Shown piece by piece: positions 1 through 64,000 of a stretch of DNA of 64,000 nt; positions within the stretch are counted from its first letter, which is position 1, and each line of letters begins with the position of its first letter. This DNA is from an uncultured bacterium (lineage in GTDB: Bacteria; Actinomycetota; Acidimicrobiia; Spongiisociales; UBA5794). The DNA is taken from positions 416,001 to 480,000 of the forward strand of contig CAWDDT010000004.1 of assembly GCA_963801165.1 (NCBI GenBank). Reading direction: 5' to 3'. The translations under genes were made by a program, and so were the position numbers. The notes beneath the pieces are model-generated. The model did not search any database and was not told the origin of the DNA. It saw only the letters and a list, made by a program, of their open reading frames with translations.

Positions 1-793
1 CGTCGATGACTCCAGCATCGGTGATGGTGACAGCACCAAACGCTCCGGGGTCTGCCCCGGTCGAAGTCCACCCGTTGATCGGTTCCGCCGGGAGAGTTGT
101 CGTTGTTGTCGAGCCGGTCGACGGTGTTGGCGATTCGGCGAGGACTTCGCCGTCTCCGTTGAGGGCGGCGACGCTGGTGGGGAGGATGTCACCCGCCCAG
201 CAGTATTCGAAGAACTGCGCCGGGATTGCCTGTCCGTCGTAAATCGCCGTGTACACCAGGTCCCCGTCGGGGAACGTCACCACGACATCAGACACGCTGT
301 AATGGATCGCCCCGAAGACGCAGGACAGTGGCGGTTCAGCAAGATGGTCGGTTGTCATGAACGGTCCAGAGAGGGGAGCGTCGGTGCTCGGCTCCAGGCC
401 GCAGAGGGTGCCGTCCAACTCCATACAGATGGATCCGTTCTCATCGAAGTACGCGGTCAACAACCAGGACTCATCGGCACCGTCGTAAGATCCGTCGGCG
501 ATGACAAAGGTCGGTCCCCGGGTAACGGGCTCCTCGTCGACCTCGGCAGCGGATGTCGTGCTCGTTGTTGTCGATTCGGGAGGCGCGGTGGTGATGACGG
601 TGGGCGCTACCGGAGTAGGACCATCGGTGCGGGTTAGCCACAGCGCAGCACCACCCACGGTGATGGTCACCACCGCAGCGATCGCCAGCACCTTCAACCT
701 TCCCATCGTATGGGGAGGCTGCGGCACCGGGACCTGCTCGAGTTCAGAGTTGAGACGTGCTCCTGCCCGGCGTAGTTCATCGTCGAGACTCAT
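1..793 (-). CDS. Membrane-anchored putative anti-sigma factor, partial (runs off left edge; not in ORF track)
   Basis: Read by hand: MSLDDELRRAGARLNSELEQVPVPQPPHTMGRLKVLAIAAVVTITVGGAALW, then a Thr/Pro linker and an extracytoplasmic domain. ATGA overlap with the ECF sigma stop; N-terminus homologous to 56082..56882. Confidence 0.75.
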   Translation of the reverse strand, partial: MSLDDELRRAGARLNSELEQVPVPQPPHTMGRLKVLAIAAVVTITVGGAALWLTRTDGPTPVAPTVITTAPPESTTTSTTSAAEVDEEPVTRGPTFVIADGSYDGADESWLLTAYFDENGSICMELDGTLCGLEPSTDAPLSGPFMTTDHLAEPPLSCVFGAIHYSVSDVVVTFPDGDLVYTAIYDGQAIPAQFFEYCWAGDILPTSVAALNGDGEVLAESPTPSTGSTTTTTLPAEPINGWTSTGADPGAFGAVTITDAGVID

Positions 794-1338
794 GCCCGGT
801 CACCTCCCATCTCGAGACGTTTCGCCAGCGTCTGCTTGGCCCTACTCAGGTGGGTCTTGACCGTTTCCTCCGAACACCCCATTACCTCGGCTACCTCACG
901 ACGAGACAACCCATTCAGATATACCAACGCCACCGTCTGGGCCTGCCGGCGAGGCAGCCGGCGCACCTCCCGCCACAAATCAAGATCAGCCTCCACATCC
1001 AACCCCGGATAGTCACCCGGTGGCGACCCGAGTCGCATCAATGCTCTCGCCTGAGCCGCAGTCCGACGGAACCACGAAACCGAGCTGTTCGCCACGACGG
1101 TTCGCACCCACGCCCCCGGATTGTCCATTCCGCTCACCCGGTCCCATTGGTAAAGCGTGGTCAGGAATGCCTCTTGCACCAGCTCCTCAGCCACGGACCG
1201 GTTTCCCGATAGGACAATGGCCAGCCCCAGCACCTGGCGGTACTGGCGGCGATAGAACACCTCAAAGGTCTCCCTGGCCCTAACAACCGGCAGGTCATCC
1301 ACCAGACTCAACTCACCCCATGTCTGAATCGTTGCCAC
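790..1338 (-). CDS. ECF RNA polymerase sigma factor
   Basis: Region 2 (AEELVQEAF...AWVRTVVAN) and region 4 HTH (LPRRQ...GLSRREVAEVMGCSEETVKTHLSRA). Confidence 0.93.
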   Translation of the reverse strand: MATIQTWGELSLVDDLPVVRARETFEVFYRRQYRQVLGLAIVLSGNRSVAEELVQEAFLTTLYQWDRVSGMDNPGAWVRTVVANSSVSWFRRTAAQARALMRLGSPPGDYPGLDVEADLDLWREVRRLPRRQAQTVALVYLNGLSRREVAEVMGCSEETVKTHLSRAKQTLAKRLEMGGDRA

Positions 1339-1376
1339 ACCCAGTAAAACGCATCAGACCCACATTATGGGGGACA
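1339..1376 (-). promoter_or_regulatory. Putative autoregulatory ECF promoter
   Basis: TGTCCCCC-N16-GCGTTTTA-N6-GTG; same motif and spacing upstream of the paralog (57427..57464). Confidence 0.6.
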
Positions 1377-1655
1377 GCAACCCAATAAGGTCTAGAAAAG
1401 CTCTGCCGTCGCCCCCAACCAACGATCAACAGATCCCGCTCGACAAGCACTTCGCCGGGGCCGGGCTTCTTCATGGACGGATGTGCACAAGAGATTTCGA
1501 TCGGTTCATCAACGGCCGCAATGGTGCGTTGGCCCGCATTTGGTCCGCGAGAGGATGGAGAACGGTCACAAATGATGACAAATGCCGGAGGCTGAAAACG
1601 TCTACGACACAGAGCATTTCAGCGAATCGCCAGTGTCGCCGTTTACCCTCCGCAT

Positions 1656-1701
1656 TGATTTGTAATCAGCAGGTCATGGGTTCGAATCCCTTCGCCAGCT
1701 C
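1656..1701 (+). mobile_element. tRNA-Thr(UGU) 3' fragment, att junction of an element extending left
   Basis: TGATTTGTAATCAG anticodon arm, GGGTTCGAATCCC T arm and CGCCAGCT acceptor strand; no 5' strand or D arm upstream. Confidence 0.8.
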
Positions 1702-1705
1702 AGTG

Positions 1706-1731
1706 GAATCCCCCGTTTTGACGGGGGATTC
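1706..1731 (+). terminator. Hairpin after the tRNA fragment
   Basis: GAATCCCCCGT-TTTG-ACGGGGGATTC, 11-bp stem. Confidence 0.65.
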
Positions 1732-2430
1732 TGTCTATGGGCCGTCGAGGCCGGCACACGGCACGGTGTCGCCGTACCAACTACCCGTCGAGCTGCCGAC
1801 CGCATGGTCGGCAGCCTTTGGACCCGACGAGAAACTCGCACTTGGCCTCTCGACGAACGACGTGGCCCTGATCTCCGGGTCCGACCTGATGATCCTCGAC
1901 GGGCTTCCGGTTGACGGATCACCCATCGACATTGCCTGGACCGATGAGGGCGCTGGGCTGCTCGTGAACGTGTCGGCCGCGACCGTCAACGACTCCGGAA
2001 TATACGGCTGCGACATATCAATGCTGACACCCTGCCAGAAGGTCGTGGACTGGTCCCCCGATGTCCGGCTCGCCCACAACTGAGTCGTGATGTGGCCTAT
2101 GCCGCTCAACAGCGAGGGCCGCAAGGAAGGGACGGGCCCGGTGGGGTCGACTCCCACCCAGTCGACTCGCGTTCCGCTAGTCGACTCCGGCACGCAGGCC
2201 AAGACCAACGGTGCAGATACGGGCCAACGTCTTGAGAAGCTCAGCCGTCGAGAACCGGCGACGGTGTCCTTGGCGGCCCGACCTCCAACGAGGGACACCA
2301 ACGAACGGGGAGGCCCCGCCCGCTCATGGCATCACTTCTCTGCTCGGCTTGTCGGATACAGACTGTGGTGGAGAGGGAGGCTGGCTGCCGGCAAAGACTC
2401 TGGACGTCTTTGCGTATCGCTGTGGCGAGA

Positions 2431-2694
2431 TCATCTTGGTCGGTAGACGTCACGGCGGTGCTGGATCCTGTGGATTAGGACGGTGTCGTCGTTCTCGAAG
2501 ATCTCGTAGATGATGCGGTAGTCACCGCGCCGTGCGGAGTGGAGTCCTTCGAGTTCGCCGAGTAGTGGCTTCCCGAGCCGCTGGGGATTCTCAGCGATAG
2601 GTCCGAAGATTGCCGCTAGGGCAGCGTTGCGGACTTTCTCGGGGAGCTGGTTGAGGTGGCGCAGACCCTCAGGTGTGATCTCGACTTCGTACAC
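2431..2694 (-). CDS. relE: RelE/ParE family toxin
   Basis: GKPLLGELEGLHSARRGDYRIIY...HRRDVYR; directly downstream of the antitoxin. Confidence 0.9.
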   Translation of the reverse strand: MYEVEITPEGLRHLNQLPEKVRNAALAAIFGPIAENPQRLGKPLLGELEGLHSARRGDYRIIYEIFENDDTVLIHRIQHRRDVYRPR

Positions 2695-2703
2695 GAAGTC
2701 ACC

Positions 2704-2958
2704 TCAGATGTGATCTGATAGGCGGAGTCGCTTGCCTTTGGCGGCTTCTCGTCTTGACCGTCGCAACGACTTCATCAGTTCGTCGTCTCTGAGGATGTCG
2801 AGTGACTCCTCGAGGGATTCGAGATCGTCGAGGCTCATGAGCACAAATGAGGGTCGGCCGTTGCGGGTCACCAAGATTCGGTCGTGTTCGACTTCGACCC
2901 GGTCGGCCAACTCAGAGAGATGTGCCTTGACTTCTGAGAAGGGGAGGGTGTCGCTCAT
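2704..2958 (-). CDS. Phd/YefM family antitoxin
   Basis: SEVKAHLSELADRV...ILVTRNGRP...LESLEESLDIL. Confidence 0.9.
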   Translation of the reverse strand: MSDTLPFSEVKAHLSELADRVEVEHDRILVTRNGRPSFVLMSLDDLESLEESLDILRDDELMKSLRRSRREAAKGKRLRLSDHI

Positions 2959-2968
2959 GCCCACCAGT

Positions 2969-2990
2969 ATAGGTCGGAATATTGACCTAT
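2969..2990. promoter_or_regulatory. Inverted-repeat operator of the phd/relE operon
   Basis: ATAGGTC-N8-GACCTAT immediately upstream of the antitoxin start. Confidence 0.55.
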
Positions 2991-3145
2991 CAAAAGCCTC
3001 GTTCGGTATCAGCCAAGCAGCGCATATTTACGAGTCTCGAGCAAGCACGAGCACGACACCTAACCACGCAAAGCGGCACGTCGAGGAGCGGGTCGTCAGA
3101 CACGCAGCGTAGTCCGGTCAAGTATGCCGGCGTGCAGAGGGGTGG

Positions 3146-3490
3146 CTACAGCTGCCGCAGGCGTAGGCTGCGCACATGCTCGAAGTCGGATCTGTTTCGG
3201 GTAGCGAGGCCGAGCCCATGTTCAATGGCAGTTGCGGCGATGAGTGCGTCCGGAAGACGGATGCCGCGCTCACGACGAATGCGGCCGGCTCGTTCGGCCA
3301 CGGTGCGGTCCACCGGGAGCTCCCGAAACGGGGCAAGCAACATGCTGACCAGATTGGTGGCGGTATTGCCGGCGAAGAGCTCGGCCCGGGTGATGACTGA
3401 GTAGTGCAATCGGTGGCGACCGGGGGCAAGCTGCCGTGCTCCTCGAAGATGGTCGATGAAGATGTCGGTGTCGACGAGGATGTCAGCCAC
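3146..3490 (-). CDS. vapC: VapC PIN-domain toxin
   Basis: ILVDTDIFID...SVITRAEL...DALIAATA...TRNRSDF; GTG start overlaps the antitoxin end. Confidence 0.92.
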   Translation of the reverse strand: MADILVDTDIFIDHLRGARQLAPGRHRLHYSVITRAELFAGNTATNLVSMLLAPFRELPVDRTVAERAGRIRRERGIRLPDALIAATAIEHGLGLATRNRSDFEHVRSLRLRQL

Positions 3491-3704
3491 GATCCCATTC
3501 GTCCCGGCTAGGTGCCGTCGCTCCTGGTGCTGCTCCAAAGGTGGTCGCGAGCGCCGGTTCTGGATCGGGTGCTTCGTCCTCGAGATAGAAATCGAGGGCA
3601 CGGCGAATGATCTCCGCCATGGTTACGCCTTCGTCCTCGGCCAGGGCGTCGATGCGTTGGCGCTGCTCCTTAGTGAGGTATACCTGCGTGCGAATTGCGG
3701 ACAT
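3483..3704 (-). CDS. CopG/RHH antitoxin (VapB)
   Basis: RTQVYLT...MAEIIRRALD ribbon-helix-helix, upstream of the PIN toxin. Confidence 0.85.
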   Translation of the reverse strand: MSAIRTQVYLTKEQRQRIDALAEDEGVTMAEIIRRALDFYLEDEAPDPEPALATTFGAAPGATAPSRDEWDRG

Positions 3705-3857
3705 ACATCACAATATACAGCACCACTAGGCTCAGATCAACGGCCTCGGAGCAGAGACCAGCATGTTGTCGACCACGCAGAGCGGCACCGCGTAGCTCGG
3801 CCGGGTGGGGGTCTAGATCCCTCGATGCCGGTGGTGTCGGGTGAAAGGACCGTATCG

Positions 3858-4200
3858 ATGTCCTCTGATAGGAACCCTCCAGCGGAAAAGGACCGTGATG
3901 CTGGCTTGGCTGTGCCCGATGCTGACATGTCGGAGTGGGCTGAGGCTTTGGTGGCTCAGGCCCGCACCGACGGGATCGAGCTGACTGGTGAGGGCGGCTT
4001 GTTGACGGGTTTGATCCGGCAGGTCCTCCAGACAGGTCTTCGAGGTGGAGATGGCTGATCATCTCGGCTACGACCGCTATTCGCCGGAGGTAGGGGTTCG
4101 GGGAACTCCCGCAACGGCCATTCCCCACAGCGGGTGACGACCGATGTTGGTGAGGTCGAGTTGCTGGTCGCGAGGGATCGTGCCGGCTCGTTCGAGCTGA
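3858..4200 (+). pseudogene. IS256 family transposase, truncated and frameshifted
   Basis: GIELTGEGGLLTGL, EMADHLGYDR, GNSRNG, DVGEVELLVARDRAGSFE spread across frames; no DDE domain. Confidence 0.85.
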
Positions 4201-4279
4201 CGAATGGGGCGGCAAGTATCCAGCGATGATCCGCTCCTGGGAGAACAGCTGCACCGTAGTCGGCCGCTCAACCTTGGTT

Positions 4280-5860
4280 TTAGGCGGCTCCCGATTCGGC
4301 GGTCACCCCGGCCATGAGCAACCCGACCTGTTCCCGGGTCGTCGTCTTGGGGTCCACGATGCCCATCACCTGGCCCTCGTACATCACCGCGATCCGGTCG
4401 GAAACGCCGAATACCTCATCCAGGTCCTCGGAGATCATCAGCACCGCCGTCCTGGCGTCACGCTGCTCGATCAGCCGTTGGTGGATGTACTCGGAGGCGC
4501 CGATGTCGACACCGCGGGTGGGCTGGGCGGCCACCAGCGCCTTGGGAGTGCCGGACAACTCACGGGCGATGATCATCTTCTGAATGTTGCCGCCGGACAG
4601 GTTGCGGGCAGGCGTATCCAGGGTCGGGGTCTTGACCGCATACTCGCCGACCAGTTGCCGGCAATGGCTGGTGATCGCCCCGAAGTCGTAAAGACCCCGC
4701 TTGAGGAACTTCTTGTCGCTGTGCTCGGTCAGGAGCAGGTTCTCCGAGACGGTGAAGTTTGATATCGCCCCATCCTGCATCCGTTTCTCGGGGATGTAGG
4801 CGAGGCCGGTCGCTCGGACCTCAGCAGGCTTCATGCCCGTCACGTCCACCCCGTCAATCGTGATTGTCCCCGCGGTGGGGGTGCGCAAGCCGGCGATTGC
4901 CTCAGCGAGGAGCATTTGACCGTTGCCGGACACCCCGGCGATGCCGAGGATCTCGCCGGCATTCACATCGAGGTCGATGCCCTTTACCCCTTCCTGGCCC
5001 CGGTCCTGCAGCACCCGTAGCCCGCGAATCTCGAGGGTCGCGTTTCCAGGGTTGGCTGCCGCCTTGTCAGGGGCGAGCTTGACGGCTCGACCCACCATCA
5101 TCTGTGCGAGGCTCTCCCGGGTAGCGCCCGCGACGGGGACGTGTCCGGTCACCTTGCCCTGGCGGAGCACCGTGATGCGGGTGCTCAACGCCAGTACCTC
5201 GTGGAGCTTGTGTGAGATGAAGATCAGGCCGCGACCATCGTCGCATAGCTGGCGGAGCGTATCGAAGAGTTGATTTACTTCCTGCGGTGTGAGGACCGCA
5301 GTCGGCTCGTCGAGGATGAGCAAACGCGCATCGCGATATAGGGCCTTGATGATCTCGACCCGCTGCTGCTGACCCACCGCCAACTGCCACACGTATGCGC
5401 TGGGCTCAACCTTCAGCCCGTAGACCTTGCCGAGCTCCAGGATGCGGGCCGAGACCGCATCGAGGTCTGTGACCACCCCGCGGCTTGATCGCAGCCCGAG
5501 GGCGACATTCTCGGCAACGGTCAGGCTCGGCACCAGCATGAAGTGCTGGTGGATCATCCCGATGCCGTTGGCGATGGCATCCGTCGGGCTGGCGATATGA
5601 AGGGGGTTGCCATTGAGGAAGATCTCACCCTCATCGGGGTCGTACAACCCGTAAAGGATCTTCATCAGCGTGCTCTTGCCTGCTCCGTTCTCGCCGAGCA
5701 GGGTGTGTACCTCGCCGGGGAAGAGATCGAAGTCGATGTGGTCGCTGGCGAGAACACCCGGGAACCGCTTGGTGATCCCTCGCATGTCCAGCATCGGGGC
5801 TCCGGTCAATGTGATGCCTTTCGCTTGCTTTGGGTGGGGAGACCGCCAGCGTCTCCCCAC
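4280..5860 (-). CDS. Nucleoside/sugar-type ABC transporter ATP-binding protein (two NBDs; start uncertain)
   Basis: GENGAGKST, LILDEPTAVLTPQE, LSGGNIQK, AAQPTRGVDIGA. Confidence 0.93.
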   Translation of the reverse strand: MGRRWRSPHPKQAKGITLTGAPMLDMRGITKRFPGVLASDHIDFDLFPGEVHTLLGENGAGKSTLMKILYGLYDPDEGEIFLNGNPLHIASPTDAIANGIGMIHQHFMLVPSLTVAENVALGLRSSRGVVTDLDAVSARILELGKVYGLKVEPSAYVWQLAVGQQQRVEIIKALYRDARLLILDEPTAVLTPQEVNQLFDTLRQLCDDGRGLIFISHKLHEVLALSTRITVLRQGKVTGHVPVAGATRESLAQMMVGRAVKLAPDKAAANPGNATLEIRGLRVLQDRGQEGVKGIDLDVNAGEILGIAGVSGNGQMLLAEAIAGLRTPTAGTITIDGVDVTGMKPAEVRATGLAYIPEKRMQDGAISNFTVSENLLLTEHSDKKFLKRGLYDFGAITSHCRQLVGEYAVKTPTLDTPARNLSGGNIQKMIIARELSGTPKALVAAQPTRGVDIGASEYIHQRLIEQRDARTAVLMISEDLDEVFGVSDRIAVMYEGQVMGIVDPKTTTREQVGLLMAGVTAESGAA

Positions 5861-5878
5861 CCAGGATGATCACCGGAA

Positions 5879-6970
5879 TTAGGAGCCGGTGACGATCGAG
5901 CCGTCGATGATGCCGTTGATGGCGGCATCTGCCTTGGCCCTCACGTCAGCGGGAAGGTCGTAGCCGTCGTTGAACTCGATGACCTCGCCTCCGTTGGCGA
6001 GATTGATGCGGTAGATGTGGTTTGCGTCCGCCGCTTTGTTCTGGACCTGAGCGATGATGTCGCGCAGCACGACCTCCCAGTGATAGACCTGCGAAGCGAC
6101 GACGATGTCCGGAGCGAGCTGCGTTTGGTTGGCCTGAGTGCCGAACCAAAGGACGTTGCTCTCTTGGGCAACTCCGACTGCGCCAACCATGCTCTGGGAG
6201 CTTCCCGTCAGCACGTCGGCTCCGGCGCTGATGTCCGACTGGGCCGTTTCCGAGGCCAGAGCAACATCGCTGAATGAGCCCGTGTAGACGATCTTCACGT
6301 CGGCGTTCGGATTCTCGGCGAGCGCGCCCTTATCAAAGGCGTCGATATACAGCTTGGCGTCACCAACCTCCACCGGTCCGACCACTCCAATGACCCCGGA
6401 CTGGCTCAGGGCGGCAGCCATGACGCCCATCACATATCCGCCCTCGTCGGCCCGCGCCTCATAGGAGTAAACGTTGTCGAGGCCGAAGGTGTCGGTCGTG
6501 GTGCCCCACGCAAAGGTGACGTCCGGATAATCGGGGGCGATCTCCTGCAGCGATCCGCCGTACTGCGAGCCGTGGGCGATGACCAAGTCGTAGCCCTGGT
6601 CGGCGTAGTCGCGAAGCGCCGCGGCGGCATCATCGACCACAAACAGGTTGTCGCTGATCGCGATCTCGACGTTGCCCATCTCGCTCTTGATCACGTTCGC
6701 GGCGTCAACCATCGATTGGGTGAAGGCGAGATCGTTCTGGGCGGACGGCGCCACGATGGCGATTCGCAGCGGTGTCGTCGGCGCCGCGGTGGTTTCGGCC
6801 ATCGTGGTTGGCGTCTCTGCCGCCGTCGTTCCTGGCGCGGCGGTGGTTGCGGCCGCCGTTGTGGTTGTTGGCGCGGCAGTAGTGGTAGCAGCGGTGTCGT
6901 CACCGCCACAGCCGGCGACAGCCAGCGCAACCGCCACAAAAACGGTAAACAAAGCGTATCTGCTTCTCAT
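5879..6970 (-). CDS. BMP family ABC substrate-binding lipoprotein
   Basis: Lipobox VAGC, Thr-rich linker, YADQGYDLVIAHGSQY, YTGSFSDVA. Confidence 0.88.
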   Translation of the reverse strand: MRSRYALFTVFVAVALAVAGCGGDDTAATTTAAPTTTTAAATTAAPGTTAAETPTTMAETTAAPTTPLRIAIVAPSAQNDLAFTQSMVDAANVIKSEMGNVEIAISDNLFVVDDAAAALRDYADQGYDLVIAHGSQYGGSLQEIAPDYPDVTFAWGTTTDTFGLDNVYSYEARADEGGYVMGVMAAALSQSGVIGVVGPVEVGDAKLYIDAFDKGALAENPNADVKIVYTGSFSDVALASETAQSDISAGADVLTGSSQSMVGAVGVAQESNVLWFGTQANQTQLAPDIVVASQVYHWEVVLRDIIAQVQNKAADANHIYRINLANGGEVIEFNDGYDLPADVRAKADAAINGIIDGSIVTGS

Positions 6971-7023
6971 TGGTTTGTTCCTTCTCTCTGTCTTATCCGG
7001 GTCCGGCGAACCGGCCCGGGAAC

Positions 7024-7956
7024 TCATGTACCTCTCTCGAACGGTTTGGTCAGAGCCGTGGGTGCGCGGAATCGCTGGGCAACGACGACGAGGGCCAGGA
7101 TGGTGACCACCGCGGGAGCCATGGCCGCGATATCGGACCAGCTGCGCGGGATGACCCCGATCGTCTTCAGTTGCAGCACGATTGAGTTTACGAAGCCGTA
7201 GAGCAATGCGCCAGCCATCACGCCCAGCGGGCGCCAAGCGCCGAAGTAAACGAGGGCGATAGCGATGAACCCGGCAGCGTTTGTCAAGTTGCCCTGGAAG
7301 ATCTTGAGGTCGATCGCCAGCGCGGCACCAGCGATGCCGGCGAGCGTCCCGCCGATCATCACCGTTGCGTAGCGAATCCGGTTGACGTTGACCCCGAGGC
7401 TGTCCGCGGCCTCCGGGTTCTCACCGACGGCCCGGATCCTCATCCCAAATGTGGTCCAGTTGATGATGAAGATGCTGATCGGGACCGCGGCGAACGCGAG
7501 ATAGACGATGATGCTGTGCCGGAACAGCATCTCGCCGACGACCGGGATGTCGCTCAGGCCGGGAATGTCGAGCTTGGGGAAGCTCGCGATCGGAAGTGGG
7601 GAGCCGACCCATCGTTGGAAGAGCAGGTCGCTGAAACCCAGGCCGAACAGATAGACGCCGATACCGCTGATGCCCTGCTGGGCTTTGAGGGTCACCGACA
7701 TGATCGCGGTGAGGATCCCAAACAACAGACCGACCAGCAAGCCGACCAACAGTCCGATCCACACGTTGCCGGATTGCAGGACCGCGTAATAGCCACCGAA
7801 CGCACCGAGCAGCATTACCCCGTCGACTCCGAGGTTGAGGACACCGCTGCGCTGGCCGTACATCTCGCCGAGCGATGCGATCAGGAGCGGGACGGCGAGC
7901 CTGATTCCGGATGCGACCGTTGCGATGAGCACGGCCTGGGTAAAGAATTTACTCAT
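7024..7956 (-). CDS. ABC transporter permease (nucleoside type)
   Basis: RSGVLNLGVDG, RAVGENPEAADSLG, GFIAIALVYFG. Confidence 0.92.
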   Translation of the reverse strand: MSKFFTQAVLIATVASGIRLAVPLLIASLGEMYGQRSGVLNLGVDGVMLLGAFGGYYAVLQSGNVWIGLLVGLLVGLLFGILTAIMSVTLKAQQGISGIGVYLFGLGFSDLLFQRWVGSPLPIASFPKLDIPGLSDIPVVGEMLFRHSIIVYLAFAAVPISIFIINWTTFGMRIRAVGENPEAADSLGVNVNRIRYATVMIGGTLAGIAGAALAIDLKIFQGNLTNAAGFIAIALVYFGAWRPLGVMAGALLYGFVNSIVLQLKTIGVIPRSWSDIAAMAPAVVTILALVVVAQRFRAPTALTKPFERGT

Positions 7957-9128
7957 AGCGCTACCCCGGGCGGGTCGGGCGAGTCGAGTTCCGGTGGTCC
8001 GGCGGCCGCGGTGTCTGCCGAAGCCCCGGTGAGAGGAGTGGTGTCCTCGCCGACGACCGGCCGTCGCTCCAGTAGTCGCTGCCGGAAGCGCTCGGTCGAG
8101 ACCACGAAGATGACCACGATCCCGTTGAGCGCCAGGATCAAAGCAGAGGGGACCTGGACGGCGCGTTGCAGCGAATTGCCACCAACCAGCAGGCCACCGA
8201 ACAGGAAGGAGGCCGGGATCGTCCAAAGCGGATGGAGACCGCCGAAGAGGGCGGCGACGATCCCGTTGAAGCCGGCCGATCCGGTGAACCCTGCCGTCGA
8301 TCCGTCGGTGATCATACGGTGGCTCTCGCTGCCAAAGACGAGCACGGCGCCGGCGAGTCCCGCCATCGCGCCGCTCAGGGTGAGCGCAAGGACGATCGTT
8401 CGCTTCACCGGGATTCCGGCATAGCGCGAGGCGTCTGTGTTCTGACCGACGGCCCGCAGCCGGTAGCCGAGCGGGGTGCGCCACAGCAGGATGTAAGCGC
8501 CAATTGCCGCCACAACCGCCAGCAAGGGCCCGATATGGAACCGGCCCGATCCCAGGAGGAGGGGAAGGTCGGCGCTCTCAGTCAGCCGCTGGGTTTGTGG
8601 GATCAGGTTGGCTCCATTCGGGTCGATGAGCGGGCCGCGCAGCAGATAGTTCATCAACTGGACCGCGACCACGTTCAACATGATGGTGCTGAGGATCTCG
8701 TTGACCCCGTAGTACGCCTTGAGCGCTCCGGGGACCGCGCCCCAGATGGCGCCGCCGACGATACCCGCCGCGAGGACTAGCGGGAGCATGACGATGGCGG
8801 GCAGTGAGGGTGCGTTGAGGGCGACGATGGTTGACAGCAGCGCTCCGGCGACCATCTGACCCTCGCCGCCGATGTTGATCACGTTCGCCCGGAAGGCGAT
8901 CGTGATTCCGACGCCGACGAATAGCAGCGGGGTGGCCTTGAGGGCGGTCTCGGTGAGGGCCTTCCAGGAGCCGAATGCCCCGGAAAGCATCGCCCGCAAC
9001 CCTTCCAACGGGCTGGCGCTGAACGCGAGGAGCATGAGCGCTCCGAGCAGGAGGGCGGCAAGCACCGATCCGATCGAAACCGCGTATGCGATGATCCGGC
9101 GCTGGCGGATCCCACCGAGCGAAGTCAT
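7953..9128 (-). CDS. ABC transporter permease (nucleoside type)
   Basis: NIGGEGQ, NEILSTIMLN, GFNGIVAALFG. Confidence 0.92.
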   Translation of the reverse strand: MTSLGGIRQRRIIAYAVSIGSVLAALLLGALMLLAFSASPLEGLRAMLSGAFGSWKALTETALKATPLLFVGVGITIAFRANVINIGGEGQMVAGALLSTIVALNAPSLPAIVMLPLVLAAGIVGGAIWGAVPGALKAYYGVNEILSTIMLNVVAVQLMNYLLRGPLIDPNGANLIPQTQRLTESADLPLLLGSGRFHIGPLLAVVAAIGAYILLWRTPLGYRLRAVGQNTDASRYAGIPVKRTIVLALTLSGAMAGLAGAVLVFGSESHRMITDGSTAGFTGSAGFNGIVAALFGGLHPLWTIPASFLFGGLLVGGNSLQRAVQVPSALILALNGIVVIFVVSTERFRQRLLERRPVVGEDTTPLTGASADTAAAGPPELDSPDPPGVAL

Positions 9129-9287
9129 CCGCGGCGCTCCTTTCGAAGTTCGGCTATTCAACCACCGGGATCCGGGTCAGGCTGCTATTTGCTTTACGAA
9201 ATGTCAAGTCGAAGGCGATGCGTTTGCGGCGTCGTGGTCGCGATCGAGATCAATAGCTCCGGGCTCCTCGCTGATCAGGTGCGGCCA

Positions 9288-9908
9288 TCAGTTGTGCTCG
9301 CTCGGGCCCATGATCGTGATGCCCTCGGTCTCCTCGACGTGCCGGACGAAGGCGTAGGTGTCCTCACGGCCGTCGGAATGCTTGCGCGCTATCCCGGGTT
9401 CGAGTATGCCATCGGTCTTCGCGACGACGACATACGGTTCACGCGCCGCTAGGCCCGCCGCACAGTGCATGTCGAATTCATCCAGGTCGCTTGTGACAAA
9501 CGCTTTCTCGATCCCGGCCCCCCGGGCGATCGCCGCCAGGTCGACCAAGCCCGAGGCGGTGTGGGTACGCGGGCCACCGATGGACTGGTACTGCTCGTTG
9601 TCCCAGACGACGACGAGCAGGTTCTCCGGGCGCTCGTTGCCCAGCGTCGCAAGAATGCCGAGGCCGAAGAGCATCCCGCCGTCGGTGTCCAGCGAGACGA
9701 TCTGCCGGTGCGGGAGCCCGACCGCCAGCCCGAACGCCTCGGGGGTCACGCAGCCCAGCTGCTGCTGGAAGAGGCTGGCCCGGCGCATGTGCGGGGCGGC
9801 GTTGTACCACTCGTCGACGGCGCCGCCTAGGGACAGCACCACCAGTTCGTCGCTCAGGCGCGCACCCAGGCGTTGCATGCACGCGAACCGGCGCAGGCGT
9901 GGGCTCAT
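9288..9908 (-). CDS. TPP-dependent decarboxylase beta subunit (ComE/phosphonopyruvate decarboxylase-like)
   Basis: TPP motif variant DTDGGMLF...VVWDNEQYQSIGG. Confidence 0.8.
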   Translation of the reverse strand: MSPRLRRFACMQRLGARLSDELVVLSLGGAVDEWYNAAPHMRRASLFQQQLGCVTPEAFGLAVGLPHRQIVSLDTDGGMLFGLGILATLGNERPENLLVVVWDNEQYQSIGGPRTHTASGLVDLAAIARGAGIEKAFVTSDLDEFDMHCAAGLAAREPYVVVAKTDGILEPGIARKHSDGREDTYAFVRHVEETEGITIMGPSEHN

Positions 9909-10405
9909 CGAACGATTCCTCCGCCGAGCACAATGGCCGAGTGGTGGTAGGCGGCGTAGGACCAAGCATACGCATCGGTGATGGCCCGCTCGATCTCGTC
10001 GACGTCGCGCACGATCCGGTACGGTGTCCGCAGCGCCTGCAGGATCGGCTCCATCGTGATGCCGTGCGGCACAGCCCACCAGTTGTTCTCTCCGAGCTCA
10101 CCGCGATAGCTCATGACCATGATCACCGGGATTCCGGCGCCCAGGCCCATCCGGGCCAGGTGCTCTGTGGCTGCCCGGAGCCCGGAGTTCTCCATCACCA
10201 GCGCGGCCCGCTTTCCGGACAGGAAGACGCCGCCGCAGATGGCGGCCCCCTCGCCCTCGTTAGTCACCGGGATGGTGCGCAGGTCGGGGTCCGCTTCCAG
10301 GGCCGGGTACAGCTCCTTGAGAAGCGAGTCCGGCAGGTACGCGACGACGCTCACGCCGGCAGCCTTCAGGCCCCGGACGACAGCGTCGACGGCATCGGGT
10401 GTCAT
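9905..10405 (-). CDS. TPP-dependent decarboxylase alpha subunit (ComD-like)
   Basis: LPDSLL...NEGEGAAICGG...MENSGL...SYRGELGE. Confidence 0.85.
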   Translation of the reverse strand: MTPDAVDAVVRGLKAAGVSVVAYLPDSLLKELYPALEADPDLRTIPVTNEGEGAAICGGVFLSGKRAALVMENSGLRAATEHLARMGLGAGIPVIMVMSYRGELGENNWWAVPHGITMEPILQALRTPYRIVRDVDEIERAITDAYAWSYAAYHHSAIVLGGGIVR

Positions 10406-10668
10406 GAGCGCTCCATCGGATCTGTCCTCGGACGGGTTCTCGACCGGGTGGTCACTGTAGCCCGATGACTCGGAGGCTGATTCGTGTCCGATCGACGTTG
10501 TCCTGGTCGTCAAGAGCCCGGGCCGCTGAACGAGGATCAGCAGGGTTTCGACGAAAGGTGTCGACGATGCGCTGGCGATTGCCAGCCGTTGCCCCAAGAA
10601 AAGGCATGCGTGTTACATGTACGTTGGTAGAATGCGGCGTTGAGCGAGATTGAAAGGATTGTTCACCC

Positions 10669-11379
10669 GTGGTCTATGAGACTCTCAAGTCGATCCGGCC
10701 CGGTCGTCTTCTTGCCGATGAGGCCTACGCACAGCTGAGCGAGGGCATTCTGCGCAACGAGCTTCCGCCGGGAACTTCGCTGTCGGTGCCGGAGCTTTCA
10801 CGGCAGCTTGGGATCAGCCGCAGCCCTGTTCGTGAGGCTGTGCAGAGGCTTATATACAATGGGCTTGCCGACTATCGGGGACGGCGTGGCACGGTCGTTT
10901 CTTCGATAGGTATCCCTGAGTTCGTCGCTCTGCTCGATGTTCGGGAGGTGTTGGAGGGCTTGGCGGCTCGAAGAGCGGCGGAATTGGCCACGTCTGCTGA
11001 ACGCGCACGTCTCGAGCAACTCCATGCCGGGTTCGGTGGCATCCCCCGGGGGGCCGAGGCATCGATTTCGGGTTTCGTTGAGCACGACATGGCGTTTCAC
11101 CGACTCATTCGTGGAATGGCCCGAAACGAGGAGCTGGCGATGATCCTCGAGCGATCACAGGCGCGCGCACATCTGTCTATGCATTCGCTGTGGGGTGGTA
11201 CTCACAACGTTGATGCCGCGCAGGCAGAGCATGGCGACATCTGTGCCGCGATTGTGGCGGGAGATGGTGAACTGGCCGAAGTGGCGGCGAAACGTCACAT
11301 CGCTGGGCTTCGAAGCCGGACGCTTGCGTTCTCGGCCGGGAAGACACTGCCGGTCACAGAATCTGCTGCTTCTGGTTGA
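10669..11379 (+). CDS. GntR family regulator with FCD domain
   Basis: wHTH LGISRSPVREA; FCD motifs REVLE, DMAFH, EHGDI. Confidence 0.92.
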   Translation: MVYETLKSIRPGRLLADEAYAQLSEGILRNELPPGTSLSVPELSRQLGISRSPVREAVQRLIYNGLADYRGRRGTVVSSIGIPEFVALLDVREVLEGLAARRAAELATSAERARLEQLHAGFGGIPRGAEASISGFVEHDMAFHRLIRGMARNEELAMILERSQARAHLSMHSLWGGTHNVDAAQAEHGDICAAIVAGDGELAEVAAKRHIAGLRSRTLAFSAGKTLPVTESAASG

Positions 11380-11440
11380 TGGTTCGGCCGGGTCTGTCAA
11401 ATCACCCGGGTCGAGGATTCTCGGTGAACCGCAGGTCTAC

Positions 11441-11468
11441 TTGACGTGAAACATCTTACATGTAACAT
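11441..11468 (+). promoter_or_regulatory. Promoter with overlapping palindromic operator
   Basis: TTGACG-N16-TAACAT; TTACATGTAA palindrome at 11456..11465; similar site at 10612..10622. Confidence 0.55.
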
Positions 11469-11499
11469 ACATCAAGAGTTGGAGGAGGTGCAGAGTATC

Positions 11500-12411
11500 T
11501 TGACGTACGGCTCAGTAGAGGCAGTCAGTCCCGTCGACTCGGTCCCTCGACCAATGTCATGGGACGAGGCTCTTGCCCTCCGATCGGCACACCCCGAGAT
11601 GGTGCCGATTTGTGGTGGAACAGATCTCATGGTCGAGATCAACTTTGGCCGCACGCGGCCCGCACGACTGCTTGACCTGACGCATATCCCGGAACTGGAC
11701 TCCTGGGAGCTAGTAGGAGACGGAACTGCTGTGCGTATAGGCGCCGGCGTTTCGTACACCAGGATCATCTCTGAGCTCAAAGACCTGTGCCCCGGTCTGG
11801 CGCAGGCCGCGCGTACCGTCGGGTCACCTCAAATTCGCAATCGTGGGACCGTGGCCGGCAACCTCGGGACCGCATCGCCCGCTGGTGATTCGCATCCGCC
11901 GCTCTTTGCCGTGAGGGCCACGGTCGAGGCAGCGTCGACACGGGGTACTCGATTGATCGCGATCGATGACTACTTCCTCGGTCCCAAGCGGAATGCACTC
12001 GAACCCGACGAGCTCATCCGGGCGATCCTCGTCCCGGTCGCCACGGGCCCGCAGCAGTTTGCCAAGGTTGGGCCCCGAACCGCCATGGTCATAGCCACCG
12101 CGTCGTTTGCGGTGAGTCTCGACCCGGTCGACGGCCGGGTCGGCACCGGCATCGGCTCTGCGGGGCCGACTCCCTTGCGTGCGAGAGCGGCAGAACAGCT
12201 GCTCGAAGCTGTCTTGCGGGACCGCTGGTCGGTTCCCGGTCTTCCGGATGCCGACACGCTTGCTGACTTTGGGAGGCACGTGGCCGCTGCGGCTTCGCCC
12301 ATCGACGATGTTCGTGGCACAGCCGACTATCGCCGTCACGCCTTGTCCGTAATTTCGGGGCGCTGCCTCAAGTGGGCATGGACGCAGCTACACGAGGAGT
12401 CGCAGCAATGA
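11500..12411 (+). CDS. Xanthine dehydrogenase family FAD-binding subunit (start uncertain)
   Basis: GGTDL, VGSPQIRNRGTVAGNLGTASPAGD, PIDDVRGTADYRR. Confidence 0.92.
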   Translation: MTYGSVEAVSPVDSVPRPMSWDEALALRSAHPEMVPICGGTDLMVEINFGRTRPARLLDLTHIPELDSWELVGDGTAVRIGAGVSYTRIISELKDLCPGLAQAARTVGSPQIRNRGTVAGNLGTASPAGDSHPPLFAVRATVEAASTRGTRLIAIDDYFLGPKRNALEPDELIRAILVPVATGPQQFAKVGPRTAMVIATASFAVSLDPVDGRVGTGIGSAGPTPLRARAAEQLLEAVLRDRWSVPGLPDADTLADFGRHVAAAASPIDDVRGTADYRRHALSVISGRCLKWAWTQLHEESQQ

Positions 12412-12890
12412 GGGTGCGGCTGACGGTCAATGGTATCGATCAGGTCATTGATGACGCTGCGGAGATGGAGAGCCTGCTGTTCCTGCTTCGGGAGCGGCTG
12501 CAGCTGCGGGGAAGCAAGAATGCTTGCGAACAGGGAGAGTGTGGCTCGTGCTCGGTGCTTTTGGATGGCGTGCTGGTATGCGCCTGTCTTGTCGCGACGG
12601 GTCAGGTCGACGGGGCGAATGTCGTCACCGTTGAAGGGCTCGCAGGAACGGGAGAAGGAGAGCCTCAACACCCGATTCAGAAGGCGTTTGTGGACAGCGG
12701 CGCCGTCCAATGCGGCTTCTGCACGCCGGGCATGGTCATGTCGACGCTTGCCCTACTCGAGGCGAATCCGTTGCCCGACGAATTAACGGTTCGAGAAGAG
12801 CTTTCGGGGAACCTCTGCAGGTGTACCGGCTACAAGAAGATTCTCGATGCGGTGAACATGGCTGCGGCGCAGATGGGAGGTAGCTCATGA
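12408..12890 (+). CDS. XDH family 2Fe-2S subunit
   Basis: [11 protein letters not shown]...C and QCGFCTPG...GNLCRCTGY. Confidence 0.95.
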
Positions 12891-13900
12891 AGGCTACCGA
12901 AAAGATCCCGGTCACCATCCTCACCGGCTTCCTTGGTTCGGGCAAGACCACGCTGCTGAATTACATCTTGCGTGAACAGCACGGTAAGCGCATCGCCATC
13001 ATCGAGAACGAGGCCGGCGAGATCGACATCGACTCCGACCTCGTGGTTGCCTCAGACGAAGAGATCTACAAGATGGCCAACGGCTGCATCTGTTGCGTCA
13101 CTTCGGTTCGTGCGGACCTGCTCGATGTCATCAAGAAGCTGATGAAGCGCGAGGACCGCATCGACTACATCATGATCGAGACCAGCGGTCTCGCCGATCC
13201 GATGCCGGTTGCCCAGTCCTTCTTCCAGGAGGAGGCGGTACTGGATGAGGTGAACCTCGACGCCATTGTGGCCCTCGTAGACTCAAAGCACATCGAGCAA
13301 CACCTCGACGATATTCGCTACGACGGCATAGACAACCAGGCGGTCGATCAGATCGTGAGCGCCGACCGCATCATCATCAACAAGATCGATCTGGTCGATG
13401 CCGCCACAGTTGATCGCATAAAGGCGAGGGTCAGAGAGCTGAACCAGCGCTCCGAAATCGACACATCTAGCTACGCAGAGGTGAACCTCGACGGGGTTCT
13501 GGGGACCAGGGCTTTTGAGCTGTTGCAGCGAGCAGCCAGTGATCCGACCTTCCTGGAGAACCACTACGTCCACAGTCACGATCCCGCTGTTGAAACCCAC
13601 TCGATTCGTTTGAGTGGCGAACTTGATGGCGACGCCGTGGAGCGGGTTGCCGCGACCGTTGCAGAGGACTACGGAGCAGACCTCTTGCGCTGGAAGGGTG
13701 TTCTCGCGATAGCCGGCAACCCGAATCGAGTGGCGCTGCAAGGAGTACACCAGGTCTACGAGCTGCACGATCTCGATGAATGGCCGACCGGTCACCGGGA
13801 CAGCCGGGTCGTCTTCATTGGGAAAAGCCTTCGCAAGGATGATCTCGTCGAGAGGTTCGAGAGCTGCGCTGTGGACTCATCTCAGGTGGTGCCGCAATGA
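12887..13900 (+). CDS. CobW/COG0523 family GTPase metallochaperone
   Basis: [37 protein letters not shown]...QGVH. Confidence 0.93.
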
Positions 13901-16284
13901 GCGCGGGGGGAACCACCCTGAGCGACAGAGCGACCCGTCAGAGCGCGGCAGGTGTCGGTACGTCGGCATCTCGCCCCGACGGGATTCCGAAGGTCGATGG
14001 CTCATTCATCTACTCCTCCGACGAGTATCACGAGGGGTCGCTGTGGGGAGCCACCCTCCGTAGCCCCCATCCTCGGGCTCGCATCGTGTCGATCGACACC
14101 TCGGCCGCCGAAGGCGTTGACGGTGTTGCAGCGGTGTTGACGCATCAGGATGTGCCGGGATCGAAGACGTACGGAATGAAGATCTCGGATCAACCTGTCC
14201 TCGCTTTCGACGAGGCCCGGTACCAGGGCGAACCAGTTGCGCTGGTTGCAGCTACCCATCCCGATATCGCGCGCCGGGCCTGTGGTCTCATCGAGGTGCA
14301 ATACGAGGAGCTGATTCCGAATACGGATCCGGAGGCGTCCTTGACAGGCACCGTCGACGGTCTTCGCAACGGTGGTTTGGCCCGTCATGTGAAGATCCGT
14401 CATGGCGATGTGGCCGCGGCCCGTGACCATGCCGACGTGGTGATCGAGGCCCGGTATGAGCTCGGGACCCAGGACCCAGCGTTCCTCGGGCCGGAATCCG
14501 GTCTTGCCGTTCCGGTTGGCGACGGTGGCGTCGAACTCTACGTCTCTTGCCAGAACCTCCATCTCGATCAGAAGCAAGTCGCGGCGAGCCTCGGGTTGCC
14601 GTTGGAGAAGGTCCGACTCGTCCTCTCGGGGGTTGGGGGAGCGTTCGGTGGCAAAGAAGACCTGAATGTTCATATCCACGCCTGCATGCTCGCGCTGGCA
14701 ACCGGCCGACCAGTCCGCATGGTCTATAACCGCGAAGAGTCCTTCTTCGGGCACGTCCACAGGCATCCGGCGACCGCTACCGTGGAGCTGGGCGCGACAA
14801 ACGACGGGAGGCTGGTCTTCAGCAAAGTCCGGCTGGTTCTCGACGGTGGTGCGTATACCTCTACCTCAGAAATAGTGATTGCCAACGGCTCGTACTTTGC
14901 GGCCGGTGCCTATCGATGCCCCAACGTGGAGATCGATGGCTATGCGACGTACACCAACAACCCTCCGTGCGGTGCCATGCGTGGATTTGGTGCCGTGCAA
15001 TCTTGTTACGCGATCGAGTCAGCCATGGATCGTCTGGCTCGTGAACTCGGCCTGCACCCGCTGGACCTCCGGATGCGCAACGCAATCACCGCCGGTGACC
15101 TCCTCCCCACCGGTCAGCTCATCGATGGTCCAGCGCCGGTGCGGGAATTACTGATGTTCCTGCGCGACCTGCCTCTTCCAGAGGAACCTGCCGATGAGTT
15201 GTGCGACCTTCGATCCCGTCCCGGCGGTGTCGGCAACGTCACTCATGGCGAAGGCATCAAGCGCGGGATCGGCTATGCGCTCGGCATGAAGGCCATCGGG
15301 TTCTCCGGCGGAGTCGATGACACCTCGACGGCACAGGTCACGCTGTTGATTCACGACGGCGAGCCGATTGCCGAGGTGTACTGCGCAGCTGCAGAATTGG
15401 GTCAGGGCATCGTGACTCTCGAGACCCAGGTGGTCCGCACCGAGCTCGGAGTCAGCAAGGTCGTGCTGGCGGACAAAGACACCCTGATCGGCGAAGCCGG
15501 GGCATCGTCCGCCTCGCGCCAGAGCTGGATGAGCTGCGGTGCCGTGCTCGGAGCCTGCGAGTCGGTTCGTGAAGACCTATTGGAACGGGCCGCTGTGATG
15601 GTCGGCGAGCCCGCCGGGTTGTTGCGGTTTGACGGCATCGACATCTGTATGGCGGAAGACGGTCGACCCCTGATCAGCGCTGCTGAAGTTCTCGGTGAAG
15701 AGCCCGTCTCCCACACCTTCACCTATCACCACCGTCCCACCGAAGCGATCGACCAGGAGCGCGGGCAGGGCGACGCCCATATAGCCTTCGCCTATGCGGC
15801 CCATCGAGCGGTGGTGGACGTTGATGTCGAGCTCGGGTTGGTGCGTGTCGTAGAACTCGCCGTTGCTCAAGACGTCGGTCGGGCATTGAATCCCATCGCG
15901 GTCGAAGGGCAGATCGAGGGGGCATCGGTGCAAGGTCTCGGTCTGGCCGTCATGGAGGAGATACAGATCGACGAGGGCCATGTCCGCAATCCGTCTTTCA
16001 CCGACTACCTCATTCCGACGATGCTCGACGTTCCACCGATGCCGATGAAGGTGTTCGAGTTTCCCCACCCCGACTCGCCGTACGGGCTCAACGGAGTTGG
16101 CGAACCGTCCAGCTTGTCCTCGACTCCCGCAATTCTCAATGCTCTGCGTTCTGCCACAGGTCTTGACCTGCGGCGGGCACCTGTCCGACCGACCGATTTC
16201 CTATCAACCGATTTCCTATCAACCGATTTCCTATCAACCGATTTCCTATCAACCGATTTCCTATCAAAGGAGGAAACTGCATGA
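13897..16284 (+). CDS. XDH family molybdopterin-binding subunit (PucD-like)
   Basis: [33 protein letters not shown]. Confidence 0.93.
16192..16266 (+). repeat. Perfect tandem repeat, 5 x 15 bp (ACCGATTTCCTATCA)
   Basis: Read directly; encodes (TDFLS)5 at the Mo-subunit C-terminus and abuts the AAGGAGG RBS of the next gene. Confidence 0.97.
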
Positions 16285-17201
16285 TTATCGACACCCATCT
16301 ACATCCAACCAACGTGGTGGATGAGGCGTGGCGTCACACGGGCACTCCGTTCACCGGTGAGCGGATGATCGAGATGATGGATGGCCCCTATTGGATAAAC
16401 GGCAAGCCGCGGCGTATCGACATGGGGTTCATCCAGAACCCTCCCGGGAACACGGTATGGCGTGACGGTCGTGCTGGTGGCCGCGAAGGTATTCGCGACT
16501 ACATGAAGTACATCACCGAGCTGACCCAGACGTACCCGGACCGGTTCATCGGCAACTTCACGTACAACCCGCGTTATGGACCGGAGAACGGTGCTGCCGA
16601 GCTTGAGTTCCATGTCAAGGAATTCGGCTTCAAGATGCTGAAGCTGCATTCGAACATGCACGCGTACCGTCCCGACCGGGCCCTGGACTGGCTACGGCCG
16701 GTAATGAAGAAATGCGACGAGCTTGGTGTGATCGTCCTGATCCACACCGGTGACGGGCCCTATTCGATTCCGACACAGTTCTATCCGATCATTCGCGAGT
16801 TCCCGAACGTCAAGTTCATCATTGGGCACTTCGGCGTGCAGACCGGTGGTGTGTATTGCTTCGAGGCCTTCTGGATGATCATGGACTCACCAAACGTGTG
16901 GGGCGAATCCGGTTGGCTGCTGCAATCACGGATCGTCGAATTCGCCAAGGAGATGCCGCGCGATCGTCTGGTATTTGGCACAGACTCGCCACCAAACGAC
17001 CCGGGCATGTGGCTGACAGAGCTCGAAGTTCTCTGCCATGAGCCACCGCAGGGCCTTAATATCGGCGAGGACCAACTCGAGGACTACATGGGCAACAACA
17101 TTGCCCGACTTGTCGGAATCACCCCGACGGCCCCACCAAAGGACGTCGAGGCCGCCAAGGCGCAACTTGCCGCCGGTAGCTACGGCACCCCGATTACATA
17201 G
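16281..17201 (+). CDS. Amidohydrolase family protein (Amidohydro_2-like)
   Basis: IIDTHLH, LKLH, LIHTG, IIGHFG, VFGTDSP. Confidence 0.88.
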   Translation: MIIDTHLHPTNVVDEAWRHTGTPFTGERMIEMMDGPYWINGKPRRIDMGFIQNPPGNTVWRDGRAGGREGIRDYMKYITELTQTYPDRFIGNFTYNPRYGPENGAAELEFHVKEFGFKMLKLHSNMHAYRPDRALDWLRPVMKKCDELGVIVLIHTGDGPYSIPTQFYPIIREFPNVKFIIGHFGVQTGGVYCFEAFWMIMDSPNVWGESGWLLQSRIVEFAKEMPRDRLVFGTDSPPNDPGMWLTELEVLCHEPPQGLNIGEDQLEDYMGNNIARLVGITPTAPPKDVEAAKAQLAAGSYGTPIT

Positions 17202-17212
17202 CGGAGCGAGCA

Positions 17213-17830
17213 ATGTCCGGACGCGAGACAGCGGGATCGAGTGGCGCAAGCACTCGCCCGCGTCTCGTGGTCGGGATCACCGGCTCGAGCGCTCCGCACT
17301 ACGGACTTCAGCTGCTGAGGTGCCTCCATGAATTGGGTTCAGTAGAGACGCATCTGGTGGTTTCGGAGCAGGGCAGGGAGAACATCAAGATCGAGGCGGG
17401 CCTTGATCCCACTCTAGTGAGCGGCTGGGCCGACGTCGTCCACGATCCACGCGACTTCGCAGCGGTGATCTCGTCGGGTTCGTTTCTAACAATGGGAATG
17501 GTGATAGCTCCGTGCTCGATGAGCACACTCGCCTCGATCGCTCACGGGATCACAACGAACTTGTTGGTCCGTGCCGCGGACGTGTGCCTGAAGGAGCGAC
17601 GGCGGCTGGTGCTGGTTCCGCGGGAAACACCGCTTAGCCTGATTCATCTCCGCAACATGGTGGCCGTCACCGAAGCGGGCGCCACGGTACTACCCCCGAC
17701 GCCCGCGTTCTACCACGACCCACGCTCAATCGATGACCTCATTGCGCAGACGACGGGCAAGATCCTTGATCAATTCGGGATACGTCACGACCTTTTCAAG
17801 AGGTGGCGAGAGGAGCCTGACCTCACGTGA
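17213..17830 (+). CDS. ubiX: Flavin prenyltransferase
   Basis: GITGSS, ISSGSF, APCSMSTL, RAADVCLKERRRLVLVPRETP, PAFY. Confidence 0.95.
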   Translation: MSGRETAGSSGASTRPRLVVGITGSSAPHYGLQLLRCLHELGSVETHLVVSEQGRENIKIEAGLDPTLVSGWADVVHDPRDFAAVISSGSFLTMGMVIAPCSMSTLASIAHGITTNLLVRAADVCLKERRRLVLVPRETPLSLIHLRNMVAVTEAGATVLPPTPAFYHDPRSIDDLIAQTTGKILDQFGIRHDLFKRWREEPDLT

Positions 17831-19214
17831 GTGCATTCACCGCCGATCAAGACCTTCACTCCTTCGTTGCCTCATACGAGGAGGAGTACCCCGATGATGT
17901 GTTGATAGTCGACCAACCCGTATCTCCGGTCCAGGATGTTACGGGCGTCGTCTGGGAACTCGCCTCGGCGGGCCGTCACGAGATGCTTCACTTTTCGAAC
18001 GTCGTCGGTATCGAGCACGACGTCGTGACCAATATTTTCGCGTTCGCGACGGCGGATCGCACGCCTCCTCGGGGTGGATGCAGGATCGCTACACGAGGAG
18101 TTCCAAAGGCGCGCCACGAATCTGATCCCACCCAAGGAGGTGGCTACAGCTCCTGTGCTGGACGAAGTCCATGCGTCGGGAGGATTCGACCTACATGACT
18201 TGCCGCTCATCACCCATTTCGAAACCGACCGTGCCCCCTACATCACGAGTGGAATCGTCGTCGCTGAGGATCCGAACGGTGTCGGCAACCTGAGCTACCA
18301 CCGGGCCATGGTCCACTCCTCTTCCGAACTGGCCACCAGCCTCCATTCCCGGGGCGATTTGTGGCGACTGCTGCAGGGAGCCGGGGAGCGGGGCGAGGTG
18401 CTCCCCGTGGCGATGGTGGTGGGCGGGCATCCGCTGTTCATGCTGGGAGCTGCGGCCCGTGTTCCGATCACGGTGGATGAGCGTCAGGTTGCCGGGGGCC
18501 TCTTTGGGGAGCCGCTCCAGGTAGTGCGCACGCCACTCCACGGGATTCAGGTGCCGGCCACATGCGGAACTCGTGCTCGAGGGCTTCATTGATCCGGCCG
18601 CCCACGCGGCGGAGGGGCCATTCGGGGAGTTCAGCGGATATTCCTCCGACCGATCGACGAACAACGTTATCCATGTAGAGAACGTGCTCAAACGCCGCAA
18701 CGCAGTACTGGTCGATGTCGTTGGCGGCAACTCGGCGGAGCATTTGAACCTCGGTCGAATCCCCCGCGAGTCCGAGATGAGCGAGAAGCTCAAAGCCAGG
18801 TTCCCGTCAGTCACCGCGGTCCACTATCCAAGCTCCGGTACGCACTTTCACTGCTATGTCGCGGTGGACCAACGCCGACCCGGAGAGGCACGGCAGATCA
18901 TGCTCGCCCTTCTCGGTTGGGATCCATACCTCAAGACGGTGGTGGCGGTCGACTCCGATGTCGAATGCTCGAGCGATGCCGATGTCCTCTGGGCGCTGGC
19001 GACACACTTCCAGCCGGCGCGCGACCTATTTGTCATCCCGGGCCTTCCCGGCAGCGCGCTGGACCCATCGTCGATGCCCGACGGATCAACCTCGCGCATG
19101 GGCCTTGACGCTACCCGCGGGGCGGATTTCCGCGGCACGCGCATTGCCATATCGGCCGAAGCGCGATCCCGGGCAGCCGAAATTGTTGCTGACCGTATAG
19201 GCGGAGGACGGTGA
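17827..19214 (+). CDS. UbiD family prFMN-dependent decarboxylase, two frameshifts (~18045, ~18570)
   Basis: Three consecutive ORFs carry LPLITH...YITSG, NLSYHR, EGPFGEFSGY, VAVDSDV...VLWAL, SALDPS. Confidence 0.85.
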
Positions 19215-19304
19215 CCGTCGAGTGAACTCCACACCACTGTGGCGCGGTGCCGGGTCGAGGCGCAACGGGTCGCATTGCCGGTGCTGGCCCCGTTGACAGC
19301 AGGC

Positions 19305-19760
19305 ATGTCCGACCGTCGTGATGAGGCATTGGCCTACGTCGAGAGCCACAACGTCATGACGCTTGCCACAAATGGCACTCGAGGGCCGTGGGCCACTGCC
19401 GTGTTCTACGTGAACGAAGGTTTCACGCTCACGTTCCTCTCCTCGCCGCGGAGCCGACATGCGAGTGATCTGGCTGTAGATTCTCGCTGTGGCGCAGCAG
19501 TTCACGAGGACTACTCAGATTGGCGGCAGATCAGGGGCCTCCAACTGGAGGGGAATGTCCGGGTGTTGTCAGGCACCGAGCAGCGCAAGGCCATCAAGCG
19601 ATATGCACAGAAGTTCCCCGTAACCCGTCTCGATCAAGCACCCGCGGTGGTACGGGCGGCTCTGGAACGAGTGGCCTGGTACGAGTTTGTTCCGGATCGT
19701 TGCTTCTTCGTCGACAACACACACAGCTTCGGCCGTCGGGACGAAATCCTGCTCGCATGA
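19305..19760 (+). CDS. Pyridoxamine 5'-phosphate oxidase-like FMN-binding protein
   Basis: HNVMTLAT...PWATAVFY...SRH...IRGLQLEG...DNTHSFG. Confidence 0.8.
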   Translation: MSDRRDEALAYVESHNVMTLATNGTRGPWATAVFYVNEGFTLTFLSSPRSRHASDLAVDSRCGAAVHEDYSDWRQIRGLQLEGNVRVLSGTEQRKAIKRYAQKFPVTRLDQAPAVVRAALERVAWYEFVPDRCFFVDNTHSFGRRDEILLA

Positions 19761-19863
19761 ACTCCGCGGATGATTCGCTAGGAAGCCGGGACTTGGTAGC
19801 CGACGCGTTCCTCATCGATCTGTGTGGGTTCGACAGGGGCCGGGCGCTCCCTCCGCGGCCCCG

Positions 19864-20655
19864 TCACGCAACTTCACGTGAGTGTGCCGGGCTCATGGTC
19901 GCTTGTGGTGTCGGTTCCAGCGAGTCTGCAATTGCCGCCCACGATGTGTCGGCGGCGATTCTCGCCCACACCTTGCGGACTTTGCGGATGTTGGCATGAA
20001 TCGTGCGCATGATGTTGTCCGCCTCTTGCACCGATATCTCATCCTGATCCCGGCTGAGGAGCATGCTCAGTTGGTCCCGGCAGCCGCCGAGCACCTCAGC
20101 GAGGGCCGAAGCCGGGCCGCGGACGTGCCTCGGGCGGAACGTGCCGGCAAGGTCGTCGACGGCGTCGAGCGCCTTGCCGAGCTCCTGCCGATAGAGATCA
20201 TCCATTGACCGTTGGTCTGCGAGCCATCTGCAGCGAGTGACCGCCGCCAGAATCCGGTCGAGCGCAATCTGCCCTGTGTGGAGGAGATTGGTGGTCGAGA
20301 TATTGGTCGTCGAGATAGTAGTGGTCGAGACTGTCTGGTCCGGGTCTTTGCTCGGCGCCAGGTCGGCGGGTGCCGATGCAGGCTCGACGAAGCCGTGCGC
20401 GGCTTGCGGCAAAGCCGTGGATGGAAGGCGACCGCCCGGCGATGTGAGTCTCGGAGTCGATCCGGCTGCTGCCCTTGCCATCACGGTGGCGTGGACCCGC
20501 TGGATGCGTTGGGCGACATCCTGTGCCAGATCCACCACGACCATGCGCCGGCCCCCGGTGAGTACCAGGACCGTCTCCGGCATCTGTTCGATTTGCTCTA
20601 TCGACTTGACGTTGATGAGGACGGTCCTGTTGCGGAGTGGCGTGATCGGAATCAT
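19864..20655 (-). CDS. FlbD-family protein with long C-terminal extension
   Basis: N-terminus MIPITPLRNRTVLINVKSIEQIEQMPETVLVLTGGRRMVV resembles flagellar FlbD/SwrD; ATGA-coupled to the upstream gene. Confidence 0.65.
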   Translation of the reverse strand: MIPITPLRNRTVLINVKSIEQIEQMPETVLVLTGGRRMVVVDLAQDVAQRIQRVHATVMARAAAGSTPRLTSPGGRLPSTALPQAAHGFVEPASAPADLAPSKDPDQTVSTTTISTTNISTTNLLHTGQIALDRILAAVTRCRWLADQRSMDDLYRQELGKALDAVDDLAGTFRPRHVRGPASALAEVLGGCRDQLSMLLSRDQDEISVQEADNIMRTIHANIRKVRKVWARIAADTSWAAIADSLEPTPQATMSPAHSREVA

Positions 20656-21428
20656 CGCGGCCACAAGATCAGTGATCGAAGTGTGTTGGCCCAGCGCAGC
20701 ATCTCGAGCACAGCCGGCGGTGGCTCATCGGCGTCCACCTTCGGCGGTGTGGCGTCCCGTTTGATCTCGACGGCGCCGGCGGCCATCGTTTTGGATTGGT
20801 CGGGCTCGCTGACCTGGTCATCGCCGCGTCGATCAGCTGTTGCCACCGCGGGCGCGTACGGGATCGGGGCGTACTCGTCTGGCGGTGGTGAGGTCATGAT
20901 CGGGGCTGCCGCCAGCCACAGTCTGATCACTCTGACCGCCTCGGGGGAGACTCTGAGGCTGGTGCTGTCGGCGCCGAGGATCGAGGTGCTCATCGCCTCG
21001 GCGAAGTGCTCGACGGGAGCCTGTTCCCATCCTGCGGAGTAGTCGAACCAGTCGCGATCGAGAGGGAGTTGCTGCGCCGAGAGGAACGCTTCGGTGAGGT
21101 TCTCGTCGGCGAACGCACCGCACGAAAGGAAGGCGTGGTGCGACAGTTCGTGAATAACGATCCCGGGCAATGTGGCGACGTCACCGCTTGGATCGATGAC
21201 CACCTGTTGGGTGGCCACCCGGTACTCGCCCCGACGAGAAGGCAGCTCTTCGAGGGTGATTGTCACCCCGGAAGCGCATCCCTGCCTTGGACCGAGTGCG
21301 TCCCACCATTGCTGGTACGCCTGTGCGATCACCGACTCGGCCGTGACCGAAGTGGCTCTTGCAACACCCGGCACAACGCCAATGCTGCCAAGTACCAGCA
21401 TTGCTGTGATTGCTACTCGAACACGCAT
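20652..21428 (-). CDS. Secreted HExxH zinc-metallopeptidase-like protein
   Basis: Signal peptide (..VARA), IHELSH, downstream PVEHFAEA. Confidence 0.65.
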   Translation of the reverse strand: MRVRVAITAMLVLGSIGVVPGVARATSVTAESVIAQAYQQWWDALGPRQGCASGVTITLEELPSRRGEYRVATQQVVIDPSGDVATLPGIVIHELSHHAFLSCGAFADENLTEAFLSAQQLPLDRDWFDYSAGWEQAPVEHFAEAMSTSILGADSTSLRVSPEAVRVIRLWLAAAPIMTSPPPDEYAPIPYAPAVATADRRGDDQVSEPDQSKTMAAGAVEIKRDATPPKVDADEPPPAVLEMLRWANTLRSLILWPR

Positions 21429-21561
21429 TTTCGACCGTCCCCTGTCTTGGTGTCTGTCTTGTCTGTCGGCGGAAGTGATTGGTGGTTAACTAGTTATTTT
21501 GTGCCGCATGGTGATAGTCACCAGATGGCCATGCGCGAGTCGTCTGGAGTTGGTGGGATCG

Positions 21562-23313
21562 CTAGCGACGGTCACCCAAGACGGGCAACCGTGCACTGGC
21601 TGCAGCGTTCTCGATGGCTACGGTGAGTTCCTCCGGGCGCCACGGCTTTGCCAGGCGGTGGTCCAACCCGACTGTCTGGAACCGGACGGGATCGGTTTGT
21701 CCTGAGTAGGTGGTGATGGCCACGATCGGTACATGAGCGCCGCAGTCGCTGGAGCGGACCATCGTGGCAGCGTCCACGCCGTCTGCCGATCGTGGCATCT
21801 GCATGTCCACGGCAACCACATCAAACGATCCCGTCGAGAGAGCGTCGACGGCTGCGGCGCCATCGGCAGCGGCGGTGACCGCGTGACCTCTCGCCTCCAA
21901 TATGTCCATGACGAGCCGCTGGCTGGTCGGGCTCGGGTCGGCGAGCAGCACTCGTAGGCTGGACCGGCCTTCGCGCAGCCAGTGGCGTGTAACGAGTGAT
22001 GTGTTCGTGCCGGCATTCCGAGATTCTTGAACGGTCGCGACGACGGCGTCGGCGAGGTCGCTGTCGACGACGGGCATTGCCAGATAGCCGGCGACGCCGA
22101 GCGCGCGGCACCGCGCCGCGTCGCCGCGCCTACCTGAGGGAACGACGAGCGTGACGGGTATTCTCCGGTGAGTCCGGTTCAGGAACGCTTCAGCGGTGTC
22201 AAAAGGATGTTGTGACCCGTAGATAACTGCCGCCCTCGCCGTTGCCACGCCATCCTGGTCCGTCCTCCATGCAGCCGGGGCTTCATCGGGGTGGGCCACG
22301 GCGATCGGTGCCATCCCGGCAGAGCCGAGTGCCGCGAGCAGTCCTCGTCGATCGTCAGCGGACTCGGAGACGATCAGCACGGCCAGACCCGTCGTTGTTA
22401 GGGGCGGCGTTGCCACCGGCTGGTCCGGCTCGCTGGCGTCGCCGACACCGAGCTCGACGAGGAAATGAACGACCGCCCGATCGTCGGTCCATACCTGTCC
22501 ACCCATCTCCGTCACTACCGCGGATGTGAGCATACGCGACAGGCTGTTCTCTTTGCCCTGGCTCGGCCGGGCTGGGTGCGGGACGGAATCGACGCAGTGC
22601 TGTGTGGCGAGATCCTCGATGTCAAACCGCAGGCTCACTGTGTTACGCGGACCCTCTACTCCCGATACCGTGATTGCGATGGATCCGCGTTCGGAAGCGT
22701 CAACGGCCTGGCGGAGGAGCCGGATGATCACGTCTCTCAGTCTGCCGGGATCTCCTACAAGCGTGTCGTGGAGGTCGGTGGCGACGGTGCCGCCCAGTTG
22801 CACGAGCTTTGCTCCCGCCCGTGGGGTAGCTACTGCGACTGCATCGTGGAGCAATCCGCGTAGGCTGAACGCCACTGTCTCGAGTGCGAGTTCACCTTTC
22901 CATGCGTTCACGAGATCGCCGAGACCGTTGATGATGGTGACTAGAGCGGCAGCTGAGGATTCGACCTCGTTGAGCTGCAGCACGTGGTCGTAGGCGAGGT
23001 CGGAGACACGTGCCCGCGCTGCTGCCACCAGGATTCGGTCGATGGGCTCGGCGAGTTCGCTGCTGACGCTGCCGACCAGAGTGGCCAGTATCGATGCGAA
23101 ATCATCTGCATCTGCTAACGGGCCATACCCTTCGATACCGAGCGCATTTGCGGCGCCGGATTTGGCGGACATCATCATGGCGTGTAGGCCTCCTCGGTCG
23201 AGCGGATGACCGGTGATCTTCATCGACCGTGGATACCCGGGTCTCGCCTCCGCGTCCTGTCGGTCGCCGAGAACGTTCCAGCATCGGTGGAGAGTTGCCA
23301 CTCGCGTACGCAT
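21562..23313 (-). CDS. Degenerate hybrid histidine kinase-like protein with two receiver domains
   Basis: GDPGRLRDV, RRGDAARCRALGVAGYLAMP, FDVVAVDMQMP...AKP; H-box reads SSELAEP. Confidence 0.75.
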   Translation of the reverse strand: MRTRVATLHRCWNVLGDRQDAEARPGYPRSMKITGHPLDRGGLHAMMMSAKSGAANALGIEGYGPLADADDFASILATLVGSVSSELAEPIDRILVAAARARVSDLAYDHVLQLNEVESSAAALVTIINGLGDLVNAWKGELALETVAFSLRGLLHDAVAVATPRAGAKLVQLGGTVATDLHDTLVGDPGRLRDVIIRLLRQAVDASERGSIAITVSGVEGPRNTVSLRFDIEDLATQHCVDSVPHPARPSQGKENSLSRMLTSAVVTEMGGQVWTDDRAVVHFLVELGVGDASEPDQPVATPPLTTTGLAVLIVSESADDRRGLLAALGSAGMAPIAVAHPDEAPAAWRTDQDGVATARAAVIYGSQHPFDTAEAFLNRTHRRIPVTLVVPSGRRGDAARCRALGVAGYLAMPVVDSDLADAVVATVQESRNAGTNTSLVTRHWLREGRSSLRVLLADPSPTSQRLVMDILEARGHAVTAAADGAAAVDALSTGSFDVVAVDMQMPRSADGVDAATMVRSSDCGAHVPIVAITTYSGQTDPVRFQTVGLDHRLAKPWRPEELTVAIENAAASARLPVLGDRR

Positions 23314-23531
23314 TCTCGACCGTCCCCTGACGTTGCGTACTGGTCGTTCTTCGGCACAAGTGACCGCCGGTATGAGTGGTCATTTCGCGCGGGGTGCCAA
23401 TAGTCACCAGGTCTGCTCCGAGACCGCATGGTTGGGTCCGTCCGCCAGGGTGGGCTGTCGTAGATTCCCCATCGGCTCGCCGTGAACAAGGCGCAGGCAG
23501 GGGCCGAAGCCCAAACGCATCGCGTCCCTGC

Positions 23532-25514
23532 TCACACTAGGACGGCGTCGGTGATGATCTCCACCAGGGCGGGGCCGGGATGGGCCAGCGCCTCCGCCAG
23601 GGCAGGGGCGAGCCCATCCTCACCTTCGACCCGTAGTCCCATTGCCCCGCATGACCGGGCGAAGGCGGCAAAATCGGGGTTCGTCAGCGAGGTTTGCCAC
23701 ACGTCGTACTCGGCGGCTCGTTGTTCCTTGCTTATCTTCCCCAGCTCGCCGTTTGTGAGCAGCACGCAGGTGATGTCCATCCCGTACTTGGCGGCAGTGG
23801 ACATTTCCATGGAGTATTGGCCGAAACCGCCGTCACCACACACGGCGATGACCTGCCGCTCGCCGTCCACCGCGGCCCAGGCACCCATCGCCGCGGGCAA
23901 CCCGAAGCCGATTGATCCCAGGTACCCGGACATCAGCACCGTCTGGTTGGTGACCTCGAAATAGCGGCCGAAGGAGTAGGTGTTGTTTCCCACGTCGACG
24001 CAGATCACCGCGTCGTCGTCGGCGGCTGTGGTCAGCTCCGCAAACACCGAAGCGGAGTTGAGGCCTTGGCCGCGATCGTCTCTGGCGCGGCGTGACGTCT
24101 CTTCCCGCCAGATCGCCCACCGATCGGCGAGCTCGGGCCGCTGATCGACCCATTCGCCGCCGTTCAGACCCGCGAGCAACTCCCGGGCGGTCAACCCGAC
24201 GTCTCCGAGAATCCCGAGCTCGACGGGATCGTGGCGACCGATTCCCCACCGGTCATGGTCAATTTGGATCGTCGGCTTGTAGGGAGCGATTCCCGTGTGG
24301 TTCGAGAAAGACGCACCAAAAACGATGAGCAGGTCCGACTCGTTCATGAACCAGCTGGCGACCGGAGTGCCGCTGCGTCCCAGCACACCACACCCGAGCG
24401 GGTGCCGATCGGGGATCTGACCCTTCGCCTTGAAGGTGGTCATCACCGGAGCGCTGAGCCTCTCCGCCAGTTCCACGACCGCGCCCATGTGGCGCCGCGC
24501 TCCGGCGCCCACGATGATGACGGGCCGTGATGCCGACTCGATCTTCACGCAGGCAGCGCGCACCACATCCAGATCGGGTGTGACCGGGTCGTGCGCCCAC
24601 CGCCCATCCGGCGGTGTAGGCGGGGCGTCTGTGACCGGGAGCGCTTGCACGTCGTCCGGGAGCATCAGATGCGTGACGGTTTGTTCGACGATTGCGCGTT
24701 TGCAGGCGAGGGCCATCAGCTCGGCATGGTTCGAATGCGCCTGCACCGTCTCCGACGAAGCGGCTACATCACCGAACACGGCTTCGAGGTCGAGATCCTG
24801 GAACGCTCCGCGTCCCTTGACCTTCGAGGGCACCTGGCCGGAGATGGCGAGAACCGGCGCCTGATCGAGCTTGGCGTCGTAGAGACCAGTCAACAGGTTT
24901 GTCGATCCGGGTCCGGCAATGCCGAAGCACGCTGCCGGGCGCCCGGTCAGCTTGCCATACGCGGATGCGGCAAACGCGGCGGCTCCCTCGTGACGGACCC
25001 CGATGTATCGCAGCTGCTTGCGCGTCTCGGCGCGCCGCATGGCATCGGCGAACCCGAGATTCGAGTGGCCGACCATGCCGAACACCGCGTGCACGCCCCA
25101 CGCAACCATCGTCTCGACGAGCACGTCCGAAACAGTGCGCCGATGCGCGACGTCGTCCGGTAGGGCGACGTAAATGCCGTCGTCACGCCGCTCGGTGGGA
25201 TATGCGGTTGGGGCGTCGGTGAAGCTGGGGGGCGGGAGACCGTTGCATGGGGAGAACTCATACCCGTGCCACGGGCAGCGCAGCCATCCGTTCTCGATCG
25301 ACCCTTCTCCGAGTGGACCGCCCTGATGCGGGCAGCGGTTGTCCAGTGCCCCGACGCAGCCCTCGTATTTGCTCACCGCCAGGCTCCGGTGCCCGACCGT
25401 GACCGTCATGACGCGTCCCTCGGATACGGCATCGTGGTCCGCAAGCCGGTGCCAGGACCAGCTTCCCGGCGGCGGTGTCGGCGGCTCTGTCGATGGGGCG
25501 CTGTTCGTTGCCAC
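23532..25514 (-). CDS. Rieske domain fused to a TPP-dependent pyruvate oxidase-like enzyme
   Basis: CPHQGGPL...CPWHG; VRHEGAAAFAA, GPGSTNL, GDGGF...TNGELG. Confidence 0.9.
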   Translation of the reverse strand: MATNSAPSTEPPTPPPGSWSWHRLADHDAVSEGRVMTVTVGHRSLAVSKYEGCVGALDNRCPHQGGPLGEGSIENGWLRCPWHGYEFSPCNGLPPPSFTDAPTAYPTERRDDGIYVALPDDVAHRRTVSDVLVETMVAWGVHAVFGMVGHSNLGFADAMRRAETRKQLRYIGVRHEGAAAFAASAYGKLTGRPAACFGIAGPGSTNLLTGLYDAKLDQAPVLAISGQVPSKVKGRGAFQDLDLEAVFGDVAASSETVQAHSNHAELMALACKRAIVEQTVTHLMLPDDVQALPVTDAPPTPPDGRWAHDPVTPDLDVVRAACVKIESASRPVIIVGAGARRHMGAVVELAERLSAPVMTTFKAKGQIPDRHPLGCGVLGRSGTPVASWFMNESDLLIVFGASFSNHTGIAPYKPTIQIDHDRWGIGRHDPVELGILGDVGLTARELLAGLNGGEWVDQRPELADRWAIWREETSRRARDDRGQGLNSASVFAELTTAADDDAVICVDVGNNTYSFGRYFEVTNQTVLMSGYLGSIGFGLPAAMGAWAAVDGERQVIAVCGDGGFGQYSMEMSTAAKYGMDITCVLLTNGELGKISKEQRAAEYDVWQTSLTNPDFAAFARSCGAMGLRVEGEDGLAPALAEALAHPGPALVEIITDAVLV

Positions 25515-25853
25515 TATGTCTCCTTCGCTTCCACAGATTCTGGCGGTGTGCGGGCGGCGTTACACCCGGGCACCCGCGCCGAGCCGGGTGCAATTGTCGG
25601 CGGCAGCTTCACTTGACGGTACACGCCAGTCCCCAGTCGTACTCACGTCGAGAAGAACCAGATGCGACCCGGGTCTGTTCCTGCGGAGCCCCGGGCGAAC
25701 CAGAAGGTTTCGAGTTGGGGAACCGCCTCGAGCCAGCTTCCTGCCAATCGCCCTGACGTCGCCTGCCCGGTGATGTCCCACGTGGAGCCGGTCTCCGCTT
25801 CGTGCGTAGATCGTGCCGGTATATCGAAGTGGTGTACGCCGGAACAGGAGGGG

Positions 25854-26360
25854 TCACAGCCCGCGGGTGAGGGTGACGACATCGACCGGGGTCTCCTCGA
25901 CCAGCTCGAGATCGGTGCCGATGACGTCTAAGCCGTGGTGCTGGTAGAAGCGGATCGCTCGCTCGTTGCCGGTCTCGGTGCTGACGATCATCGTGGTGAA
26001 CCCGTAGCCCTTTGATGCCGCCACCGTAGCGTCGAGCAACCGGGTGCCGATCCCGGCCCCGATTGTCTCCCGGAGAACGACGATCCCCGACAGCTCGACC
26101 GTGTCCGCGGTCTCGGCGCGGGTCGAGGCGAAGCCGATGATCCGGTCACCCGACCTTGCTATGTACATCCGATGATCGGGGCCGCCAGTGCGCGACCGGA
26201 TCAGGTCGGGATCGGCGACGTCGGCGATGACCTCCTCGGTGGCGCCGGCAAAACCAGGGGCACCCGGCCCGGCCTGGCGCCATGCCTCCCACAGAAACGC
26301 CGAGATGGCGTCGACATCGCCATCCTTTGCTTCGCCAACCATCGGGGTGCTGTCCGTCAT
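25854..26360 (-). CDS. GNAT N-acetyltransferase
   Basis: GAGIGTRLL, NERAIRFYQHHG. Confidence 0.85.
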   Translation of the reverse strand: MTDSTPMVGEAKDGDVDAISAFLWEAWRQAGPGAPGFAGATEEVIADVADPDLIRSRTGGPDHRMYIARSGDRIIGFASTRAETADTVELSGIVVLRETIGAGIGTRLLDATVAASKGYGFTTMIVSTETGNERAIRFYQHHGLDVIGTDLELVEETPVDVVTLTRGL

Positions 26361-26442
26361 GATCCCATTCAACCGCACCGAATATCGCCCCCAAAGTCGC
26401 GAAATCCGCATTTCTGTCACACCCCACCGATAACGTGGCCAC

Positions 26443-26695
26443 ATGCTCTCAGAGAAGGACATACAGGTCCTCGATTTCGAGGCAGGCTGGTGGCATTTCC
26501 CCGAGCCGAAAGATCGCGCGTATCCGCGACTATCTCGGCATGAGCTCCACGCGCTACTACCAGGCGTTGCGCCGGCTCGTCGAAGACGAGGAGGCTGCTC
26601 TCAGGTATCCACTGGTTATCAAGCGTCTGCGCAAGATGAGGGAAGAGCGGAAGAAAGCGCTCGCCAGGCGGATCGACACGCCGGTCGGCGGATGA
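26443..26695 (+). CDS. DUF3263 family protein (frameshift ~26520)
   Basis: LSEKDIQVLDFEAGWW..K joined to IRDYLGMSSTRYYQAL...YPLVIKRLR. Confidence 0.75.
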
Positions 26696-27963
26696 GCGAG
26701 ACCTCTCCCGACGTCGTCCCCGAGACGACCGAGGTGAGACGCGAACGCGACCTGAACGCGGTGATCACGCGGATGGGCATCGCCGCCTGGAGCTTGGTCG
26801 GCGCCGCGGTCCTCATCTGGATCGTGCTCCTGGTGCTGGGACGAATCCAGATCCTGCTGGCACCGATCGTGCTGGCGGTCGCCATCATCTATATTCTCAA
26901 CCCACTCGTCGGCTGGCTCTCGGACCGCCATGTTCCCCGGATCCTGGCGGCCATGCTCGGGTTCCTCTTTCTGCTTGCGGTGCTTGCCGGTATCGGGGCC
27001 GCGGTTGCCCCGGTCGTTACCAATCAGGGCTCCGAGTTGACTACCAGTTTCCCGCAGATATACGAGGACACCGCCTCAGACCTCGAGAATATGGCCGCCG
27101 ACATGGGCTTCAACGTCGATCTCTGGTCGTACGACCAGTTGCAACAGTTCATCCACGACCCGCAGGCGCAGGATCAGATTCTGTCTGTTGTCTGGTCCCG
27201 TCTCGGTGACGTTACGAGCGGCGTGCTCGAGGCCATCCTTGTCTTTGTGATCGCACCGGTTGTGGCGTTCTACGTGCTCATCGACCTTCCCCGCGTCCGC
27301 AAGGAGGCGACCGCCCTCATACCGGAACGGCACAGGGCCGAGGTACTGCACGTGACGCGCCGGCTGGGCGGTGCGGTCGGTGGGTTCCTACGCGGCCAGA
27401 TGCTGGTGGCCCTGATCGTCGGCGTGCTCACCAGCACCGGCTTCTGGATCATCGGTCTCAACTTCTGGCTGATCATCGGGATGCTCGCCGGTGCGCTCAA
27501 CATCATCCCGTTCGTCGGCCCCTGGGTGGGGGGCTTTCTCGGGGTTATGGTCGGGTTCGTCACCGCAGACGCACGCACTGCGGTCCTTGCCGCCCTGGTT
27601 GCGCTCCTGGTCCAGCAGCTGGACAACCACCTCATCAGCCCGAACGTTCTCCGGGCGACGGTTCATCTGCACCCGGCACTGATCATCTTGTTGATCCTGC
27701 TCGGTGGTGGTGTCGGTGGCATCTGGGGCGTGCTGCTGGCGGTCCCGGTGGCCGCCAGCATCAAGATCGTCGCCGGCCATTTGTGGCGCACCCGCGTGCT
27801 TGGCCAGACCTGGGAGGATGCCTACGCAGACATGATGGAATCATCCCACCCGCCCGAACCTCTGCTCGATGAGATCATCCGGGAAATCGTCCATGCCGAC
27901 GCCGGCGCCCAGGAGACGGATGAGGTGGGGGCACCCGACGGCGGCGACGAGCCGACCGAGTAG
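26692..27963 (+). CDS. AI-2E family transporter
   Basis: YILNPLV, GFLRGQ, IPFVGP, QQLDNHLISP, LHP, LAVP. Confidence 0.9.
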   Translation: MSETSPDVVPETTEVRRERDLNAVITRMGIAAWSLVGAAVLIWIVLLVLGRIQILLAPIVLAVAIIYILNPLVGWLSDRHVPRILAAMLGFLFLLAVLAGIGAAVAPVVTNQGSELTTSFPQIYEDTASDLENMAADMGFNVDLWSYDQLQQFIHDPQAQDQILSVVWSRLGDVTSGVLEAILVFVIAPVVAFYVLIDLPRVRKEATALIPERHRAEVLHVTRRLGGAVGGFLRGQMLVALIVGVLTSTGFWIIGLNFWLIIGMLAGALNIIPFVGPWVGGFLGVMVGFVTADARTAVLAALVALLVQQLDNHLISPNVLRATVHLHPALIILLILLGGGVGGIWGVLLAVPVAASIKIVAGHLWRTRVLGQTWEDAYADMMESSHPPEPLLDEIIREIVHADAGAQETDEVGAPDGGDEPTE

Positions 27964-27972
27964 CCACTCGTC

Positions 27973-28932
27973 ATGCTGGACGTGATCCTCGGTGCGTTGC
28001 TTGTCGGGTTGGGGATCCGCGGCTGGATGCGGGGTCTGTTGCGCGAGGTGATCAGCCTGGCGGTGCTCATTGTCGGAACCGTGGCTTCCTTCCGGTTGTC
28101 CACCCCGGTGGGAAGGGTACTGGTGAACATGTCCGGCATCTCCCCGGACGTCGGGCGCTACATCGCGGGCATCGGCATCTTCCTTGCCATAGCAGTGGGG
28201 GCGGGGATCGTCAGCCGGATCATCCACGGCGGCCTGCGTCTCCTTCCCGGTGTATCGACGCTGAACCGGGCCGCAGGTGCGACGCTCAGCCTCATCGCGT
28301 TCACCCTGGTGGTAACGCTCGCTGTGTCGATGGCGACCGTTGTCGATCTGCCCGACGCAGCGAAACGCCAACTCGACGAGTCGACGGTGGCGGCGGCTCT
28401 CACCGATCCGGGCGGGATTCCACAACGTGTGCTCGGCTTCCTCTCGGGTGATCGAGTGGTGGAGGTCTCGCTGCGTATCCGCTCGCTCACCGGCGCCGAC
28501 CACGCCGTCGCGTCGGCCGGTGCGCCTCTCGAGCTGCCCGCTACGGATCGGGAGGATCTGCAGCGACTCCCCGCCGCGGAGGCAACGATCCTCGATCTGC
28601 TCAATCGGGAGCGAGTTGCCGCTGATGTCGAGCCGTTGCCGGAAGCTACCGGTCTCGGAGACGTCGCGTTCGAGATGGCGGCGGACGGCTATAGCCGTGG
28701 ACGAATCGAGGTCCTGGAGAGCGAGCACCTGCGCGCCATTCTCAACAGCGCGGGCATTCCGACGACAACGGCGGTGGAGCTCGTCGTCCTCACCGCAGGT
28801 CCCGAGTCGGCGCATGCGGCACTCGTCGAGGAGATGAAGGACGAGATGACTGCCGCAGGTTTCACCCGGGCCGGGATCGCAGTCGTGGAGGGCCCCTTCG
28901 GGTTGCTCGTCGTCGAGCTACTCACCGACTAG
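27973..28932 (+). CDS. CvpA family membrane protein with C-terminal CAP-like domain
   Basis: GWMRGLLREV, LNRAAGA; C-terminal ILDLLNRER...FTRAGIAV. Confidence 0.7.
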   Translation: MLDVILGALLVGLGIRGWMRGLLREVISLAVLIVGTVASFRLSTPVGRVLVNMSGISPDVGRYIAGIGIFLAIAVGAGIVSRIIHGGLRLLPGVSTLNRAAGATLSLIAFTLVVTLAVSMATVVDLPDAAKRQLDESTVAAALTDPGGIPQRVLGFLSGDRVVEVSLRIRSLTGADHAVASAGAPLELPATDREDLQRLPAAEATILDLLNRERVAADVEPLPEATGLGDVAFEMAADGYSRGRIEVLESEHLRAILNSAGIPTTTAVELVVLTAGPESAHAALVEEMKDEMTAAGFTRAGIAVVEGPFGLLVVELLTD

Positions 28933-29034
28933 GTGTAGTCGGTCCTCGGGGATAAGACCCGAATCATCCATGCGAAGGAGGACGCGCAATCGATGGTTCT
29001 CGTATGCTGCATCGGAACGGGTGTAGGAGGAAGC

Positions 29035-29970
29035 TTGAACGTCTTGGAGTGCGAGGGTCTGGTCAAGACCTTTGGTGATCTGGTCGCGGTCGACGATGTG
29101 GGGTTCCAGATCGCGCCCGGAGAGACGTACGGTCTGCTCGGGCCGAACGGGGCAGGCAAGACGACCACGATCTCGATGATCGCCGGGATTCTGGAGGCCG
29201 ATGCCGGCTCGGTGACGGTTGCCGGCAAGCAGATCACAACCCGGACGACCGAAGGCAACGTCGAGATCGGGTACGTGCCTCAGGACATCGCGATCTATCC
29301 GGATCTGTCCGCACGGGAGAACCTGCGCTTCTTCGGCAAGCTGTACGGTCTTGGCAAGGCCAGGTTGCTGGGTCGAATCGAAGAGGTACTGGAGGTGATC
29401 GGGCTCACCGACCGCGCCGACGATCGCACCGATGAGTACTCCGGCGGGATGAAGCGGCGGCTCAACATTGGCATCGGTCTGCTCCATGAGCCGAGCCTGT
29501 TGATTCTCGATGAGCCGACCGTCGGCGTTGATCCGCAAAGCCGCAACTCGATCCTCGAGAGTGTCGAAGCGCTCGGCTCGGCCGGTACCGCGGTGCTCTA
29601 CACGACTCACTACATGGAAGAAGCAGAGCGGTTGTGCGATCGGGTGGCCATCATCGATGCGGGAAGGATCCGCGCTGAGGGCACCCGGCGGGAGCTGGTC
29701 CAGCTCATGGGTCAGAAGGACACCATCAACCTCAGCGTCGTCGGGTCGGCACGGAGGCTGGTAGAGGCTCTGGAGCCGATAGAGCAGGTGGCCAGCGTCA
29801 CCGCGGCCGAGGGTTCTGTGGAGCTGCTCGTCGACGGCGCCAGCAGCCTGCTGCCCAGGATTCTCGACGCAGCCCAGGGCGCGGGAGTTGCCGTTTCTGG
29901 TGTTGAGGTGATCGAGCCCAATCTCGAATCGGTATTTCTCCACCTGACCGGGAAGGCGTTGCGCGACTGA
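29035..29970 (+). CDS. ABC-2 type exporter ATP-binding protein
   Basis: GPNGAGKTT, YSGGMKRRL, LDEPTVGVDP. Confidence 0.93.
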   Translation: MNVLECEGLVKTFGDLVAVDDVGFQIAPGETYGLLGPNGAGKTTTISMIAGILEADAGSVTVAGKQITTRTTEGNVEIGYVPQDIAIYPDLSARENLRFFGKLYGLGKARLLGRIEEVLEVIGLTDRADDRTDEYSGGMKRRLNIGIGLLHEPSLLILDEPTVGVDPQSRNSILESVEALGSAGTAVLYTTHYMEEAERLCDRVAIIDAGRIRAEGTRRELVQLMGQKDTINLSVVGSARRLVEALEPIEQVASVTAAEGSVELLVDGASSLLPRILDAAQGAGVAVSGVEVIEPNLESVFLHLTGKALRD

Positions 29971-31142
29971 TGCGAGCCGCAATCATCATCGCGCTCAAGG
30001 ACTTGTCGCAGAGATTGCGTGACAAGTCGGCGATCCTGATGGGCATCGTCGCACCGCTCGGTCTGGCTTTCATCTTCGCCGCCATCATCCCCGATGCCAC
30101 CGCCGGCTCCTTCGATATCCACGTGGGTGTGGTCGACAGCGACGGTGGCGAGATCAGCGCAAGCTTCATCAATGACGTGCTTCCCTCCGTCGAGGCGCAG
30201 GGGCTGCTCACCGTCACCAAATACGACGATGTCGACCAGGCGTTGACGGACGTCGAGAACGGCGACGAGGACGCCGTCTACATCTTCCCGGCGGGCTATT
30301 CCGCCTCGGTGCAGAGTGGGGCCGGTGGGACGGTGCGGATGGTGCGCAACGTAGATTCCACCATCGGGGGCCAGGTCGCCAAGGCGGTTCTCGACGGCTA
30401 TCTGTCCGAGGTGGAAGCCGTGACCGTGTCGGTGGGGACGGCGATGGTCGACGGGGCGCGGGATGCCCCGGCAGTCAGGGCGCTCGCGATGGAGACCCCG
30501 GCCGCGGTGGTGCTCGCCGACACCGAGGCGTCGAACCGGACGCTCGACTCGACGACCTTCTTTGCCGCAGGCATGGCGGTTTTCTTCCTGTTCTTCACCG
30601 TTCAGTTCGGGGTGTCGTCGTTGCTCGAGGAACGGCTCAACGGCACTCTTCCCCGGCTGCTCGGCGCCCCGATCAACCGGTGGAGCATCATCGGGGGCAA
30701 GGCCATCACCAGCTTCGTCCTGGGGCTGGTCTCGATGGTCGTGCTTGCGGTGGGGACAACACTGTTGATCGGTGCCAACTGGGGTAACCCGGTCGCGGTG
30801 GCCATCCTCATGGTCGCAGGCGTGTTGGCCGCGTTGGGGATCATGGCCATGGTCGCCGTGGTTGCGAAGACCCCGGAGCAGGCCGCGAATTGGCAGTCGA
30901 TCATCGCCGTCGTTCTCGGTCTGCTCGGTGGAACGTTCTTCCCGCTCAGCCAGGGCCCGCGGCTGCTGGCGGCGCTGTCGAAACTGACCCCCCACGCCTG
31001 GTTCATGCAGGGTCTCGGGGACATCTCGTCTGGAGCCGGGCTGTCGGCGGTGATCACCCCGACCGTCGCCATGCTGGCGTTCTTCGTCGTAACGCTGGGG
31101 CTGGCGATCTGGTTTGGTCGGGAGAGGGTGCTGGCGCCATGA
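29970..31142 (+). CDS. ABC-2 type permease
   Basis: EERLNGTLPRL, LGGTFFP, TPHAW. Confidence 0.9.
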   Translation: MRAAIIIALKDLSQRLRDKSAILMGIVAPLGLAFIFAAIIPDATAGSFDIHVGVVDSDGGEISASFINDVLPSVEAQGLLTVTKYDDVDQALTDVENGDEDAVYIFPAGYSASVQSGAGGTVRMVRNVDSTIGGQVAKAVLDGYLSEVEAVTVSVGTAMVDGARDAPAVRALAMETPAAVVLADTEASNRTLDSTTFFAAGMAVFFLFFTVQFGVSSLLEERLNGTLPRLLGAPINRWSIIGGKAITSFVLGLVSMVVLAVGTTLLIGANWGNPVAVAILMVAGVLAALGIMAMVAVVAKTPEQAANWQSIIAVVLGLLGGTFFPLSQGPRLLAALSKLTPHAWFMQGLGDISSGAGLSAVITPTVAMLAFFVVTLGLAIWFGRERVLAP

Positions 31143-32299
31143 AAGCTCTGGCCATTACCGCCGTGAACGTCAAGCGGATGCTCCGTGAGCCTTCGACGAT
31201 CTTCTTTGTGTTTGTCTTTCCGATGCTCCTCATCCTCGTCATTGGGGCCTCGTTCGGTGGCTCGTTCCGTCCCAAGGTCGGGCTGGTCAACGCCGGTGAT
31301 GGGCAGTACGCCGCCGCGTTCGCGGACCGGATCACAAGTGACGCGGACTTCAACACAATCAGCTACGACGATTCTGATCGGCTGCTGACAGATGTCGAAC
31401 GAGGAGTCGTGAATCTGGGTGTCGTTGTGCCTGCCGACTACGACCAGCAACTCGGGAGCGGAGCCGTGGCGAAAGTCCAGTTCCTGGGGAGGGCCGACCA
31501 GAGCGTCGTGGAGTATCGCGCCACCATCGAGGCGATTGCCGCAAGCGAGAGCGCCGTTTTCCGGGCGGCCCGCGTGGTGAGTGGTGAAGGTCTTGCCGGC
31601 TTCGACGATGCGGTAGCCACTGCCCGGATAGTTGCCGCAGGCGCCGGGGGTCTTGACGTTGCCACGGAGTCGAGCGGGGAGTCACTGTTTGGTGAGGGCT
31701 TGGGCCAGTTTGACCTCGGTGCACCATCGAACCTGATCCTTTTCGTGTTCCTCACCTCGCTGGCCGGTTCCGCAGCTCTAATCAACACCCGGCGTCTCGG
31801 AGTCTCCCGGCGCATGGTGTCGACACCCACCTCGATTGGTCAGATTCTCCTCGGCGAGACCGGCGGTCGGTTTGCGATCGCAATGATCCAGGGGCTCTTC
31901 ATCATGATCGGAGCCGCGGTTGCGTTCAACGTGCACTGGGGCAATCTGCTCGCGGCCGGGGTTCTGCTCGTCATGATTGCTCTGGTCGGCGCCGGCGGCG
32001 GCATGTTGATGGGATCGGTCTTCGACAACGACCAGCAGGCGGGCTCAGTCGGAGTGTTTGCGGGTCTTGGCCTTGCTGCACTCGGCGGCTGCATGGTCCC
32101 GCTCGAGATCTTCCCCGACACGATGGTGAAGATCGCTCATCTCACCCCTCATGCATGGGCGCTGGACGGGTTTACCGAGTTGATCCGACAGGGCGGCAAC
32201 CTCGGCTCCGTAGTTCCTCAGATCGGTGCACTGATCGCTTTCGCCGCCGTGTTGCTGGCGTTGGGCACCTGGCGCCTCCGTGCCAAGTTGACCCACTGA
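31139..32299 (+). CDS. ABC-2 type permease
   Basis: LGGCMVPLE, TPHAW; ATGA-coupled to the previous permease. Confidence 0.9.
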   Translation: MKALAITAVNVKRMLREPSTIFFVFVFPMLLILVIGASFGGSFRPKVGLVNAGDGQYAAAFADRITSDADFNTISYDDSDRLLTDVERGVVNLGVVVPADYDQQLGSGAVAKVQFLGRADQSVVEYRATIEAIAASESAVFRAARVVSGEGLAGFDDAVATARIVAAGAGGLDVATESSGESLFGEGLGQFDLGAPSNLILFVFLTSLAGSAALINTRRLGVSRRMVSTPTSIGQILLGETGGRFAIAMIQGLFIMIGAAVAFNVHWGNLLAAGVLLVMIALVGAGGGMLMGSVFDNDQQAGSVGVFAGLGLAALGGCMVPLEIFPDTMVKIAHLTPHAWALDGFTELIRQGGNLGSVVPQIGALIAFAAVLLALGTWRLRAKLTH

Positions 32300-32312
32300 C
32301 GGGCCAGGCAGG

Positions 32313-33083
32313 TCACTCCTCGAGGTCGAAGAACGGTGTCCGGCCGACCTCCTCGCGCCCCGCGTCGAGAGCGCCGTCCTCCAGAGAGGGCGGCTCGGGT
32401 GCTTTGCGCGTGGTCGCCGCATTCCTGTCCCGACGCACCGCCGCCAGCCAGACCGCCAGCGCTAGACCGCCCGACAGGAGGAGCAACGCCAGCAGCCAGA
32501 GCGGGAAACCCGACTTGGGGTAGGTCGTGTTGGCGAACATGTACAGCTTGCCGTCGAGCGGGATGTTCCAGGAGAACCGCCCGTCGGAGGTGATCTCGTC
32601 GGCGTTGTTGTCGGCGGCCTCGCCGGGCAGCGACACGAGGATGCGCGCTTCGAAGGTCTCCGGATCGATCGAACTGGGGTTGACGGGGAACTGCGACAGA
32701 TCCAGGTCGCCTACCAGGTCGAGCGTCGCCTCGAGCGACGTCCCATTGTCATTCATGTCGAGGCTGAAGGACGTGAAGTGACCGGCCGCCGCGTCTGAGA
32801 TCTTGGTCTCGTCGGCGAACGTTACCTGGGTGGTGTAGATCGTCATATCGCCTTCGACCCGCGTGCTGCCCTCGCCGACCAGACCGAGGTCGAGGGCGGA
32901 GATGATGGCCTCGCTGTCGCCGGTGAGCTGATCGATCAGGTCCTTTAGCTGGTTGTTGATGCCCACCTCGGCGGCCAGTGTGCCCGACCCGTTCTCGTTG
33001 ACATCGAGAAGCAAGCGAACTTCAGCGCGGCAGCCCGCCATGAGGAGGGCGACAACAACAGTGAGCGCAGCAAGCCGTTTCAT
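32313..33083 (-). CDS. Lipoprotein with C-terminal TM (LppM-like)
   Basis: Lipobox MAGC, VNENGSGT, SLPG..NNAD, C-terminal hydrophobic helix. Confidence 0.65.
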   Translation of the reverse strand: MKRLAALTVVVALLMAGCRAEVRLLLDVNENGSGTLAAEVGINNQLKDLIDQLTGDSEAIISALDLGLVGEGSTRVEGDMTIYTTQVTFADETKISDAAAGHFTSFSLDMNDNGTSLEATLDLVGDLDLSQFPVNPSSIDPETFEARILVSLPGEAADNNADEITSDGRFSWNIPLDGKLYMFANTTYPKSGFPLWLLALLLLSGGLALAVWLAAVRRDRNAATTRKAPEPPSLEDGALDAGREEVGRTPFFDLEE

Positions 33084-33219
33084 CGAACCTTCGAGACTCT
33101 AGTGTCGCCACCGCACCCCGGTTCTCCCCGTTCGTGCGGATTTTCGACGCCTCAGGGCAGCGGATGTCCGCAAGAACGGCGATGCGTGCCAAACCGGCGG
33201 ACGCTCTTATGCTGGCGGG

Positions 33220-33993
33220 ATGGAAGACACGGAGACCGAGCGCTTTGTTGCGGCGATGCTTGCGGCGTTCCCGGGATTTCTGGAAAGCAAGATCGCAGAC
33301 CTCGGAGTCGTTGCCGACGACACTGTGACTGCGGCCGTTCGGATGGCTGCGGATCAGTTGCACGCCGAGCTGGAGAGTCTGCTGAGCCGGCCCGCAGTCG
33401 AGCAGGCGGACTCGCCGCTGGAGCTCGTGCGGCGCGCCACACAGCCCGTCTCCGCCGCGTTGGCAGCGTTGGGCGTTGCCGCTGCAACACGTGACGATTG
33501 GGAGGTCGACGCCCATCCGGAGGATCGCTACGGTCTCTACCCCGCATCGTCTCAAGAGCTGGGGGAAGAGGTGTGGCGCCACCATCTCCAGTGGGGTGTG
33601 CGCAAGGCCGGGTCGGTTGCCGGGGTGGTTCCGGCCCGGGAACCGCTGGCGGCGCTGCCTTCGATCGCGCTGTTCGGAATACCGGTGGAGCAGCGTGACC
33701 GTCTCCAAGCCGAGATCGAACGCCGCGAATTCCGGGTTCTGCTGTGGCGCAACCCGGCGGCTCTGGAGGCTGCGGCCGCAGAGCGGCCGGTGCTGGCGCT
33801 GGTCCATCTGGGACACCCAGCGGCGCACGAGGCAATCCGGGCGTTGGTGTCCGGCAACATCGGCGTGGTTGCAGTCGGGGAGCGGGTTGACGACCTGATG
33901 ACCCCGGGGATCCTGGCCCTTGGTGCCAGGGAGGTGGTCGCGTCAGGCCGTCTGATCGCCGGTCTCGACCGGTTGCTTCCCCGGCTTGCCTGA
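33220..33993 (+). CDS. Hypothetical protein
   Basis: Protein-like ORF filling the gap between flanking genes; receiver-like C-terminus. Confidence 0.6.
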   Translation: MEDTETERFVAAMLAAFPGFLESKIADLGVVADDTVTAAVRMAADQLHAELESLLSRPAVEQADSPLELVRRATQPVSAALAALGVAAATRDDWEVDAHPEDRYGLYPASSQELGEEVWRHHLQWGVRKAGSVAGVVPAREPLAALPSIALFGIPVEQRDRLQAEIERREFRVLLWRNPAALEAAAAERPVLALVHLGHPAAHEAIRALVSGNIGVVAVGERVDDLMTPGILALGAREVVASGRLIAGLDRLLPRLA

Positions 33994-34869
33994 TCCCGGT
34001 CGCCGCAGACTGAAGACCACGAGCCCGGCGAGCACGAGGCCCGCTCCGATCCATTGGCTGACCCCGAACAGCTCTGTGTAGATCAACCGTGCCCAGACAA
34101 TCGCCAGGAGAGGCTGACCCAGCAGAAGAACCGAAGTGTCGAGAGCCGGCAGGTTGGGGAGCGATCTCGAGATGAGCAGCCACCCGATGACCTGGGCGAT
34201 GATCGCGATCAGGATGATCCATCGGTGCGTGGCCCAGTCCACCGTGAGTTTGAAGTCCGGCGAGAATACGAGCCCGATGAACAGCGAGGCCGCGGCAGCC
34301 CCGACGGTCGAGTCGAACAAGGGGCCGGTGGGCGGCGCCTGGTGGCCTCGGTTTGCCTCGCGGAGGGTCAGGACGAATCCGGCATAGAAGAACGCCGATG
34401 CCAGGGACTCGATGGTGCCCAGTCGCGGGTTCGTCCCGTATGCGTCTGAGCTGCCGGCTCCGGAGATGAGGAAGATGCCGAGCAGGATCGCCGGAACGAG
34501 CCAGATCGCCCGCCGGCCGGGCCGCTCCCGATACAGCGCCCAGGCGATCAGCGCCACGATCACGACCTGGAGGTTGGCGACGACGGTGGCGAGCCCGGCA
34601 CCGATCAGACCTATCCCGGCGTGCCAGAACGTGAGGTCGAGCGCAAGGAAGACACCAGAGGCGACGGCGATCCACCGGCTCTTGCGAGGCCGCCGGTCCT
34701 TACTGCGTGTCCCCCAGTAGAGCACGGCGAGGACAGGCAGTGCATAGAGAAAGCGGAAGAACGCGATTGTCACGTCACCGGCGTCTTCGGCGGCGCGCAC
34801 CAGTACCGGTACGAACGAGATACAGAAAACGCCGGCGACCGCCATCAGCCGGTAGGAGAAATCGGACAT
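33943..34869 (-). CDS. DMT/EamA family transporter
   Basis: About 10 TM helices, IAFFRF, LLGQP. Confidence 0.88.
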   Translation of the reverse strand: MSDFSYRLMAVAGVFCISFVPVLVRAAEDAGDVTIAFFRFLYALPVLAVLYWGTRSKDRRPRKSRWIAVASGVFLALDLTFWHAGIGLIGAGLATVVANLQVVIVALIAWALYRERPGRRAIWLVPAILLGIFLISGAGSSDAYGTNPRLGTIESLASAFFYAGFVLTLREANRGHQAPPTGPLFDSTVGAAAASLFIGLVFSPDFKLTVDWATHRWIILIAIIAQVIGWLLISRSLPNLPALDTSVLLLGQPLLAIVWARLIYTELFGVSQWIGAGLVLAGLVVFSLRRPGSGKPGKQPVETGDQTA

Positions 34870-34947
34870 CGGGCGAGGTTAGCGGTCGCCTGGCTCGGGA
34901 CCGCCGCGAGTGTTCTACGCTGCCAAGAAGTCGAGAGAACGGATGCC

Positions 34948-35217
34948 ATGTCGGACATCGAGTCGGCCTTCACCACCGCCGTCGCACAGGTCAAGCAGTT
35001 GCGGGAGCGACCCGGCAATGACGACCTGCTCCGGCTCTATGCGCTCTACAAGCAGGCCACGTCCGGGGACGTGTCGGGTGATCGCCCCGGGATGATCGAC
35101 TTCGTCAACCGAGCCAAATACGACGCCTGGGCGGCGCTGCGAGGAACACCCCGAGACGATGCGATACGTTCCTACATCGACGTTGTGGATGGTCTGAAGG
35201 CTACCCAAGCCGACTGA
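34948..35217 (+). CDS. Acyl-CoA-binding protein
   Basis: LLRLYALYKQATSGD...RPG..DFVNRAKYDAW. Confidence 0.93.
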   Translation: MSDIESAFTTAVAQVKQLRERPGNDDLLRLYALYKQATSGDVSGDRPGMIDFVNRAKYDAWAALRGTPRDDAIRSYIDVVDGLKATQAD

Positions 35218-35275
35218 ATCGCGGCTAGCACGAACGTACGACGATCGGCCGACACGCCAGAAAGCGAGCCGTTCC

Positions 35276-35686
35276 ATGACCGAAGATCGAGTCGAATTCA
35301 GGACACCGAAGACCATGCCCCCGACCGCCGGCTACCACCACATCGCGGTTGTTCCTCCCGGGGCCACGACGCTTTATCTCTCGGGTCAGGTCCCGTTCGA
35401 CACCGAGGGGAACCTGGTGGGACAGCACGATTTTGCGGGTCAGGCGGAACAGGTCTTTCGCAACATCGAGGCAGCGCTCCGGGCCGTGGGGGCCGACTTC
35501 GGAGACGTGGTGAAGCTCGGCATGTTTGTGTCGGACATGTCGAACATCGGGGCGTTGCGGGAAGTACGTGATCGTTTCATCGACATGTCCAACCCGCCAA
35601 CCAGCACGCTCGTGGAGGTCTCCGGCTTCATCCGGCCGGAGATAATGCTGGAGGTCGATGCAATAGCGGTTCTGGGGCCGACCTAG
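35276..35686 (+). CDS. RidA/YjgF family protein
   Basis: LSGQV, QAEQVFRNI, PTSTLVEV, EVDAIA. Confidence 0.9.
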   Translation: MTEDRVEFRTPKTMPPTAGYHHIAVVPPGATTLYLSGQVPFDTEGNLVGQHDFAGQAEQVFRNIEAALRAVGADFGDVVKLGMFVSDMSNIGALREVRDRFIDMSNPPTSTLVEVSGFIRPEIMLEVDAIAVLGPT

Positions 35687-35732
35687 CGATAGGAGATCAC
35701 CGTCGGCCCCCGCCAATTGTGTCGATTCAGCC

Positions 35733-36680
35733 TCATGGACGCAGGTCGAGTTCGGCCAGTGGCTCCGCTACCTCCCGGGCCACAGCTTGCAGCCCCCCGG
35801 GAGCCTGGCGAGCCGGGACGCCCAGGATCACCTGGTTTGCCCCGGCGCGGATGAACGCTCGCGACGTCTCGAGGGCGGCGCGGCGCGAAGCCCGGCTCGA
35901 CCCGCAGGAGACCTGGGCTGCGAACATGAATGCCGAAGGGTCACGGCCCTCGGCCTCGAGAGCCCGGGAGATCTCGGTGCGTTTCCCGGCGAAGTAGGCG
36001 ACATCGCCCGGGCGGTTGCCGGGCATGGGCCATCCCTCGGCGTAGCGCGCCGCCAGGGCGATACCCCGCCGTTTCTGCCCACCGAGCCAGATCGCAGGCC
36101 CCCCGGGCCGTACCGGTGGCGGCTCGTTGGTGGCGTTCTCGAGCGGGAAGAAGGGATCGTCGAGGCTGACGCCGGGCGGGCGGTGCGCCTCATCCGAGAA
36201 CAGTGAAGTGAGCACACGCAATGCGCTCTCATAGCGATCGAAACGCTCCGGCAACGGCGGCAGTGGAATCCCGAACGCATCGTGCTCGCCCTGGTGCCAG
36301 CCGGCGCCGAGACCAAGCACGAACCGGCCGCCCGTTGCGTTGTCGATGACGGTCGCAGCCTTGGCGAGCACGGCCGGGTGGCGGAAGGTGTTGGACGCGA
36401 CCGCAATCCCCAACCATTTGCCCGGCACCTTTCCGGCCAGGGCGGCGGCAGTAGTCAGGGATTCGAACGCGGGGCCGTTTCTCTTGCGGTTTGCGTCAGA
36501 GAGGTGATCGCTCATCCAGCCCGCCGAGAACACCGGCGTAGATCCGGCCAGGGCCCAGGTGTCCTCGAGACGGCGCCAGTCGAGGTCGGTCGTTTCAGTG
36601 GCGGAGATACGAAAACCGATCAACCCGGGCCGGGCCCGGCCGGGAGTCTCGGCTTCAGGGGAGCCGGAGCGGCGAGTCAT
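35733..36680 (-). CDS. LLM-class flavin-dependent oxidoreductase
   Basis: WMSDHL, FRHPAVLAK, GGRFVLGLGAGW. Confidence 0.9.
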   Translation of the reverse strand: MTRRSGSPEAETPGRARPGLIGFRISATETTDLDWRRLEDTWALAGSTPVFSAGWMSDHLSDANRKRNGPAFESLTTAAALAGKVPGKWLGIAVASNTFRHPAVLAKAATVIDNATGGRFVLGLGAGWHQGEHDAFGIPLPPLPERFDRYESALRVLTSLFSDEAHRPPGVSLDDPFFPLENATNEPPPVRPGGPAIWLGGQKRRGIALAARYAEGWPMPGNRPGDVAYFAGKRTEISRALEAEGRDPSAFMFAAQVSCGSSRASRRAALETSRAFIRAGANQVILGVPARQAPGGLQAVAREVAEPLAELDLRP

Positions 36681-36809
36681 GCAATCTCCAGTTGTGACGG
36701 CATCAAGCGAGGCTAGGCCGTTTGTCCGCTCATGAGGGCGAGCCACCTCCTGGCCGTGTTCAACCCGCGCCGCGGCGAGCACATGTCATCGTAGAGGTCG
36801 CCGGTTCGC

Positions 36810-39119
36810 TCACCCGATGAGCCGGGCCCGCACGGTGGCGGAGATGTTGAGCCGTTGCAGCCGCCGTACTGTGAAGAAGGTGGGGATCAGCGCCAGTAGG
36901 AGCGCCCCGGCGACGACGGTGAAGTCGGACGGCTTTGCATCGAGACCGATGTGGAACCAGGCCTCTCCCATCCGGGCGACCAGCGGTGCGGCAAGCAATA
37001 GACCGGCCGGCACCGATAGGAGTGCGGCGACTGCCGTCTGGAGAACCGTCTCGACGGTGACGATCGTCGCCAGGGGCCGCCTGCCGTACCCCATTGCCCG
37101 CAGGGTGGCGAACTCGTCGCGTCGGTCGAGGAAAGCGAGCGACAGGCTGGAGACGAGGAACAGGAGGCCGACCGCCAGGCTGATGGCGAGCATCGTGTCG
37201 ATGAGCCCGGTCAGCTCGGTGACCAGCTCGTGGACCGCCTGTTGCACCTGAGCCTTCGAAGCCACCCGGGCCACTTCCGGCTCGCTACGGAGTGAATCGG
37301 CCTGTGCGGCGTCGGCCACCACAAGCACCGTGGAGATGTCACCACTGCCGAGCAGCCGGGTCGCCACGTCGTTGGTGGCGTAGGCGCTATTGGAGGCGAG
37401 AGTACGGATCTCACCGCCGACCGTGAGCTGCGTCGTTCCGGTGGCGGACAGCACCGTTATCGAATCCCCGACACTAACCCCCAGCGTCTGCGCCGTTTGC
37501 TCGCCGAGGTCGATCATCCCCGGTTGTGGGGGAGAGCCGGCAACGACGTCGAGATTCATCAGCTCCCCGGCGCCCGGTACGCCCACGACCTGGAGGTCCA
37601 CGCTCTTGCCGGCAACGGACGTGATGCGAGCCGGTCCCTCGAGCAGCGGTTCCGCACCGTCGATCCCGGCCGCGGCGACGAGCCGGTTCGCCTCCGGCTC
37701 GGGCAGGGGTGTGGCGAGCGTCACGCTGTAGGTCCAGGAATCGCCGCTGAAGGCAGCGTCGGTGGCCTGCGCCGCCGAGCTCGCCACGATGTTGAGAGCC
37801 GCGCCGAGACCGATGGCGGCGCTCACGCTGACCACGGTTGCAAGAGTCAACACGGGACGCCGTGCGAGCGAGCGGGTGGCGTACGCCCATGGTGTGCTCC
37901 ATGCTTTGGTGCTTCGCTCCAGCCAGTGGGGGAGGTGGACGCCCACGGCGGCTTGGCCCCGCATCGCGGCGGCCGGGGTGAGCCGGGCCACCCGGTAAGC
38001 CGGAACGATCGCCGCAATCAGGGTGGCGCCCAGGGCGACTGCGACGCACAGCAGCAGCGAAGCAGGCTCCAGCTGGTGTACGGTCGCTGGGAAGCCGACC
38101 GCGGTGGCGTACTGGGCGCCCACCAGCCGGCTGATGCCCGCGGTGACGCCGATCCCGACGACCGCCCCGGCGATACCGAGAAGGGCGGCAACGAGGACGA
38201 CGCTGACGGCCACTGCGGTGCGGGAGTATCCGATGGCGAGCAGGGCACCGAGCTCACGCCGCTGGTGTTGTACCAGCCGCAGGAGACTCAGCATCACGAG
38301 GATCAGCCCGGAGACGGCAAACACACCGCCGAGCACAGGAGCCAGCAACGAGAAGATCCTCACGTCGGCCTCGGTGAACCTGAGTGAGTACTGCTGGGCG
38401 CGGGGAACGATGCTCGCCACCGGCAACGTGGCTGCGAGGTTGGTGGAGGGTGCGGTGGCGTCGGTGGCAGAGTCGAGGATCAAGTCGTTGGCCCGGTCGG
38501 CGAGTCCGGTGACCTCCTGGAGCCGGGCGCGGGTGGTGAAGACGACGGCGAGCGACCCGCGCTGTGGGATCAGATAGGCAGGGTTGGCCGTCGCCAACAG
38601 GTATTCCGGGCTCCGAACCAGACCGGCCACCCGCCAGTGGCCGGTCTGCCCGGAGACGTTGAGGGTGACATCGTCGCCGACCTTCAGACCCGTGTAGTGA
38701 GCAAAATCGGCCTCGATGAGGACCTCATCGGGTCCCAACGCGGCGAGGTCGGACCCTACGAGAACGTCGAGCCGGTCCAACTCGGCGTCGGGCTGCATGC
38801 CGACGATCTCGGCCGGGGTGGTCTCTCCGTCGCCCGGAAAGGCGGTACCGCTCACGATGAGACGGGCTTCACTGCGCGTCGCTTCCATGCCGATCGCAGC
38901 GCCCGTCAGCTCGGTCAGCGGCACCGGGTCGGTGAGCCGGACGTCGAGGTCGGCGAGCGCGTAGTCGGTGAAGAAGTTGTCCCGCGTCGTCTCGACGTCG
39001 TGCAACGCCTGGGCGATGCCCGCCGTGGTGCCGGCTCCGGTGGCTATGACAGCGATGATGAGGAGGGCTCCGATCCCCAGAGCGCGGAGATCACGAAACG
39101 CCTTGAGGATCAGCATCAT
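36810..39119 (-). CDS. FtsX-like ABC permease (two repeats)
   Basis: RRELGALLAIGYS and RRDEFATLRAMGY. Confidence 0.88.
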   Translation of the reverse strand: MMLILKAFRDLRALGIGALLIIAVIATGAGTTAGIAQALHDVETTRDNFFTDYALADLDVRLTDPVPLTELTGAAIGMEATRSEARLIVSGTAFPGDGETTPAEIVGMQPDAELDRLDVLVGSDLAALGPDEVLIEADFAHYTGLKVGDDVTLNVSGQTGHWRVAGLVRSPEYLLATANPAYLIPQRGSLAVVFTTRARLQEVTGLADRANDLILDSATDATAPSTNLAATLPVASIVPRAQQYSLRFTEADVRIFSLLAPVLGGVFAVSGLILVMLSLLRLVQHQRRELGALLAIGYSRTAVAVSVVLVAALLGIAGAVVGIGVTAGISRLVGAQYATAVGFPATVHQLEPASLLLCVAVALGATLIAAIVPAYRVARLTPAAAMRGQAAVGVHLPHWLERSTKAWSTPWAYATRSLARRPVLTLATVVSVSAAIGLGAALNIVASSAAQATDAAFSGDSWTYSVTLATPLPEPEANRLVAAAGIDGAEPLLEGPARITSVAGKSVDLQVVGVPGAGELMNLDVVAGSPPQPGMIDLGEQTAQTLGVSVGDSITVLSATGTTQLTVGGEIRTLASNSAYATNDVATRLLGSGDISTVLVVADAAQADSLRSEPEVARVASKAQVQQAVHELVTELTGLIDTMLAISLAVGLLFLVSSLSLAFLDRRDEFATLRAMGYGRRPLATIVTVETVLQTAVAALLSVPAGLLLAAPLVARMGEAWFHIGLDAKPSDFTVVAGALLLALIPTFFTVRRLQRLNISATVRARLIG

Positions 39120-39847
39120 CCTTCCCCGGCTACGAGGTGCCCGTCGGCGAGGCGCACGACCCGACCTGCGGTGGCAGCCACCGTGGGGTCGTGGCTCACC
39201 ACCAGGAACGTTGCCCCCGTTTCTTCGTTCAGGCGGTGCATCAACTCCACGATCTCGCCGCTGGATGCGGTGTCGAGGTTGCCCGTTGGTTCGTCGGCGA
39301 GCACCAGCCGTGGTCCCTTCGCCAGGGCGCGGACGATTGCCACGCGCTGTTGCTCCCCACCCGAGAGCTCGCCCGGGAGGCGGTCCTGCAGCGCCGCAAG
39401 ACCCACGCGGTCCAGGAAGGCTGCCGCCTCCTGCTTCGCCCGGCGGCGGGGGATGCCGGCAACCGTCATCCCTGCGACCACGTTCTCCATTGCGGTGAGC
39501 GTCGGCAGCAGGTTGTAGAACTGGAAGACGAAGCCGACCGATCGGGCCCGGAAGTCGGCCAGCTCGCCGGGGGTGGCCCCGTCGAGTTCCGTTCCGCATA
39601 CGGTCACGGTGCCCGTGTCCGACGCGTCGAGAGCACCGATCACATTGAGCAGGGTGGTCTTGCCCGATCCGGAAGGGCCGAGCAGGACCACGAACTCACC
39701 CGCTTCGATTTCGAGCGATACGTCCTGCAAGACCGTCTGGCCGGTCCCGTCGCCGCGGTAGGTCTTGGACACACGGTCGAGCACCACCAGCGGCGCTGTG
39801 GCGGTGGCACTGCCGACCGGGTCATGGTGCTGGTCTGTTTTCATCAT
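39116..39847 (-). CDS. ABC ATP-binding protein (LolD/MacB-like)
   Basis: GPSGSGKTT, VGFVFQFYNL, LSGGEQQRV, ADEPTGNLD. Confidence 0.93.
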   Translation of the reverse strand: MMKTDQHHDPVGSATATAPLVVLDRVSKTYRGDGTGQTVLQDVSLEIEAGEFVVLLGPSGSGKTTLLNVIGALDASDTGTVTVCGTELDGATPGELADFRARSVGFVFQFYNLLPTLTAMENVVAGMTVAGIPRRRAKQEAAAFLDRVGLAALQDRLPGELSGGEQQRVAIVRALAKGPRLVLADEPTGNLDTASSGEIVELMHRLNEETGATFLVVSHDPTVAATAGRVVRLADGHLVAGEG

Positions 39848-40455
39848 CGCTGCTCCTCATCTCGTCCCACCCCGTCGAGTACCAAAGCGACGACGTAGCC
39901 GGGGATCTCGTCCAACGTCGGCCAGCCGCCGCCGGCCCGCCAATGCTGGGCGAGCATCAGCAGTGTGAGCCCAACGAGCGTGAGCGTCAGCTGCTCGACG
40001 GCGACGTCATCGTCGATCTCACCCCGCTGCACGCCTTCGACGAGGATGATCACGACCTTGTCCATGAACGGTGCCGCCGCCTGGACGATGCGGACGTATA
40101 CGTCGATGTCGGCGGCCAGCGCCTCGCGCACCAGGACCCGGGCGAAGGCTTCGTTGTTGCGGGCCCAGTCGACGTCGGCGGCCACAGCTGCCAGCAGCCG
40201 CTCCCGCGTCGAGGCGGTGGCAGACACCGAGTCGGCGCCGGTCGCCGCTCGCTGGCAGGCTTCCTCCACAACCGCAAAGAAGAGGGCGTCTTTGGAGGTG
40301 AAGTAGTTGTAGACCGTTCCCTGGGCGAAACCGGCGGCGCGGGAGATGCGATTGACGTTCGCGCCGTCCCTTCCCTCCCGAGCGAACTCGTCTGCCGCGG
40401 CCTCGAGCAGGCTGGCCCTGGTTGCTTGCTTTGTCTCCCCGGTGATCCGAGCCAC
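39844..40455 (-). CDS. TetR family regulator
   Basis: ISRAAGFAQGTVYNYFTSKDAL. Confidence 0.9.
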   Translation of the reverse strand: MARITGETKQATRASLLEAAADEFAREGRDGANVNRISRAAGFAQGTVYNYFTSKDALFFAVVEEACQRAATGADSVSATASTRERLLAAVAADVDWARNNEAFARVLVREALAADIDVYVRIVQAAAPFMDKVVIILVEGVQRGEIDDDVAVEQLTLTLVGLTLLMLAQHWRAGGGWPTLDEIPGYVVALVLDGVGRDEEQR

Positions 40456-40465
40456 AGGTTCGCTC

Positions 40466-40495
40466 CTAATATGACTGACTGCCCACCCATATTAG
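40466..40495. promoter_or_regulatory. Inverted repeat, candidate TetR operator
   Basis: CTAATATG-N14-CATATTAG between the divergent tetR and MFS genes. Confidence 0.5.
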
Positions 40496-40618
40496 CGGAC
40501 GGATCCGTGGCAGGCAACTGGTTCCTCAGTGCAGCAACGTGGAGACATGTCTATGGTCGCTCGCAAAGGGGTGGTGTCCGGGAGGGAGCCCGACACCGTG
40601 ACTAGGCGGAGGCGACGT

Positions 40619-41950
40619 GTGAGCAGGCAACATCGGCTGTATGGCTACCGCTGGGTGGTGCTGGCGGTCTTCATGTTCATCAACCTGGCCATCCAGCTGT
40701 TGTGGATCTCGTACGCTCCGATCACCGGTCCCGCAGCGGACTTCTACGGGGTGAGCGACCTGCTCATCGGTCTGCTGGCGATGTCGTTCATGATCGCCTT
40801 CATCCCGCTCTCGATCCCCGTGTCCTGGGTGATCGACGCCTACGGCTTTCGGATTGCGGTCGGGATCGGCGCCGGTCTGATGGGCGTCTTCGGTCTGCTG
40901 CGTGGCTTCGCCGGAGCCAACTACGCCGTGGTTTTGACGAGCACGATCGGCCTCGCCGTCGCCCAACCGTTCCTGCTCAACGCGTGGACCACGATCCCCG
41001 CCAAGTGGTTCCCCGTGGATGGCCGGGCCACCGCTGTCGGATTGGTGACGCTGGCCAACCTGGTGGGCACGGCTCTCGGTCTGGCGCTCACCCCGGTGCT
41101 GATCGAGAGCATGTCGATCTCGACCGTGCAGTTGATCTATGGCGCAACTGCGGCCTTCGCATCCGTGCTGTTTCTGCTGCTGGCGCGCGAGACCCCGCCC
41201 ACCCCGCCCGCAGAGCCCGGCCGGGAGGAGCGGGCGCTCATGCTCGACGGTCTCAAGCACGCTCTCAAGGTCAAGCCGTTTCTGCTGTTTCTCGTGGTCG
41301 CGTTCGTCGGGCTGGGGATATTCAATGGGGTTACCACCTGGATCGAGAACATCGTCCGACCGCGGGGGTTCACACCAACAGACGCGGGGACCATCGGAGC
41401 GCTGATGGTCGCCGGCGGGCTCGTCGGTGCGATCGTCCTGCCCGCCCTCTCGGACAAACAGCACAAGCGGCAGCGCTATCTGATGCTCGCCTTCGTTGGT
41501 GCGATCCCAGGGCTGTTTGGTCTGACGTTCGCCACGTCGGGTGTACTGCTGTTCGGTTCGGCAGTTGTGATGGGGTTCTTCCTCATCAGCGCCATGCCGG
41601 TAGGGCTGCAGTACGCCGCCGAGATCACCTACCCGACACCCGAGGGGACCTCCAACGGGCTGATTCAGCTCTCCGGCCAGGGCGCCGTCGTCTTTGTCTA
41701 TGTAATGGAAGCGATGCGAACCAGCGACGGCTCCTTCACTCCGTCGCTGGTGCTGGCGATGGCGATGCTCGTGGTCAGCGCCGGGCTTGTTACGCAGATG
41801 AAGGACCCGGAGCGGATTCGACCAGAAGCCGCGCTCGCCCTTGAACCTCAATCTGCGGATTGGGGAGGAGAATCGCTCGATTCCGCAATGCCCTCCGGGG
41901 GATTCTGCACTGGGTGGGGCACTGAAACTGTGAATGATTCAACGGATTGA
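40619..41950 (+). CDS. MFS transporter
   Basis: YRWVVL, IDAYGFR, WFP..GRATA, EITYP.PEGTS; about 12 TM helices. Confidence 0.9.
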   Translation: MSRQHRLYGYRWVVLAVFMFINLAIQLLWISYAPITGPAADFYGVSDLLIGLLAMSFMIAFIPLSIPVSWVIDAYGFRIAVGIGAGLMGVFGLLRGFAGANYAVVLTSTIGLAVAQPFLLNAWTTIPAKWFPVDGRATAVGLVTLANLVGTALGLALTPVLIESMSISTVQLIYGATAAFASVLFLLLARETPPTPPAEPGREERALMLDGLKHALKVKPFLLFLVVAFVGLGIFNGVTTWIENIVRPRGFTPTDAGTIGALMVAGGLVGAIVLPALSDKQHKRQRYLMLAFVGAIPGLFGLTFATSGVLLFGSAVVMGFFLISAMPVGLQYAAEITYPTPEGTSNGLIQLSGQGAVVFVYVMEAMRTSDGSFTPSLVLAMAMLVVSAGLVTQMKDPERIRPEAALALEPQSADWGGESLDSAMPSGGFCTGWGTETVNDSTD

Positions 41951-42071
41951 AATCGCCCGCGACGTCGAGCTGATCGAGCGATCCGACAATCTGCAACCGT
42001 GGATTGGGGTTGAAGAGCCGGGTGGCCCCAGGGCAGTGTGAGCCCGGATCGCGCCCGGTGGAGGAGACACG

Positions 42072-43184
42072 ATGGTCTACAACGGAGATCCCACAGGCGA
42101 CGTCGGCGCGGTACGCCGCACCGCAACATTCGAGCTGTTGTTCGATCTGGTCTTCGTCTTTGCGATCACCCAGATCACGAACCTGATCGAATTCGCTGAC
42201 GGTCCCGCCGATTGGATAGCGGCGGTGTCGGTCCTGTTGTTCCTCTGGTGGATGTACGGCGGCTTTGTCTGGCTTGCCAGCCACGTCGACGATGAGCGCA
42301 AGCTCGAGGCAGCGATGTTTCTGGCAATGCTCGCGTTCTTTCTTCTGGCAATGGGGATTCCCGGTGTGCACGCCGGCGACACGGTCCAGGTGGGCTCTGC
42401 CGCGATCGTGGTTGTCGTCATTCACTTCGTGGCGTTCTGGGTCCTGGCAGGTGCCCGGTACGGCTGGCCGATGGTCCGGGTCGGTGTGGTGAATCTCATC
42501 GCCGCTGTTCTCGTTCTGGTCGCCGGGTCCCTACCGAGCGGGCTCGAGTGGATTGCCCACCTGGCTCTTGTAGTTCTGCTGTCCGGGATGGCGCTCGTCT
42601 ACGCAGCGGAGCCTTTCTCGCTTATCCCGTCGCACTTCGTGGAGCGTCATGGTCTGGCGTTGATCATCGTCTTCGGCGAGAGCATCATTGCCGTCGGCAG
42701 CGGCATTTCGGGGCCGGCACCGGCGCACGTGCTGGCCGAGGCCGGCCTGACGCTTTGTCTCGTGATCGGGCTCTGGCTGACGTATTTCGCCCGGGACGAC
42801 GAGCGGGCCGAGACCGTGATGCTGGCGACGCCCGAGAGCGAGAGGGGGCGGATTGCCTTGCTCGGGTATTGGGCGGCCTTTGCCGTCATGATCGGCGGTG
42901 TGTTGATGCTGGCCGCGGGAGCGAAGCTGCACTTCGGCGGCCGGAGTTCCAGCGACTTCGGCGGCTGGATTGCAGCGGGGATGGCGCTCTACCTCGCCGG
43001 CACCGCAGGATTCCGGGCCGTGATGAGCATTCGGGGTGCGCTCGGCCGGCTCGCCGGGGCAGGCGTTGCGCTCGCCATCGCAGTTGTACCGTCCCGTGAG
43101 AATGCTATCGCTCCGCTCCTTTTGGCCGTCGTTCTGGTCGTTGCTCTGTTCGCTCTAGACATCCGAATGGCAGAGGAAACGTAG
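42072..43184 (+). CDS. Low temperature requirement protein A family
   Basis: ELLFDLVFVFA, HFVERHGLALIIVFGE. Confidence 0.88.
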   Translation: MVYNGDPTGDVGAVRRTATFELLFDLVFVFAITQITNLIEFADGPADWIAAVSVLLFLWWMYGGFVWLASHVDDERKLEAAMFLAMLAFFLLAMGIPGVHAGDTVQVGSAAIVVVVIHFVAFWVLAGARYGWPMVRVGVVNLIAAVLVLVAGSLPSGLEWIAHLALVVLLSGMALVYAAEPFSLIPSHFVERHGLALIIVFGESIIAVGSGISGPAPAHVLAEAGLTLCLVIGLWLTYFARDDERAETVMLATPESERGRIALLGYWAAFAVMIGGVLMLAAGAKLHFGGRSSSDFGGWIAAGMALYLAGTAGFRAVMSIRGALGRLAGAGVALAIAVVPSRENAIAPLLLAVVLVVALFALDIRMAEET

Positions 43185-43414
43185 CCGCCGGTGGTGTCGG
43201 TCACGAGTCGCCGAGAATCGCCGCCCGGTTCGCGTCGAGGAGCTGGCCAGGTTGTGTCCGCGGGGGAGAGTCAGTACCGACGGCTAGGTTTCGGGATGAC
43301 GGGGATTGCGTCTGGCGTGGCGGCGATCACGGAGCAGGGTCCGGACGCACCCGTCGGCGGTGCGCGTGGATGACAATGCCACAGCAACCATCACGCCGGG
43401 TCTGGAGGATCTGC

Positions 43415-44179
43415 ATGGATGACATGTTCAGTCTTGACGGCAAGCTCGCTCTCGTGACCGGCTCCTCTGCCGGTATCGGTTTCGTGCTGGCAAAGGCCCT
43501 TGGCTCCGCGGGCGCGGCGGTTCTGGTCAATGGTCGTCGGCGGGCGCCGGTACATGAGGCCGTGGAGAGACTCCAGGGTGTCGGGATCACGGCATACCCG
43601 CTGTGCTTCGACGTGACGGATGCATCGGCCGTGGGTGAAGCCGTCCGGGTGGCGGAGTCTGAGCACGGGCCGATCGACATCCTGGTCAACAACGCGGGGG
43701 TGCAACGACGCGCCCCGTTCCTCGAGTTCACCGATGACGACTGGGACCTGCTCGTCGACACGAATCTCACCGGCCCGTTCATCGTGAGCAGGGCCGTCGC
43801 CCGCTCGATGGCGGAGCGCGGTGCGGGGAAGATCATCATGGTGTGCTCGGTGCAGAGCGAGCTGGCTCGCCCGTCCATCGCCCCCTACTCGGCGACAAAG
43901 GGGGGATTGAAGATGCTCATCAAGGGCATGTGTGCGGACCTCGGTCCTCTGGGCATCCAGGTCAATGGCCTCGGTCCCGGGTACTTCGATACCGAGCTCA
44001 CCAAGGCGCTTGTGGACGATGCCGAGTTCAGCGCCTGGGTCGCGGAGCGAACGCCCGCAGGCAGGTGGGGCCAGGTCGAGGAGCTGGCAGGTACTGTCAT
44101 CTTCTTGTCGTCCCGAGCGTCCGACTTCATCAATGGCCAGATCATCTACGTCGACGGCGGGATGCTGGCGACCATCTAG
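43415..44179 (+). CDS. SDR oxidoreductase, gluconate 5-dehydrogenase-like
   Basis: TGSSAGIG, NNAG, SVQSELAR..IAPYSATKG, PGYFDTEL. Confidence 0.9.
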   Translation: MDDMFSLDGKLALVTGSSAGIGFVLAKALGSAGAAVLVNGRRRAPVHEAVERLQGVGITAYPLCFDVTDASAVGEAVRVAESEHGPIDILVNNAGVQRRAPFLEFTDDDWDLLVDTNLTGPFIVSRAVARSMAERGAGKIIMVCSVQSELARPSIAPYSATKGGLKMLIKGMCADLGPLGIQVNGLGPGYFDTELTKALVDDAEFSAWVAERTPAGRWGQVEELAGTVIFLSSRASDFINGQIIYVDGGMLATI

Positions 44180-44341
44180 CGGCCGTGCGACACCGACGTT
44201 TCCCCGGTGGCGTAGATACAAGGCTGCGATGCTCACGACCGAGACGCAAGAGGGGGCTTTCGGGCTTCGGATGGCTCCGTCTCAGCAGACTCCCAGCGAA
44301 CTCTAAGCTCCCTCACTGGTTCTCGCTCAAAGGTCGGCGCA

Positions 44342-45097
44342 ATGAATTCCAAGACAACTCCTCTCCATTCACGCGCCGCCCTTGCGGTGGTTGCCATGGT
44401 CCTCCTCGTCGCCGCCTGTGGCTCCTACGAGCCCGGCACCGTCGGCCAGGGGGCCGATACGAATGGTGCGGCAACTTCGACATCGACCACAACGACATCC
44501 GCCTCCGCCGTCGGCGCTTCAAGCTTCACTGCCGAGGTGTGGGCCGACAACTGGTTTGCCCTCTACGTCGATGGCGAGCTCGTGGGCGAGGATTCAGTTC
44601 CGATCACCACCGAGCGCTCGTTCAACTCCGAGACGATCACGTTCGAGGCCACCTACCCGTTCACGATTGGCATCGAGGCCAAGGACTTCAAGGAGACCGA
44701 CTCGGGCCTGGAATACATCGGCACGGACCGCCAGCAGATGGGGGACGGCGGGATGATCGCCCAAATCACCGACAACGCAACCGGTCAGGTGGTGGCGGTC
44801 ACGGACGGATCCTGGACGGTGCTAGTGGTGCAGCGCGCTCCGCTCAACACCGAGTGCGAGAAGGCGGCCGATCCCGACACCGCGTGTCAGCACGAGACCA
44901 TTGAGATCCCGGCCGATTGGGGGGCGCCCGGCTTCGACGACAGTGGCTGGGTCGCGGCAACCGAGTGGAGTGCGGCCGACGTCGGCCCCAAGGATGGCTA
45001 CGACGAGATCAGCTGGGACCCGGCAGCCAAGCTGGTCTGGGGCTCGGACCTCAAGATCGACAATACGATTCTCTTGCGAGCAACGGTCGACGCATAA
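44342..45097 (+). CDS. Lipoprotein, beta-sandwich-like, function unknown
   Basis: Lipobox VAAC, Thr/Ser linker, WADNWFALYVDG, FDDSGW. Confidence 0.7.
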   Translation: MNSKTTPLHSRAALAVVAMVLLVAACGSYEPGTVGQGADTNGAATSTSTTTTSASAVGASSFTAEVWADNWFALYVDGELVGEDSVPITTERSFNSETITFEATYPFTIGIEAKDFKETDSGLEYIGTDRQQMGDGGMIAQITDNATGQVVAVTDGSWTVLVVQRAPLNTECEKAADPDTACQHETIEIPADWGAPGFDDSGWVAATEWSAADVGPKDGYDEISWDPAAKLVWGSDLKIDNTILLRATVDA

Positions 45098-45277
45098 CGT
45101 AGCGAGCGCGGGGCGGATCATCGCCCCCGAGCTCTCCTCAGGAACGTCCGGCATTTGTCCTCCCCTCGACGCCGCCCTTCAACACAAATGCGTCACCCGT
45201 GAGAAGGAGTCACCGAGTTCCGAGGAGAACTCACAGTTGGCCGTCACCCATTTCCGTGGTCCGGGGAGTGCCGGCCG

Positions 45278-46258
45278 TCAACGTTGAGCCTTCTCGTCGG
45301 TGGTTGGTCGATGCCCGATCTCCAACCCGGCGAGGTTGCTCTCGCCCCGATACTCGAGACGTCCGGTCACCTCGAGGGAGAGGTGTCCGCCCAGGTACTC
45401 GAAATCGGTGTCGATGTTGCGTCGTTGTGCCGGTAGCGGTACGGGCAGTACGTGTGGTTCGCCGACGCCGTGCCCGATGATGCGCACGCGATAGCCGTGA
45501 CCGCGACCATCTACTTCCCACCGTTGGCCGTCGGTCTCGCCGCGCACGCGGGAGAAGGGCGGAGCGAGGCGGATCACCCTGGCGCCGATGCGGACCACGA
45601 TCCCCCCGACCTGCGCGGAAAGAGGTCCTGCTGTCAGCAGGCCCCCGCCGAATGCGACGCATACATCGGGCCGGTCGAAGCCTTGGGCCTGACCCCACCA
45701 CCAGTGCTCTGGAAACCCGGCTCCCCAGTTCTTCTCGGCGTACACCTCGGCGTCGATGATCTCCCATTCCTGATCACCGACGCGGGCGGTGCCTTCTGCT
45801 GCACCACCGAGCAGGTGCGGGTGCCAGTACTGGCCGAGAAATGGCAGTGCCGAGAACAGGCCGCCGCCTCCGAGGACCAGCGGCCACGTGACAGGCCGAC
45901 TCAACGACAGGTCGGCACCGGCGTCGGGACCGAGATCGATGTGGACCCCGGTCTCAGTCGCAGTGAACTTTCCGTCCCCCGCGGTGACGAGGAATCGGTC
46001 CGAAGCGGCGGCGGCTCCATCGAGCACCGCGGAGCGGACAAAACCACCAGGATGCGCAGCGATCGCCACCGTCGCCCATTCACCATTCGGATGTCGGTTC
46101 ACGCCGCACAGCACGACGAGCACGCGCTGGTGGGCCACGTCGGTGACTCGCCAGAAGTAGCCCTCCATTTCCGCTCCATGGGACGGCCGCGGGTCACCGA
46201 GGGGGAGGTTTGCGCCCGTGCGCCGATAGATCGAGTCGAGACGGGCGAAGACTGTCAC
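45278..46258 (-). CDS. Tocopherol cyclase family protein
   Basis: MEGYFWR, YAEKNWG.GFPEHWWWGQAQGF. Confidence 0.85.
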   Translation of the reverse strand: MTVFARLDSIYRRTGANLPLGDPRPSHGAEMEGYFWRVTDVAHQRVLVVLCGVNRHPNGEWATVAIAAHPGGFVRSAVLDGAAAASDRFLVTAGDGKFTATETGVHIDLGPDAGADLSLSRPVTWPLVLGGGGLFSALPFLGQYWHPHLLGGAAEGTARVGDQEWEIIDAEVYAEKNWGAGFPEHWWWGQAQGFDRPDVCVAFGGGLLTAGPLSAQVGGIVVRIGARVIRLAPPFSRVRGETDGQRWEVDGRGHGYRVRIIGHGVGEPHVLPVPLPAQRRNIDTDFEYLGGHLSLEVTGRLEYRGESNLAGLEIGHRPTTDEKAQR

Positions 46259-46518
46259 GAGGCAGGGACGGCCTCGTCCAACACCTGCAGAGGCTCGGCC
46301 TCGAGACGCATGCGGCAACCCTCGCCGTCGGGGGTCAGCGCCTCCGTGAGCGATGCCCGACCGTTGCTCTTCGATCGGCCCTCGATCCGAATCAACTTGT
46401 CGGTCTCCACCTCGACGGTCATTTCCGAGAACTCCGGAAGGCGCTCTACGTACGACCGCAATGCGAATACGCGGTCCGGCGAGCACGAAACGACAGCTTC
46501 GTCGGCGATCTTGCTCAT
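46255..46518 (-). CDS. Small SRPBCC-like protein (possibly truncated)
   Basis: CSPDRVFA...ERLPEF...LTPDGEGCRM; overlaps the cyclase start. Confidence 0.45.
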   Translation of the reverse strand: MSKIADEAVVSCSPDRVFALRSYVERLPEFSEMTVEVETDKLIRIEGRSKSNGRASLTEALTPDGEGCRMRLEAEPLQVLDEAVPAS

Positions 46519-46687
46519 CTGGCTTCCTCCGGGTGTACAGCCGTTGAACAGACCGCACGTGGCAATACCCGCTACCCGACTTGGAGCGCACCCTACCATC
46601 GCAGGTGGGCGTCCGTTATGGGGACCATCGTGAAGCGCGATGGAGCGGCATCGTCACGCTGGGAACGTTCCACGGGGCCAACCAATC

Positions 46688-46730
46688 GGCGTCCCGGGAG
46701 GATTCGAACCTCCGATACCCGGTTTAGGAA
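46688..46730 (-). mobile_element. tRNA-Arg(CCU) 3'-half fragment (att junction)
   Basis: Near-identical to 51404..51447; similarity ends in the anticodon loop. Confidence 0.85.
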
Positions 46731-46929
46731 CGTGTTGCAGCCGAATCCCTGGGTGCTCATGTAGGGCCACGAATAGCTGGGGGTTCCCATCCGAAATGTT
46801 GTCGATTCGCCCCATATTCATTGAGGAATCAACAACTTGGGTTGTTGTTCGGCGTGTCGAATTCGCTGGTTTCTCAGGCCTGCGAAGTGCCCAAGATTCT
46901 CCATGCCGGTTGCTGCGCGGCTACTCCTT

Positions 46930-47020
46930 CCATATTTTGAGACGCATCTCAACCCAGTGTTTGGGGATCAGCGCATCATTGACATTGCGCAACCGGCGGT
47001 TCAGAGCGTTGTTGCGGCTG
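46930..47020 (+). pseudogene. Tyrosine integrase core-binding domain remnant
   Basis: YFETHLNPVFGDQRIIDIAQPAVQSVV resembles the equivalent segment of the two other integrases here. Confidence 0.45.
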
Positions 47021-47188
47021 GGAGCGCCGAGCGCGCTCCTCAGACCCGATCGACAAAACGATTCTCTTGCGGGCAACGGTCAACGGATAGCGCACCCAGC
47101 GTGTGCCTTCGGGGTGGCTGCCTCGACAACCGGTCGCACGAACGACTTGAAACAACGGAGGGCGGTACCGCCGCACTCCCCTCCGATT

Positions 47189-47596
47189 TCAGCCCCACAC
47201 GAGCACGAGGATGGCTGCGACCACTACGAACAGTGTCGAGTACTCCATCCCCCATAGGGCTACCGGTGACCCGTCGCCGATGATGAACACCAGACCGGCG
47301 AGGGTGGCCGCGATGGTCGCGGCCGCCGTCACCCCGGTGGCGACACGCCGGCGGGTGTCGGGGAGCCGCAGCGTGTAGACGAAGCTTCCGGTGCTGAGCC
47401 CCACCAACAGGAGGCCGATTGCGATGTGAAGCCCGAGGTCCCGGTGGCCGAACGGGGGACCGCTCATCAGGGCGGATCCGAGAAGACCCTCCCACACCAC
47501 GAGGATGAGGATCACGAGCGCCAGGATCCTGAGCACTGTGTTCTTCTGCCGGCGGACGTTCACGCCGGTGGGCTGTGCGGATTGGTGCTCGGTCAT
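47189..47596 (-). CDS. Small 4-TM membrane protein
   Basis: Four hydrophobic segments; ATGA-coupled to the TetR gene. Confidence 0.65.
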   Translation of the reverse strand: MTEHQSAQPTGVNVRRQKNTVLRILALVILILVVWEGLLGSALMSGPPFGHRDLGLHIAIGLLLVGLSTGSFVYTLRLPDTRRRVATGVTAAATIAATLAGLVFIIGDGSPVALWGMEYSTLFVVVAAILVLVWG

Positions 47597-48222
47597 GGGA
47601 ATGGTCCTTTCGTCGCGTCGGCCCGGATAGGCAAGTCGATGCCGAGGATCCGCCACACGGAACGGGTGAGCGCATGTAGCGCATCGTCAGGGCTCATTCG
47701 CCCGCCTCCGACTTCGTTTGCGGCCGCGTGGGTCAGACTCATGAGCGCGGCCACGATCCAGTTGGCTGAGAGGCGGGGGTCGAAGTCGCCGGTGCGTTGG
47801 CCCCGTTGGATCAGCGGCACCAGCCGATCGAGGATCGGGCCATGCCCCGTCTGCTCCTCCTCGGGTCGCATCGGGAGCGTCGGCAGCGTGAATACCCGGT
47901 TCTCGATGGAAGTATCCCAATTGGTTTCGATGAATCGCTGCAGCGCAGCGGCGGGAGGACCTTCATTTAGCGTGGCGCGGTCCAGCGCCGTGATCGCTCG
48001 GTTCAACGTGCGCGTCAAAACGGCACGGATCAGCTCGTCTCTCGAGGGGTAATGGGAGTAGACGGTTTGTCGAGCCAAACCTGCGGCTCGAGCGATGTCT
48101 TCGATGGTTGCGTCGGGCCGCTCGCCAAGCGTCTCGGCGGCGGCATCGAGAATCGACTCCATGTTGCGCTCGGCGTCCGCACGGAGCCGGCGAGCTGGCG
48201 TATGTGATGTGTTCGAGGACAT
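47593..48222 (-). CDS. TetR family regulator
   Basis: RADAERN...IARAAGLARQTVYSHYPSRDEL. Confidence 0.92.
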   Translation of the reverse strand: MSSNTSHTPARRLRADAERNMESILDAAAETLGERPDATIEDIARAAGLARQTVYSHYPSRDELIRAVLTRTLNRAITALDRATLNEGPPAAALQRFIETNWDTSIENRVFTLPTLPMRPEEEQTGHGPILDRLVPLIQRGQRTGDFDPRLSANWIVAALMSLTHAAANEVGGGRMSPDDALHALTRSVWRILGIDLPIRADATKGPFP

Positions 48223-48423
48223 GAGTGTCTATGTTAACAGCGTGATGTGTCATTCTAGCGAGCAAATTCGAGTTAACTACGACAGCCTCGTCTAAGTTAT
48301 CGTCGACCATGATCGAAGCGTGGCCGGGACCGTCGTCACTCGAGATACAAGATGGGATTGACCTTTCGACTCCCTCCGCGATTCCCGACCGATATTCCAC
48401 CGACGCAGATCTCCAGTGTTTTC

Positions 48424-48492
48424 AGCGCCCGGGAGGATTCGAACCGCCTTCACCGTCTTGGGAGACCGGTTCGCGTAGGTTTAGGAAACCGG
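48424..48492 (-). mobile_element. Two adjacent tRNA-derived att relics
   Basis: GGTTTAGGAAACCGG (48478..48492) plus a diverged 3' half containing CCCGGGAGGATTCGAACC. Confidence 0.7.
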
Positions 48493-48686
48493 CCAGGACA
48501 CTTTCCGGTGTCTCTCGTCGATTGTCGTCTTCTGCGAGATCGTCAATGTTTACGGGGGATTCCCACCGATTCGCTGAATGCGGCCTTTGCGTCGTTTTGT
48601 GTCGTTTCTCGACCTGTGACGGACCGTTGAAGCGAGATTTGCTGATAGGGGTTCAATCGGTCTCTCGTTACATGTAACATCAGAGC

Positions 48687-48908
48687 ATGGCTACACCCCA
48701 AGAGAGGTCTTCCGTCTCGAATCGAGTACGCAACTACCGCAAGCGGATGCGGGCACAAGGAATGCGGCCAATCCAGATCTGGGTGGCGGACGTCCGCTCT
48801 CCGGACTTCGCTGCTGAAGCACACCGCCAGGCCGCGGCCGTCGCCAACAGCAAGCACGCCGCCGACGATCAGGCATTCATCGATGCGCTCAGTGTCGACG
48901 ACAAGTGA
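48687..48908 (+). CDS. MazE-like antitoxin (DUF3018-like)
   Basis: RVRNYRKRMRAQGMRPIQIWVADVRSP.F..EAHRQ; GTTACATGTAAC palindrome upstream. Confidence 0.88.
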   Translation: MATPQERSSVSNRVRNYRKRMRAQGMRPIQIWVADVRSPDFAAEAHRQAAAVANSKHAADDQAFIDALSVDDK

Positions 48909-49237
48909 GACGCTCCGAGGTCTGGACGGCCGCAGCCGGGACTGGCTACAGCGGCAAACCGCGGCTCGTCGTGATCATTCAGGACGACCGGTTTGATGCC
49001 ACCGACTCGGTGACGGTGTGCGCTTTCACCACTGACCCGACAGAGGCGCCGCTGATCCGTCTCCCCGTTGTGCCCGATGAGCAGAACGGTCTTCGCGAGA
49101 CAAGCAGTCTCATGGTCGACAAGATCACAACCGTTCCCCGATCCAAGCTTGGTGAACGAATCGGCCGCCTAGCCGACCAAGACATGCTTAGGCTCGGGCG
49201 TGCCGTCGTGGTGTTCTTCGGACTGGCAGGCGACTGA
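48905..49237 (+). CDS. mazF: PemK/MazF family toxin
   Basis: GKPRLVVIIQDD, NGL..S.LMVDKITTV...LGERIG. Confidence 0.92.
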   Translation: MRRSEVWTAAAGTGYSGKPRLVVIIQDDRFDATDSVTVCAFTTDPTEAPLIRLPVVPDEQNGLRETSSLMVDKITTVPRSKLGERIGRLADQDMLRLGRAVVVFFGLAGD

Positions 49238-49361
49238 CCACTCCAACCATGGCGTGAAGCCCTGCAAACGCGATACAGGATGTCAACGGTCAGTGTTCGC
49301 CCAGCAAGCGGATACGTGAGGATCTCGCTCACTCGAGAAACTGATCGTTATCACCCGATAT

Positions 49362-50206
49362 TTGTTGTATGTGCTTCCTCGCTTTGCTCGGGCATCCCTG
49401 GGGAGCATTCAGGCCGTTGACATCCGGGAGTGGTTGGCAGACCTCGATCGTTCGGGTCTGTCGGCGTCGCGAATCCGGCAGGCGTACTTCCTGCTGGCGC
49501 AGATTCTCCGCTCGGCCGTCGAGTCCGGTCATCTGGCGAAGGACCCGTGTGTCGTGGTGAAGCTTCCGCGCATGCAGGTACCCGAGATGCGATTCCTGTC
49601 CGTGGAACAGGTCGAGGCGCTGGCTTCAGCCATTCGTGAACCGTATGGTGTCCTTGTCAACACCGTTGCCTACGGCGGTCTGCGATGGGGCGAGGCGGTA
49701 GCCCTGGACGGGAACGATGTGAGCTGCTGCGTTCCCGGGTCCATGTGGCGGAATCGCTCTCCGAGACCTCCGAAGGGCTTCTATTCGGTGCCACAAAGAC
49801 ATATCAGCGCCGAACGGTGGTGATACCGGGATTCCTCCGGGATCAACTGGCGGAGCATCTGGCGACTCGCGTCGAAATCGCCGAGGATGCACTCGTCTTC
49901 ACCTCCCCAGGCGGCGAGCCCTTGCGCCGAGGCAACTTCAGCCGGCGGGTGTGGAAGCCCGTGCTCGCGGCAGCGCGTCTTGACGTTCGGCCGCACGAAC
50001 TCCGCCATACCTGTGCCGCGCTGCTCATCGCCGAGGGGGCGCATCCCAAGGCGGTGCAGGCTCAGCTCGGACACTCGTCGATCCAGGTCACTATGGATCG
50101 GTACGGGCATCTGTTTCCCTCTGCCGCTGAGGAGCTCGCTGGTCGTCTGGATGCTGTGCATCGACGGAAGCAGACGCTCGAGACTCCGGGGATTTCTATT
50201 GCATGA
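49362..50206 (+). pseudogene. Tyrosine integrase, N-truncated and frameshifted (~49710)
   Basis: GGLRWGE, then a frame change; HELRHT, LGHSS, TMDRYGH. Confidence 0.85.
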
Positions 50207-50247
50207 AAGAAACAAGTGTTCGATTTATGACGGGTGTTTGTTATCAT

Positions 50248-50877
50248 ATGGACATGGATTTCGTTCGACCCGTTGAGGCAATCGTTCCCGGTGTCCAGGG
50301 CCGGGTTCTGTCCGTGCTGGCGGAGACAACTGCCGACCTCAACATGAGGACGATCGCTCGTCTCGCTGATGTCAGTCTGGCGCAAGCCTCGCGCGTGCTG
50401 GCGCGGTTGGTCGACCTTGGCGTTGTGGAGCGGCGTGACGTGCCTCCTTCGTCACTCTTTCGTCTGGTTCGCCAGCATGTGGCCGCGGGTCCGTTGCTTG
50501 CTTTGGCGAGAGGCCGGGATGCGTTGATAGGCGAGATGGGGCGCCTCGCGGCCGGGCTCCCTGTGGTGCCCTTGTCGGCGATTGTCTTCGGATCCTTTGC
50601 GCGAGGCGAGGCAGATATCGACAGCGACATCGACATGGTGCTCGTCCGCCCCGCGGGTGTCGATGAGTCCGACGAGTCGTGGTGGGAGGCGGTCGAGCAG
50701 TGGCGGACTTCGGTGCGCCGGGCTAGTGGCAACCGGGTTGAAGTCCTCGAGGTTGGCTCCGACGAGGTCGCAGCGTTGCTGAACAGCCGGCGGCAGGTAT
50801 GGCGTGACATTCGGCGCGATGGCCTGGTCGTGCACGGCCTGAGCCTCGCCGATCTCAAGGATGGATCACGTGGCTAG
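50248..50877 (+). CDS. HTH plus minimal nucleotidyltransferase (MNT antitoxin)
   Basis: N-terminal HTH; FGSFARGEADIDSDIDM. Confidence 0.88.
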   Translation: MDMDFVRPVEAIVPGVQGRVLSVLAETTADLNMRTIARLADVSLAQASRVLARLVDLGVVERRDVPPSSLFRLVRQHVAAGPLLALARGRDALIGEMGRLAAGLPVVPLSAIVFGSFARGEADIDSDIDMVLVRPAGVDESDESWWEAVEQWRTSVRRASGNRVEVLEVGSDEVAALLNSRRQVWRDIRRDGLVVHGLSLADLKDGSRG

Positions 50878-51276
50878 GAGCGGGCGAACCCGGTCCGTCA
50901 CGGCGAGTCAAGCGCGGCGGTATCTGGCGAAGGCCGAGGAGTACGTTGAGGCGCATCCAGCGAACTCGACGCTCAACGGGGCATCGCTGCGACGGGTCTG
51001 GCCATCCATGCCGCGATCAACGCTGCCGATGCCGTGTGCGGTGTCCGCCTCGGGGAGCGAGCCGTCGGCGAGGATCACGATGAGGTGCTCGTACTGCTGA
51101 AGACGGCCGGCAAGGATGGTGTCGAAGTTGAGAAAGAGCTTCGACGGCTACTTCCGTTGAAGACCAAGGCTGAGTACGACCCCGACAATGTCTCGCTCCC
51201 GACGGCATCAAAGGCAGTTGCGCGAGCGCAAAGATTCGTCGCAGTCGCTCGACGTGTCGTGGCGTCGCTGAGGTGA
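50870..51276 (+). CDS. HEPN-domain protein (frameshift ~50953)
   Basis: YLAKAEEY, AIHAAINAADA, GEDH, LKTKAEY; paired with the MNT gene. Confidence 0.75.
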
Positions 51277-51405
51277 TTCGCGGCTTGTCGGCGGCGGCTT
51301 CCAACGAACTCTGACGGACACTAGACGGACAGTACGGGCTCTAAGCGTCGCTGTGGGCATCGCCCGAAATGCCGATATCCGTTCTCACACAGCGAATACC
51401 TGAGG

Positions 51406-51478
51406 CGCCCCCGGGAGGATTCGAACCTCCGACACCCGGTTTAGGAAACCGGTGCTCTATCCCCTGAGCTACGAGGGC
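51406..51478 (-). tRNA. tRNA-Arg(CCU)
   Basis: Full 73-nt cloverleaf GCCCTCG-TAGCTCAGGGGATAGAGCA-CCGGT TTCCTAA ACCGG-GTGTC-GGAGG TTCGAAT CCTCC-CGGGGGC-G; CCA not encoded. Confidence 0.97.
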
Positions 51479-51484
51479 GAAATA

Positions 51485-52633
51485 TCAAGAATAGCCCGAA
51501 AAATCAGCCTTTCCGGAGTCCTCGGGTAGGGCAACAATGTTGTCAGATGTGCGCTTGGGCCGCACCTGGGCCGCACTGTAACGAGCATCCATCGATTCTG
51601 CGAGGCTATCGAGGTCGTCTTCGAACAGATGAGCGTACCGATCGAGAGTGATCTGCGCCGACGAATGGCCCAGCATTCTTTGCACCGCTTTCACGCTCGC
51701 GCCGGCCGAGATCGCCAGACTTGCCGCCGTGTGTCGCAAGTCGTGGGGCACGAGATCGCCAAGCCCGAGGTCGGCCACTGCAGGCTTCCACACCCTCCGC
51801 AAGAAGTTCGGGGAACGGAGAGGTTGACCGGTCGACGATGCGAACACGAGATCGCCGCCGGCGAGCGTAGGAGCCAACTCGTCCATCAGAAACCTCGGGA
51901 TCACAATCGTTCGGGACCGATGCGACTTCGGAGTGCCCCAGACGAGCTTGCCGTTGACCAGGGTGGCCGATTCCCTCACATAAACCCGGTGCCGCAAGAC
52001 ATCCACGTTGTCCGACCTGAGCGCCACCGCTTCGCCCCAGCGCAGGCCACCGTAGGCGAGGAGCTTGACCAGCTGGGCACCTCCACGCATCCTCTGCTCC
52101 ACCGCATCGGCCAGCTCGGTCACCTGCGTCGCGGTCAGATACCGTTGGTCCCGTTCGGCCGTCTTGGGCACTTTCACCGTCTCTGCCGGATTCCGCCCGA
52201 TGAGGCCGTCATCCACTGCTTGCGTCAGCACCGCGGAGACGACCCGTTTCGCCTGGCCCATCCGCGACGCCGAAAGCCCGTCCGCGGCCATAGCGGCGAC
52301 CCACGCCCTGAGGAAGTCCGGGTTGATCCGTCTCAGTTCGACGGAACCCAGCGCAGGCAAGATCCGTGAATCGAGCAACGAGCGGTAGCCGGCGATTGTC
52401 TTTGGCTTGAGGACGAGGCCTTGAAACCATTCCTCGGCATAGTCTTCGAATCGAACGGCGCCGGCACTCGGGTCAACCCACAGACCGCGGTCCTGCTTCT
52501 GGAGCTCGTCGCGCAGCCATCGCTCGGCATCGACCTTGCGGTCGAACGCCCTCGAGTGTTCCCGCCCGTCAGGGCCCCGGTACCCAGCCCGCCACGGTGT
52601 GGGTCGATCAGGTCGTTTGCGAATCCATCCCAT
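51485..52633 (-). CDS. Tyrosine integrase
   Basis: Arm-binding N-terminus (WRAGYRGPDG..SRAF); catalytic motifs GLRWGE, PKS, HDLRH, LGH, DRY. Confidence 0.95.
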   Translation of the reverse strand: MGWIRKRPDRPTPWRAGYRGPDGREHSRAFDRKVDAERWLRDELQKQDRGLWVDPSAGAVRFEDYAEEWFQGLVLKPKTIAGYRSLLDSRILPALGSVELRRINPDFLRAWVAAMAADGLSASRMGQAKRVVSAVLTQAVDDGLIGRNPAETVKVPKTAERDQRYLTATQVTELADAVEQRMRGGAQLVKLLAYGGLRWGEAVALRSDNVDVLRHRVYVRESATLVNGKLVWGTPKSHRSRTIVIPRFLMDELAPTLAGGDLVFASSTGQPLRSPNFLRRVWKPAVADLGLGDLVPHDLRHTAASLAISAGASVKAVQRMLGHSSAQITLDRYAHLFEDDLDSLAESMDARYSAAQVRPKRTSDNIVALPEDSGKADFSGYS

Positions 52634-52689
52634 TAGAACTCCGGAGCGTAGCCGTCTGTTGTGACGGCGGACTAGGCGAAGACATCTGT

Positions 52690-52878
52690 TCATCGGTCGG
52701 CCCTCTTCTGGTTCTCGATCCACTCCGCGACGTCGGTCCACTGGTAGCGGATGTGCCTTCCCACACGGAACCCACGTGGTCCTTCCCGGCGATACCTCCA
52801 CTGATACAGCGTCGTCGCCGGAACGCCGAGATAAGCGGCGAGGTCGTGCACGGTGAGCAGCCGGTCGCGAGGTGTCAT
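52690..52878 (-). CDS. Excisionase-like HTH protein
   Basis: LLTVHDLAAYLGVPATTLYQWR...GP...VGRHIRY. Confidence 0.9.
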   Translation of the reverse strand: MTPRDRLLTVHDLAAYLGVPATTLYQWRYRREGPRGFRVGRHIRYQWTDVAEWIENQKRADR

Positions 52879-52894
52879 GACCCAATCGTCTGCT

Positions 52895-53052
52895 CCGACC
52901 CTGTCATCAGCCTGTTATTTCGTTGCACCTGGACCTGTCATTGGGTCGGAAACGCTGATTTGGCGGGCGAATTCGACGGGTGGGCCTTTTCGTTATCGCG
53001 GCCGGCTGGGACCCCAATGACAGGGTAGATGGCAACGAAATAACAGGGTCGG
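52895..53052. repeat. Long imperfect inverted repeat between xis and the relaxase
   Basis: CCTGTTATTTCGTTGC/GCAACGAAATAACAGG and CCTGTCATTGGG/CCCAATGACAGG. Confidence 0.8.
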
Positions 53053-53230
53053 CACGTCTACTCACGGGTATGAGACCGCCGACAGGCCCCAACCATCGCC
53101 GAAGATCCCGCTACGGCAATCCTCAAGCCGACACGACCATGGTCGCCGCCACGGCACTGGTACCGCTTCGACTGTACCGACGGCCTGATCGACACACGCA
53201 TCTGCAACCAGTTGCTTCAGGTGGTGTTCC

Positions 53231-55975
53231 GTGTTGAGTCTGGCGAAGGCGGTCAAGGACTACTACCTGCAGAAGCTGGGTGAGATCTCACCACGGGAGG
53301 ACTACTACCTACGGGGCGGTACGGCGACCGGTCGTTGGTGCGGCTCGGGAGCCGCCGAACTCGGTCTCACGGGTGCCGTGTCGGCGGAGGGTTTGGTGCG
53401 GCTGTTTGACGGGAACCATCCCGACACGGGCGAACAGCTGGGTCGCCGTCTCCGTGAAGACGGGGTGGCGGCGTGGGATGTGACCTTCTCGGCGGACAAA
53501 TCGGTGTCGCTGTTGTGGGCGTTGGGTGACGAACTGACCCGCAAGGAAGTCGTCGAGGCGTTCGAGGAAGCAACGTCACAAGCATTCGAGTATCTGGAGT
53601 CGGTAGCCTCATTCACTCGCGGCGCCACCAAGACACCGATCACCGACGAGAACGGGAACCCGGTCCGTGGCCCGAATGGTCGGCTGAGGTATCGGGTGGA
53701 GACCTGGCCGATAGCGACATCGGGGTATGTGGCGGCGGCGTTCACCGAGTACACGTCACGGGCCGACGACCCACAACTGCACACCCATGTCGTCGTTGCC
53801 AACAAGGTCAAAGGCGCCGATGGGGTGTGGCGCACCATCGACGGCCGCCTGTTGTATCGGCATCAGCTCGCCGCCGGCTACCTGCACGAGGCGGTACTAC
53901 GTCGCGAGTTGACCCAGCGGTTGGGGGTGCGGTGGCAGCCGATACACCACGGTGTCGCCGACATTGCCGGGTTCACCCTTGGCCAGATCGAGGCGTTCTC
54001 GCAGCGGCGCCGACAACTCGAAACCTGGCGACAGGAAGAGAGTCTTCCGGATACGGCGGCGGCGCGGCAGGTAGCGGTGATCGCTACCCGCACCGCCAAG
54101 ACCAACCGCTCTCTCGACGAGCTGGAAGAGGTCTGGCAGCGACGAGCCGTAGAGGTCGGTCTCACCCCAGAGAGGATCGGTCGGATTGTCAATCGGAGCA
54201 TGGAGGTCACGTCACCCGACCGTGAAGCACTGTTTGCGGACCTGGCATCACCAGACGGGCTCACCGCACACAAGTCGACATTCGCCGTACCAGAGGTCAT
54301 CCAACATGTCGCCGCTGCACTCCCCGAGGGAGGCACCCGGACCGAGATCGAAGCCCTCGCCGACACATTCCTGAAGGGCAGCGACATCATTCCGCTCCTC
54401 CCCAGCCCGCAACTCGAACCCCCAGCTCAAGCCGGAACGAACTCGCTTGCCGAGCCGAACGGCCGACAGCTCGTCGATGAGGCACGGGTGCCTGTGATGC
54501 GTACCCGTCGCGGTGAACCGTTCCCCGCACCGACCCTGCCCAGCTACACCACCGCCGAGCTCCTGGCCACCGGGCAGCGGATCGTCGACTACGCAATGGC
54601 CGGCGTCGGTCAGGGTCGTTGGCAGGCACCGCACCGGCTCGTTGAAACGTGGCTACGCAACAGACCGGAACTCACCGACGGGCAACGCCAGATTGTGCGC
54701 AGCTTCGCAACCTCCGGCAACACCGTCGATATCGGTATCGGTCCTGCCGGCAGTGGCAAGACCGCCGTTGTCGCCGTCGTCAACCAACTCGCCCAACTCA
54801 CCAGACGACCCATCATCGGAGCTGCCCTCGCCGCTCGCACCGCATCCGGCCTCCAAACCGACACCGGCGTCCCCTCCACCACCCTCGCCCGACTCCTCAG
54901 CCGAGCCCAACACGGATCCAGTCTTCCTACCGGTGTGGTGGTGGTCGTCGACGAAGCTGGCATGGTCGGCACCCGGCAGCTCGCTGCCGTCGTCGATCTT
55001 GTCGACCAAGCAGATGGCAAACTGGTCCTGGTCGGGGATGACAAGCAACTCCCCGAGATCGACGCCGGCGGTCTGTTCCGTGCCCTCGCCATGAGGCTGC
55101 CAGCCGTCGAACTCACCGACAATGTGCGTCAGCAGGCGGCCTGGGAACGCCAAGCACTCGACGAGCTCCGCAACGGATCCGTACAACAGGCAATGCAGGC
55201 CTATGTCGAGCATCGGCGTCTCGTCCTCGGCCGCAACCGTACCGATGCGGTCACCAGAGCCTGTGCTGACTGGTATCGGTACGTCCGGTCATCCGGCGAG
55301 ATAGGTTCGGCGCTGCTCATCGCCCACGACAACGACACCGTCACCCAACTCAACGAAAAGGCACGACAGCACCTCGCCGCCTCCGGGCACCTCCACGGAC
55401 CCACACACCAAGCGGCAGGCATCGTGCTCCAGGCTGGTGACCGGATCCTCTGCCGCCGAAACCGATATGAGCTCGATGTCCTCAACGGCGACCTCGGCAC
55501 CATCACCGTCGTAGACCAGGATGCGGGAACGGTCACCGTCCGTCTCGACCGAGACCCCGAAACCCGAGAGCTACCGGACTGGTATCTCAACGACGCGAAA
55601 GTCGGCTACGGATACGCCCTCACCGCCCACAAAGCCCAAGGCATCACAACCGGGCGCACCTTCACCGTCATCACCGGAACCACCGACCGGGAATGGGCCT
55701 ACGTCGCCCTCAGCAGAGGCCGCAACGCCAACACCCTCTACCTCGCATCTCCCGAACCCGGCCACCAGGAATGCTCCCACCTCACCCACCAGACACGGCA
55801 GCAGAGAGCTGATGCTCCTTGTGCATTCCTCACCCGCAGCAGGGCACAGATCGCGGCTACCGACAGAGAAGAACCGCGAGGGGCAGGTCTCTTCGTTGTT
55901 GTTGGCCACGACGGGGCAACCTGTGCGCGCCGGTTGACACAGTCCCGCCCAGGGTTGCCGGTCTTCGGTTGGTAG
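53231..55975 (+). CDS. MOBF (TrwC-like) relaxase-helicase
   Basis: DYY twice, DVTFSADKSVS, TSRADDPQLHTH; SF1 motifs GPAGSGKT, DEAGM, GDDKQL, HKAQG, YVALSRGR. Confidence 0.93.
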   Translation: MLSLAKAVKDYYLQKLGEISPREDYYLRGGTATGRWCGSGAAELGLTGAVSAEGLVRLFDGNHPDTGEQLGRRLREDGVAAWDVTFSADKSVSLLWALGDELTRKEVVEAFEEATSQAFEYLESVASFTRGATKTPITDENGNPVRGPNGRLRYRVETWPIATSGYVAAAFTEYTSRADDPQLHTHVVVANKVKGADGVWRTIDGRLLYRHQLAAGYLHEAVLRRELTQRLGVRWQPIHHGVADIAGFTLGQIEAFSQRRRQLETWRQEESLPDTAAARQVAVIATRTAKTNRSLDELEEVWQRRAVEVGLTPERIGRIVNRSMEVTSPDREALFADLASPDGLTAHKSTFAVPEVIQHVAAALPEGGTRTEIEALADTFLKGSDIIPLLPSPQLEPPAQAGTNSLAEPNGRQLVDEARVPVMRTRRGEPFPAPTLPSYTTAELLATGQRIVDYAMAGVGQGRWQAPHRLVETWLRNRPELTDGQRQIVRSFATSGNTVDIGIGPAGSGKTAVVAVVNQLAQLTRRPIIGAALAARTASGLQTDTGVPSTTLARLLSRAQHGSSLPTGVVVVVDEAGMVGTRQLAAVVDLVDQADGKLVLVGDDKQLPEIDAGGLFRALAMRLPAVELTDNVRQQAAWERQALDELRNGSVQQAMQAYVEHRRLVLGRNRTDAVTRACADWYRYVRSSGEIGSALLIAHDNDTVTQLNEKARQHLAASGHLHGPTHQAAGIVLQAGDRILCRRNRYELDVLNGDLGTITVVDQDAGTVTVRLDRDPETRELPDWYLNDAKVGYGYALTAHKAQGITTGRTFTVITGTTDREWAYVALSRGRNANTLYLASPEPGHQECSHLTHQTRQQRADAPCAFLTRSRAQIAATDREEPRGAGLFVVVGHDGATCARRLTQSRPGLPVFGW

Positions 55976-56081
55976 GCGACGTGGCAAGGTTGATGGCGCG
56001 CTGAGGTGTGCTCGAGCACCGGTGCCACCGTGCCATGTGCGACACTGACGTCGGTCGACGCTTGGCACCGGCGGGTGCCTG

Positions 56082-56882
56082 CTATTGGTCGGTGAGGACG
56101 CAGAGCGCGAACGGGTAACCGTCGATGAGTTCGGCGGGTCCGAGGACGTCCGGGCAACGGTGGGTCCACTCGTCGATCGTGTCCTCGTAGCCGGGTGGTG
56201 CAGGGCCGTTGTTGACCATACCCCAGGAGGTCCAGAGACGTTGTGAACAGCTGAAACCACCGTCGGCGGTCGCGACGTCTATGCCGCCGTCTTCGGTATA
56301 GACGGTGAAGTTCATCGTGGCAGCCAGTTCGTCGGCGATACCGCTTGTCGAGACGATCAGCGAGCGGAGCACGAAGCTTTCGTCGCGGCTGGCCCGATCC
56401 GTCAGGTAAGCGGCCAGAGTGGCCCTGTCGAACGACTCGGGTTGGATTCGGGGCTGGCTGTCACCTGTGATGGAGAAGAACAGGAACCCGCTCTCCGCGA
56501 TCTGGCTCTCGGCGGCGGCCGGATCCGAGGTCAAGTCTGACAGGAGCCGCTGCGACGATTCAGCCACCGTAGTGGCATCACATTCGCTCGACGCAGGAGC
56601 GGCTGAGACCGGTGCCGACGTGGTGACGACAGTCGTGTTGGCCGACATTGTGGTCGCGGTCGGTCCAGTCGTGGTGGTCGCAGATGTGGCGCCTGCGGAT
56701 CGAGGCAGCTCAGCCGTGTGCGTAATCCAGAGCATCGAGCCAACGAGCGCGACTGTCACGAACGCGGCAAGTGCGAATACCTTCAACCGTCCTCTCGCAT
56801 GGGGTGGCTGCGGTACCGGTACATCCTCGAGCCGTGCGTTGAGACGAGATCCCGCCCGAAGTAGTTCATCGTCGAGGCTCAT
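56082..56882 (-). CDS. Membrane-anchored putative anti-sigma factor
   Basis: Short cytoplasmic N-terminus, one TM, Thr-rich linker, Cys-containing outer domain; overlaps the sigma gene end. Confidence 0.75.
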   Translation of the reverse strand: MSLDDELLRAGSRLNARLEDVPVPQPPHARGRLKVFALAAFVTVALVGSMLWITHTAELPRSAGATSATTTTGPTATTMSANTTVVTTSAPVSAAPASSECDATTVAESSQRLLSDLTSDPAAAESQIAESGFLFFSITGDSQPRIQPESFDRATLAAYLTDRASRDESFVLRSLIVSTSGIADELAATMNFTVYTEDGGIDVATADGGFSCSQRLWTSWGMVNNGPAPPGYEDTIDEWTHRCPDVLGPAELIDGYPFALCVLTDQ

Positions 56883-57426
56883 CCTCGTTACCTCCTATTC
56901 CGAGACGCTTCGCCAATGTCTGCTTGGCGCGGCTGAGATGGGTCTTGACTGTTTCGTCGGAACAACCCAACACCTCGGCCACTTCTCGCCGAGACATTCC
57001 GCCCAGATACACGAGTGCCACTGCCTGCGCCTGTCGGTGAGGCAACCGCCGAACCTCACGCCATAGGTCAAGCCGGGCTTCAATGTCCAGCCCTGGATAG
57101 CTCGTGGGCGTGGAAGCGAGACGTAGCAGTGCACGAGCCCGGGACCTAGCTCGACGCAACCACGAAACCGAGCTGTTCGTCACCACCGTTCGTACCCACG
57201 CACCCGGATTATCCATCTGACACACCCTGTGCCAATTGCGGAGCGTCGCCACAAACGCTTCCTGCGCCAACTCTTCGGCCACGGCTTGGTCGCCCGAGAG
57301 CACGATTGCCAGCCCCAGCACCTGGCGGTACTGGCGGCGATAAAACGTCTCGAAACTCTCGCTAGCTCTCACCAGCGGCAGGTCATTCACCCGACTCAAC
57401 TCACTCCATGTCCGAATCGTTGCCAC
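56866..57426 (-). CDS. ECF RNA polymerase sigma factor (paralog of 790..1338)
   Basis: Regions 2 and 4 present; colinear and highly similar to the left copy. Confidence 0.93.
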   Translation of the reverse strand: MATIRTWSELSRVNDLPLVRASESFETFYRRQYRQVLGLAIVLSGDQAVAEELAQEAFVATLRNWHRVCQMDNPGAWVRTVVTNSSVSWLRRARSRARALLRLASTPTSYPGLDIEARLDLWREVRRLPHRQAQAVALVYLGGMSRREVAEVLGCSDETVKTHLSRAKQTLAKRLGIGGNEDEPRR

Positions 57427-57776
57427 GCCTAATAAAACGCATCAGCGACATCATTTGGGGGACATCATCGCGAAAGAAGGCCAGAAGCCGGCTTGCGGGA
57501 TCTGCTACCGCTGCGCCACCTACAGGCGATGCACCCAATGACCGGGCTAGCTACCCAACACACCGCGCCAGTTCGTCGGCCAGTAGCATCTCTCCGCTGC
57601 GGGCTTGGGCCGCACCTGGGCCGCAACGGACGTGAGAACATGAGAAATGATGAAAGACGATGAGAGGCGAAATCGCCCGGAAAATCAGGCTTTCCGCCGG
57701 TTTGCCCTGGTAGACAAAGACCCCCAAAACGGTTTAGGAAACCGGTGCTCTATCCCCTGAGCTACGAGGGCGAAAT

Positions 57777-57932
57777 GTCAAGAATAGCCCGAAAAATCAG
57801 CCTTTCCGGGATCCACGGGCAGGTCCACAACATCGTCGGATATGCCCCTGGGCCGCACCATAACGAGCATCCATCGACTCTGCTAGGCAATCCAGGCCAC
57901 CTTCGAACAGGTGTGCCAACCGACCTAGAGTG
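57777..57932 (-). pseudogene. C-terminal remnant of a related integrase
   Basis: LGRLAHLFEGGLDCLAESMDARYGAAQ versus LDRYAHLFEDDLDSLAESMDARYSAAQ; DNA colinear with ~51484..51650. Confidence 0.85.
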
Positions 57933-58000
57933 GCCCGGGAACCGTCGGCGGCTATCGGATCGTCCAAGTCACCGAGAGAACTCGCCCGGGGGTACACAGA

Positions 58001-58885
58001 ATGAACCGGTCCGTCCCTGTCCTCATCGTCGTGGCGCTTCTGATCGGTGGCTGCGTGGATTCGCGTCCAGAACAGGCGAACGACACCGGCTCCGGCGTAA
58101 CGGTGTCCGCATTGCAGGCTCCGCACGTCACCGACTCGGGCGATCAGAAACCGCCGCCCCTCGAGATTGGCACGTCGGCCGAGCGAGTCGAGGTACCGGG
58201 ATATGACTACACCTGGGGTGCCGACGATTCGGAGATGGGTGTTTCTGCCGACTCGTTTGGTCGCGAGGAGCCAACCCCGCTAACGGTCGATACCTCGACA
58301 GTCCCGGTGCAATGGATAGACGGGGCGGTATTGTCGGCGTCGGTGTCGCTCGAAGGGGATAAGTGTGACACCCCGCTGCTCGAGCCTTCCGGGCCGGGCG
58401 AATGGGTTCTTGCCATGCCGCCGGCTCCCGGTACCTACCGGGTCGGGTTCTATGGCACGTCAGGTCGGTGGAAGAGTCTATTTGCCATCATGTTGACCTC
58501 GACGGTGGAAGGCCCGCCCCTGACACCGCACGCAGAGGTGTGGTGGCCCGACACGATCGACCGGTTCCAGCCGTACGTAGAGATCGCCGGTCCGCCAGAC
58601 AACGCAACCATGACGCTGAGGGTCTCGGCGACGGGCGCCGATGCGACGACTCTCGTACTTGACCGGGTACCGCCGAGCGAGCACCCCCAAAGTTGTCCTC
58701 CGACGTTCCGTATCGGCGACGAGACTCCCTTCTCACGCAACACGGAGCTACCCGGAAACCCTCCGTACACCATCTCCCTCCTTGTCGAATCCCCTGAAGG
58801 TGATTATGAGGCGAGCTGGCGCTGGCCCGACGACCTCAACCCAACTGGCAAACTCGTGGGATCGATGACAGAGACATCGAGCTGA
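58001..58885 (+). CDS. Hypothetical lipoprotein
   Basis: Lipobox IGGC; protein-like composition. Confidence 0.65.
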   Translation: MNRSVPVLIVVALLIGGCVDSRPEQANDTGSGVTVSALQAPHVTDSGDQKPPPLEIGTSAERVEVPGYDYTWGADDSEMGVSADSFGREEPTPLTVDTSTVPVQWIDGAVLSASVSLEGDKCDTPLLEPSGPGEWVLAMPPAPGTYRVGFYGTSGRWKSLFAIMLTSTVEGPPLTPHAEVWWPDTIDRFQPYVEIAGPPDNATMTLRVSATGADATTLVLDRVPPSEHPQSCPPTFRIGDETPFSRNTELPGNPPYTISLLVESPEGDYEASWRWPDDLNPTGKLVGSMTETSS

Positions 58886-59522
58886 CATGACATCCGACAC
58901 CAATTTCCCCCGTTCGACCATCCGCGGCAGATTCTTCGGGCTCTCCGTTGTAGACGAAACGCCCCAACGCGGTCGACGAAACGGCGCCAACGCCGCCGGA
59001 TCGCATAGACCGCCGGGTTGTCTCCGCGTGGCCCGCCACCGAACTCCCATTCGACCATCCGCTGCAGTGGTGGCCTCTACGTGGCTGCGAACCCGCGAGG
59101 TCCAGCCGTTGTCAAACACGGATTCCTCGTCGACCTCGACGCTTGACTGCACCCACATCGCCCTGCGTTTTATACGTCGCGAATGTAGATGTAGGAACTC
59201 GTCCGTTGAGCGCCCAAGGTCGCGAGCGGGCAGCTGCATCGACCGGTATCGCTCCCTCGCGATGTCGCTGTCGACCGCTTACAGGAGAATCTCCAGGTCT
59301 CGTCGAATGGCGGAGGCCGCCTCCCGGAAGTGGGCCGCGACCTCAAGGAGCGCGGTGGGATGTGATCCCGGTTGGCTGACCCAGTTTCTCGAACGCTGCC
59401 CGGCAGAGTTCAACGCCTTGTGTGTGCATCACTCGATCCGGATCGCAAATCGATCGCCCAGGAGAATACGAGCCAATAGGGATCCAGAGCGCTAGCCGCG
59501 TCGCAGAATCGCCTCCGCCAGG

Positions 59523-60529
59523 TCATCCGGCATTTGGATCGTCTCCATCCATCCTGCCGGCGCCAAGTCGTCCGGGCACGAAGGCCTCGTCAAGTTCCAC
59601 GATCGCTCCACCGCAATCAGCGGCCTCGAGAAGCTCCAAAGCGGCATTGAGAACGGCGGTCTGACGCAACCTGTCTCGTGGTGCGCCCATCGGTCGGCCC
59701 ATCGGGTGGCGGGTGATCACCGTCCGGGGTACCCCCATCGTCTGCGCCAAGTGGCGGAAGGACCGAACGAACACCGACACAGTGGGGATACCGCTGGCTT
59801 CGATTGCTCGCGCGACGTGTCCGACCGACACGTGGCATGCTGGTCAGACGGGTACCAGTAAGACCGCGTCGATCTGATCACGACCGAGGATGGCGGCCCA
59901 TTCATCTGCCGCCTTCTTGACCCGGCCCTGGGCGGCTGCTCCCGTGAAGGAATAGAGTGTTTCGGCAACGCTGCCGATCCTTCCCGCGGCCTCCGCTTCG
60001 AGAATACGATCGAGGGGAAACGTCACATTCGGATCGTGCCTGACGGATCGAACATCGTACCCACCATGACGTACGACCAGGTCCGCGGTCGGGGTGTCCG
60101 CGGAATTGCCGAAAGCGTTGGTGCTGCCCGCAGGAAGTCCGTAATCCGGTCCTCCGCTTCTTGCTGGGTCATCCCCTTGACTCCGAACGGTTCGGGATCA
60201 CGGCCCACGACGAAGTGCCCACTGGAAGTCAACAGACCGAGTTTCGACTCGGGGAGGGATTTGCGTAGGGGGGCGAACGGTCGATCATCGTAGCTCCAGC
60301 GTGGCTCGGTGCCGGGTCGCGGGGAGTAGGCGGCCACTTCGGTCTCGTACACCAGTTGCACGACGGGTCGAACGTCGCCCGTATCGTAAGCCGCTCCCAC
60401 CTCCCGGAATAGCCGCTGAATGAACTCCGTCGCGGCCTCGTCGGTCATCGACTTCAAGAACTTGAAGGAGAGGTCCGACCGGGATCCGTAGAAGAAGGAC
60501 TGTCGGAACTCTTCCAGCGATTCCGACAT
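59523..60529 (-). CDS. PrdB/GrdB-family selenoprotein B (Sec at TGA 59844..59846; frameshift ~60100)
   Basis: LGLLTSSGH, HGGYD...DPNVTFPLDR, DAVLLVPV-U-PACHVSVGHVARAIEASGIPTV, HPMGRPMGAP. Confidence 0.85.
59815..59843 (-). promoter_or_regulatory. Bacterial SECIS-like hairpin
   Basis: ACGTGTC-GGTCG-GACACGT; 17 nt between the UGA and the loop, which starts with G. Confidence 0.7.
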
Positions 60530-60534
60530 CAGGC

Positions 60535-61194
60535 TCAGGTTGCTTCCGTGAGCGCCTCAGCGCGGGCAGCGACTGCAGCGCTGGTGAGCTCCTCGATTTG
60601 GGACCACGCCTCATCGACAAGAAGCTGTTTGGGAGCAATCCAACTTCCACCGATTGCAGCTATTCCGGGGACTCGCCAGTAGGACGGTGCTCGCTGAGCA
60701 TTGATGCCGCCCGTAGGTATGAACTCGACGCCCAGGTGCCGATACGGACCGAGGAGAGCCTTGATCATGGATGGGCCGCCCATGGCTTCGGCAGGGAAAT
60801 ACTTGAGCAACTTGCACTCAGCCGAGAGCGCGGTCTCGATATCAGTGGGAGTGGCGACGCCCGGCCAGAACGGCATGCCTGCTTTGGTAGCGGTTGTCAC
60901 AACGGACCGATTGAAGCCGGGGGAAACACCGAATTGCGCACCGGCGGCCACGGCGGCGGTTGCCTGCTCGGGCGTGGTGATGGTTCCGGCTCCGACGAGC
61001 ATCTCCGGCAGATTGCTACGGATGGCTGCGATTGCCTCGGATGCGCCTGCCGTCCTGAAGGTGATCTCGATCACATCGAGCCCGCCGCGAAGCAACGCCC
61101 TGGCGAGAGGGAGCGCGAGGGACGGTGCCGGAAGTGCCACTACTGGCACCAGGCCGGCTCGGCGTATCCGCTGCTCTACTTCATCGTGCGACAC
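60535..61194 (-). CDS. eda: KDPG/KHG aldolase
   Basis: EITFRT, GAGT, VSPG, PGVATPTD, KYFPA, PTGGI. Confidence 0.95.
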   Translation of the reverse strand: MSHDEVEQRIRRAGLVPVVALPAPSLALPLARALLRGGLDVIEITFRTAGASEAIAAIRSNLPEMLVGAGTITTPEQATAAVAAGAQFGVSPGFNRSVVTTATKAGMPFWPGVATPTDIETALSAECKLLKYFPAEAMGGPSMIKALLGPYRHLGVEFIPTGGINAQRAPSYWRVPGIAAIGGSWIAPKQLLVDEAWSQIEELTSAAVAARAEALTEAT

Positions 61195-62278
61195 GCGCTG
61201 CTCCTCCTCTCGCGACACGCTCAACGTCAGCGAGCGTGGCCATGGTTGTGTCACCTGGAGTTGTCATGGCCAGGGCGCCGTGGGCGGCCCCGTATTCCAC
61301 GCAATCCCGTGGAGTCATTCCCTCCTGGAGACCGTATATGAGGCCAGAGCAGAAGCTGTCGCCGCCGCCAACACGATCGTAGATCTCCAGCCCGGGACGG
61401 GGTGTGGCGCGGTGGAACGAGCCTTCTGCCCACAGGACGGCACCCCAGTCATTGTGGGAAGCTGATGGGGCTGCTCGCAGGGTCGTTGCGACGCACCGTA
61501 GATCCGGATAATCCGCTGTGACCCGTTTGATCATTGCCTCGAACGCCGTCGGATCGAGTGCGGCGAGATCCTCATCGACGCCCGTGACTTCATAACCCAG
61601 GGCGGCGGAGAAGTCCTCCTCGTTTCCGATCATGACATCGACATATGGCGCGAGAGTTCGATTCACCTCTTGAGCGCGGGCTTTGCCGCCGTGATCCTCC
61701 CATAGCGAGGCTCGGTAGTTGAGGTCGTACGAGACAACCGTCCCCGTCTCGCGCGCAGCCTGCATCGCCTCCAGGATGACTTCGGCGGTCTGCTCACCGA
61801 GCGCGGCCATGATGCCACCGGTATGCAGCCACCGGGCTCCCTCCTTCTCGAATATCTGGCGCCAGTCGATCTGGCCGGGGCGGAGTTGAGAGGTCGCGCT
61901 GTGGCCTCGATCGGAACAGCCTTTGGCCGCACGCACCCCGAAGCCACGCTCGACGAAGTTGAGTGCGTTGCGAGCGCGCTTTCCGATGCCGTCGAACGGA
62001 ACCCATTGCACGTGCCGCATGTCGACACCGCCTTGGAGAATGAGGTCCTCGAGCAACCTCCCAACTTCGTTGTCGACGATGGCGGTGACGAGGGTGGTGC
62101 GCTTTCCGAAGCAGCGTCGCAGCCCACGACTCACGTTGTATTCCCCGCCGCCTTCCCAAACTCGGAACTGACGTGCGACACACGTGCGAGTGTCACCGGG
62201 GTCGAGGCGGATCATTACCTCGCCGAGGGAAACGCAGTCCCATCTGCATTCTTTCGCCGGTCTGATTGGCAGAGACAT
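61181..62278 (-). CDS. kdgK: 2-keto-3-deoxygluconate kinase (PfkB family)
   Basis: GEVMIRL, GGGEYNV, DLNYR..LW, DRVGGGDSF, TTPGD; adjacent to eda. Confidence 0.88.
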   Translation of the reverse strand: MSLPIRPAKECRWDCVSLGEVMIRLDPGDTRTCVARQFRVWEGGGEYNVSRGLRRCFGKRTTLVTAIVDNEVGRLLEDLILQGGVDMRHVQWVPFDGIGKRARNALNFVERGFGVRAAKGCSDRGHSATSQLRPGQIDWRQIFEKEGARWLHTGGIMAALGEQTAEVILEAMQAARETGTVVSYDLNYRASLWEDHGGKARAQEVNRTLAPYVDVMIGNEEDFSAALGYEVTGVDEDLAALDPTAFEAMIKRVTADYPDLRCVATTLRAAPSASHNDWGAVLWAEGSFHRATPRPGLEIYDRVGGGDSFCSGLIYGLQEGMTPRDCVEYGAAHGALAMTTPGDTTMATLADVERVARGGAARVAR

Positions 62279-62315
62279 GATTCTCCCAGTTGCGGTGGTC
62301 GTGGCCGAGACGAGC

Positions 62316-62909
62316 TCAGTACTCCGAATCCTCGGGCGACCGTTCTTCGGGAATCGCCGAGTAGGCAGGGAACTCCGGGTCGACGGGCTCGGTGATACCG
62401 AGTCCCCGGGTGACCCGGTTGATGTAGTTGAGGTGTGCGCACTGCGAATTCGCATCGAGGATGTCGAGATCGGTGAAGCCCTGGGCGCGCAGGCGTTCGA
62501 TGTCATCTTCCGTTATCGAGCCCGGGCTCCTGGTGAGCTTTGTCGTGTAGCGGACCAGTTCGCGGTCGGCGGGTGACATGTCGAGCTCGTCGGGGTGGCT
62601 GGCGAGCATGATGATCTGGTCGTTGTTGAATCCGGTCTCGCGCAGCTTGATCGTTGCCTGGCTCGCGCAGTAGTCGACGGAGTTCAAGGACGATGTGACG
62701 AAGCTGATCAGATTGCGCTGGTGGGGGGTCAGATTCGAGGGGCACCGCTCGCTGGCGGCGTAGAGATCAAGCCGGGTGCCGGCGAGGCGTGGATAGAGGG
62801 ACCCGAGTAGCGTCGTCTTTGTTGGTTTGCCGAGCGCGCGCGCCTGCCGGTCATAGACTGCCTTGAGCTCGTCGTCGGCATCTTCGTACGGAATCGTCTT
62901 GATCCACAT
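62316..62909 (-). CDS. AhpD/CMD-like peroxidase-related protein
   Basis: MWIKTI, TSSLNSVDYC, KLTRSP, LRAQGF, NYINRV..GLG. Confidence 0.8.
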   Translation of the reverse strand: MWIKTIPYEDADDELKAVYDRQARALGKPTKTTLLGSLYPRLAGTRLDLYAASERCPSNLTPHQRNLISFVTSSLNSVDYCASQATIKLRETGFNNDQIIMLASHPDELDMSPADRELVRYTTKLTRSPGSITEDDIERLRAQGFTDLDILDANSQCAHLNYINRVTRGLGITEPVDPEFPAYSAIPEERSPEDSEY

Positions 62910-63029
62910 CGCATCCTCCGCTCGTCGGTTACCGCGGTCTATCTGAGCATGATGTCCCACTGGCTATCCTACCAGATGTCTGATAAGTTGCGAAGGGACG
63001 CGTGACGCAAAGAGAGGCAGGTCGTTCTG

Positions 63030-63966
63030 ATGACATTCCCGTGGGGGATCTGGTTCGAGCCGACGCAGCCGGTGCGGCGCATACTGGAATTGGCCCGCCT
63101 GGCGGAGGCCGAAGGAGCGTCCATATGCCTCGTCGCTGACGAGGGTACGACACGTGACGTCTATGTGACCATGACCGCGATCCTCATGGGGACAGAGCAA
63201 CTGACCGTCGGTCCCGGCATCACGAACCCGTTTTCTCGGCACCCGATTGCCACTGCCGCGGCGATCGCGACCCTTGCCGAGATGTTCCCGGGTCGCGTCT
63301 GGCACGGCCTTGGAGTGGGGGGTAGCCGGGTCATGGAGCCTTTGGAGCTCAGTCCTGAGAAGCCGTACACAGCGTTGCGAGACGCGGTGGACGTCAATGT
63401 TCGTCTCCTCGCCGGAGAGGCGGTCGGACCGGCCCGGCTCGACTGGTTCAAGGGGTCCGTACCGCTGGCGCTGGCCGGCCGGGGCAAGCGGACGCAAGCT
63501 CTAGCGGCAGAGCGGGGCGACTGGGTGATCCTCACCGCCAAACCCCTCGCCGAACTGCCTCGAGAGGCTCAGCGCATCCGTGCCGCGGGAAATGCAAAGA
63601 TCGCCTGGTCGGCCTACATGGCCTTCTCGGAGGAGGAGCGCAGCCTGGTTCTCGCGCATTTCTCCTACATGGCCGTCGATGCGCCTCCCGACATTCGCGC
63701 CGCCGCTGGTCTCGATGATGTGCGCCTGCAAGAAGGTTCGCTCCGCGATGCTTGCGGGTGACTTCGAGTCGGCGATCCGCCTGCTGCCGCTGGCACTCGT
63801 GGATGCCTACGCCTTGGCAGGGTCGCCAGAAGAATGCGCGGTCAAGATTCGTGCCTTGCGCGGATCATTCGATTTGTTCATGCTGCCGATCCCTCATGAC
63901 GCCACCGCGGAGGAGCACATCGCGACCACGGCCCAAGTCCTCCGCGCGGCAGCGGTAGACCCGTAA
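63030..63966 (+). CDS. LLM-class (Mer-like) oxidoreductase (frameshift ~63730)
   Basis: VADE, GPGITNPFSRHP, GLGVGG; C-terminal ALAGSPEEC is in another frame. Confidence 0.82.
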
Positions 63967-64000
63967 TGAGATCGCCCGAATCGTCGTCTCGCACCTGCTG

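Follow-up and report, generated by a model that had tools for sequence, protein, structure and literature searches.

The nearest solved ECF systems to the locus described here are SigW-RsiW of B. subtilis (PDB 5wuq) and SigE of M. tuberculosis. As in ECF systems with a single-pass anti-sigma factor, a two-domain sigma factor (r2 and r4_2) is encoded in overlap with a downstream gene for a type II single-pass protein; the outer domain of this protein is variable, and its cytoplasmic N-terminus is predicted to be sandwiched by sigma-2 and sigma-4. CnrYXH, the ECF system borne on the Cupriavidus plasmid pMOL28, likewise places an ECF sigma factor and a short membrane anti-sigma factor on a mobile replicon, where it controls linked metal-resistance genes. 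On the side of the mobile elements, the Islander study (PMC4383910) describes islands whose ends are marked by a regenerated tRNA gene and a displaced fragment in the same orientation, with crossover in the anticodon loop, as is the case here; the Islander filter permits a configuration in which the 5' half of the tRNA is displaced. A 2017 review of integrative and mobilizable elements (IMEs; PMC5704250) states that no canonical IME then known encoded a MobF relaxase and counts a single known IME for Actinobacteria.

In an Acidimicrobiia-like bacterium (genome G000), a sigma/anti-sigma-type gene pair is present as two diverged copies, each of them cargo at the end of a putatively mobile island inserted in a tRNA gene. 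Both lie in the window, the whole stretch of 64,000 nucleotides that was analyzed, the first copy only in part. We consider it probable that each copy is a self-contained, promoter-bearing two-gene ECF operon that is portable and that travels as ordinary island cargo. A limited literature search returned no report of ECF pairs as island cargo or of Acidimicrobiia elements.

Two copies of an ECF sigma factor and membrane partner cassette

The genes of the two copies are as follows.

2..793, minus strand: partner 1, of which the first 264 of 587 residues are in the window; the beta-propeller part lies to the left of it
790..1338, minus strand: sigma factor 1, ECF, 182 aa; its stop overlaps the partner 1 start by 4 nt
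56082..56882, minus strand: partner 2, 266 aa; N-terminal module and TM helix as in partner 1, followed by a Cys-containing sensor domain that is unrelated
56866..57426, minus strand: sigma factor 2, ECF, 186 aa; 17-nt overlap with partner 2

Both sigma factors have the ECF (group IV) layout of sigma-2 and sigma-4 domains only in about 180 to 200 aa, with Sigma70_r2 and Sigma70_r4_2 domains (PF04542 and PF08281 above their cut-offs in both) and scores of 67.7 and 76 bits for TIGR02937, whose cut-off is 42.9. Their top-scoring NCBIfam family is TIGR02983, the SigE family of Streptomyces type, from which they differ in that their scores of 125.3 and 131.0 bits fall under its curated cut-off of 141.55. 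The first-pass annotation had proposed that one cassette occurs twice, about 300 bp inside an att junction and transcribed away from it. This was borne out: the sigma factors are identical at 139 of 180 positions (77%), colinear and ungapped, with near-identical regions 2.4 and 4.2; their starts lie 318 bp (sigma 1) and 304 bp (sigma 2) from the adjacent junction; both genes read away from it; and the partners have an N-terminus in common. The description of the partners as a common N-terminus followed by unrelated outer domains also stood, and the length of partner 1, which had been limited by the window, was corrected, the complete gene (G000:C4:415030-416793) encoding 587 aa. The overlaps of 4 and 17 nt between sigma and partner genes are consistent with co-translation. 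A third copy in G000 is a truncated remnant at C4:502514-502690, outside the tRNA-integrated islands.

The partner proteins and a predicted sigma-binding module

Partners 1 and 2 are alike over residues 1 to 56 (38/56 identical, 68%; E 6e-24), with no significant similarity to each other beyond residue 56. In partner 1, an N-terminal module (about residues 1 to 29) is followed by a TM helix (about 33 to 55), a linker rich in Thr and the first of its extracytoplasmic domains. Unlike known ECF/anti-sigma systems, the cytoplasmic part of the partners comprises only about 29 residues, and neither partner matched any of the anti-sigma families (zinc-binding and other classes) in Pfam and NCBIfam; a search of solved structures (PDB) with the partner N-terminal profile gave a best E of 0.11, from TM segments only. 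An alternative hypothesis is that the downstream protein, rather than being an anti-sigma factor, is a membrane or secreted protein co-transcribed with the sigma factor as its target, the common N-terminus serving as a membrane-insertion signal only. The missing match to a described anti-sigma domain and a cytoplasmic part of only about 30 residues would suit such a protein, as would the occurrence of the same outer domains as plain lipoproteins.

Two observations make this alternative improbable. First, complex predictions for a pair of the type of sigma factor 2 with partner 2, from alignments of 10 sigma rows and 8 partner rows, scored 0.77, 0.76 and 0.77, compared with 0.00 for the best of three controls; of 157 solved complexes 116 attain the score mark used, as do 2 of 215 mismatched pairs. 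The runs agreed in at least 71% of contacts, with a partner pLDDT of at least 64, and placed partner residues 1 to 29 in contact with sigma residues 25 to 62 and 116 to 178, a sandwich between sigma-2 and sigma-4; such scores express the confidence of the model, to which sigma/anti-sigma complexes in general are already known. Second, 36 clusters have in common the conserved residues ahead of the TM helix and differ in all that follows the helix, which speaks against a mere signal anchor, as this would not need such conservation. The prediction supports binding of the partner N-terminus to the sigma factor, between its two domains, and the earlier view of an ECF sigma factor with a single-pass anti-sigma factor fits the pair, the predicted binding of the common N-terminus being backed by the controls.

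In the reading as a self-contained operon, the single-pass partner would probably keep the sigma factor at the membrane, with partner residues 1 to 29 (a helix and a PxPxPP stretch) lodged between the two sigma domains. A signal acting on the outer domain, putatively a Ycf48-like beta-propeller in partner 1 and a disulfide-type domain in partner 2, would then release the sigma factor. Once free, it may recognize a regulon and also the promoter of its own operon, TGTCCCCCA-N14-TGCGTT, from which the mRNA would probably be leaderless. If this picture holds, the cassette is a compact sigma/anti-sigma unit that brings its own promoter, and its sigma-binding part, of only about 29 residues, falls outside the described anti-sigma families.

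Sensor domains and their exchange

Both sensor domains are also found on free lipoproteins. The partner-2 domain stands behind a lipoprotein signal in P0002 (87%) and behind the common N-terminus in P0003. Among the best 120 homologues of the partner-1 domain, a heuristic classification sorted 40 as lipoproteins, 39 with a TM segment after at least 25 residues, 5 with the N-terminal motif, 4 with an N-terminal signal or TM segment and 32 as other. An exhaustive search with the N-terminal profile gave 39 representative clusters, in 36 of which the module starts at residue 1, from proteins of 85 to 983 aa; the C-terminal parts of the 39 proteins with the module fell into 14 clusters. A word-index search with the same profile returned only the input rows, P0003 and P0004. 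Modeling of the partner-1 propeller (pLDDT 90.9) placed Ycf48 among its best structural matches; a Pfam scan of partner 1 matched no family, and PF25852 is the family listed for its propeller homologues. A fold model of the partner-2 sensor (3-row alignment, pLDDT 39) was unusable and was set aside.

A module of about 56 residues, comprising the predicted sigma-binding stretch and the TM helix, is found joined to many different outer domains, with the Thr-rich linker as the likely seam. The sensors of the two copies had been described as swapped, and their outer domains are truly unrelated; the exchange is not specific to mobile elements, since comparison of the protein sequences indicates that sensor swapping is a trait of the whole family, with its 14 C-terminal clusters. 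These proteins would then provide natural examples of how new sensors arise from a short module and lipoprotein domains.

Islands at tRNA-Arg(CCT) and tRNA-Thr(TGT)

Sigma 2 and partner 2 lie in a 6.3-kb element at tRNA-Arg(CCT), and copy 1 ends a 9.7-kb island whose intact tRNA-Thr(TGT) and integrase lie 9.7 kb leftward, outside the window. The remaining features of the two islands are as follows.

1528..1600, minus strand: arm box, 72 nt, 55-56 nt away from the att core; a similar stretch at 57604-57675 has the same offset
1656..1701, plus strand: displaced 3' part of tRNA-Thr(TGT) at the far junction, 46 nt, 100%, tRNA positions 30-75
51404..51478, minus strand: intact tRNA-Arg(CCT), its 5' 42 nt supplied by the 6.3-kb element
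51485..52633, minus strand: tyrosine integrase; a longer ORF to 52885 runs into the excisionase gene, which is in a different frame
52690..52878, minus strand: excisionase-type HTH_17 protein, 62 aa
53231..55975, plus strand: MOBF (TrwC-type) relaxase-helicase, 914 aa; NF041492 232 bits, cut-off 100
57597..57729, minus strand: distal arm of the 6.3-kb element, 92% identical, including the junction, to a sister element in genome G047
57730..57771, minus strand: displaced 5' part of tRNA-Arg(CCT) at the far junction, 42 nt, 100%
57778..57932, minus strand: integrase C-terminus remnant, 82-89% identical to 51485-51650

The 6.3-kb element is flanked by exact 42-nt repeats (51437-51478 and 57730-57771). 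As had been claimed, the pair is its sole cargo, the other genes being only the integrase (PF00589, 81.8 bits), the excisionase and the MOBF relaxase (TrwC, 257.7 bits). The integrase remnant is also present in G047 and therefore belongs to the flank of the target. The element resembles IMEs in its tyrosine integrase, excisionase and own relaxase, the lack of any mating-pore or coupling gene, its location between direct repeats at a tRNA gene and a cargo slot that varies; it departs from the canonical IMEs of the 2017 review in that its relaxase is MOBF (PMC5704250). In comparison with Islander islands, it displaces the 5' half of the tRNA and supplies a new one, with the integrase gene directly upstream. 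Displacement of the 5' half is the less common configuration. No oriT was identified in the element, and no notable inverted repeats lie between excisionase and relaxase.

The island of copy 1 lacks a relaxase, and its cassette stands in the same relation to the att core. The arm box scored 33 in similarity against 18 +/- 2.6 for shuffles, a score reached by 0 of 300, and both islands are colinear over their distal 320 bp, from core through arm box and promoter to sigma, which fits a linkage of cassette and att arm better than cargo acquired purely by chance. Both focal copies in G000 occupy the cargo slot that adjoins the distal arm of their tRNA-integrated island.

A promoter-like motif and the search for targets

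A promoter-like motif precedes each sigma gene.

1348..1376, minus strand: promoter-like motif, copy 1, with the GTG start codon about 10 nt beyond its end
57436..57464, minus strand: second copy of the motif, conserved upstream of sigma 2

The 45 bp upstream of the sigma start are conserved in 5/5 copies (copies 1 and 2, the remnant, genome G048 and metagenome contig L139), and in every copy homology ends at this stretch, so that the motif marks the upstream edge of the cassette. A search of the 4.55-Mb genome for its strict form gave three occurrences, all of them at sigma copies. The five promoter copies share common descent, which makes their conservation a weak argument for function. A relaxed motif matched 18 sites genome-wide compared with 16 to 42 for five permuted controls and yielded no regulon. 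Unlike CnrYXH, the cassettes have no linked target genes. The first-pass annotation had suggested that the targets may lie on the chromosome or in the element's own transfer genes; no target promoters were found at either. Its proposal of one promoter class fared better for the two focal sigma factors, which, judging from their near-identical promoter-reading parts and the same upstream motif, could share one; island sigma factors in general belong to different ECF subgroups and hence not to one promoter class.

The pair could instead regulate the element itself, switching on excision or transfer genes upon a signal from outside. Sigma-like regulators encoded by the element are known in other mobile elements, and the 6.3-kb element has no genes other than this pair beyond integrase, excisionase and relaxase. 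Within the 64-kb window, however, the motif with up to three mismatches occurs only at the two sigma genes and is absent upstream of integrase, excisionase and relaxase. In addition, G048 has the same cassette as a unit that belongs to no element, a relaxase is absent from the island of copy 1, and elements with near-identical integrases hold unrelated sigma factors. Taken together, this makes self-regulation highly improbable.

Relatives on and off islands

The closest relatives of sigma 1 (in G048) and sigma 2 (in L139) are not att-linked. In G048, a genome of the same genus, the cassette (89% nucleotide identity over 2312 bp) has no integrase nearby and stands in a housekeeping context between a membrane-protein gene and mdh-icd-folD; the flanking genes are 12 bp apart in G000 contig C11. 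L139 contains the cassette in a third context. Beside the non-island copies we found no tRNA fragments, apart from a single 13-nt chance match. The context of homologous pairs had been set beforehand as a test of the first-pass proposal, and the outcome went against it: most stand without integrase or relaxase, with 0 of 80 homologous loci having either in one survey and 0 of 10 in another. As the cassette, probably a self-contained sensory switch, is found outside islands as well, its presence on them is a neat but fairly ordinary case.

Conversely, sister islands can hold other cargo. The G047 sister element, with integrase 97.7%, excisionase 96.8% and relaxase 84.7% identical, contains a different ECF pair, and sister islands with 82-84% identical relaxases hold other pairs of ECF sigma factor and TM partner. 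A displaced 5' half of tRNA-Arg(CCT) was found in 9 of 15 genomes of the genus, and an ECF pair lies inside the island at this tRNA in G000, G047, G042, where it is the only content, and G045, where it is a pseudogene; the arms of the G042 and G045 elements are not similar to that of the 6.3-kb element. In G000, 12 att-delimited tRNA islands amount to 3.67% of the genome and contain 9 of 52 Sigma70_r4_2 matches (binomial P 1e-4; 7 of 50, P 0.002, minus the two focal copies), counts that are non-independent in that three matches lie in one island. Other island cargo includes toxin-antitoxin pairs, Fic, VanZ and lipoproteins.

These data bear on the proposal that the tRNA-integrating elements are a family specialized as carriers of ECF sigma/anti-sigma cartridges, feeding new sensors into one shared promoter class. 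The island share of the sigma matches, the other ECF pairs in sister islands and the recurrence of ECF pairs at tRNA-Arg(CCT) in four genomes would all be expected of such a family. So would the colinear arm box and promoter in both focal islands, the near-identical regions 2.4 and 4.2 and the common upstream motif. Against it, the G047 sister element lacks this cassette, the nearest relatives in G048 and L139 are not att-linked, integrases and relaxases are absent from the surveyed homologous loci, islands gather accessory genes of all kinds, the enrichment counts are non-independent and the island sigma factors, at 30-54% identity, are of different ECF subgroups. We therefore regard a specialized family as doubtful. 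A part of the earlier proposal that stands is that related islands repeatedly carry ECF pairs; the cassette as the defining feature of the elements is not supported, given the G047 element and the off-island homologues.

Portable operons as ordinary cargo remain our preferred reading. A broader speculation, which we think unlikely, is that in this Acidimicrobiia lineage small integrase/excisionase/MOBF islands, whose insertion can be to one or the other side of the tRNA anticodon loop, serve as both shuttle and mixing ground for ECF sensory modules. The distal-arm slot would prefer promoter-bearing cassettes, the 29-residue module would be recombined with lipoprotein domains, and acquired sensors would plug into resident promoters, with cross-reading between sigma 1 and sigma 2. 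If the preferred picture holds, these small MOBF islands are a set that repeatedly carries regulators, in a poorly studied actinobacterial class. This bears on the horizontal spread of regulatory inputs, beyond that of enzymes or resistance genes, and leaves current views of ECF signaling and of tRNA islands in place.

Sequencing reads and contigs

No joint across the 6.3-kb element was seen in sequencing reads or contigs, which gave no sign either way on excision, and the coupling-protein families PF02534 and PF12846 had no match above cut-off in the 98%-complete genome; mobility of the islands would thus be read only from the repeats and the gene set. In an RNA-library run (X24), in which uncovered parts of the stretch carry no meaning, two contigs match stretches of sigma 2 and partner 2 without any difference, only a weak hint that these genes are expressed. 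The samples that contain the element are from marsh and soil. A 2282-nt contig from run X1 covers positions 55123-57404 with 5 differences.

Two cassettes with a common partner N-terminus

The duplicated cassette claimed in the first-pass annotation is present in the source genome (4.55 Mb in 13 contigs), with two colinear sigma factors that align without gaps at 77% identity:

790-1338, minus strand: sigma 1, ECF-type, with Sigma70_r2 and Sigma70_r4_2 domains
56866-57426, minus strand: sigma 2, ECF-type, with Sigma70_r2 and Sigma70_r4_2 domains

Each sigma ORF overlaps that of its downstream partner, a single-pass membrane protein and putative anti-sigma factor, by 4 nt in copy 1 and 17 nt in copy 2. 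As also claimed, the partners have residues 1-56 in common (68% identity) and are unrelated beyond; partner 1, whose gene is truncated by the window start, has 587 residues at full length. TIGR02983 was the top NCBIfam family for both sigmas, each scoring under its cut-off. We think it probable that the two genes form a portable ECF sigma/anti-sigma operon, in which the predicted sigma-binding module is very short and hitherto undescribed and the sensor domains are exchanged freely. ECF pairs, IMEs and tRNA islands are already known as kinds; what varies here is that the anti-sigma head is minimal, that domains are exchanged with lipoproteins and that MOBF islands occur in this class.

Predicted binding of the sigma by the partner

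Sigma/anti-sigma complexes are a known general kind. Sigma 2 was folded with partner 2 residues 1-60, using our own subfamily alignments (10 sigmas and 8 partner N-termini), and scored 0.77, 0.76 and 0.77, where none of three controls exceeded 0.00, with at least 71% contact agreement between runs and a partner pLDDT of at least 64. Among solved complexes, 116 of 157 attain this score mark, as do 2 of 215 mismatched pairs, figures that are rough here as our own alignments were used. Predicted contacts join partner residues 1-29 to sigma residues 25-62 and 116-178, and hence to both sigma domains. The partner N-terminal profile found no relative among solved chains, so the prediction did not pass by recall of a homologous partner. 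The model supports, short of showing, binding of the sigma by the partner N-terminus. The anti-sigma role proposed in the first-pass annotation gains a predicted interaction from it. Pfam and NCBIfam scans matched neither partner to any family.

Exchange of sensor domains

A profile search with the N-terminus returned 39 representative clusters, in 36 of which the module begins at residue 1 of proteins 85-983 residues long. Single linkage sorts 39 proteins of this type into 14 C-terminal clusters, and most of the outer domains have no Pfam name, the exceptions being kelch, META, BNR and DUF6174. Among 5.8 billion proteins, the partner-2 sensor has three relatives, itself included: the other two are an orthologue that shares the N-terminus and a protein that has a lipoprotein signal in its place. 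The C-terminal 350 residues of partner 1 give a confident beta-propeller model (pLDDT 90.9), best matched by Ycf48, a Streptomyces protease-autolysis inducer, kelch proteins and sortilin. By our own heuristic, its best 120 sequence homologues comprise 40 lipoproteins, 39 proteins with a TM segment after a short cytoplasmic head, 5 with the partner's own N-terminal motif, 4 with a signal or TM segment at the N-terminus and 32 others. Sensor swapping is a trait of the whole partner family. In lipoproteins and partners alike, a Thr-rich linker directly follows the membrane signal, and we infer that it is the likely seam of domain exchange.

Islands at tRNA-Thr(TGT) and tRNA-Arg(CCT)

Copy 1 is the end of a classical tRNA island, and the att junction that had been placed near it is an exact tRNA fragment:

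1656-1701: displaced 3' part of tRNA-Thr(TGT), exact 46-nt copy
C4:407989-408065: intact tRNA-Thr(TGT), 9.7 kb left of the fragment, with a convergent tyrosine integrase

The island holds broken IS3- and IS30-type transposase genes and SEC-C, Fic and VanZ ORFs, then partner 1 and sigma 1; no relaxase was found in it. Just beyond the junction, two small overlapping ORFs (2431-2964, minus strand) resemble, by eye, a putative RelE/ParE-type toxin and Phd/YefM-type antitoxin.

Copy 2 lies in a 6.3-kb element, next to a second island:

51404-51478, minus strand: tRNA-Arg(CCT) gene, towards which the integrase of the 6.3-kb element reads
46693-51447: decayed island flanking this tRNA gene on its 3' side, with a displaced 3' half at 46693-46730

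The junction and gene content first described for copy 2 were recovered: tRNA-Arg(CCT) is followed by the integrase, an HTH_17 excisionase, a divergent MOBF relaxase-helicase, partner 2 and sigma 2, and the far junction, adjoined by an integrase C-terminus remnant, is an exact 42-nt copy of the tRNA 5' part ending in the anticodon loop. The element thus brings its own 5' half to the target in place of the original. This geometry is a known one, since the Islander filters (PMC4383910) admit a 5' fragment upstream of a tRNA gene. The MOBF relaxase differs from the record in a 2017 IME review (PMC5704250), by which no MobF IME and one actinobacterial IME were known at that time.

In the decayed island lie a TetR regulator, a MazE/MazF pair, a MarR-nucleotidyltransferase fusion and two ORFs (49362-50206) that make up a split integrase; a comparison with the same-genus genome G047 shows that the boundaries of its extra DNA do not quite coincide with the att repeats. 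Displacement of the 5' half is common in the genus: of 15 genomes, 9 have a displaced 5' half of tRNA-Arg(CCT), and several have a 3' half. Elsewhere in the source genome (C9:5545-18450), tRNA-Arg(ACG) is flanked by a 5' copy on its upstream side and by 3' copies on its downstream side. Islands in this lineage exploit both sides of the anticodon loop.

G047 carries the same tRNA-integrase-excisionase-relaxase backbone (protein identities of 97.7, 96.8 and 84.7% for integrase, excisionase and relaxase) and the 133-bp distal arm with 5' half and integrase remnant (92%). Its 8.8-kb cargo has nothing in common with that of copy 2 and consists of genes for a further ECF sigma and its TM partner, for secreted proteins and for a PIN protein plus RHH partner. 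On this comparison, the 6.3-kb element is real and modular. Three further islands of the source genome have relaxases 62-84% identical to that of copy 2, adjoining integrases with other tRNA targets. TrwC-domain matches in the whole genome number 14 (about 9 relaxase genes). The genome (98% complete) gave no match to PF02534 (T4SS coupling protein) and none to PF12846 above cut-off. At 16169-16282, a 15-nt unit, CCGATTTCCTATCAA, is repeated six times in tandem directly upstream of an AGGAGG-like site.

ECF pairs as island cargo

The first-pass annotation saw tRNA islands as carriers of ECF cartridges feeding one promoter class, which we consider unlikely as a whole, although ECF pairs do recur in further islands. 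In favor of that reading, the last 320 bp of both focal islands are colinear (core, arm box, promoter, sigma), and the offset of the 72-nt arm box does not differ between them; the two arm boxes align with a score of 33 (shuffles 18 +/- 2.6, reached by 0 of 300). Twelve att-delimited islands, 3.67% of the genome, hold 9 of its 52 Sigma70_r4_2 matches (P 1e-4), or 7 of 50 when the focal pair is left out (P 0.002), the matches in both counts not being independent. A 5'-side island at tRNA-Arg(CCT) with an ECF pair is found in the source genome, G047, G042 and G045 (a pseudogene in the last); the other five genomes with the 5' half have short contigs or fell outside the Pfam scan. In G042, the pair (L235 1816-4268; a 163-aa sigma and a 477-aa TM partner) is the sole content between the displaced 5' half and the intact tRNA, with no integrase, and this locus may be an integrase-less, cis-mobilizable remnant. 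These island sigmas are 30-54% identical to the focal ones and so do not form one promoter class. That the cassette is cargo of small tRNA islands which often hold ECF pairs nevertheless seems likely to us.

The cassette outside islands

Five copies were compared: copies 1 and 2, a remnant at C4:502514-502690, one in the same-genus genome G048 and one on metagenome contig L139. In all five, homology reaches some 45 bp beyond the start codon on the upstream side (TGTCCCCCA-N14-TGCGTT...GTG) and stops there. The remnant, outside the window, retains the promoter motif intact and a sigma cut after 46 codons (C4:502514-502651), with no integrase within 4 kb; metabolic genes surround it, and an adjoining ORF resembles a PIN-type toxin by eye. 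In G048, a copy-1 cassette, whose sigma is 90.6% identical and whose DNA is 89% identical across 2312 bp, sits between a membrane-protein gene and mdh-icd-folD, genes that lie 12 bp apart in the source genome, with no integrase, relaxase or tRNA within 10 kb. Its partner 1 gene (L129 7974-9740) is split into four ORFs of 107, 209, 138 and 112 aa, reflecting either decay or assembly errors. Neither L139 nor the remnant has integrases or tRNA fragments in its neighborhood.

In the sigma tree, sigma 1 pairs with G048 and sigma 2 with L139 (enclosing clade support 100/100), groupings that require the cassette to have changed between island and non-island settings at least twice. The family search gave matches in 76 of 133 genomes. 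The mobile setting expected of homologous pairs did not emerge beyond the islands: relatives of the copy-2 integrase or relaxase were found at 0 of 80 species-genome loci of more distant homologues (29-52% identity; many on short contigs) and 0 of the best 10 loci from the family search, and the G048 copy lies between housekeeping genes. L139 was the only close one (75-80%) of 80 metagenome loci, and context was examined for it alone. The cassette, as judged from these neighborhoods, is not tied to the islands.

Promoter targets and occurrence in samples

Targets had been suggested in the chromosome or the element's transfer genes, and none were found. The strict motif has three sites in the genome, every one at a sigma copy; the relaxed motif was no commoner genome-wide than permuted controls; and a window scan allowing up to 3 mismatches gave no further site, and none upstream of integrase, excisionase or relaxase. 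The stretches that we take to read the -10 and -35 boxes hardly differ between sigma 1 and sigma 2, making it plausible that the two sigmas cross-read each other's promoters.

Two contigs of an RNA-library run match stretches of sigma 2 and partner 2 without a difference, which hints only weakly at expression because DNA can occur in RNA libraries. Parts of the element occur in marsh, salt-marsh and soil metagenomes. One contig of 2282 nt runs from the end of the relaxase gene through partner 2 and sigma 2 and differs at 5 positions.

Follow-up and report, generated by a model that had tools for sequence, protein, structure and literature searches.

An integrative element upstream of a single-copy tRNA-Arg(CCT) gene in an uncultured acidimicrobial genome and the candidate promoter in its integrase tail

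What drives transcription of a tRNA gene when more than 6 kb of DNA directly upstream of it belongs to a mobile element? The question is raised by the window analyzed here, a 64-kb stretch of DNA from an uncultured member of the Acidimicrobiia, in which the sole tRNA called by ARAGORN is an intact tRNA-Arg(CCT) at 51404-51478 on the minus strand (Rfam RF00005, 66.2 bits). It is the only tRNA-Arg(CCT) among the 48 tRNAs of the host genome (G000, 98% complete), and no second copy that could supply this tRNA was found. Bases 1-42 of the gene, comprising the acceptor 5' strand, the D arm and the anticodon stem-loop (51437-51478, minus strand; direct repeat D1, matching query bases 1-42 at 100%), recur exactly (42/42) at 57730-57771. 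This second copy, a displaced tRNA 5' half at the far end of the element, lies on the same strand and 6293 bp upstream of tRNA-Arg(CCT) when reckoned in the direction of the tRNA. A sequence-only reading had identified the duplicated segment as the tRNA 5' half through the anticodon arm, and had proposed that the element restores this half and provides the tRNA promoter from within its integrase gene. The identification is exact, and the repeats, the alignment, the gene content and the arms of relatives all confirm that the element supplies the 5' half together with the whole upstream region. The element-derived part comprises tRNA bases 1 to ~35 and all of the DNA further upstream.

In the terms used by Islander, one replicon carries both the complete tDNA and a matching end fragment oriented alike, the 5' fragment is upstream of the tDNA, and the interval of 6293 bp, within the limits of 2-200 kb, includes a tyrosine integrase (PF00589, 6.3e-23). 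Islands with 5' fragments were reportedly first described by Zhao and Williams in 2002 (J Bacteriol 184:859). A search for papers that cite that work and also mention a promoter found none. Displaced 5' tDNA fragments with anticodon-centred attP account for 159 of the 3919 islands in Table 1 of the Islander paper (PMC4383910). The present locus shares with that class an intact tRNA with an upstream cognate 5' fragment in direct orientation, a tyrosine integrase in the interval and restoration of the 5' part of the gene by the island; it differs in the integrase stop being 6 nt from tRNA base 1 and in the P arm being within the integrase coding tail. The gene order and orientation are also those of the SIT shape of Panis et al. 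2010 (PMC2951348), with the integrase ahead of the tRNA in the same orientation. As far as the available part of that paper goes, SIT and OD together make up less than 8% of 1273 integrase-tRNA pairs, SIT integrases are predicted not to be autoregulated, and only the shapes are treated, without tRNA transcription. That the layout is a further case of an already catalogued, rare class, the 5'-fragment islands, is well supported.

The region 51437-57771 is, with high confidence from layout alone, one integrative mobilizable element of 6293 bp. The gene next to the tRNA encodes a tyrosine integrase (int, 51488-52633, minus strand, stop TGA at 51485-51487) with Pfam matches to Phage_integrase (6.3e-23), Phage_int_SAM_3 and Phage_int_M; its 382 aa are counted from MGWIRK, the chosen start in an open frame extending to 52885. 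Directly upstream on the same strand is xis (52690-52878), for an excisionase-like HTH_17 protein of 62 aa (PF12728, 1.1e-12). On the plus strand, 53231-55975 encodes a 914-aa fusion of a MobF/TrwC relaxase with a RecD-like helicase (TrwC 2.1e-76, AAA_30 1.2e-49), and the element is classed as mobilizable because of this relaxase. The same backbone is also present in G005 (87% nucleotide identity) and L041. The cargo includes an ECF-type sigma-70 factor (56866-57426, minus strand; Sigma70_r2, Sigma70_r4_2, Sigma70_ECF), the end of whose gene is overlapped by that of a 266-aa protein (56082-56882, minus strand), which has a single hydrophobic segment, matches no Pfam family and is a putative anti-sigma partner in the membrane. 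No mating-pore or coupling apparatus was found among the submitted ORFs of 51485-57727, the others being xis, sigma or without a Pfam family. Capture of the displaced tRNA promoter to drive cargo was considered as a family trait; it fits here, where the sigma operon is co-directional, but fails in L041, where the adjoining genes are on the opposite strand. A total of 20 sequencing runs were found, all as Logan contigs and one of them RNA, and contigs of four (X1, X2, X5 and the RNA run X20) were compared. Contigs of X20 identical to the element cover 234 nt in the sigma gene and 246 nt in the 266-aa gene. Among the assembled contigs of these four runs, none crosses the int-tRNA junction, and neither a joint skipping the 6293 bp nor a circle junction was found; in a comparison of contigs only, these negatives speak neither for nor against excision or a given tRNA start.

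The 5' blocks stop at tRNA position 41-44 and the 3' fragments in relatives begin at position 27, so the part that they share is the anticodon stem-loop, which suggests a crossover within it. The element probably inserted by recombination at the anticodon stem-loop of tRNA-Arg(CCU), a gene that the host has in one copy only, in mirror-image orientation. In its attP, tRNA bases 1-42 are placed 6 nt past the int stop, with 11-mers in both arms and the P arm inside the int tail, and the working tRNA after integration is a chimera of a 5' part from the element and a 3' part from the host. Lambda/L5-type actinobacterial tyrosine integrases, as described in PMC10865867, have arm-type sites and a common core of 30-45 bp over the tRNA 3' half. 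The present element resembles them in its lambda-like domain layout, in the repeats flanking the core and in a target probably centred on the anticodon loop, but the polarity of the attP tRNA segment is reversed (bases 1-42 instead of ~27-76). The same source describes tRNA-dependent lysogeny in Cluster K4/L mycobacteriophages, where integration destroys the tRNA and a separate tRNA gene of the phage makes up for the loss. There, as here, the host depends on element DNA for tRNA function after integration, but in our case the tRNA gene is restored, with nothing exchanged except its 5' part and the region upstream. Integrase paralogues in the host genome (42-52% identity) have the ordinary arrangement, being convergent with tRNA-Ser, -Lys, -Thr and -Val. 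A survey of homologous integrases for the same junction, as had been proposed, found a co-directional tRNA-Arg(CCT) right behind the gene in 10 of 11 close relatives (at least 75% identity, public genomes). Fragments consisting of the tRNA 5' half only are present in at least 12 of 41 related genomes.

Both arms contain paired 11-nt repeats (repeat D3, minus strand). The P-arm pair, of the GTGCGGCCCAG type, lies at 51543-51575 inside the coding region of the integrase tail, and these candidate arm-type integrase sites are kept in relatives, in one to four copies, and are also found in Ser(TGA)-type tails. The P'-arm pair of GCGGCCCA repeats at 57593-57625 is conserved in the P' arms of L041, G005, G024, G007, G025, G004 and G017. 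A further motif, CGGAAAG(G/C)CTGATTTT(T/C)CGGGC(T/G)ATT, had been put forward as a possible accessory-factor site in three copies, and all three are present: CGGAAAGGCTGATTTTTCGGGCTATT at 51490-51515 (minus strand), CGGAAAGCCTGATTTTCCGGGCGATT at 57671-57696 (minus strand) and a third at 57783-57808. Only the second, in the P' arm, is independent, since the regions at ~51490 and ~57783 are homologous integrase tails, the third copy being within a fossil tail. The motif at 57671-57696 is a possible protein binding site. The copy beside the tRNA could fold into a weak hairpin with a T-rich tract behind it, and terminator-like matches at 51517-51495 and 57810-57788 would agree with an intrinsic int terminator (hairpin and T tract) as opposed to a protein site or a component of a promoter. 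We consider this improbable and rejected it, as shuffled sequence yields at least as many such matches, the fold is not significantly more stable than those of shuffles (z -1.1, 27 of 200 shuffles being as good), the stem requires several G-U pairs, and an equivalent hairpin is missing from type-B junctions, which are the commoner of the two junction types (A and B) seen in relatives.

Read along the minus strand, the int-tRNA junction consists of TATTCT (51493-51488), the stop TGA (51487-51485), a spacer TATTTC (51484-51479) and tRNA base 1 at 51478. The int stop is thus 6 nt and the end of TATTCT 9 nt ahead of the tRNA, both exactly as the sequence-only reading had them. With all upstream DNA derived from the element, transcription of the tRNA must, to judge by the layout, start in element DNA, and this DNA very probably includes the tRNA promoter. 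The likeliest start would be a few bases past TATTCT (51488-51493), a -10-like TANNNT hexamer formed by the last two int codons. As a candidate promoter it is supported by its sequence, by the spacing of native genes and by conservation: TANNNT is found 6-16 nt before base 1 in 27 of the 48 native tRNA genes of the host, with a mode of 10 and against a background of 0.0014 per position in the genome, and a distance of 9 nt is within the spacing which these genes use. A promoter scan of 51200-53300 found no -35 element or full sigma-70 match, and inspection of the sequence found no TG ahead of the hexamer, as in an extended -10. Many actinobacterial promoters lack a -35 element. The chance of one TANNNT in an AT-richer window of 11 positions is about 0.2, a rough estimate from local composition rather than a computed value; a single hexamer is therefore not improbable by chance, and the weight of TATTCT rests on comparisons with native tRNAs, integrase tails and element-free loci. 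A possible alternative -10, a TAYNNT ~108 nt upstream (MDARY codons), is present in 16 of 16 aligned integrase tails. Since its last T doubles as the start of an 11-mer repeat, no promoter is needed to account for its conservation.

Similarity between the two ends extends beyond the 42-nt block, with 57772-57932 matching 51479-51650 at 82-89% identity and with an 11-nt indel. The stretch 57772-57932 (minus strand; repeats D1 and D2, 11-nt deletion) is recognizable as the fossil tail of an earlier related integrase with a TATTCT-TGA-CATTTC junction, and it recurs in G005. Judged by this similarity, the displaced tRNA half is fronted by a dead integrase tail that is not native to the host. In G024, G007, G025, G004 and L041 the displaced halves have native sequence ahead of them, with TANNNT at 9-14 nt. 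Upstream of element-free tRNA-Arg(CCT) loci in relatives the sequence is unrelated, and 10 of 14 have a TANNNT of their own at 8-13 nt. With the tRNA also being single-copy, neither of the two refutations named by the sequence-only reading applies. The block of 16 nt around TATTCT, TTCGGGCTATTCTTGA, is invariant in five of five type-A tails, three of which are without integrase coding, and its invariance in the three dead tails may reflect simple youth. In G008, the intact tRNA has only a tail fossil of 65 codons ahead of it; this fossil keeps TATTCT but has lost its 11-mers to decay, neither the integrase body nor xis remains, and the nearest gene upstream runs on the opposite strand. Integrase-tail fossils retained in G008, in G005 and in the window give anecdotal support to the idea that the element end is stabilised by its role upstream of the tRNA. 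However, no TANNNT is found within 6-16 nt in any of the 11 type-B junctions (L008, L016, L036-L043, L046) or in any of the four Ser(TGA) junctions, where none is found within 150 nt either. The family as a whole is therefore not dependent on TATTCT, and the exact start site of the tRNA is unproven. The proposal of a promoter inside int thus stands in part: native spacing and the invariant block favour it, the other junctions and the missing -35 do not, and TATTCT as the promoter is plausible but unproven.

We regard as somewhat better than an even chance the whole account, in which a 6293-bp integrative mobilizable element leaves a chimeric tRNA whose transcription starts at TATTCT and whose upstream tail is retained. 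Once installed, the int tail would act as the tRNA upstream region and be kept as the rest decays, a pattern which is seen in relatives. Read-through from xis-int is bound to be a second input to the tRNA, as a terminator would not fit. This input might even be the only one, with no dedicated promoter, RNase P cutting 6 nt past the int stop and TATTCT being no more than Tyr-Ser codons. The co-directional order of xis, int and tRNA with 6 nt from stop to tRNA speaks for it, as does the lack of TANNNT from all type-B and Ser(TGA)-type junctions. Moreover, tRNA-Ser(TGA) is the sole full copy in G123, G275 and G081, so Ser-type elements must feed their tRNA by another route. We nevertheless think it rather unlikely that read-through acts alone at the present locus, since the G008 locus has lost the integrase body and xis and has an upstream gene on the opposite strand while its tRNA and its TATTCT block have both survived, and since the block is invariant in non-coding tails. 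Integrase genes are also usually weakly expressed. A tRNA that is poorly expressed or dispensable behind the integrase would need no promoter if AGG were read by tRNA-Arg(UCU). A tRNA-Arg(TCT) gene does exist on contig 13 of the host genome, and the CCU isoacceptor is non-essential in E. coli. But the gene is 100% identical to the G005 copy and 99% to those of element-free relatives, it scores as a normal tRNA, AGG is used about twice as often as AGA in long frames (6.1 vs 3.1 per 1000), and the parallel Ser(TGA) architecture strikes the only tRNA able to read UCA, as decoding rules have it. Dispensability is the least probable of these explanations, and very unlikely.

The suggestion that int transcription is linked to AGG translation did not hold up. 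AGG makes up 7 of 382 codons in int and 3 of 63 in xis; the rate for long frames across the genome is ~6.1 per 1000. Among integrases it occurs at 10.7 per 1000 codons in the Arg(CCT)-type clade (13 genes), 14.7 in the Ser-type (4) and 7.9 in others (31); these values are not distinct, and a specific link was rejected.

The Ser(TGA) elements are a sister architecture, which in G123, G275 and G081 strikes the only full copy of the target. The N-terminal 65 residues are 75-78% identical between Arg(CCU)- and Ser(UGA)-targeting integrases, and the same 11-mer repeats are found in both. As to a single origin of the mirror orientation, the Arg and Ser 5'-type clades stand apart in the integrase tree, and the AU test rejects one clade (p 0.002, for a group named after the tree was seen); the common N-terminal domain and arm repeats suggest mosaicism. 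A wider reading, which we hold to be doubtful, is that an Acidimicrobiia integrase lineage evolved a fused module in which integrase tail, P arm and tRNA leader or promoter are one, serving both Arg(CCU) and Ser(UGA) elements. The int stop would be fixed 6 nt before tRNA base 1, and the Ser(UGA) target would likewise be the host's only copy. Host tRNA supply would come to depend on element DNA, with the recombination arm exapted as a permanent tRNA promoter; this dependence would keep the tail after the death of the element, and 3'-end formation of integrase mRNA would be tied to RNase P.

The locus shows, in a clean natural case open to comparison among relatives, how a mirror-image tRNA island deals with a promoter problem that ordinary 3'-type islands avoid. 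Two junction types, dead tails still fronting the tRNA and a parallel case at an essential tRNA-Ser form a testable set. If the int tail is the promoter, element decay would be constrained and the last 50-200 bp would become regulatory DNA of the host. For annotation, 5' tRNA fragments should not be discarded as noise, and islands can occupy both flanks of one tRNA gene. Beyond the same tRNA, on the side opposite to the element, remnants of ordinary 3'-type islands lie at 46693-50206. They comprise two displaced 3' fragments on the minus strand, 46693-46730 (tRNA positions 32-69, 97%) and 48425-48490 (positions 26-72, 81%), and a degraded integrase with a Pfam match at 49685-50206 on the plus strand, 47% identical to int. 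The stretch 47778-51404 is absent from G005.

The element lies at the only tRNA gene found by ARAGORN in the window, a minus-strand tRNA-Arg(CCT) at 51404-51478 (Rfam 66.2 bits). Next to it on the minus strand is the tyrosine integrase gene (int, 51488-52633, counted from MGWIRK), which ends in the codons TAT-TCT and a TGA stop (51487-51485), followed by TATTTC and then by tRNA base 1. An HTH_17 excisionase-like gene (xis, 52690-52878, minus), a TrwC relaxase-helicase fusion of 914 aa on the strand opposite to the tRNA (53231-55975), a gene for a 266-aa protein without Pfam match (56082-56882, minus) and, overlapping it, an ECF sigma factor gene (56866-57426, minus) make up the rest. An exact copy of tRNA bases 1-42 is found at 57730-57771 on the minus strand, 6293 bp upstream in the tRNA direction. 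Sequence, repeat and tRNA searches of the window agree with the coordinates and descriptions of the sequence-only reading. The host genome comprises 4.55 Mb in 13 contigs, of which the window covers 416001-480000 of contig 4, and the nearest loci in public genomes belong to Acidimicrobiia metagenome-assembled genomes.

The claim that the element restores the 5' half of the tRNA and must feed it is right, as the intact tRNA stands at the integrase end and the partial copy has bases 1-42 only, continuing into element DNA. As a circle, the element would have an attP running from the integrase tail through tRNA 1-42 to the far arm; with this order, integrating into an intact tRNA yields a working gene that has its 5' part and everything upstream from the element. 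The DNA at 57772-57932, on the right-hand side of the displaced half, is non-native and represents an earlier related integrase's tail, which shows 82-89% identity, lacks 11 nt and has the same junction, TATTCT-TGA-CATTTC. A motif proposed as an accessory-factor site is present in three copies as described; those at ~51490 and ~57783 are homologous integrase tails, since 57772-57932 is such a tail, and only the far-arm copy at 57671-57696 occurs independently. A hairpin with a T-rich tract can be drawn for the motif, with folding no better than that of shuffled sequence.

A total of 42 loci with homologues of the integrase were returned from public genomes, 11 of them with at least 75% identity. 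The junction proposed for survey recurs among the latter, with a co-directional tRNA-Arg(CCT) directly after the gene in 10 of the 11. Stop and tRNA are 5-7 nt apart in L036, L037, L038, L040, L041, L043 and L046; L039 and L044 have a shifted frame, L042 ends at a contig end inside the tRNA, and L048 is a fragment without tRNA. L045, with a 51%-identical integrase, has tRNA-Ser(TGA) 6 nt after the stop. A homologue at E <= 1e-40 is present in 79 of 301 sampled genomes of the class. Among 30 fetched loci, the ordinary 3' type, with integrase and tRNA convergent, accounts for ten; in six a tRNA follows the stop co-directionally at 6-7 nt (three Arg-CCT including the window, three Ser-TGA), in four the tRNA precedes the integrase start, seven have no tRNA within 1.5-kb flanks and three lie at a contig edge. 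Four of the five paralogues in the window genome, G000 (C5:592498-593589, C9:443595-444713, C4:408117-409232 and C1:73882-74982), are convergent with tRNA-Ser(TGA), -Lys(TTT), -Thr(TGT) and -Val(TAC), are 42-52% identical and likely represent further ordinary-type islands. From these neighborhood counts and convergent paralogues, the integrase family is mostly ordinary, with two mirror-image lineages. Loci from unpublished genomes (L087 and L106 from G279 and G238; L022 and L025 from G038 and G027) enter only the fetched-locus breakdown, the integrase tree and the upstream comparison of element-free tRNA-Arg(CCT) loci, and no claim is based on them alone.

The second mirror-image lineage, at tRNA-Ser(TGA), comprises L045, L086, L089 and L090, with the stop 6 nt before the tRNA. 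G123, G275 and G081, the three genomes checked, have no other full copy of this tRNA, and G081 carries a displaced 1-44 fragment of it (G081:C1:1533-1576). The Arg and Ser lineages are non-sister on a quick maximum-likelihood tree, and an AU test rejects their grouping (p 0.002, for a group named after the tree was seen). However, the N-terminal 65 residues of Ser-type integrases are 75-78% identical to the window integrase, where other relatives reach 37-70%, and the Ser-type tails bear the same GCGGCCCA 11-mer pair, which together count against independent origin; in their remaining domains the Ser-type integrases are only 42-53% identical to it. A shared arm module with mosaicism and two independent origins are equally likely.

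The 11-nt repeat pair (GTGCGGCCCAG-like) of the P arm lies at 51543-51575, ~85-108 nt before the tRNA and inside the coding sequence for the integrase tail, and recurs in the far arm at 57593-57625, ~105-135 nt beyond the core. This far arm has conserved counterparts in L041, G005, G024, G007, G025, G004 and G017. The integrase tail has two copies of the 11-mer in the window, four in L039 and one in the window's fossil (57844-57870). As 11 is not divisible by three, this variation shifts the reading frame, and the C-terminal ~35 residues do differ in frame between relatives; they are thus unlikely to matter as protein. The stretch is better read as DNA, with arm-type integrase sites as the natural interpretation.

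As the layout alone requires it, tRNA transcription must be supplied by the element. Promoter supply was reportedly raised in 2002 papers on 5'-fragment islands. The sequence-only reading placed a promoter inside int, at TATTCT. A TANNNT hexamer ends 6-16 nt before base 1 in 27 of 48 tRNA genes of the window genome (mode 10), against a genome-wide frequency of 0.0014 per position, and occurs at 8-13 nt in 10 of 14 tRNA-Arg(CCT) loci of relatives not fronted by an integrase tail (8 of 12 after dropping two unpublished genomes). At none of these loci does the upstream region resemble that of the window. Where native sequence fronts a displaced half, TANNNT lies 9-14 nt away in G024, G007, G025, G004 and L041 and 24 nt away in G017. 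The element's TATTCT at 9 nt fits native tRNA geometry. In the five type A tails (window, window's fossil, G005 integrase, G005 fossil and G008), TTCGGGCTATTCTTGA is invariant and neighbouring bases vary; three of these tails have ceased to encode an integrase. What G008 retains is only the last 65 integrase codons (51% identity), with decayed 11-mers and an upstream gene on the other strand, and this tail fossil stands alone in front of the intact tRNA. Against this, TANNNT is absent 6-16 nt before the tRNA from all 11 sequences with the commoner type B junction (...ACCAAGGGTTTCRTAACAATTT; L008, L016, L036-L043 and L046) and within 150 nt from all four Ser(TGA) junctions, and a promoter search found no -35 at the window's int-tRNA junction. 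TATTCT is the best candidate start signal in the window's element, and as a specific tRNA promoter it is plausible and moderately supported; across the family, xis-int read-through or an unrecognised signal must also serve. The tails retained in the window, G005 and G008 agree with the suggestion that this dependence could stabilise the element end. A link to AGG translation is not supported: int and xis are AGG-rich (10 in 445 codons vs ~6.1 per 1000 in the genome), yet the integrase clade is not distinct from relatives targeting other tRNAs.

Both sides of the tRNA-Arg(CCT) gene have been used. On the downstream side, 46693-51404 holds remnants of ordinary 3'-type islands, including minus-strand displaced 3' fragments at 46693-46730 (tRNA positions 32-69, 97%) and 48425-48490, a TetR gene (47593-48222), a degraded plus-strand integrase (Pfam; 49685-50206) 47% identical to that of the element, and a MarR/nucleotidyltransferase fusion (50203-50877). 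The close relative G005 lacks 47778-51404. Among 41 related genomes, 5'-half-only fragments (positions 1-3 to 41-42) are found in at least 12 and 3'-only fragments (mostly 27-75) in at least eight. The two overlap at positions 27-42, the anticodon stem-loop, which is probably the crossover region. Another kind of 5'-half repeat at tRNA-Arg(CCT), unrelated to the first, was observed in G012 (G012:C75:1816-4268; L012, L112) and in G011, G006, G010 and G009 (L115-L118), with identity up to position 41 and a different far arm. The G012 duplication reaches upstream of the tRNA (GGAGTTAAGCTACGCAGCC) and thus carries a copy of a native-like -10; its 2.4-kb interval encodes a 441-aa protein without Pfam match and no integrase.

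The observation of a 5'-half-restoring element is real, and its class is rare but catalogued: Table 1 of the Islander paper counts 5' tDNA fragments in 159 islands vs 3' fragments in 3760 (PMC4383910), and Panis et al. give integrase-then-tRNA and divergent shapes jointly as <8% of 1273 pairs (PMC2951348). New details are the 6-nt integrase-tRNA junction common to two tRNA specificities, the candidate arm sites within the integrase tail, the fossil tails still fronting the tRNA and the exploitation of a single tRNA from both sides.

In G005 the backbone (tRNA, int, xis and relaxase) is the same, with 87% nt identity, the far arm is 92% identical, and the cargo is a different one of 8.7 kb. L041 has int, a broken TrwC relaxase and a cargo of AbiEi, Fic and PRiA4_ORF3. 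The three are integrative mobilizable elements of one family, in which the cargo is exchangeable. Assembled contigs of sequencing runs, the only read-derived data covered, gave no evidence of excision. The gap separating xis from the divergently oriented relaxase gene of the window holds a perfect 16-nt inverted repeat (52911-52926 and 53032-53047, arms 105 nt apart), a candidate oriT or operator. The displaced tRNA half and the -10 upstream of it are followed immediately, in the same direction, by the sigma factor gene and its membrane partner (56082-57426), a placement not conserved in L041. Two contigs of the salt-marsh metatranscriptome run X20 are identical to the sigma-factor and membrane-partner genes.
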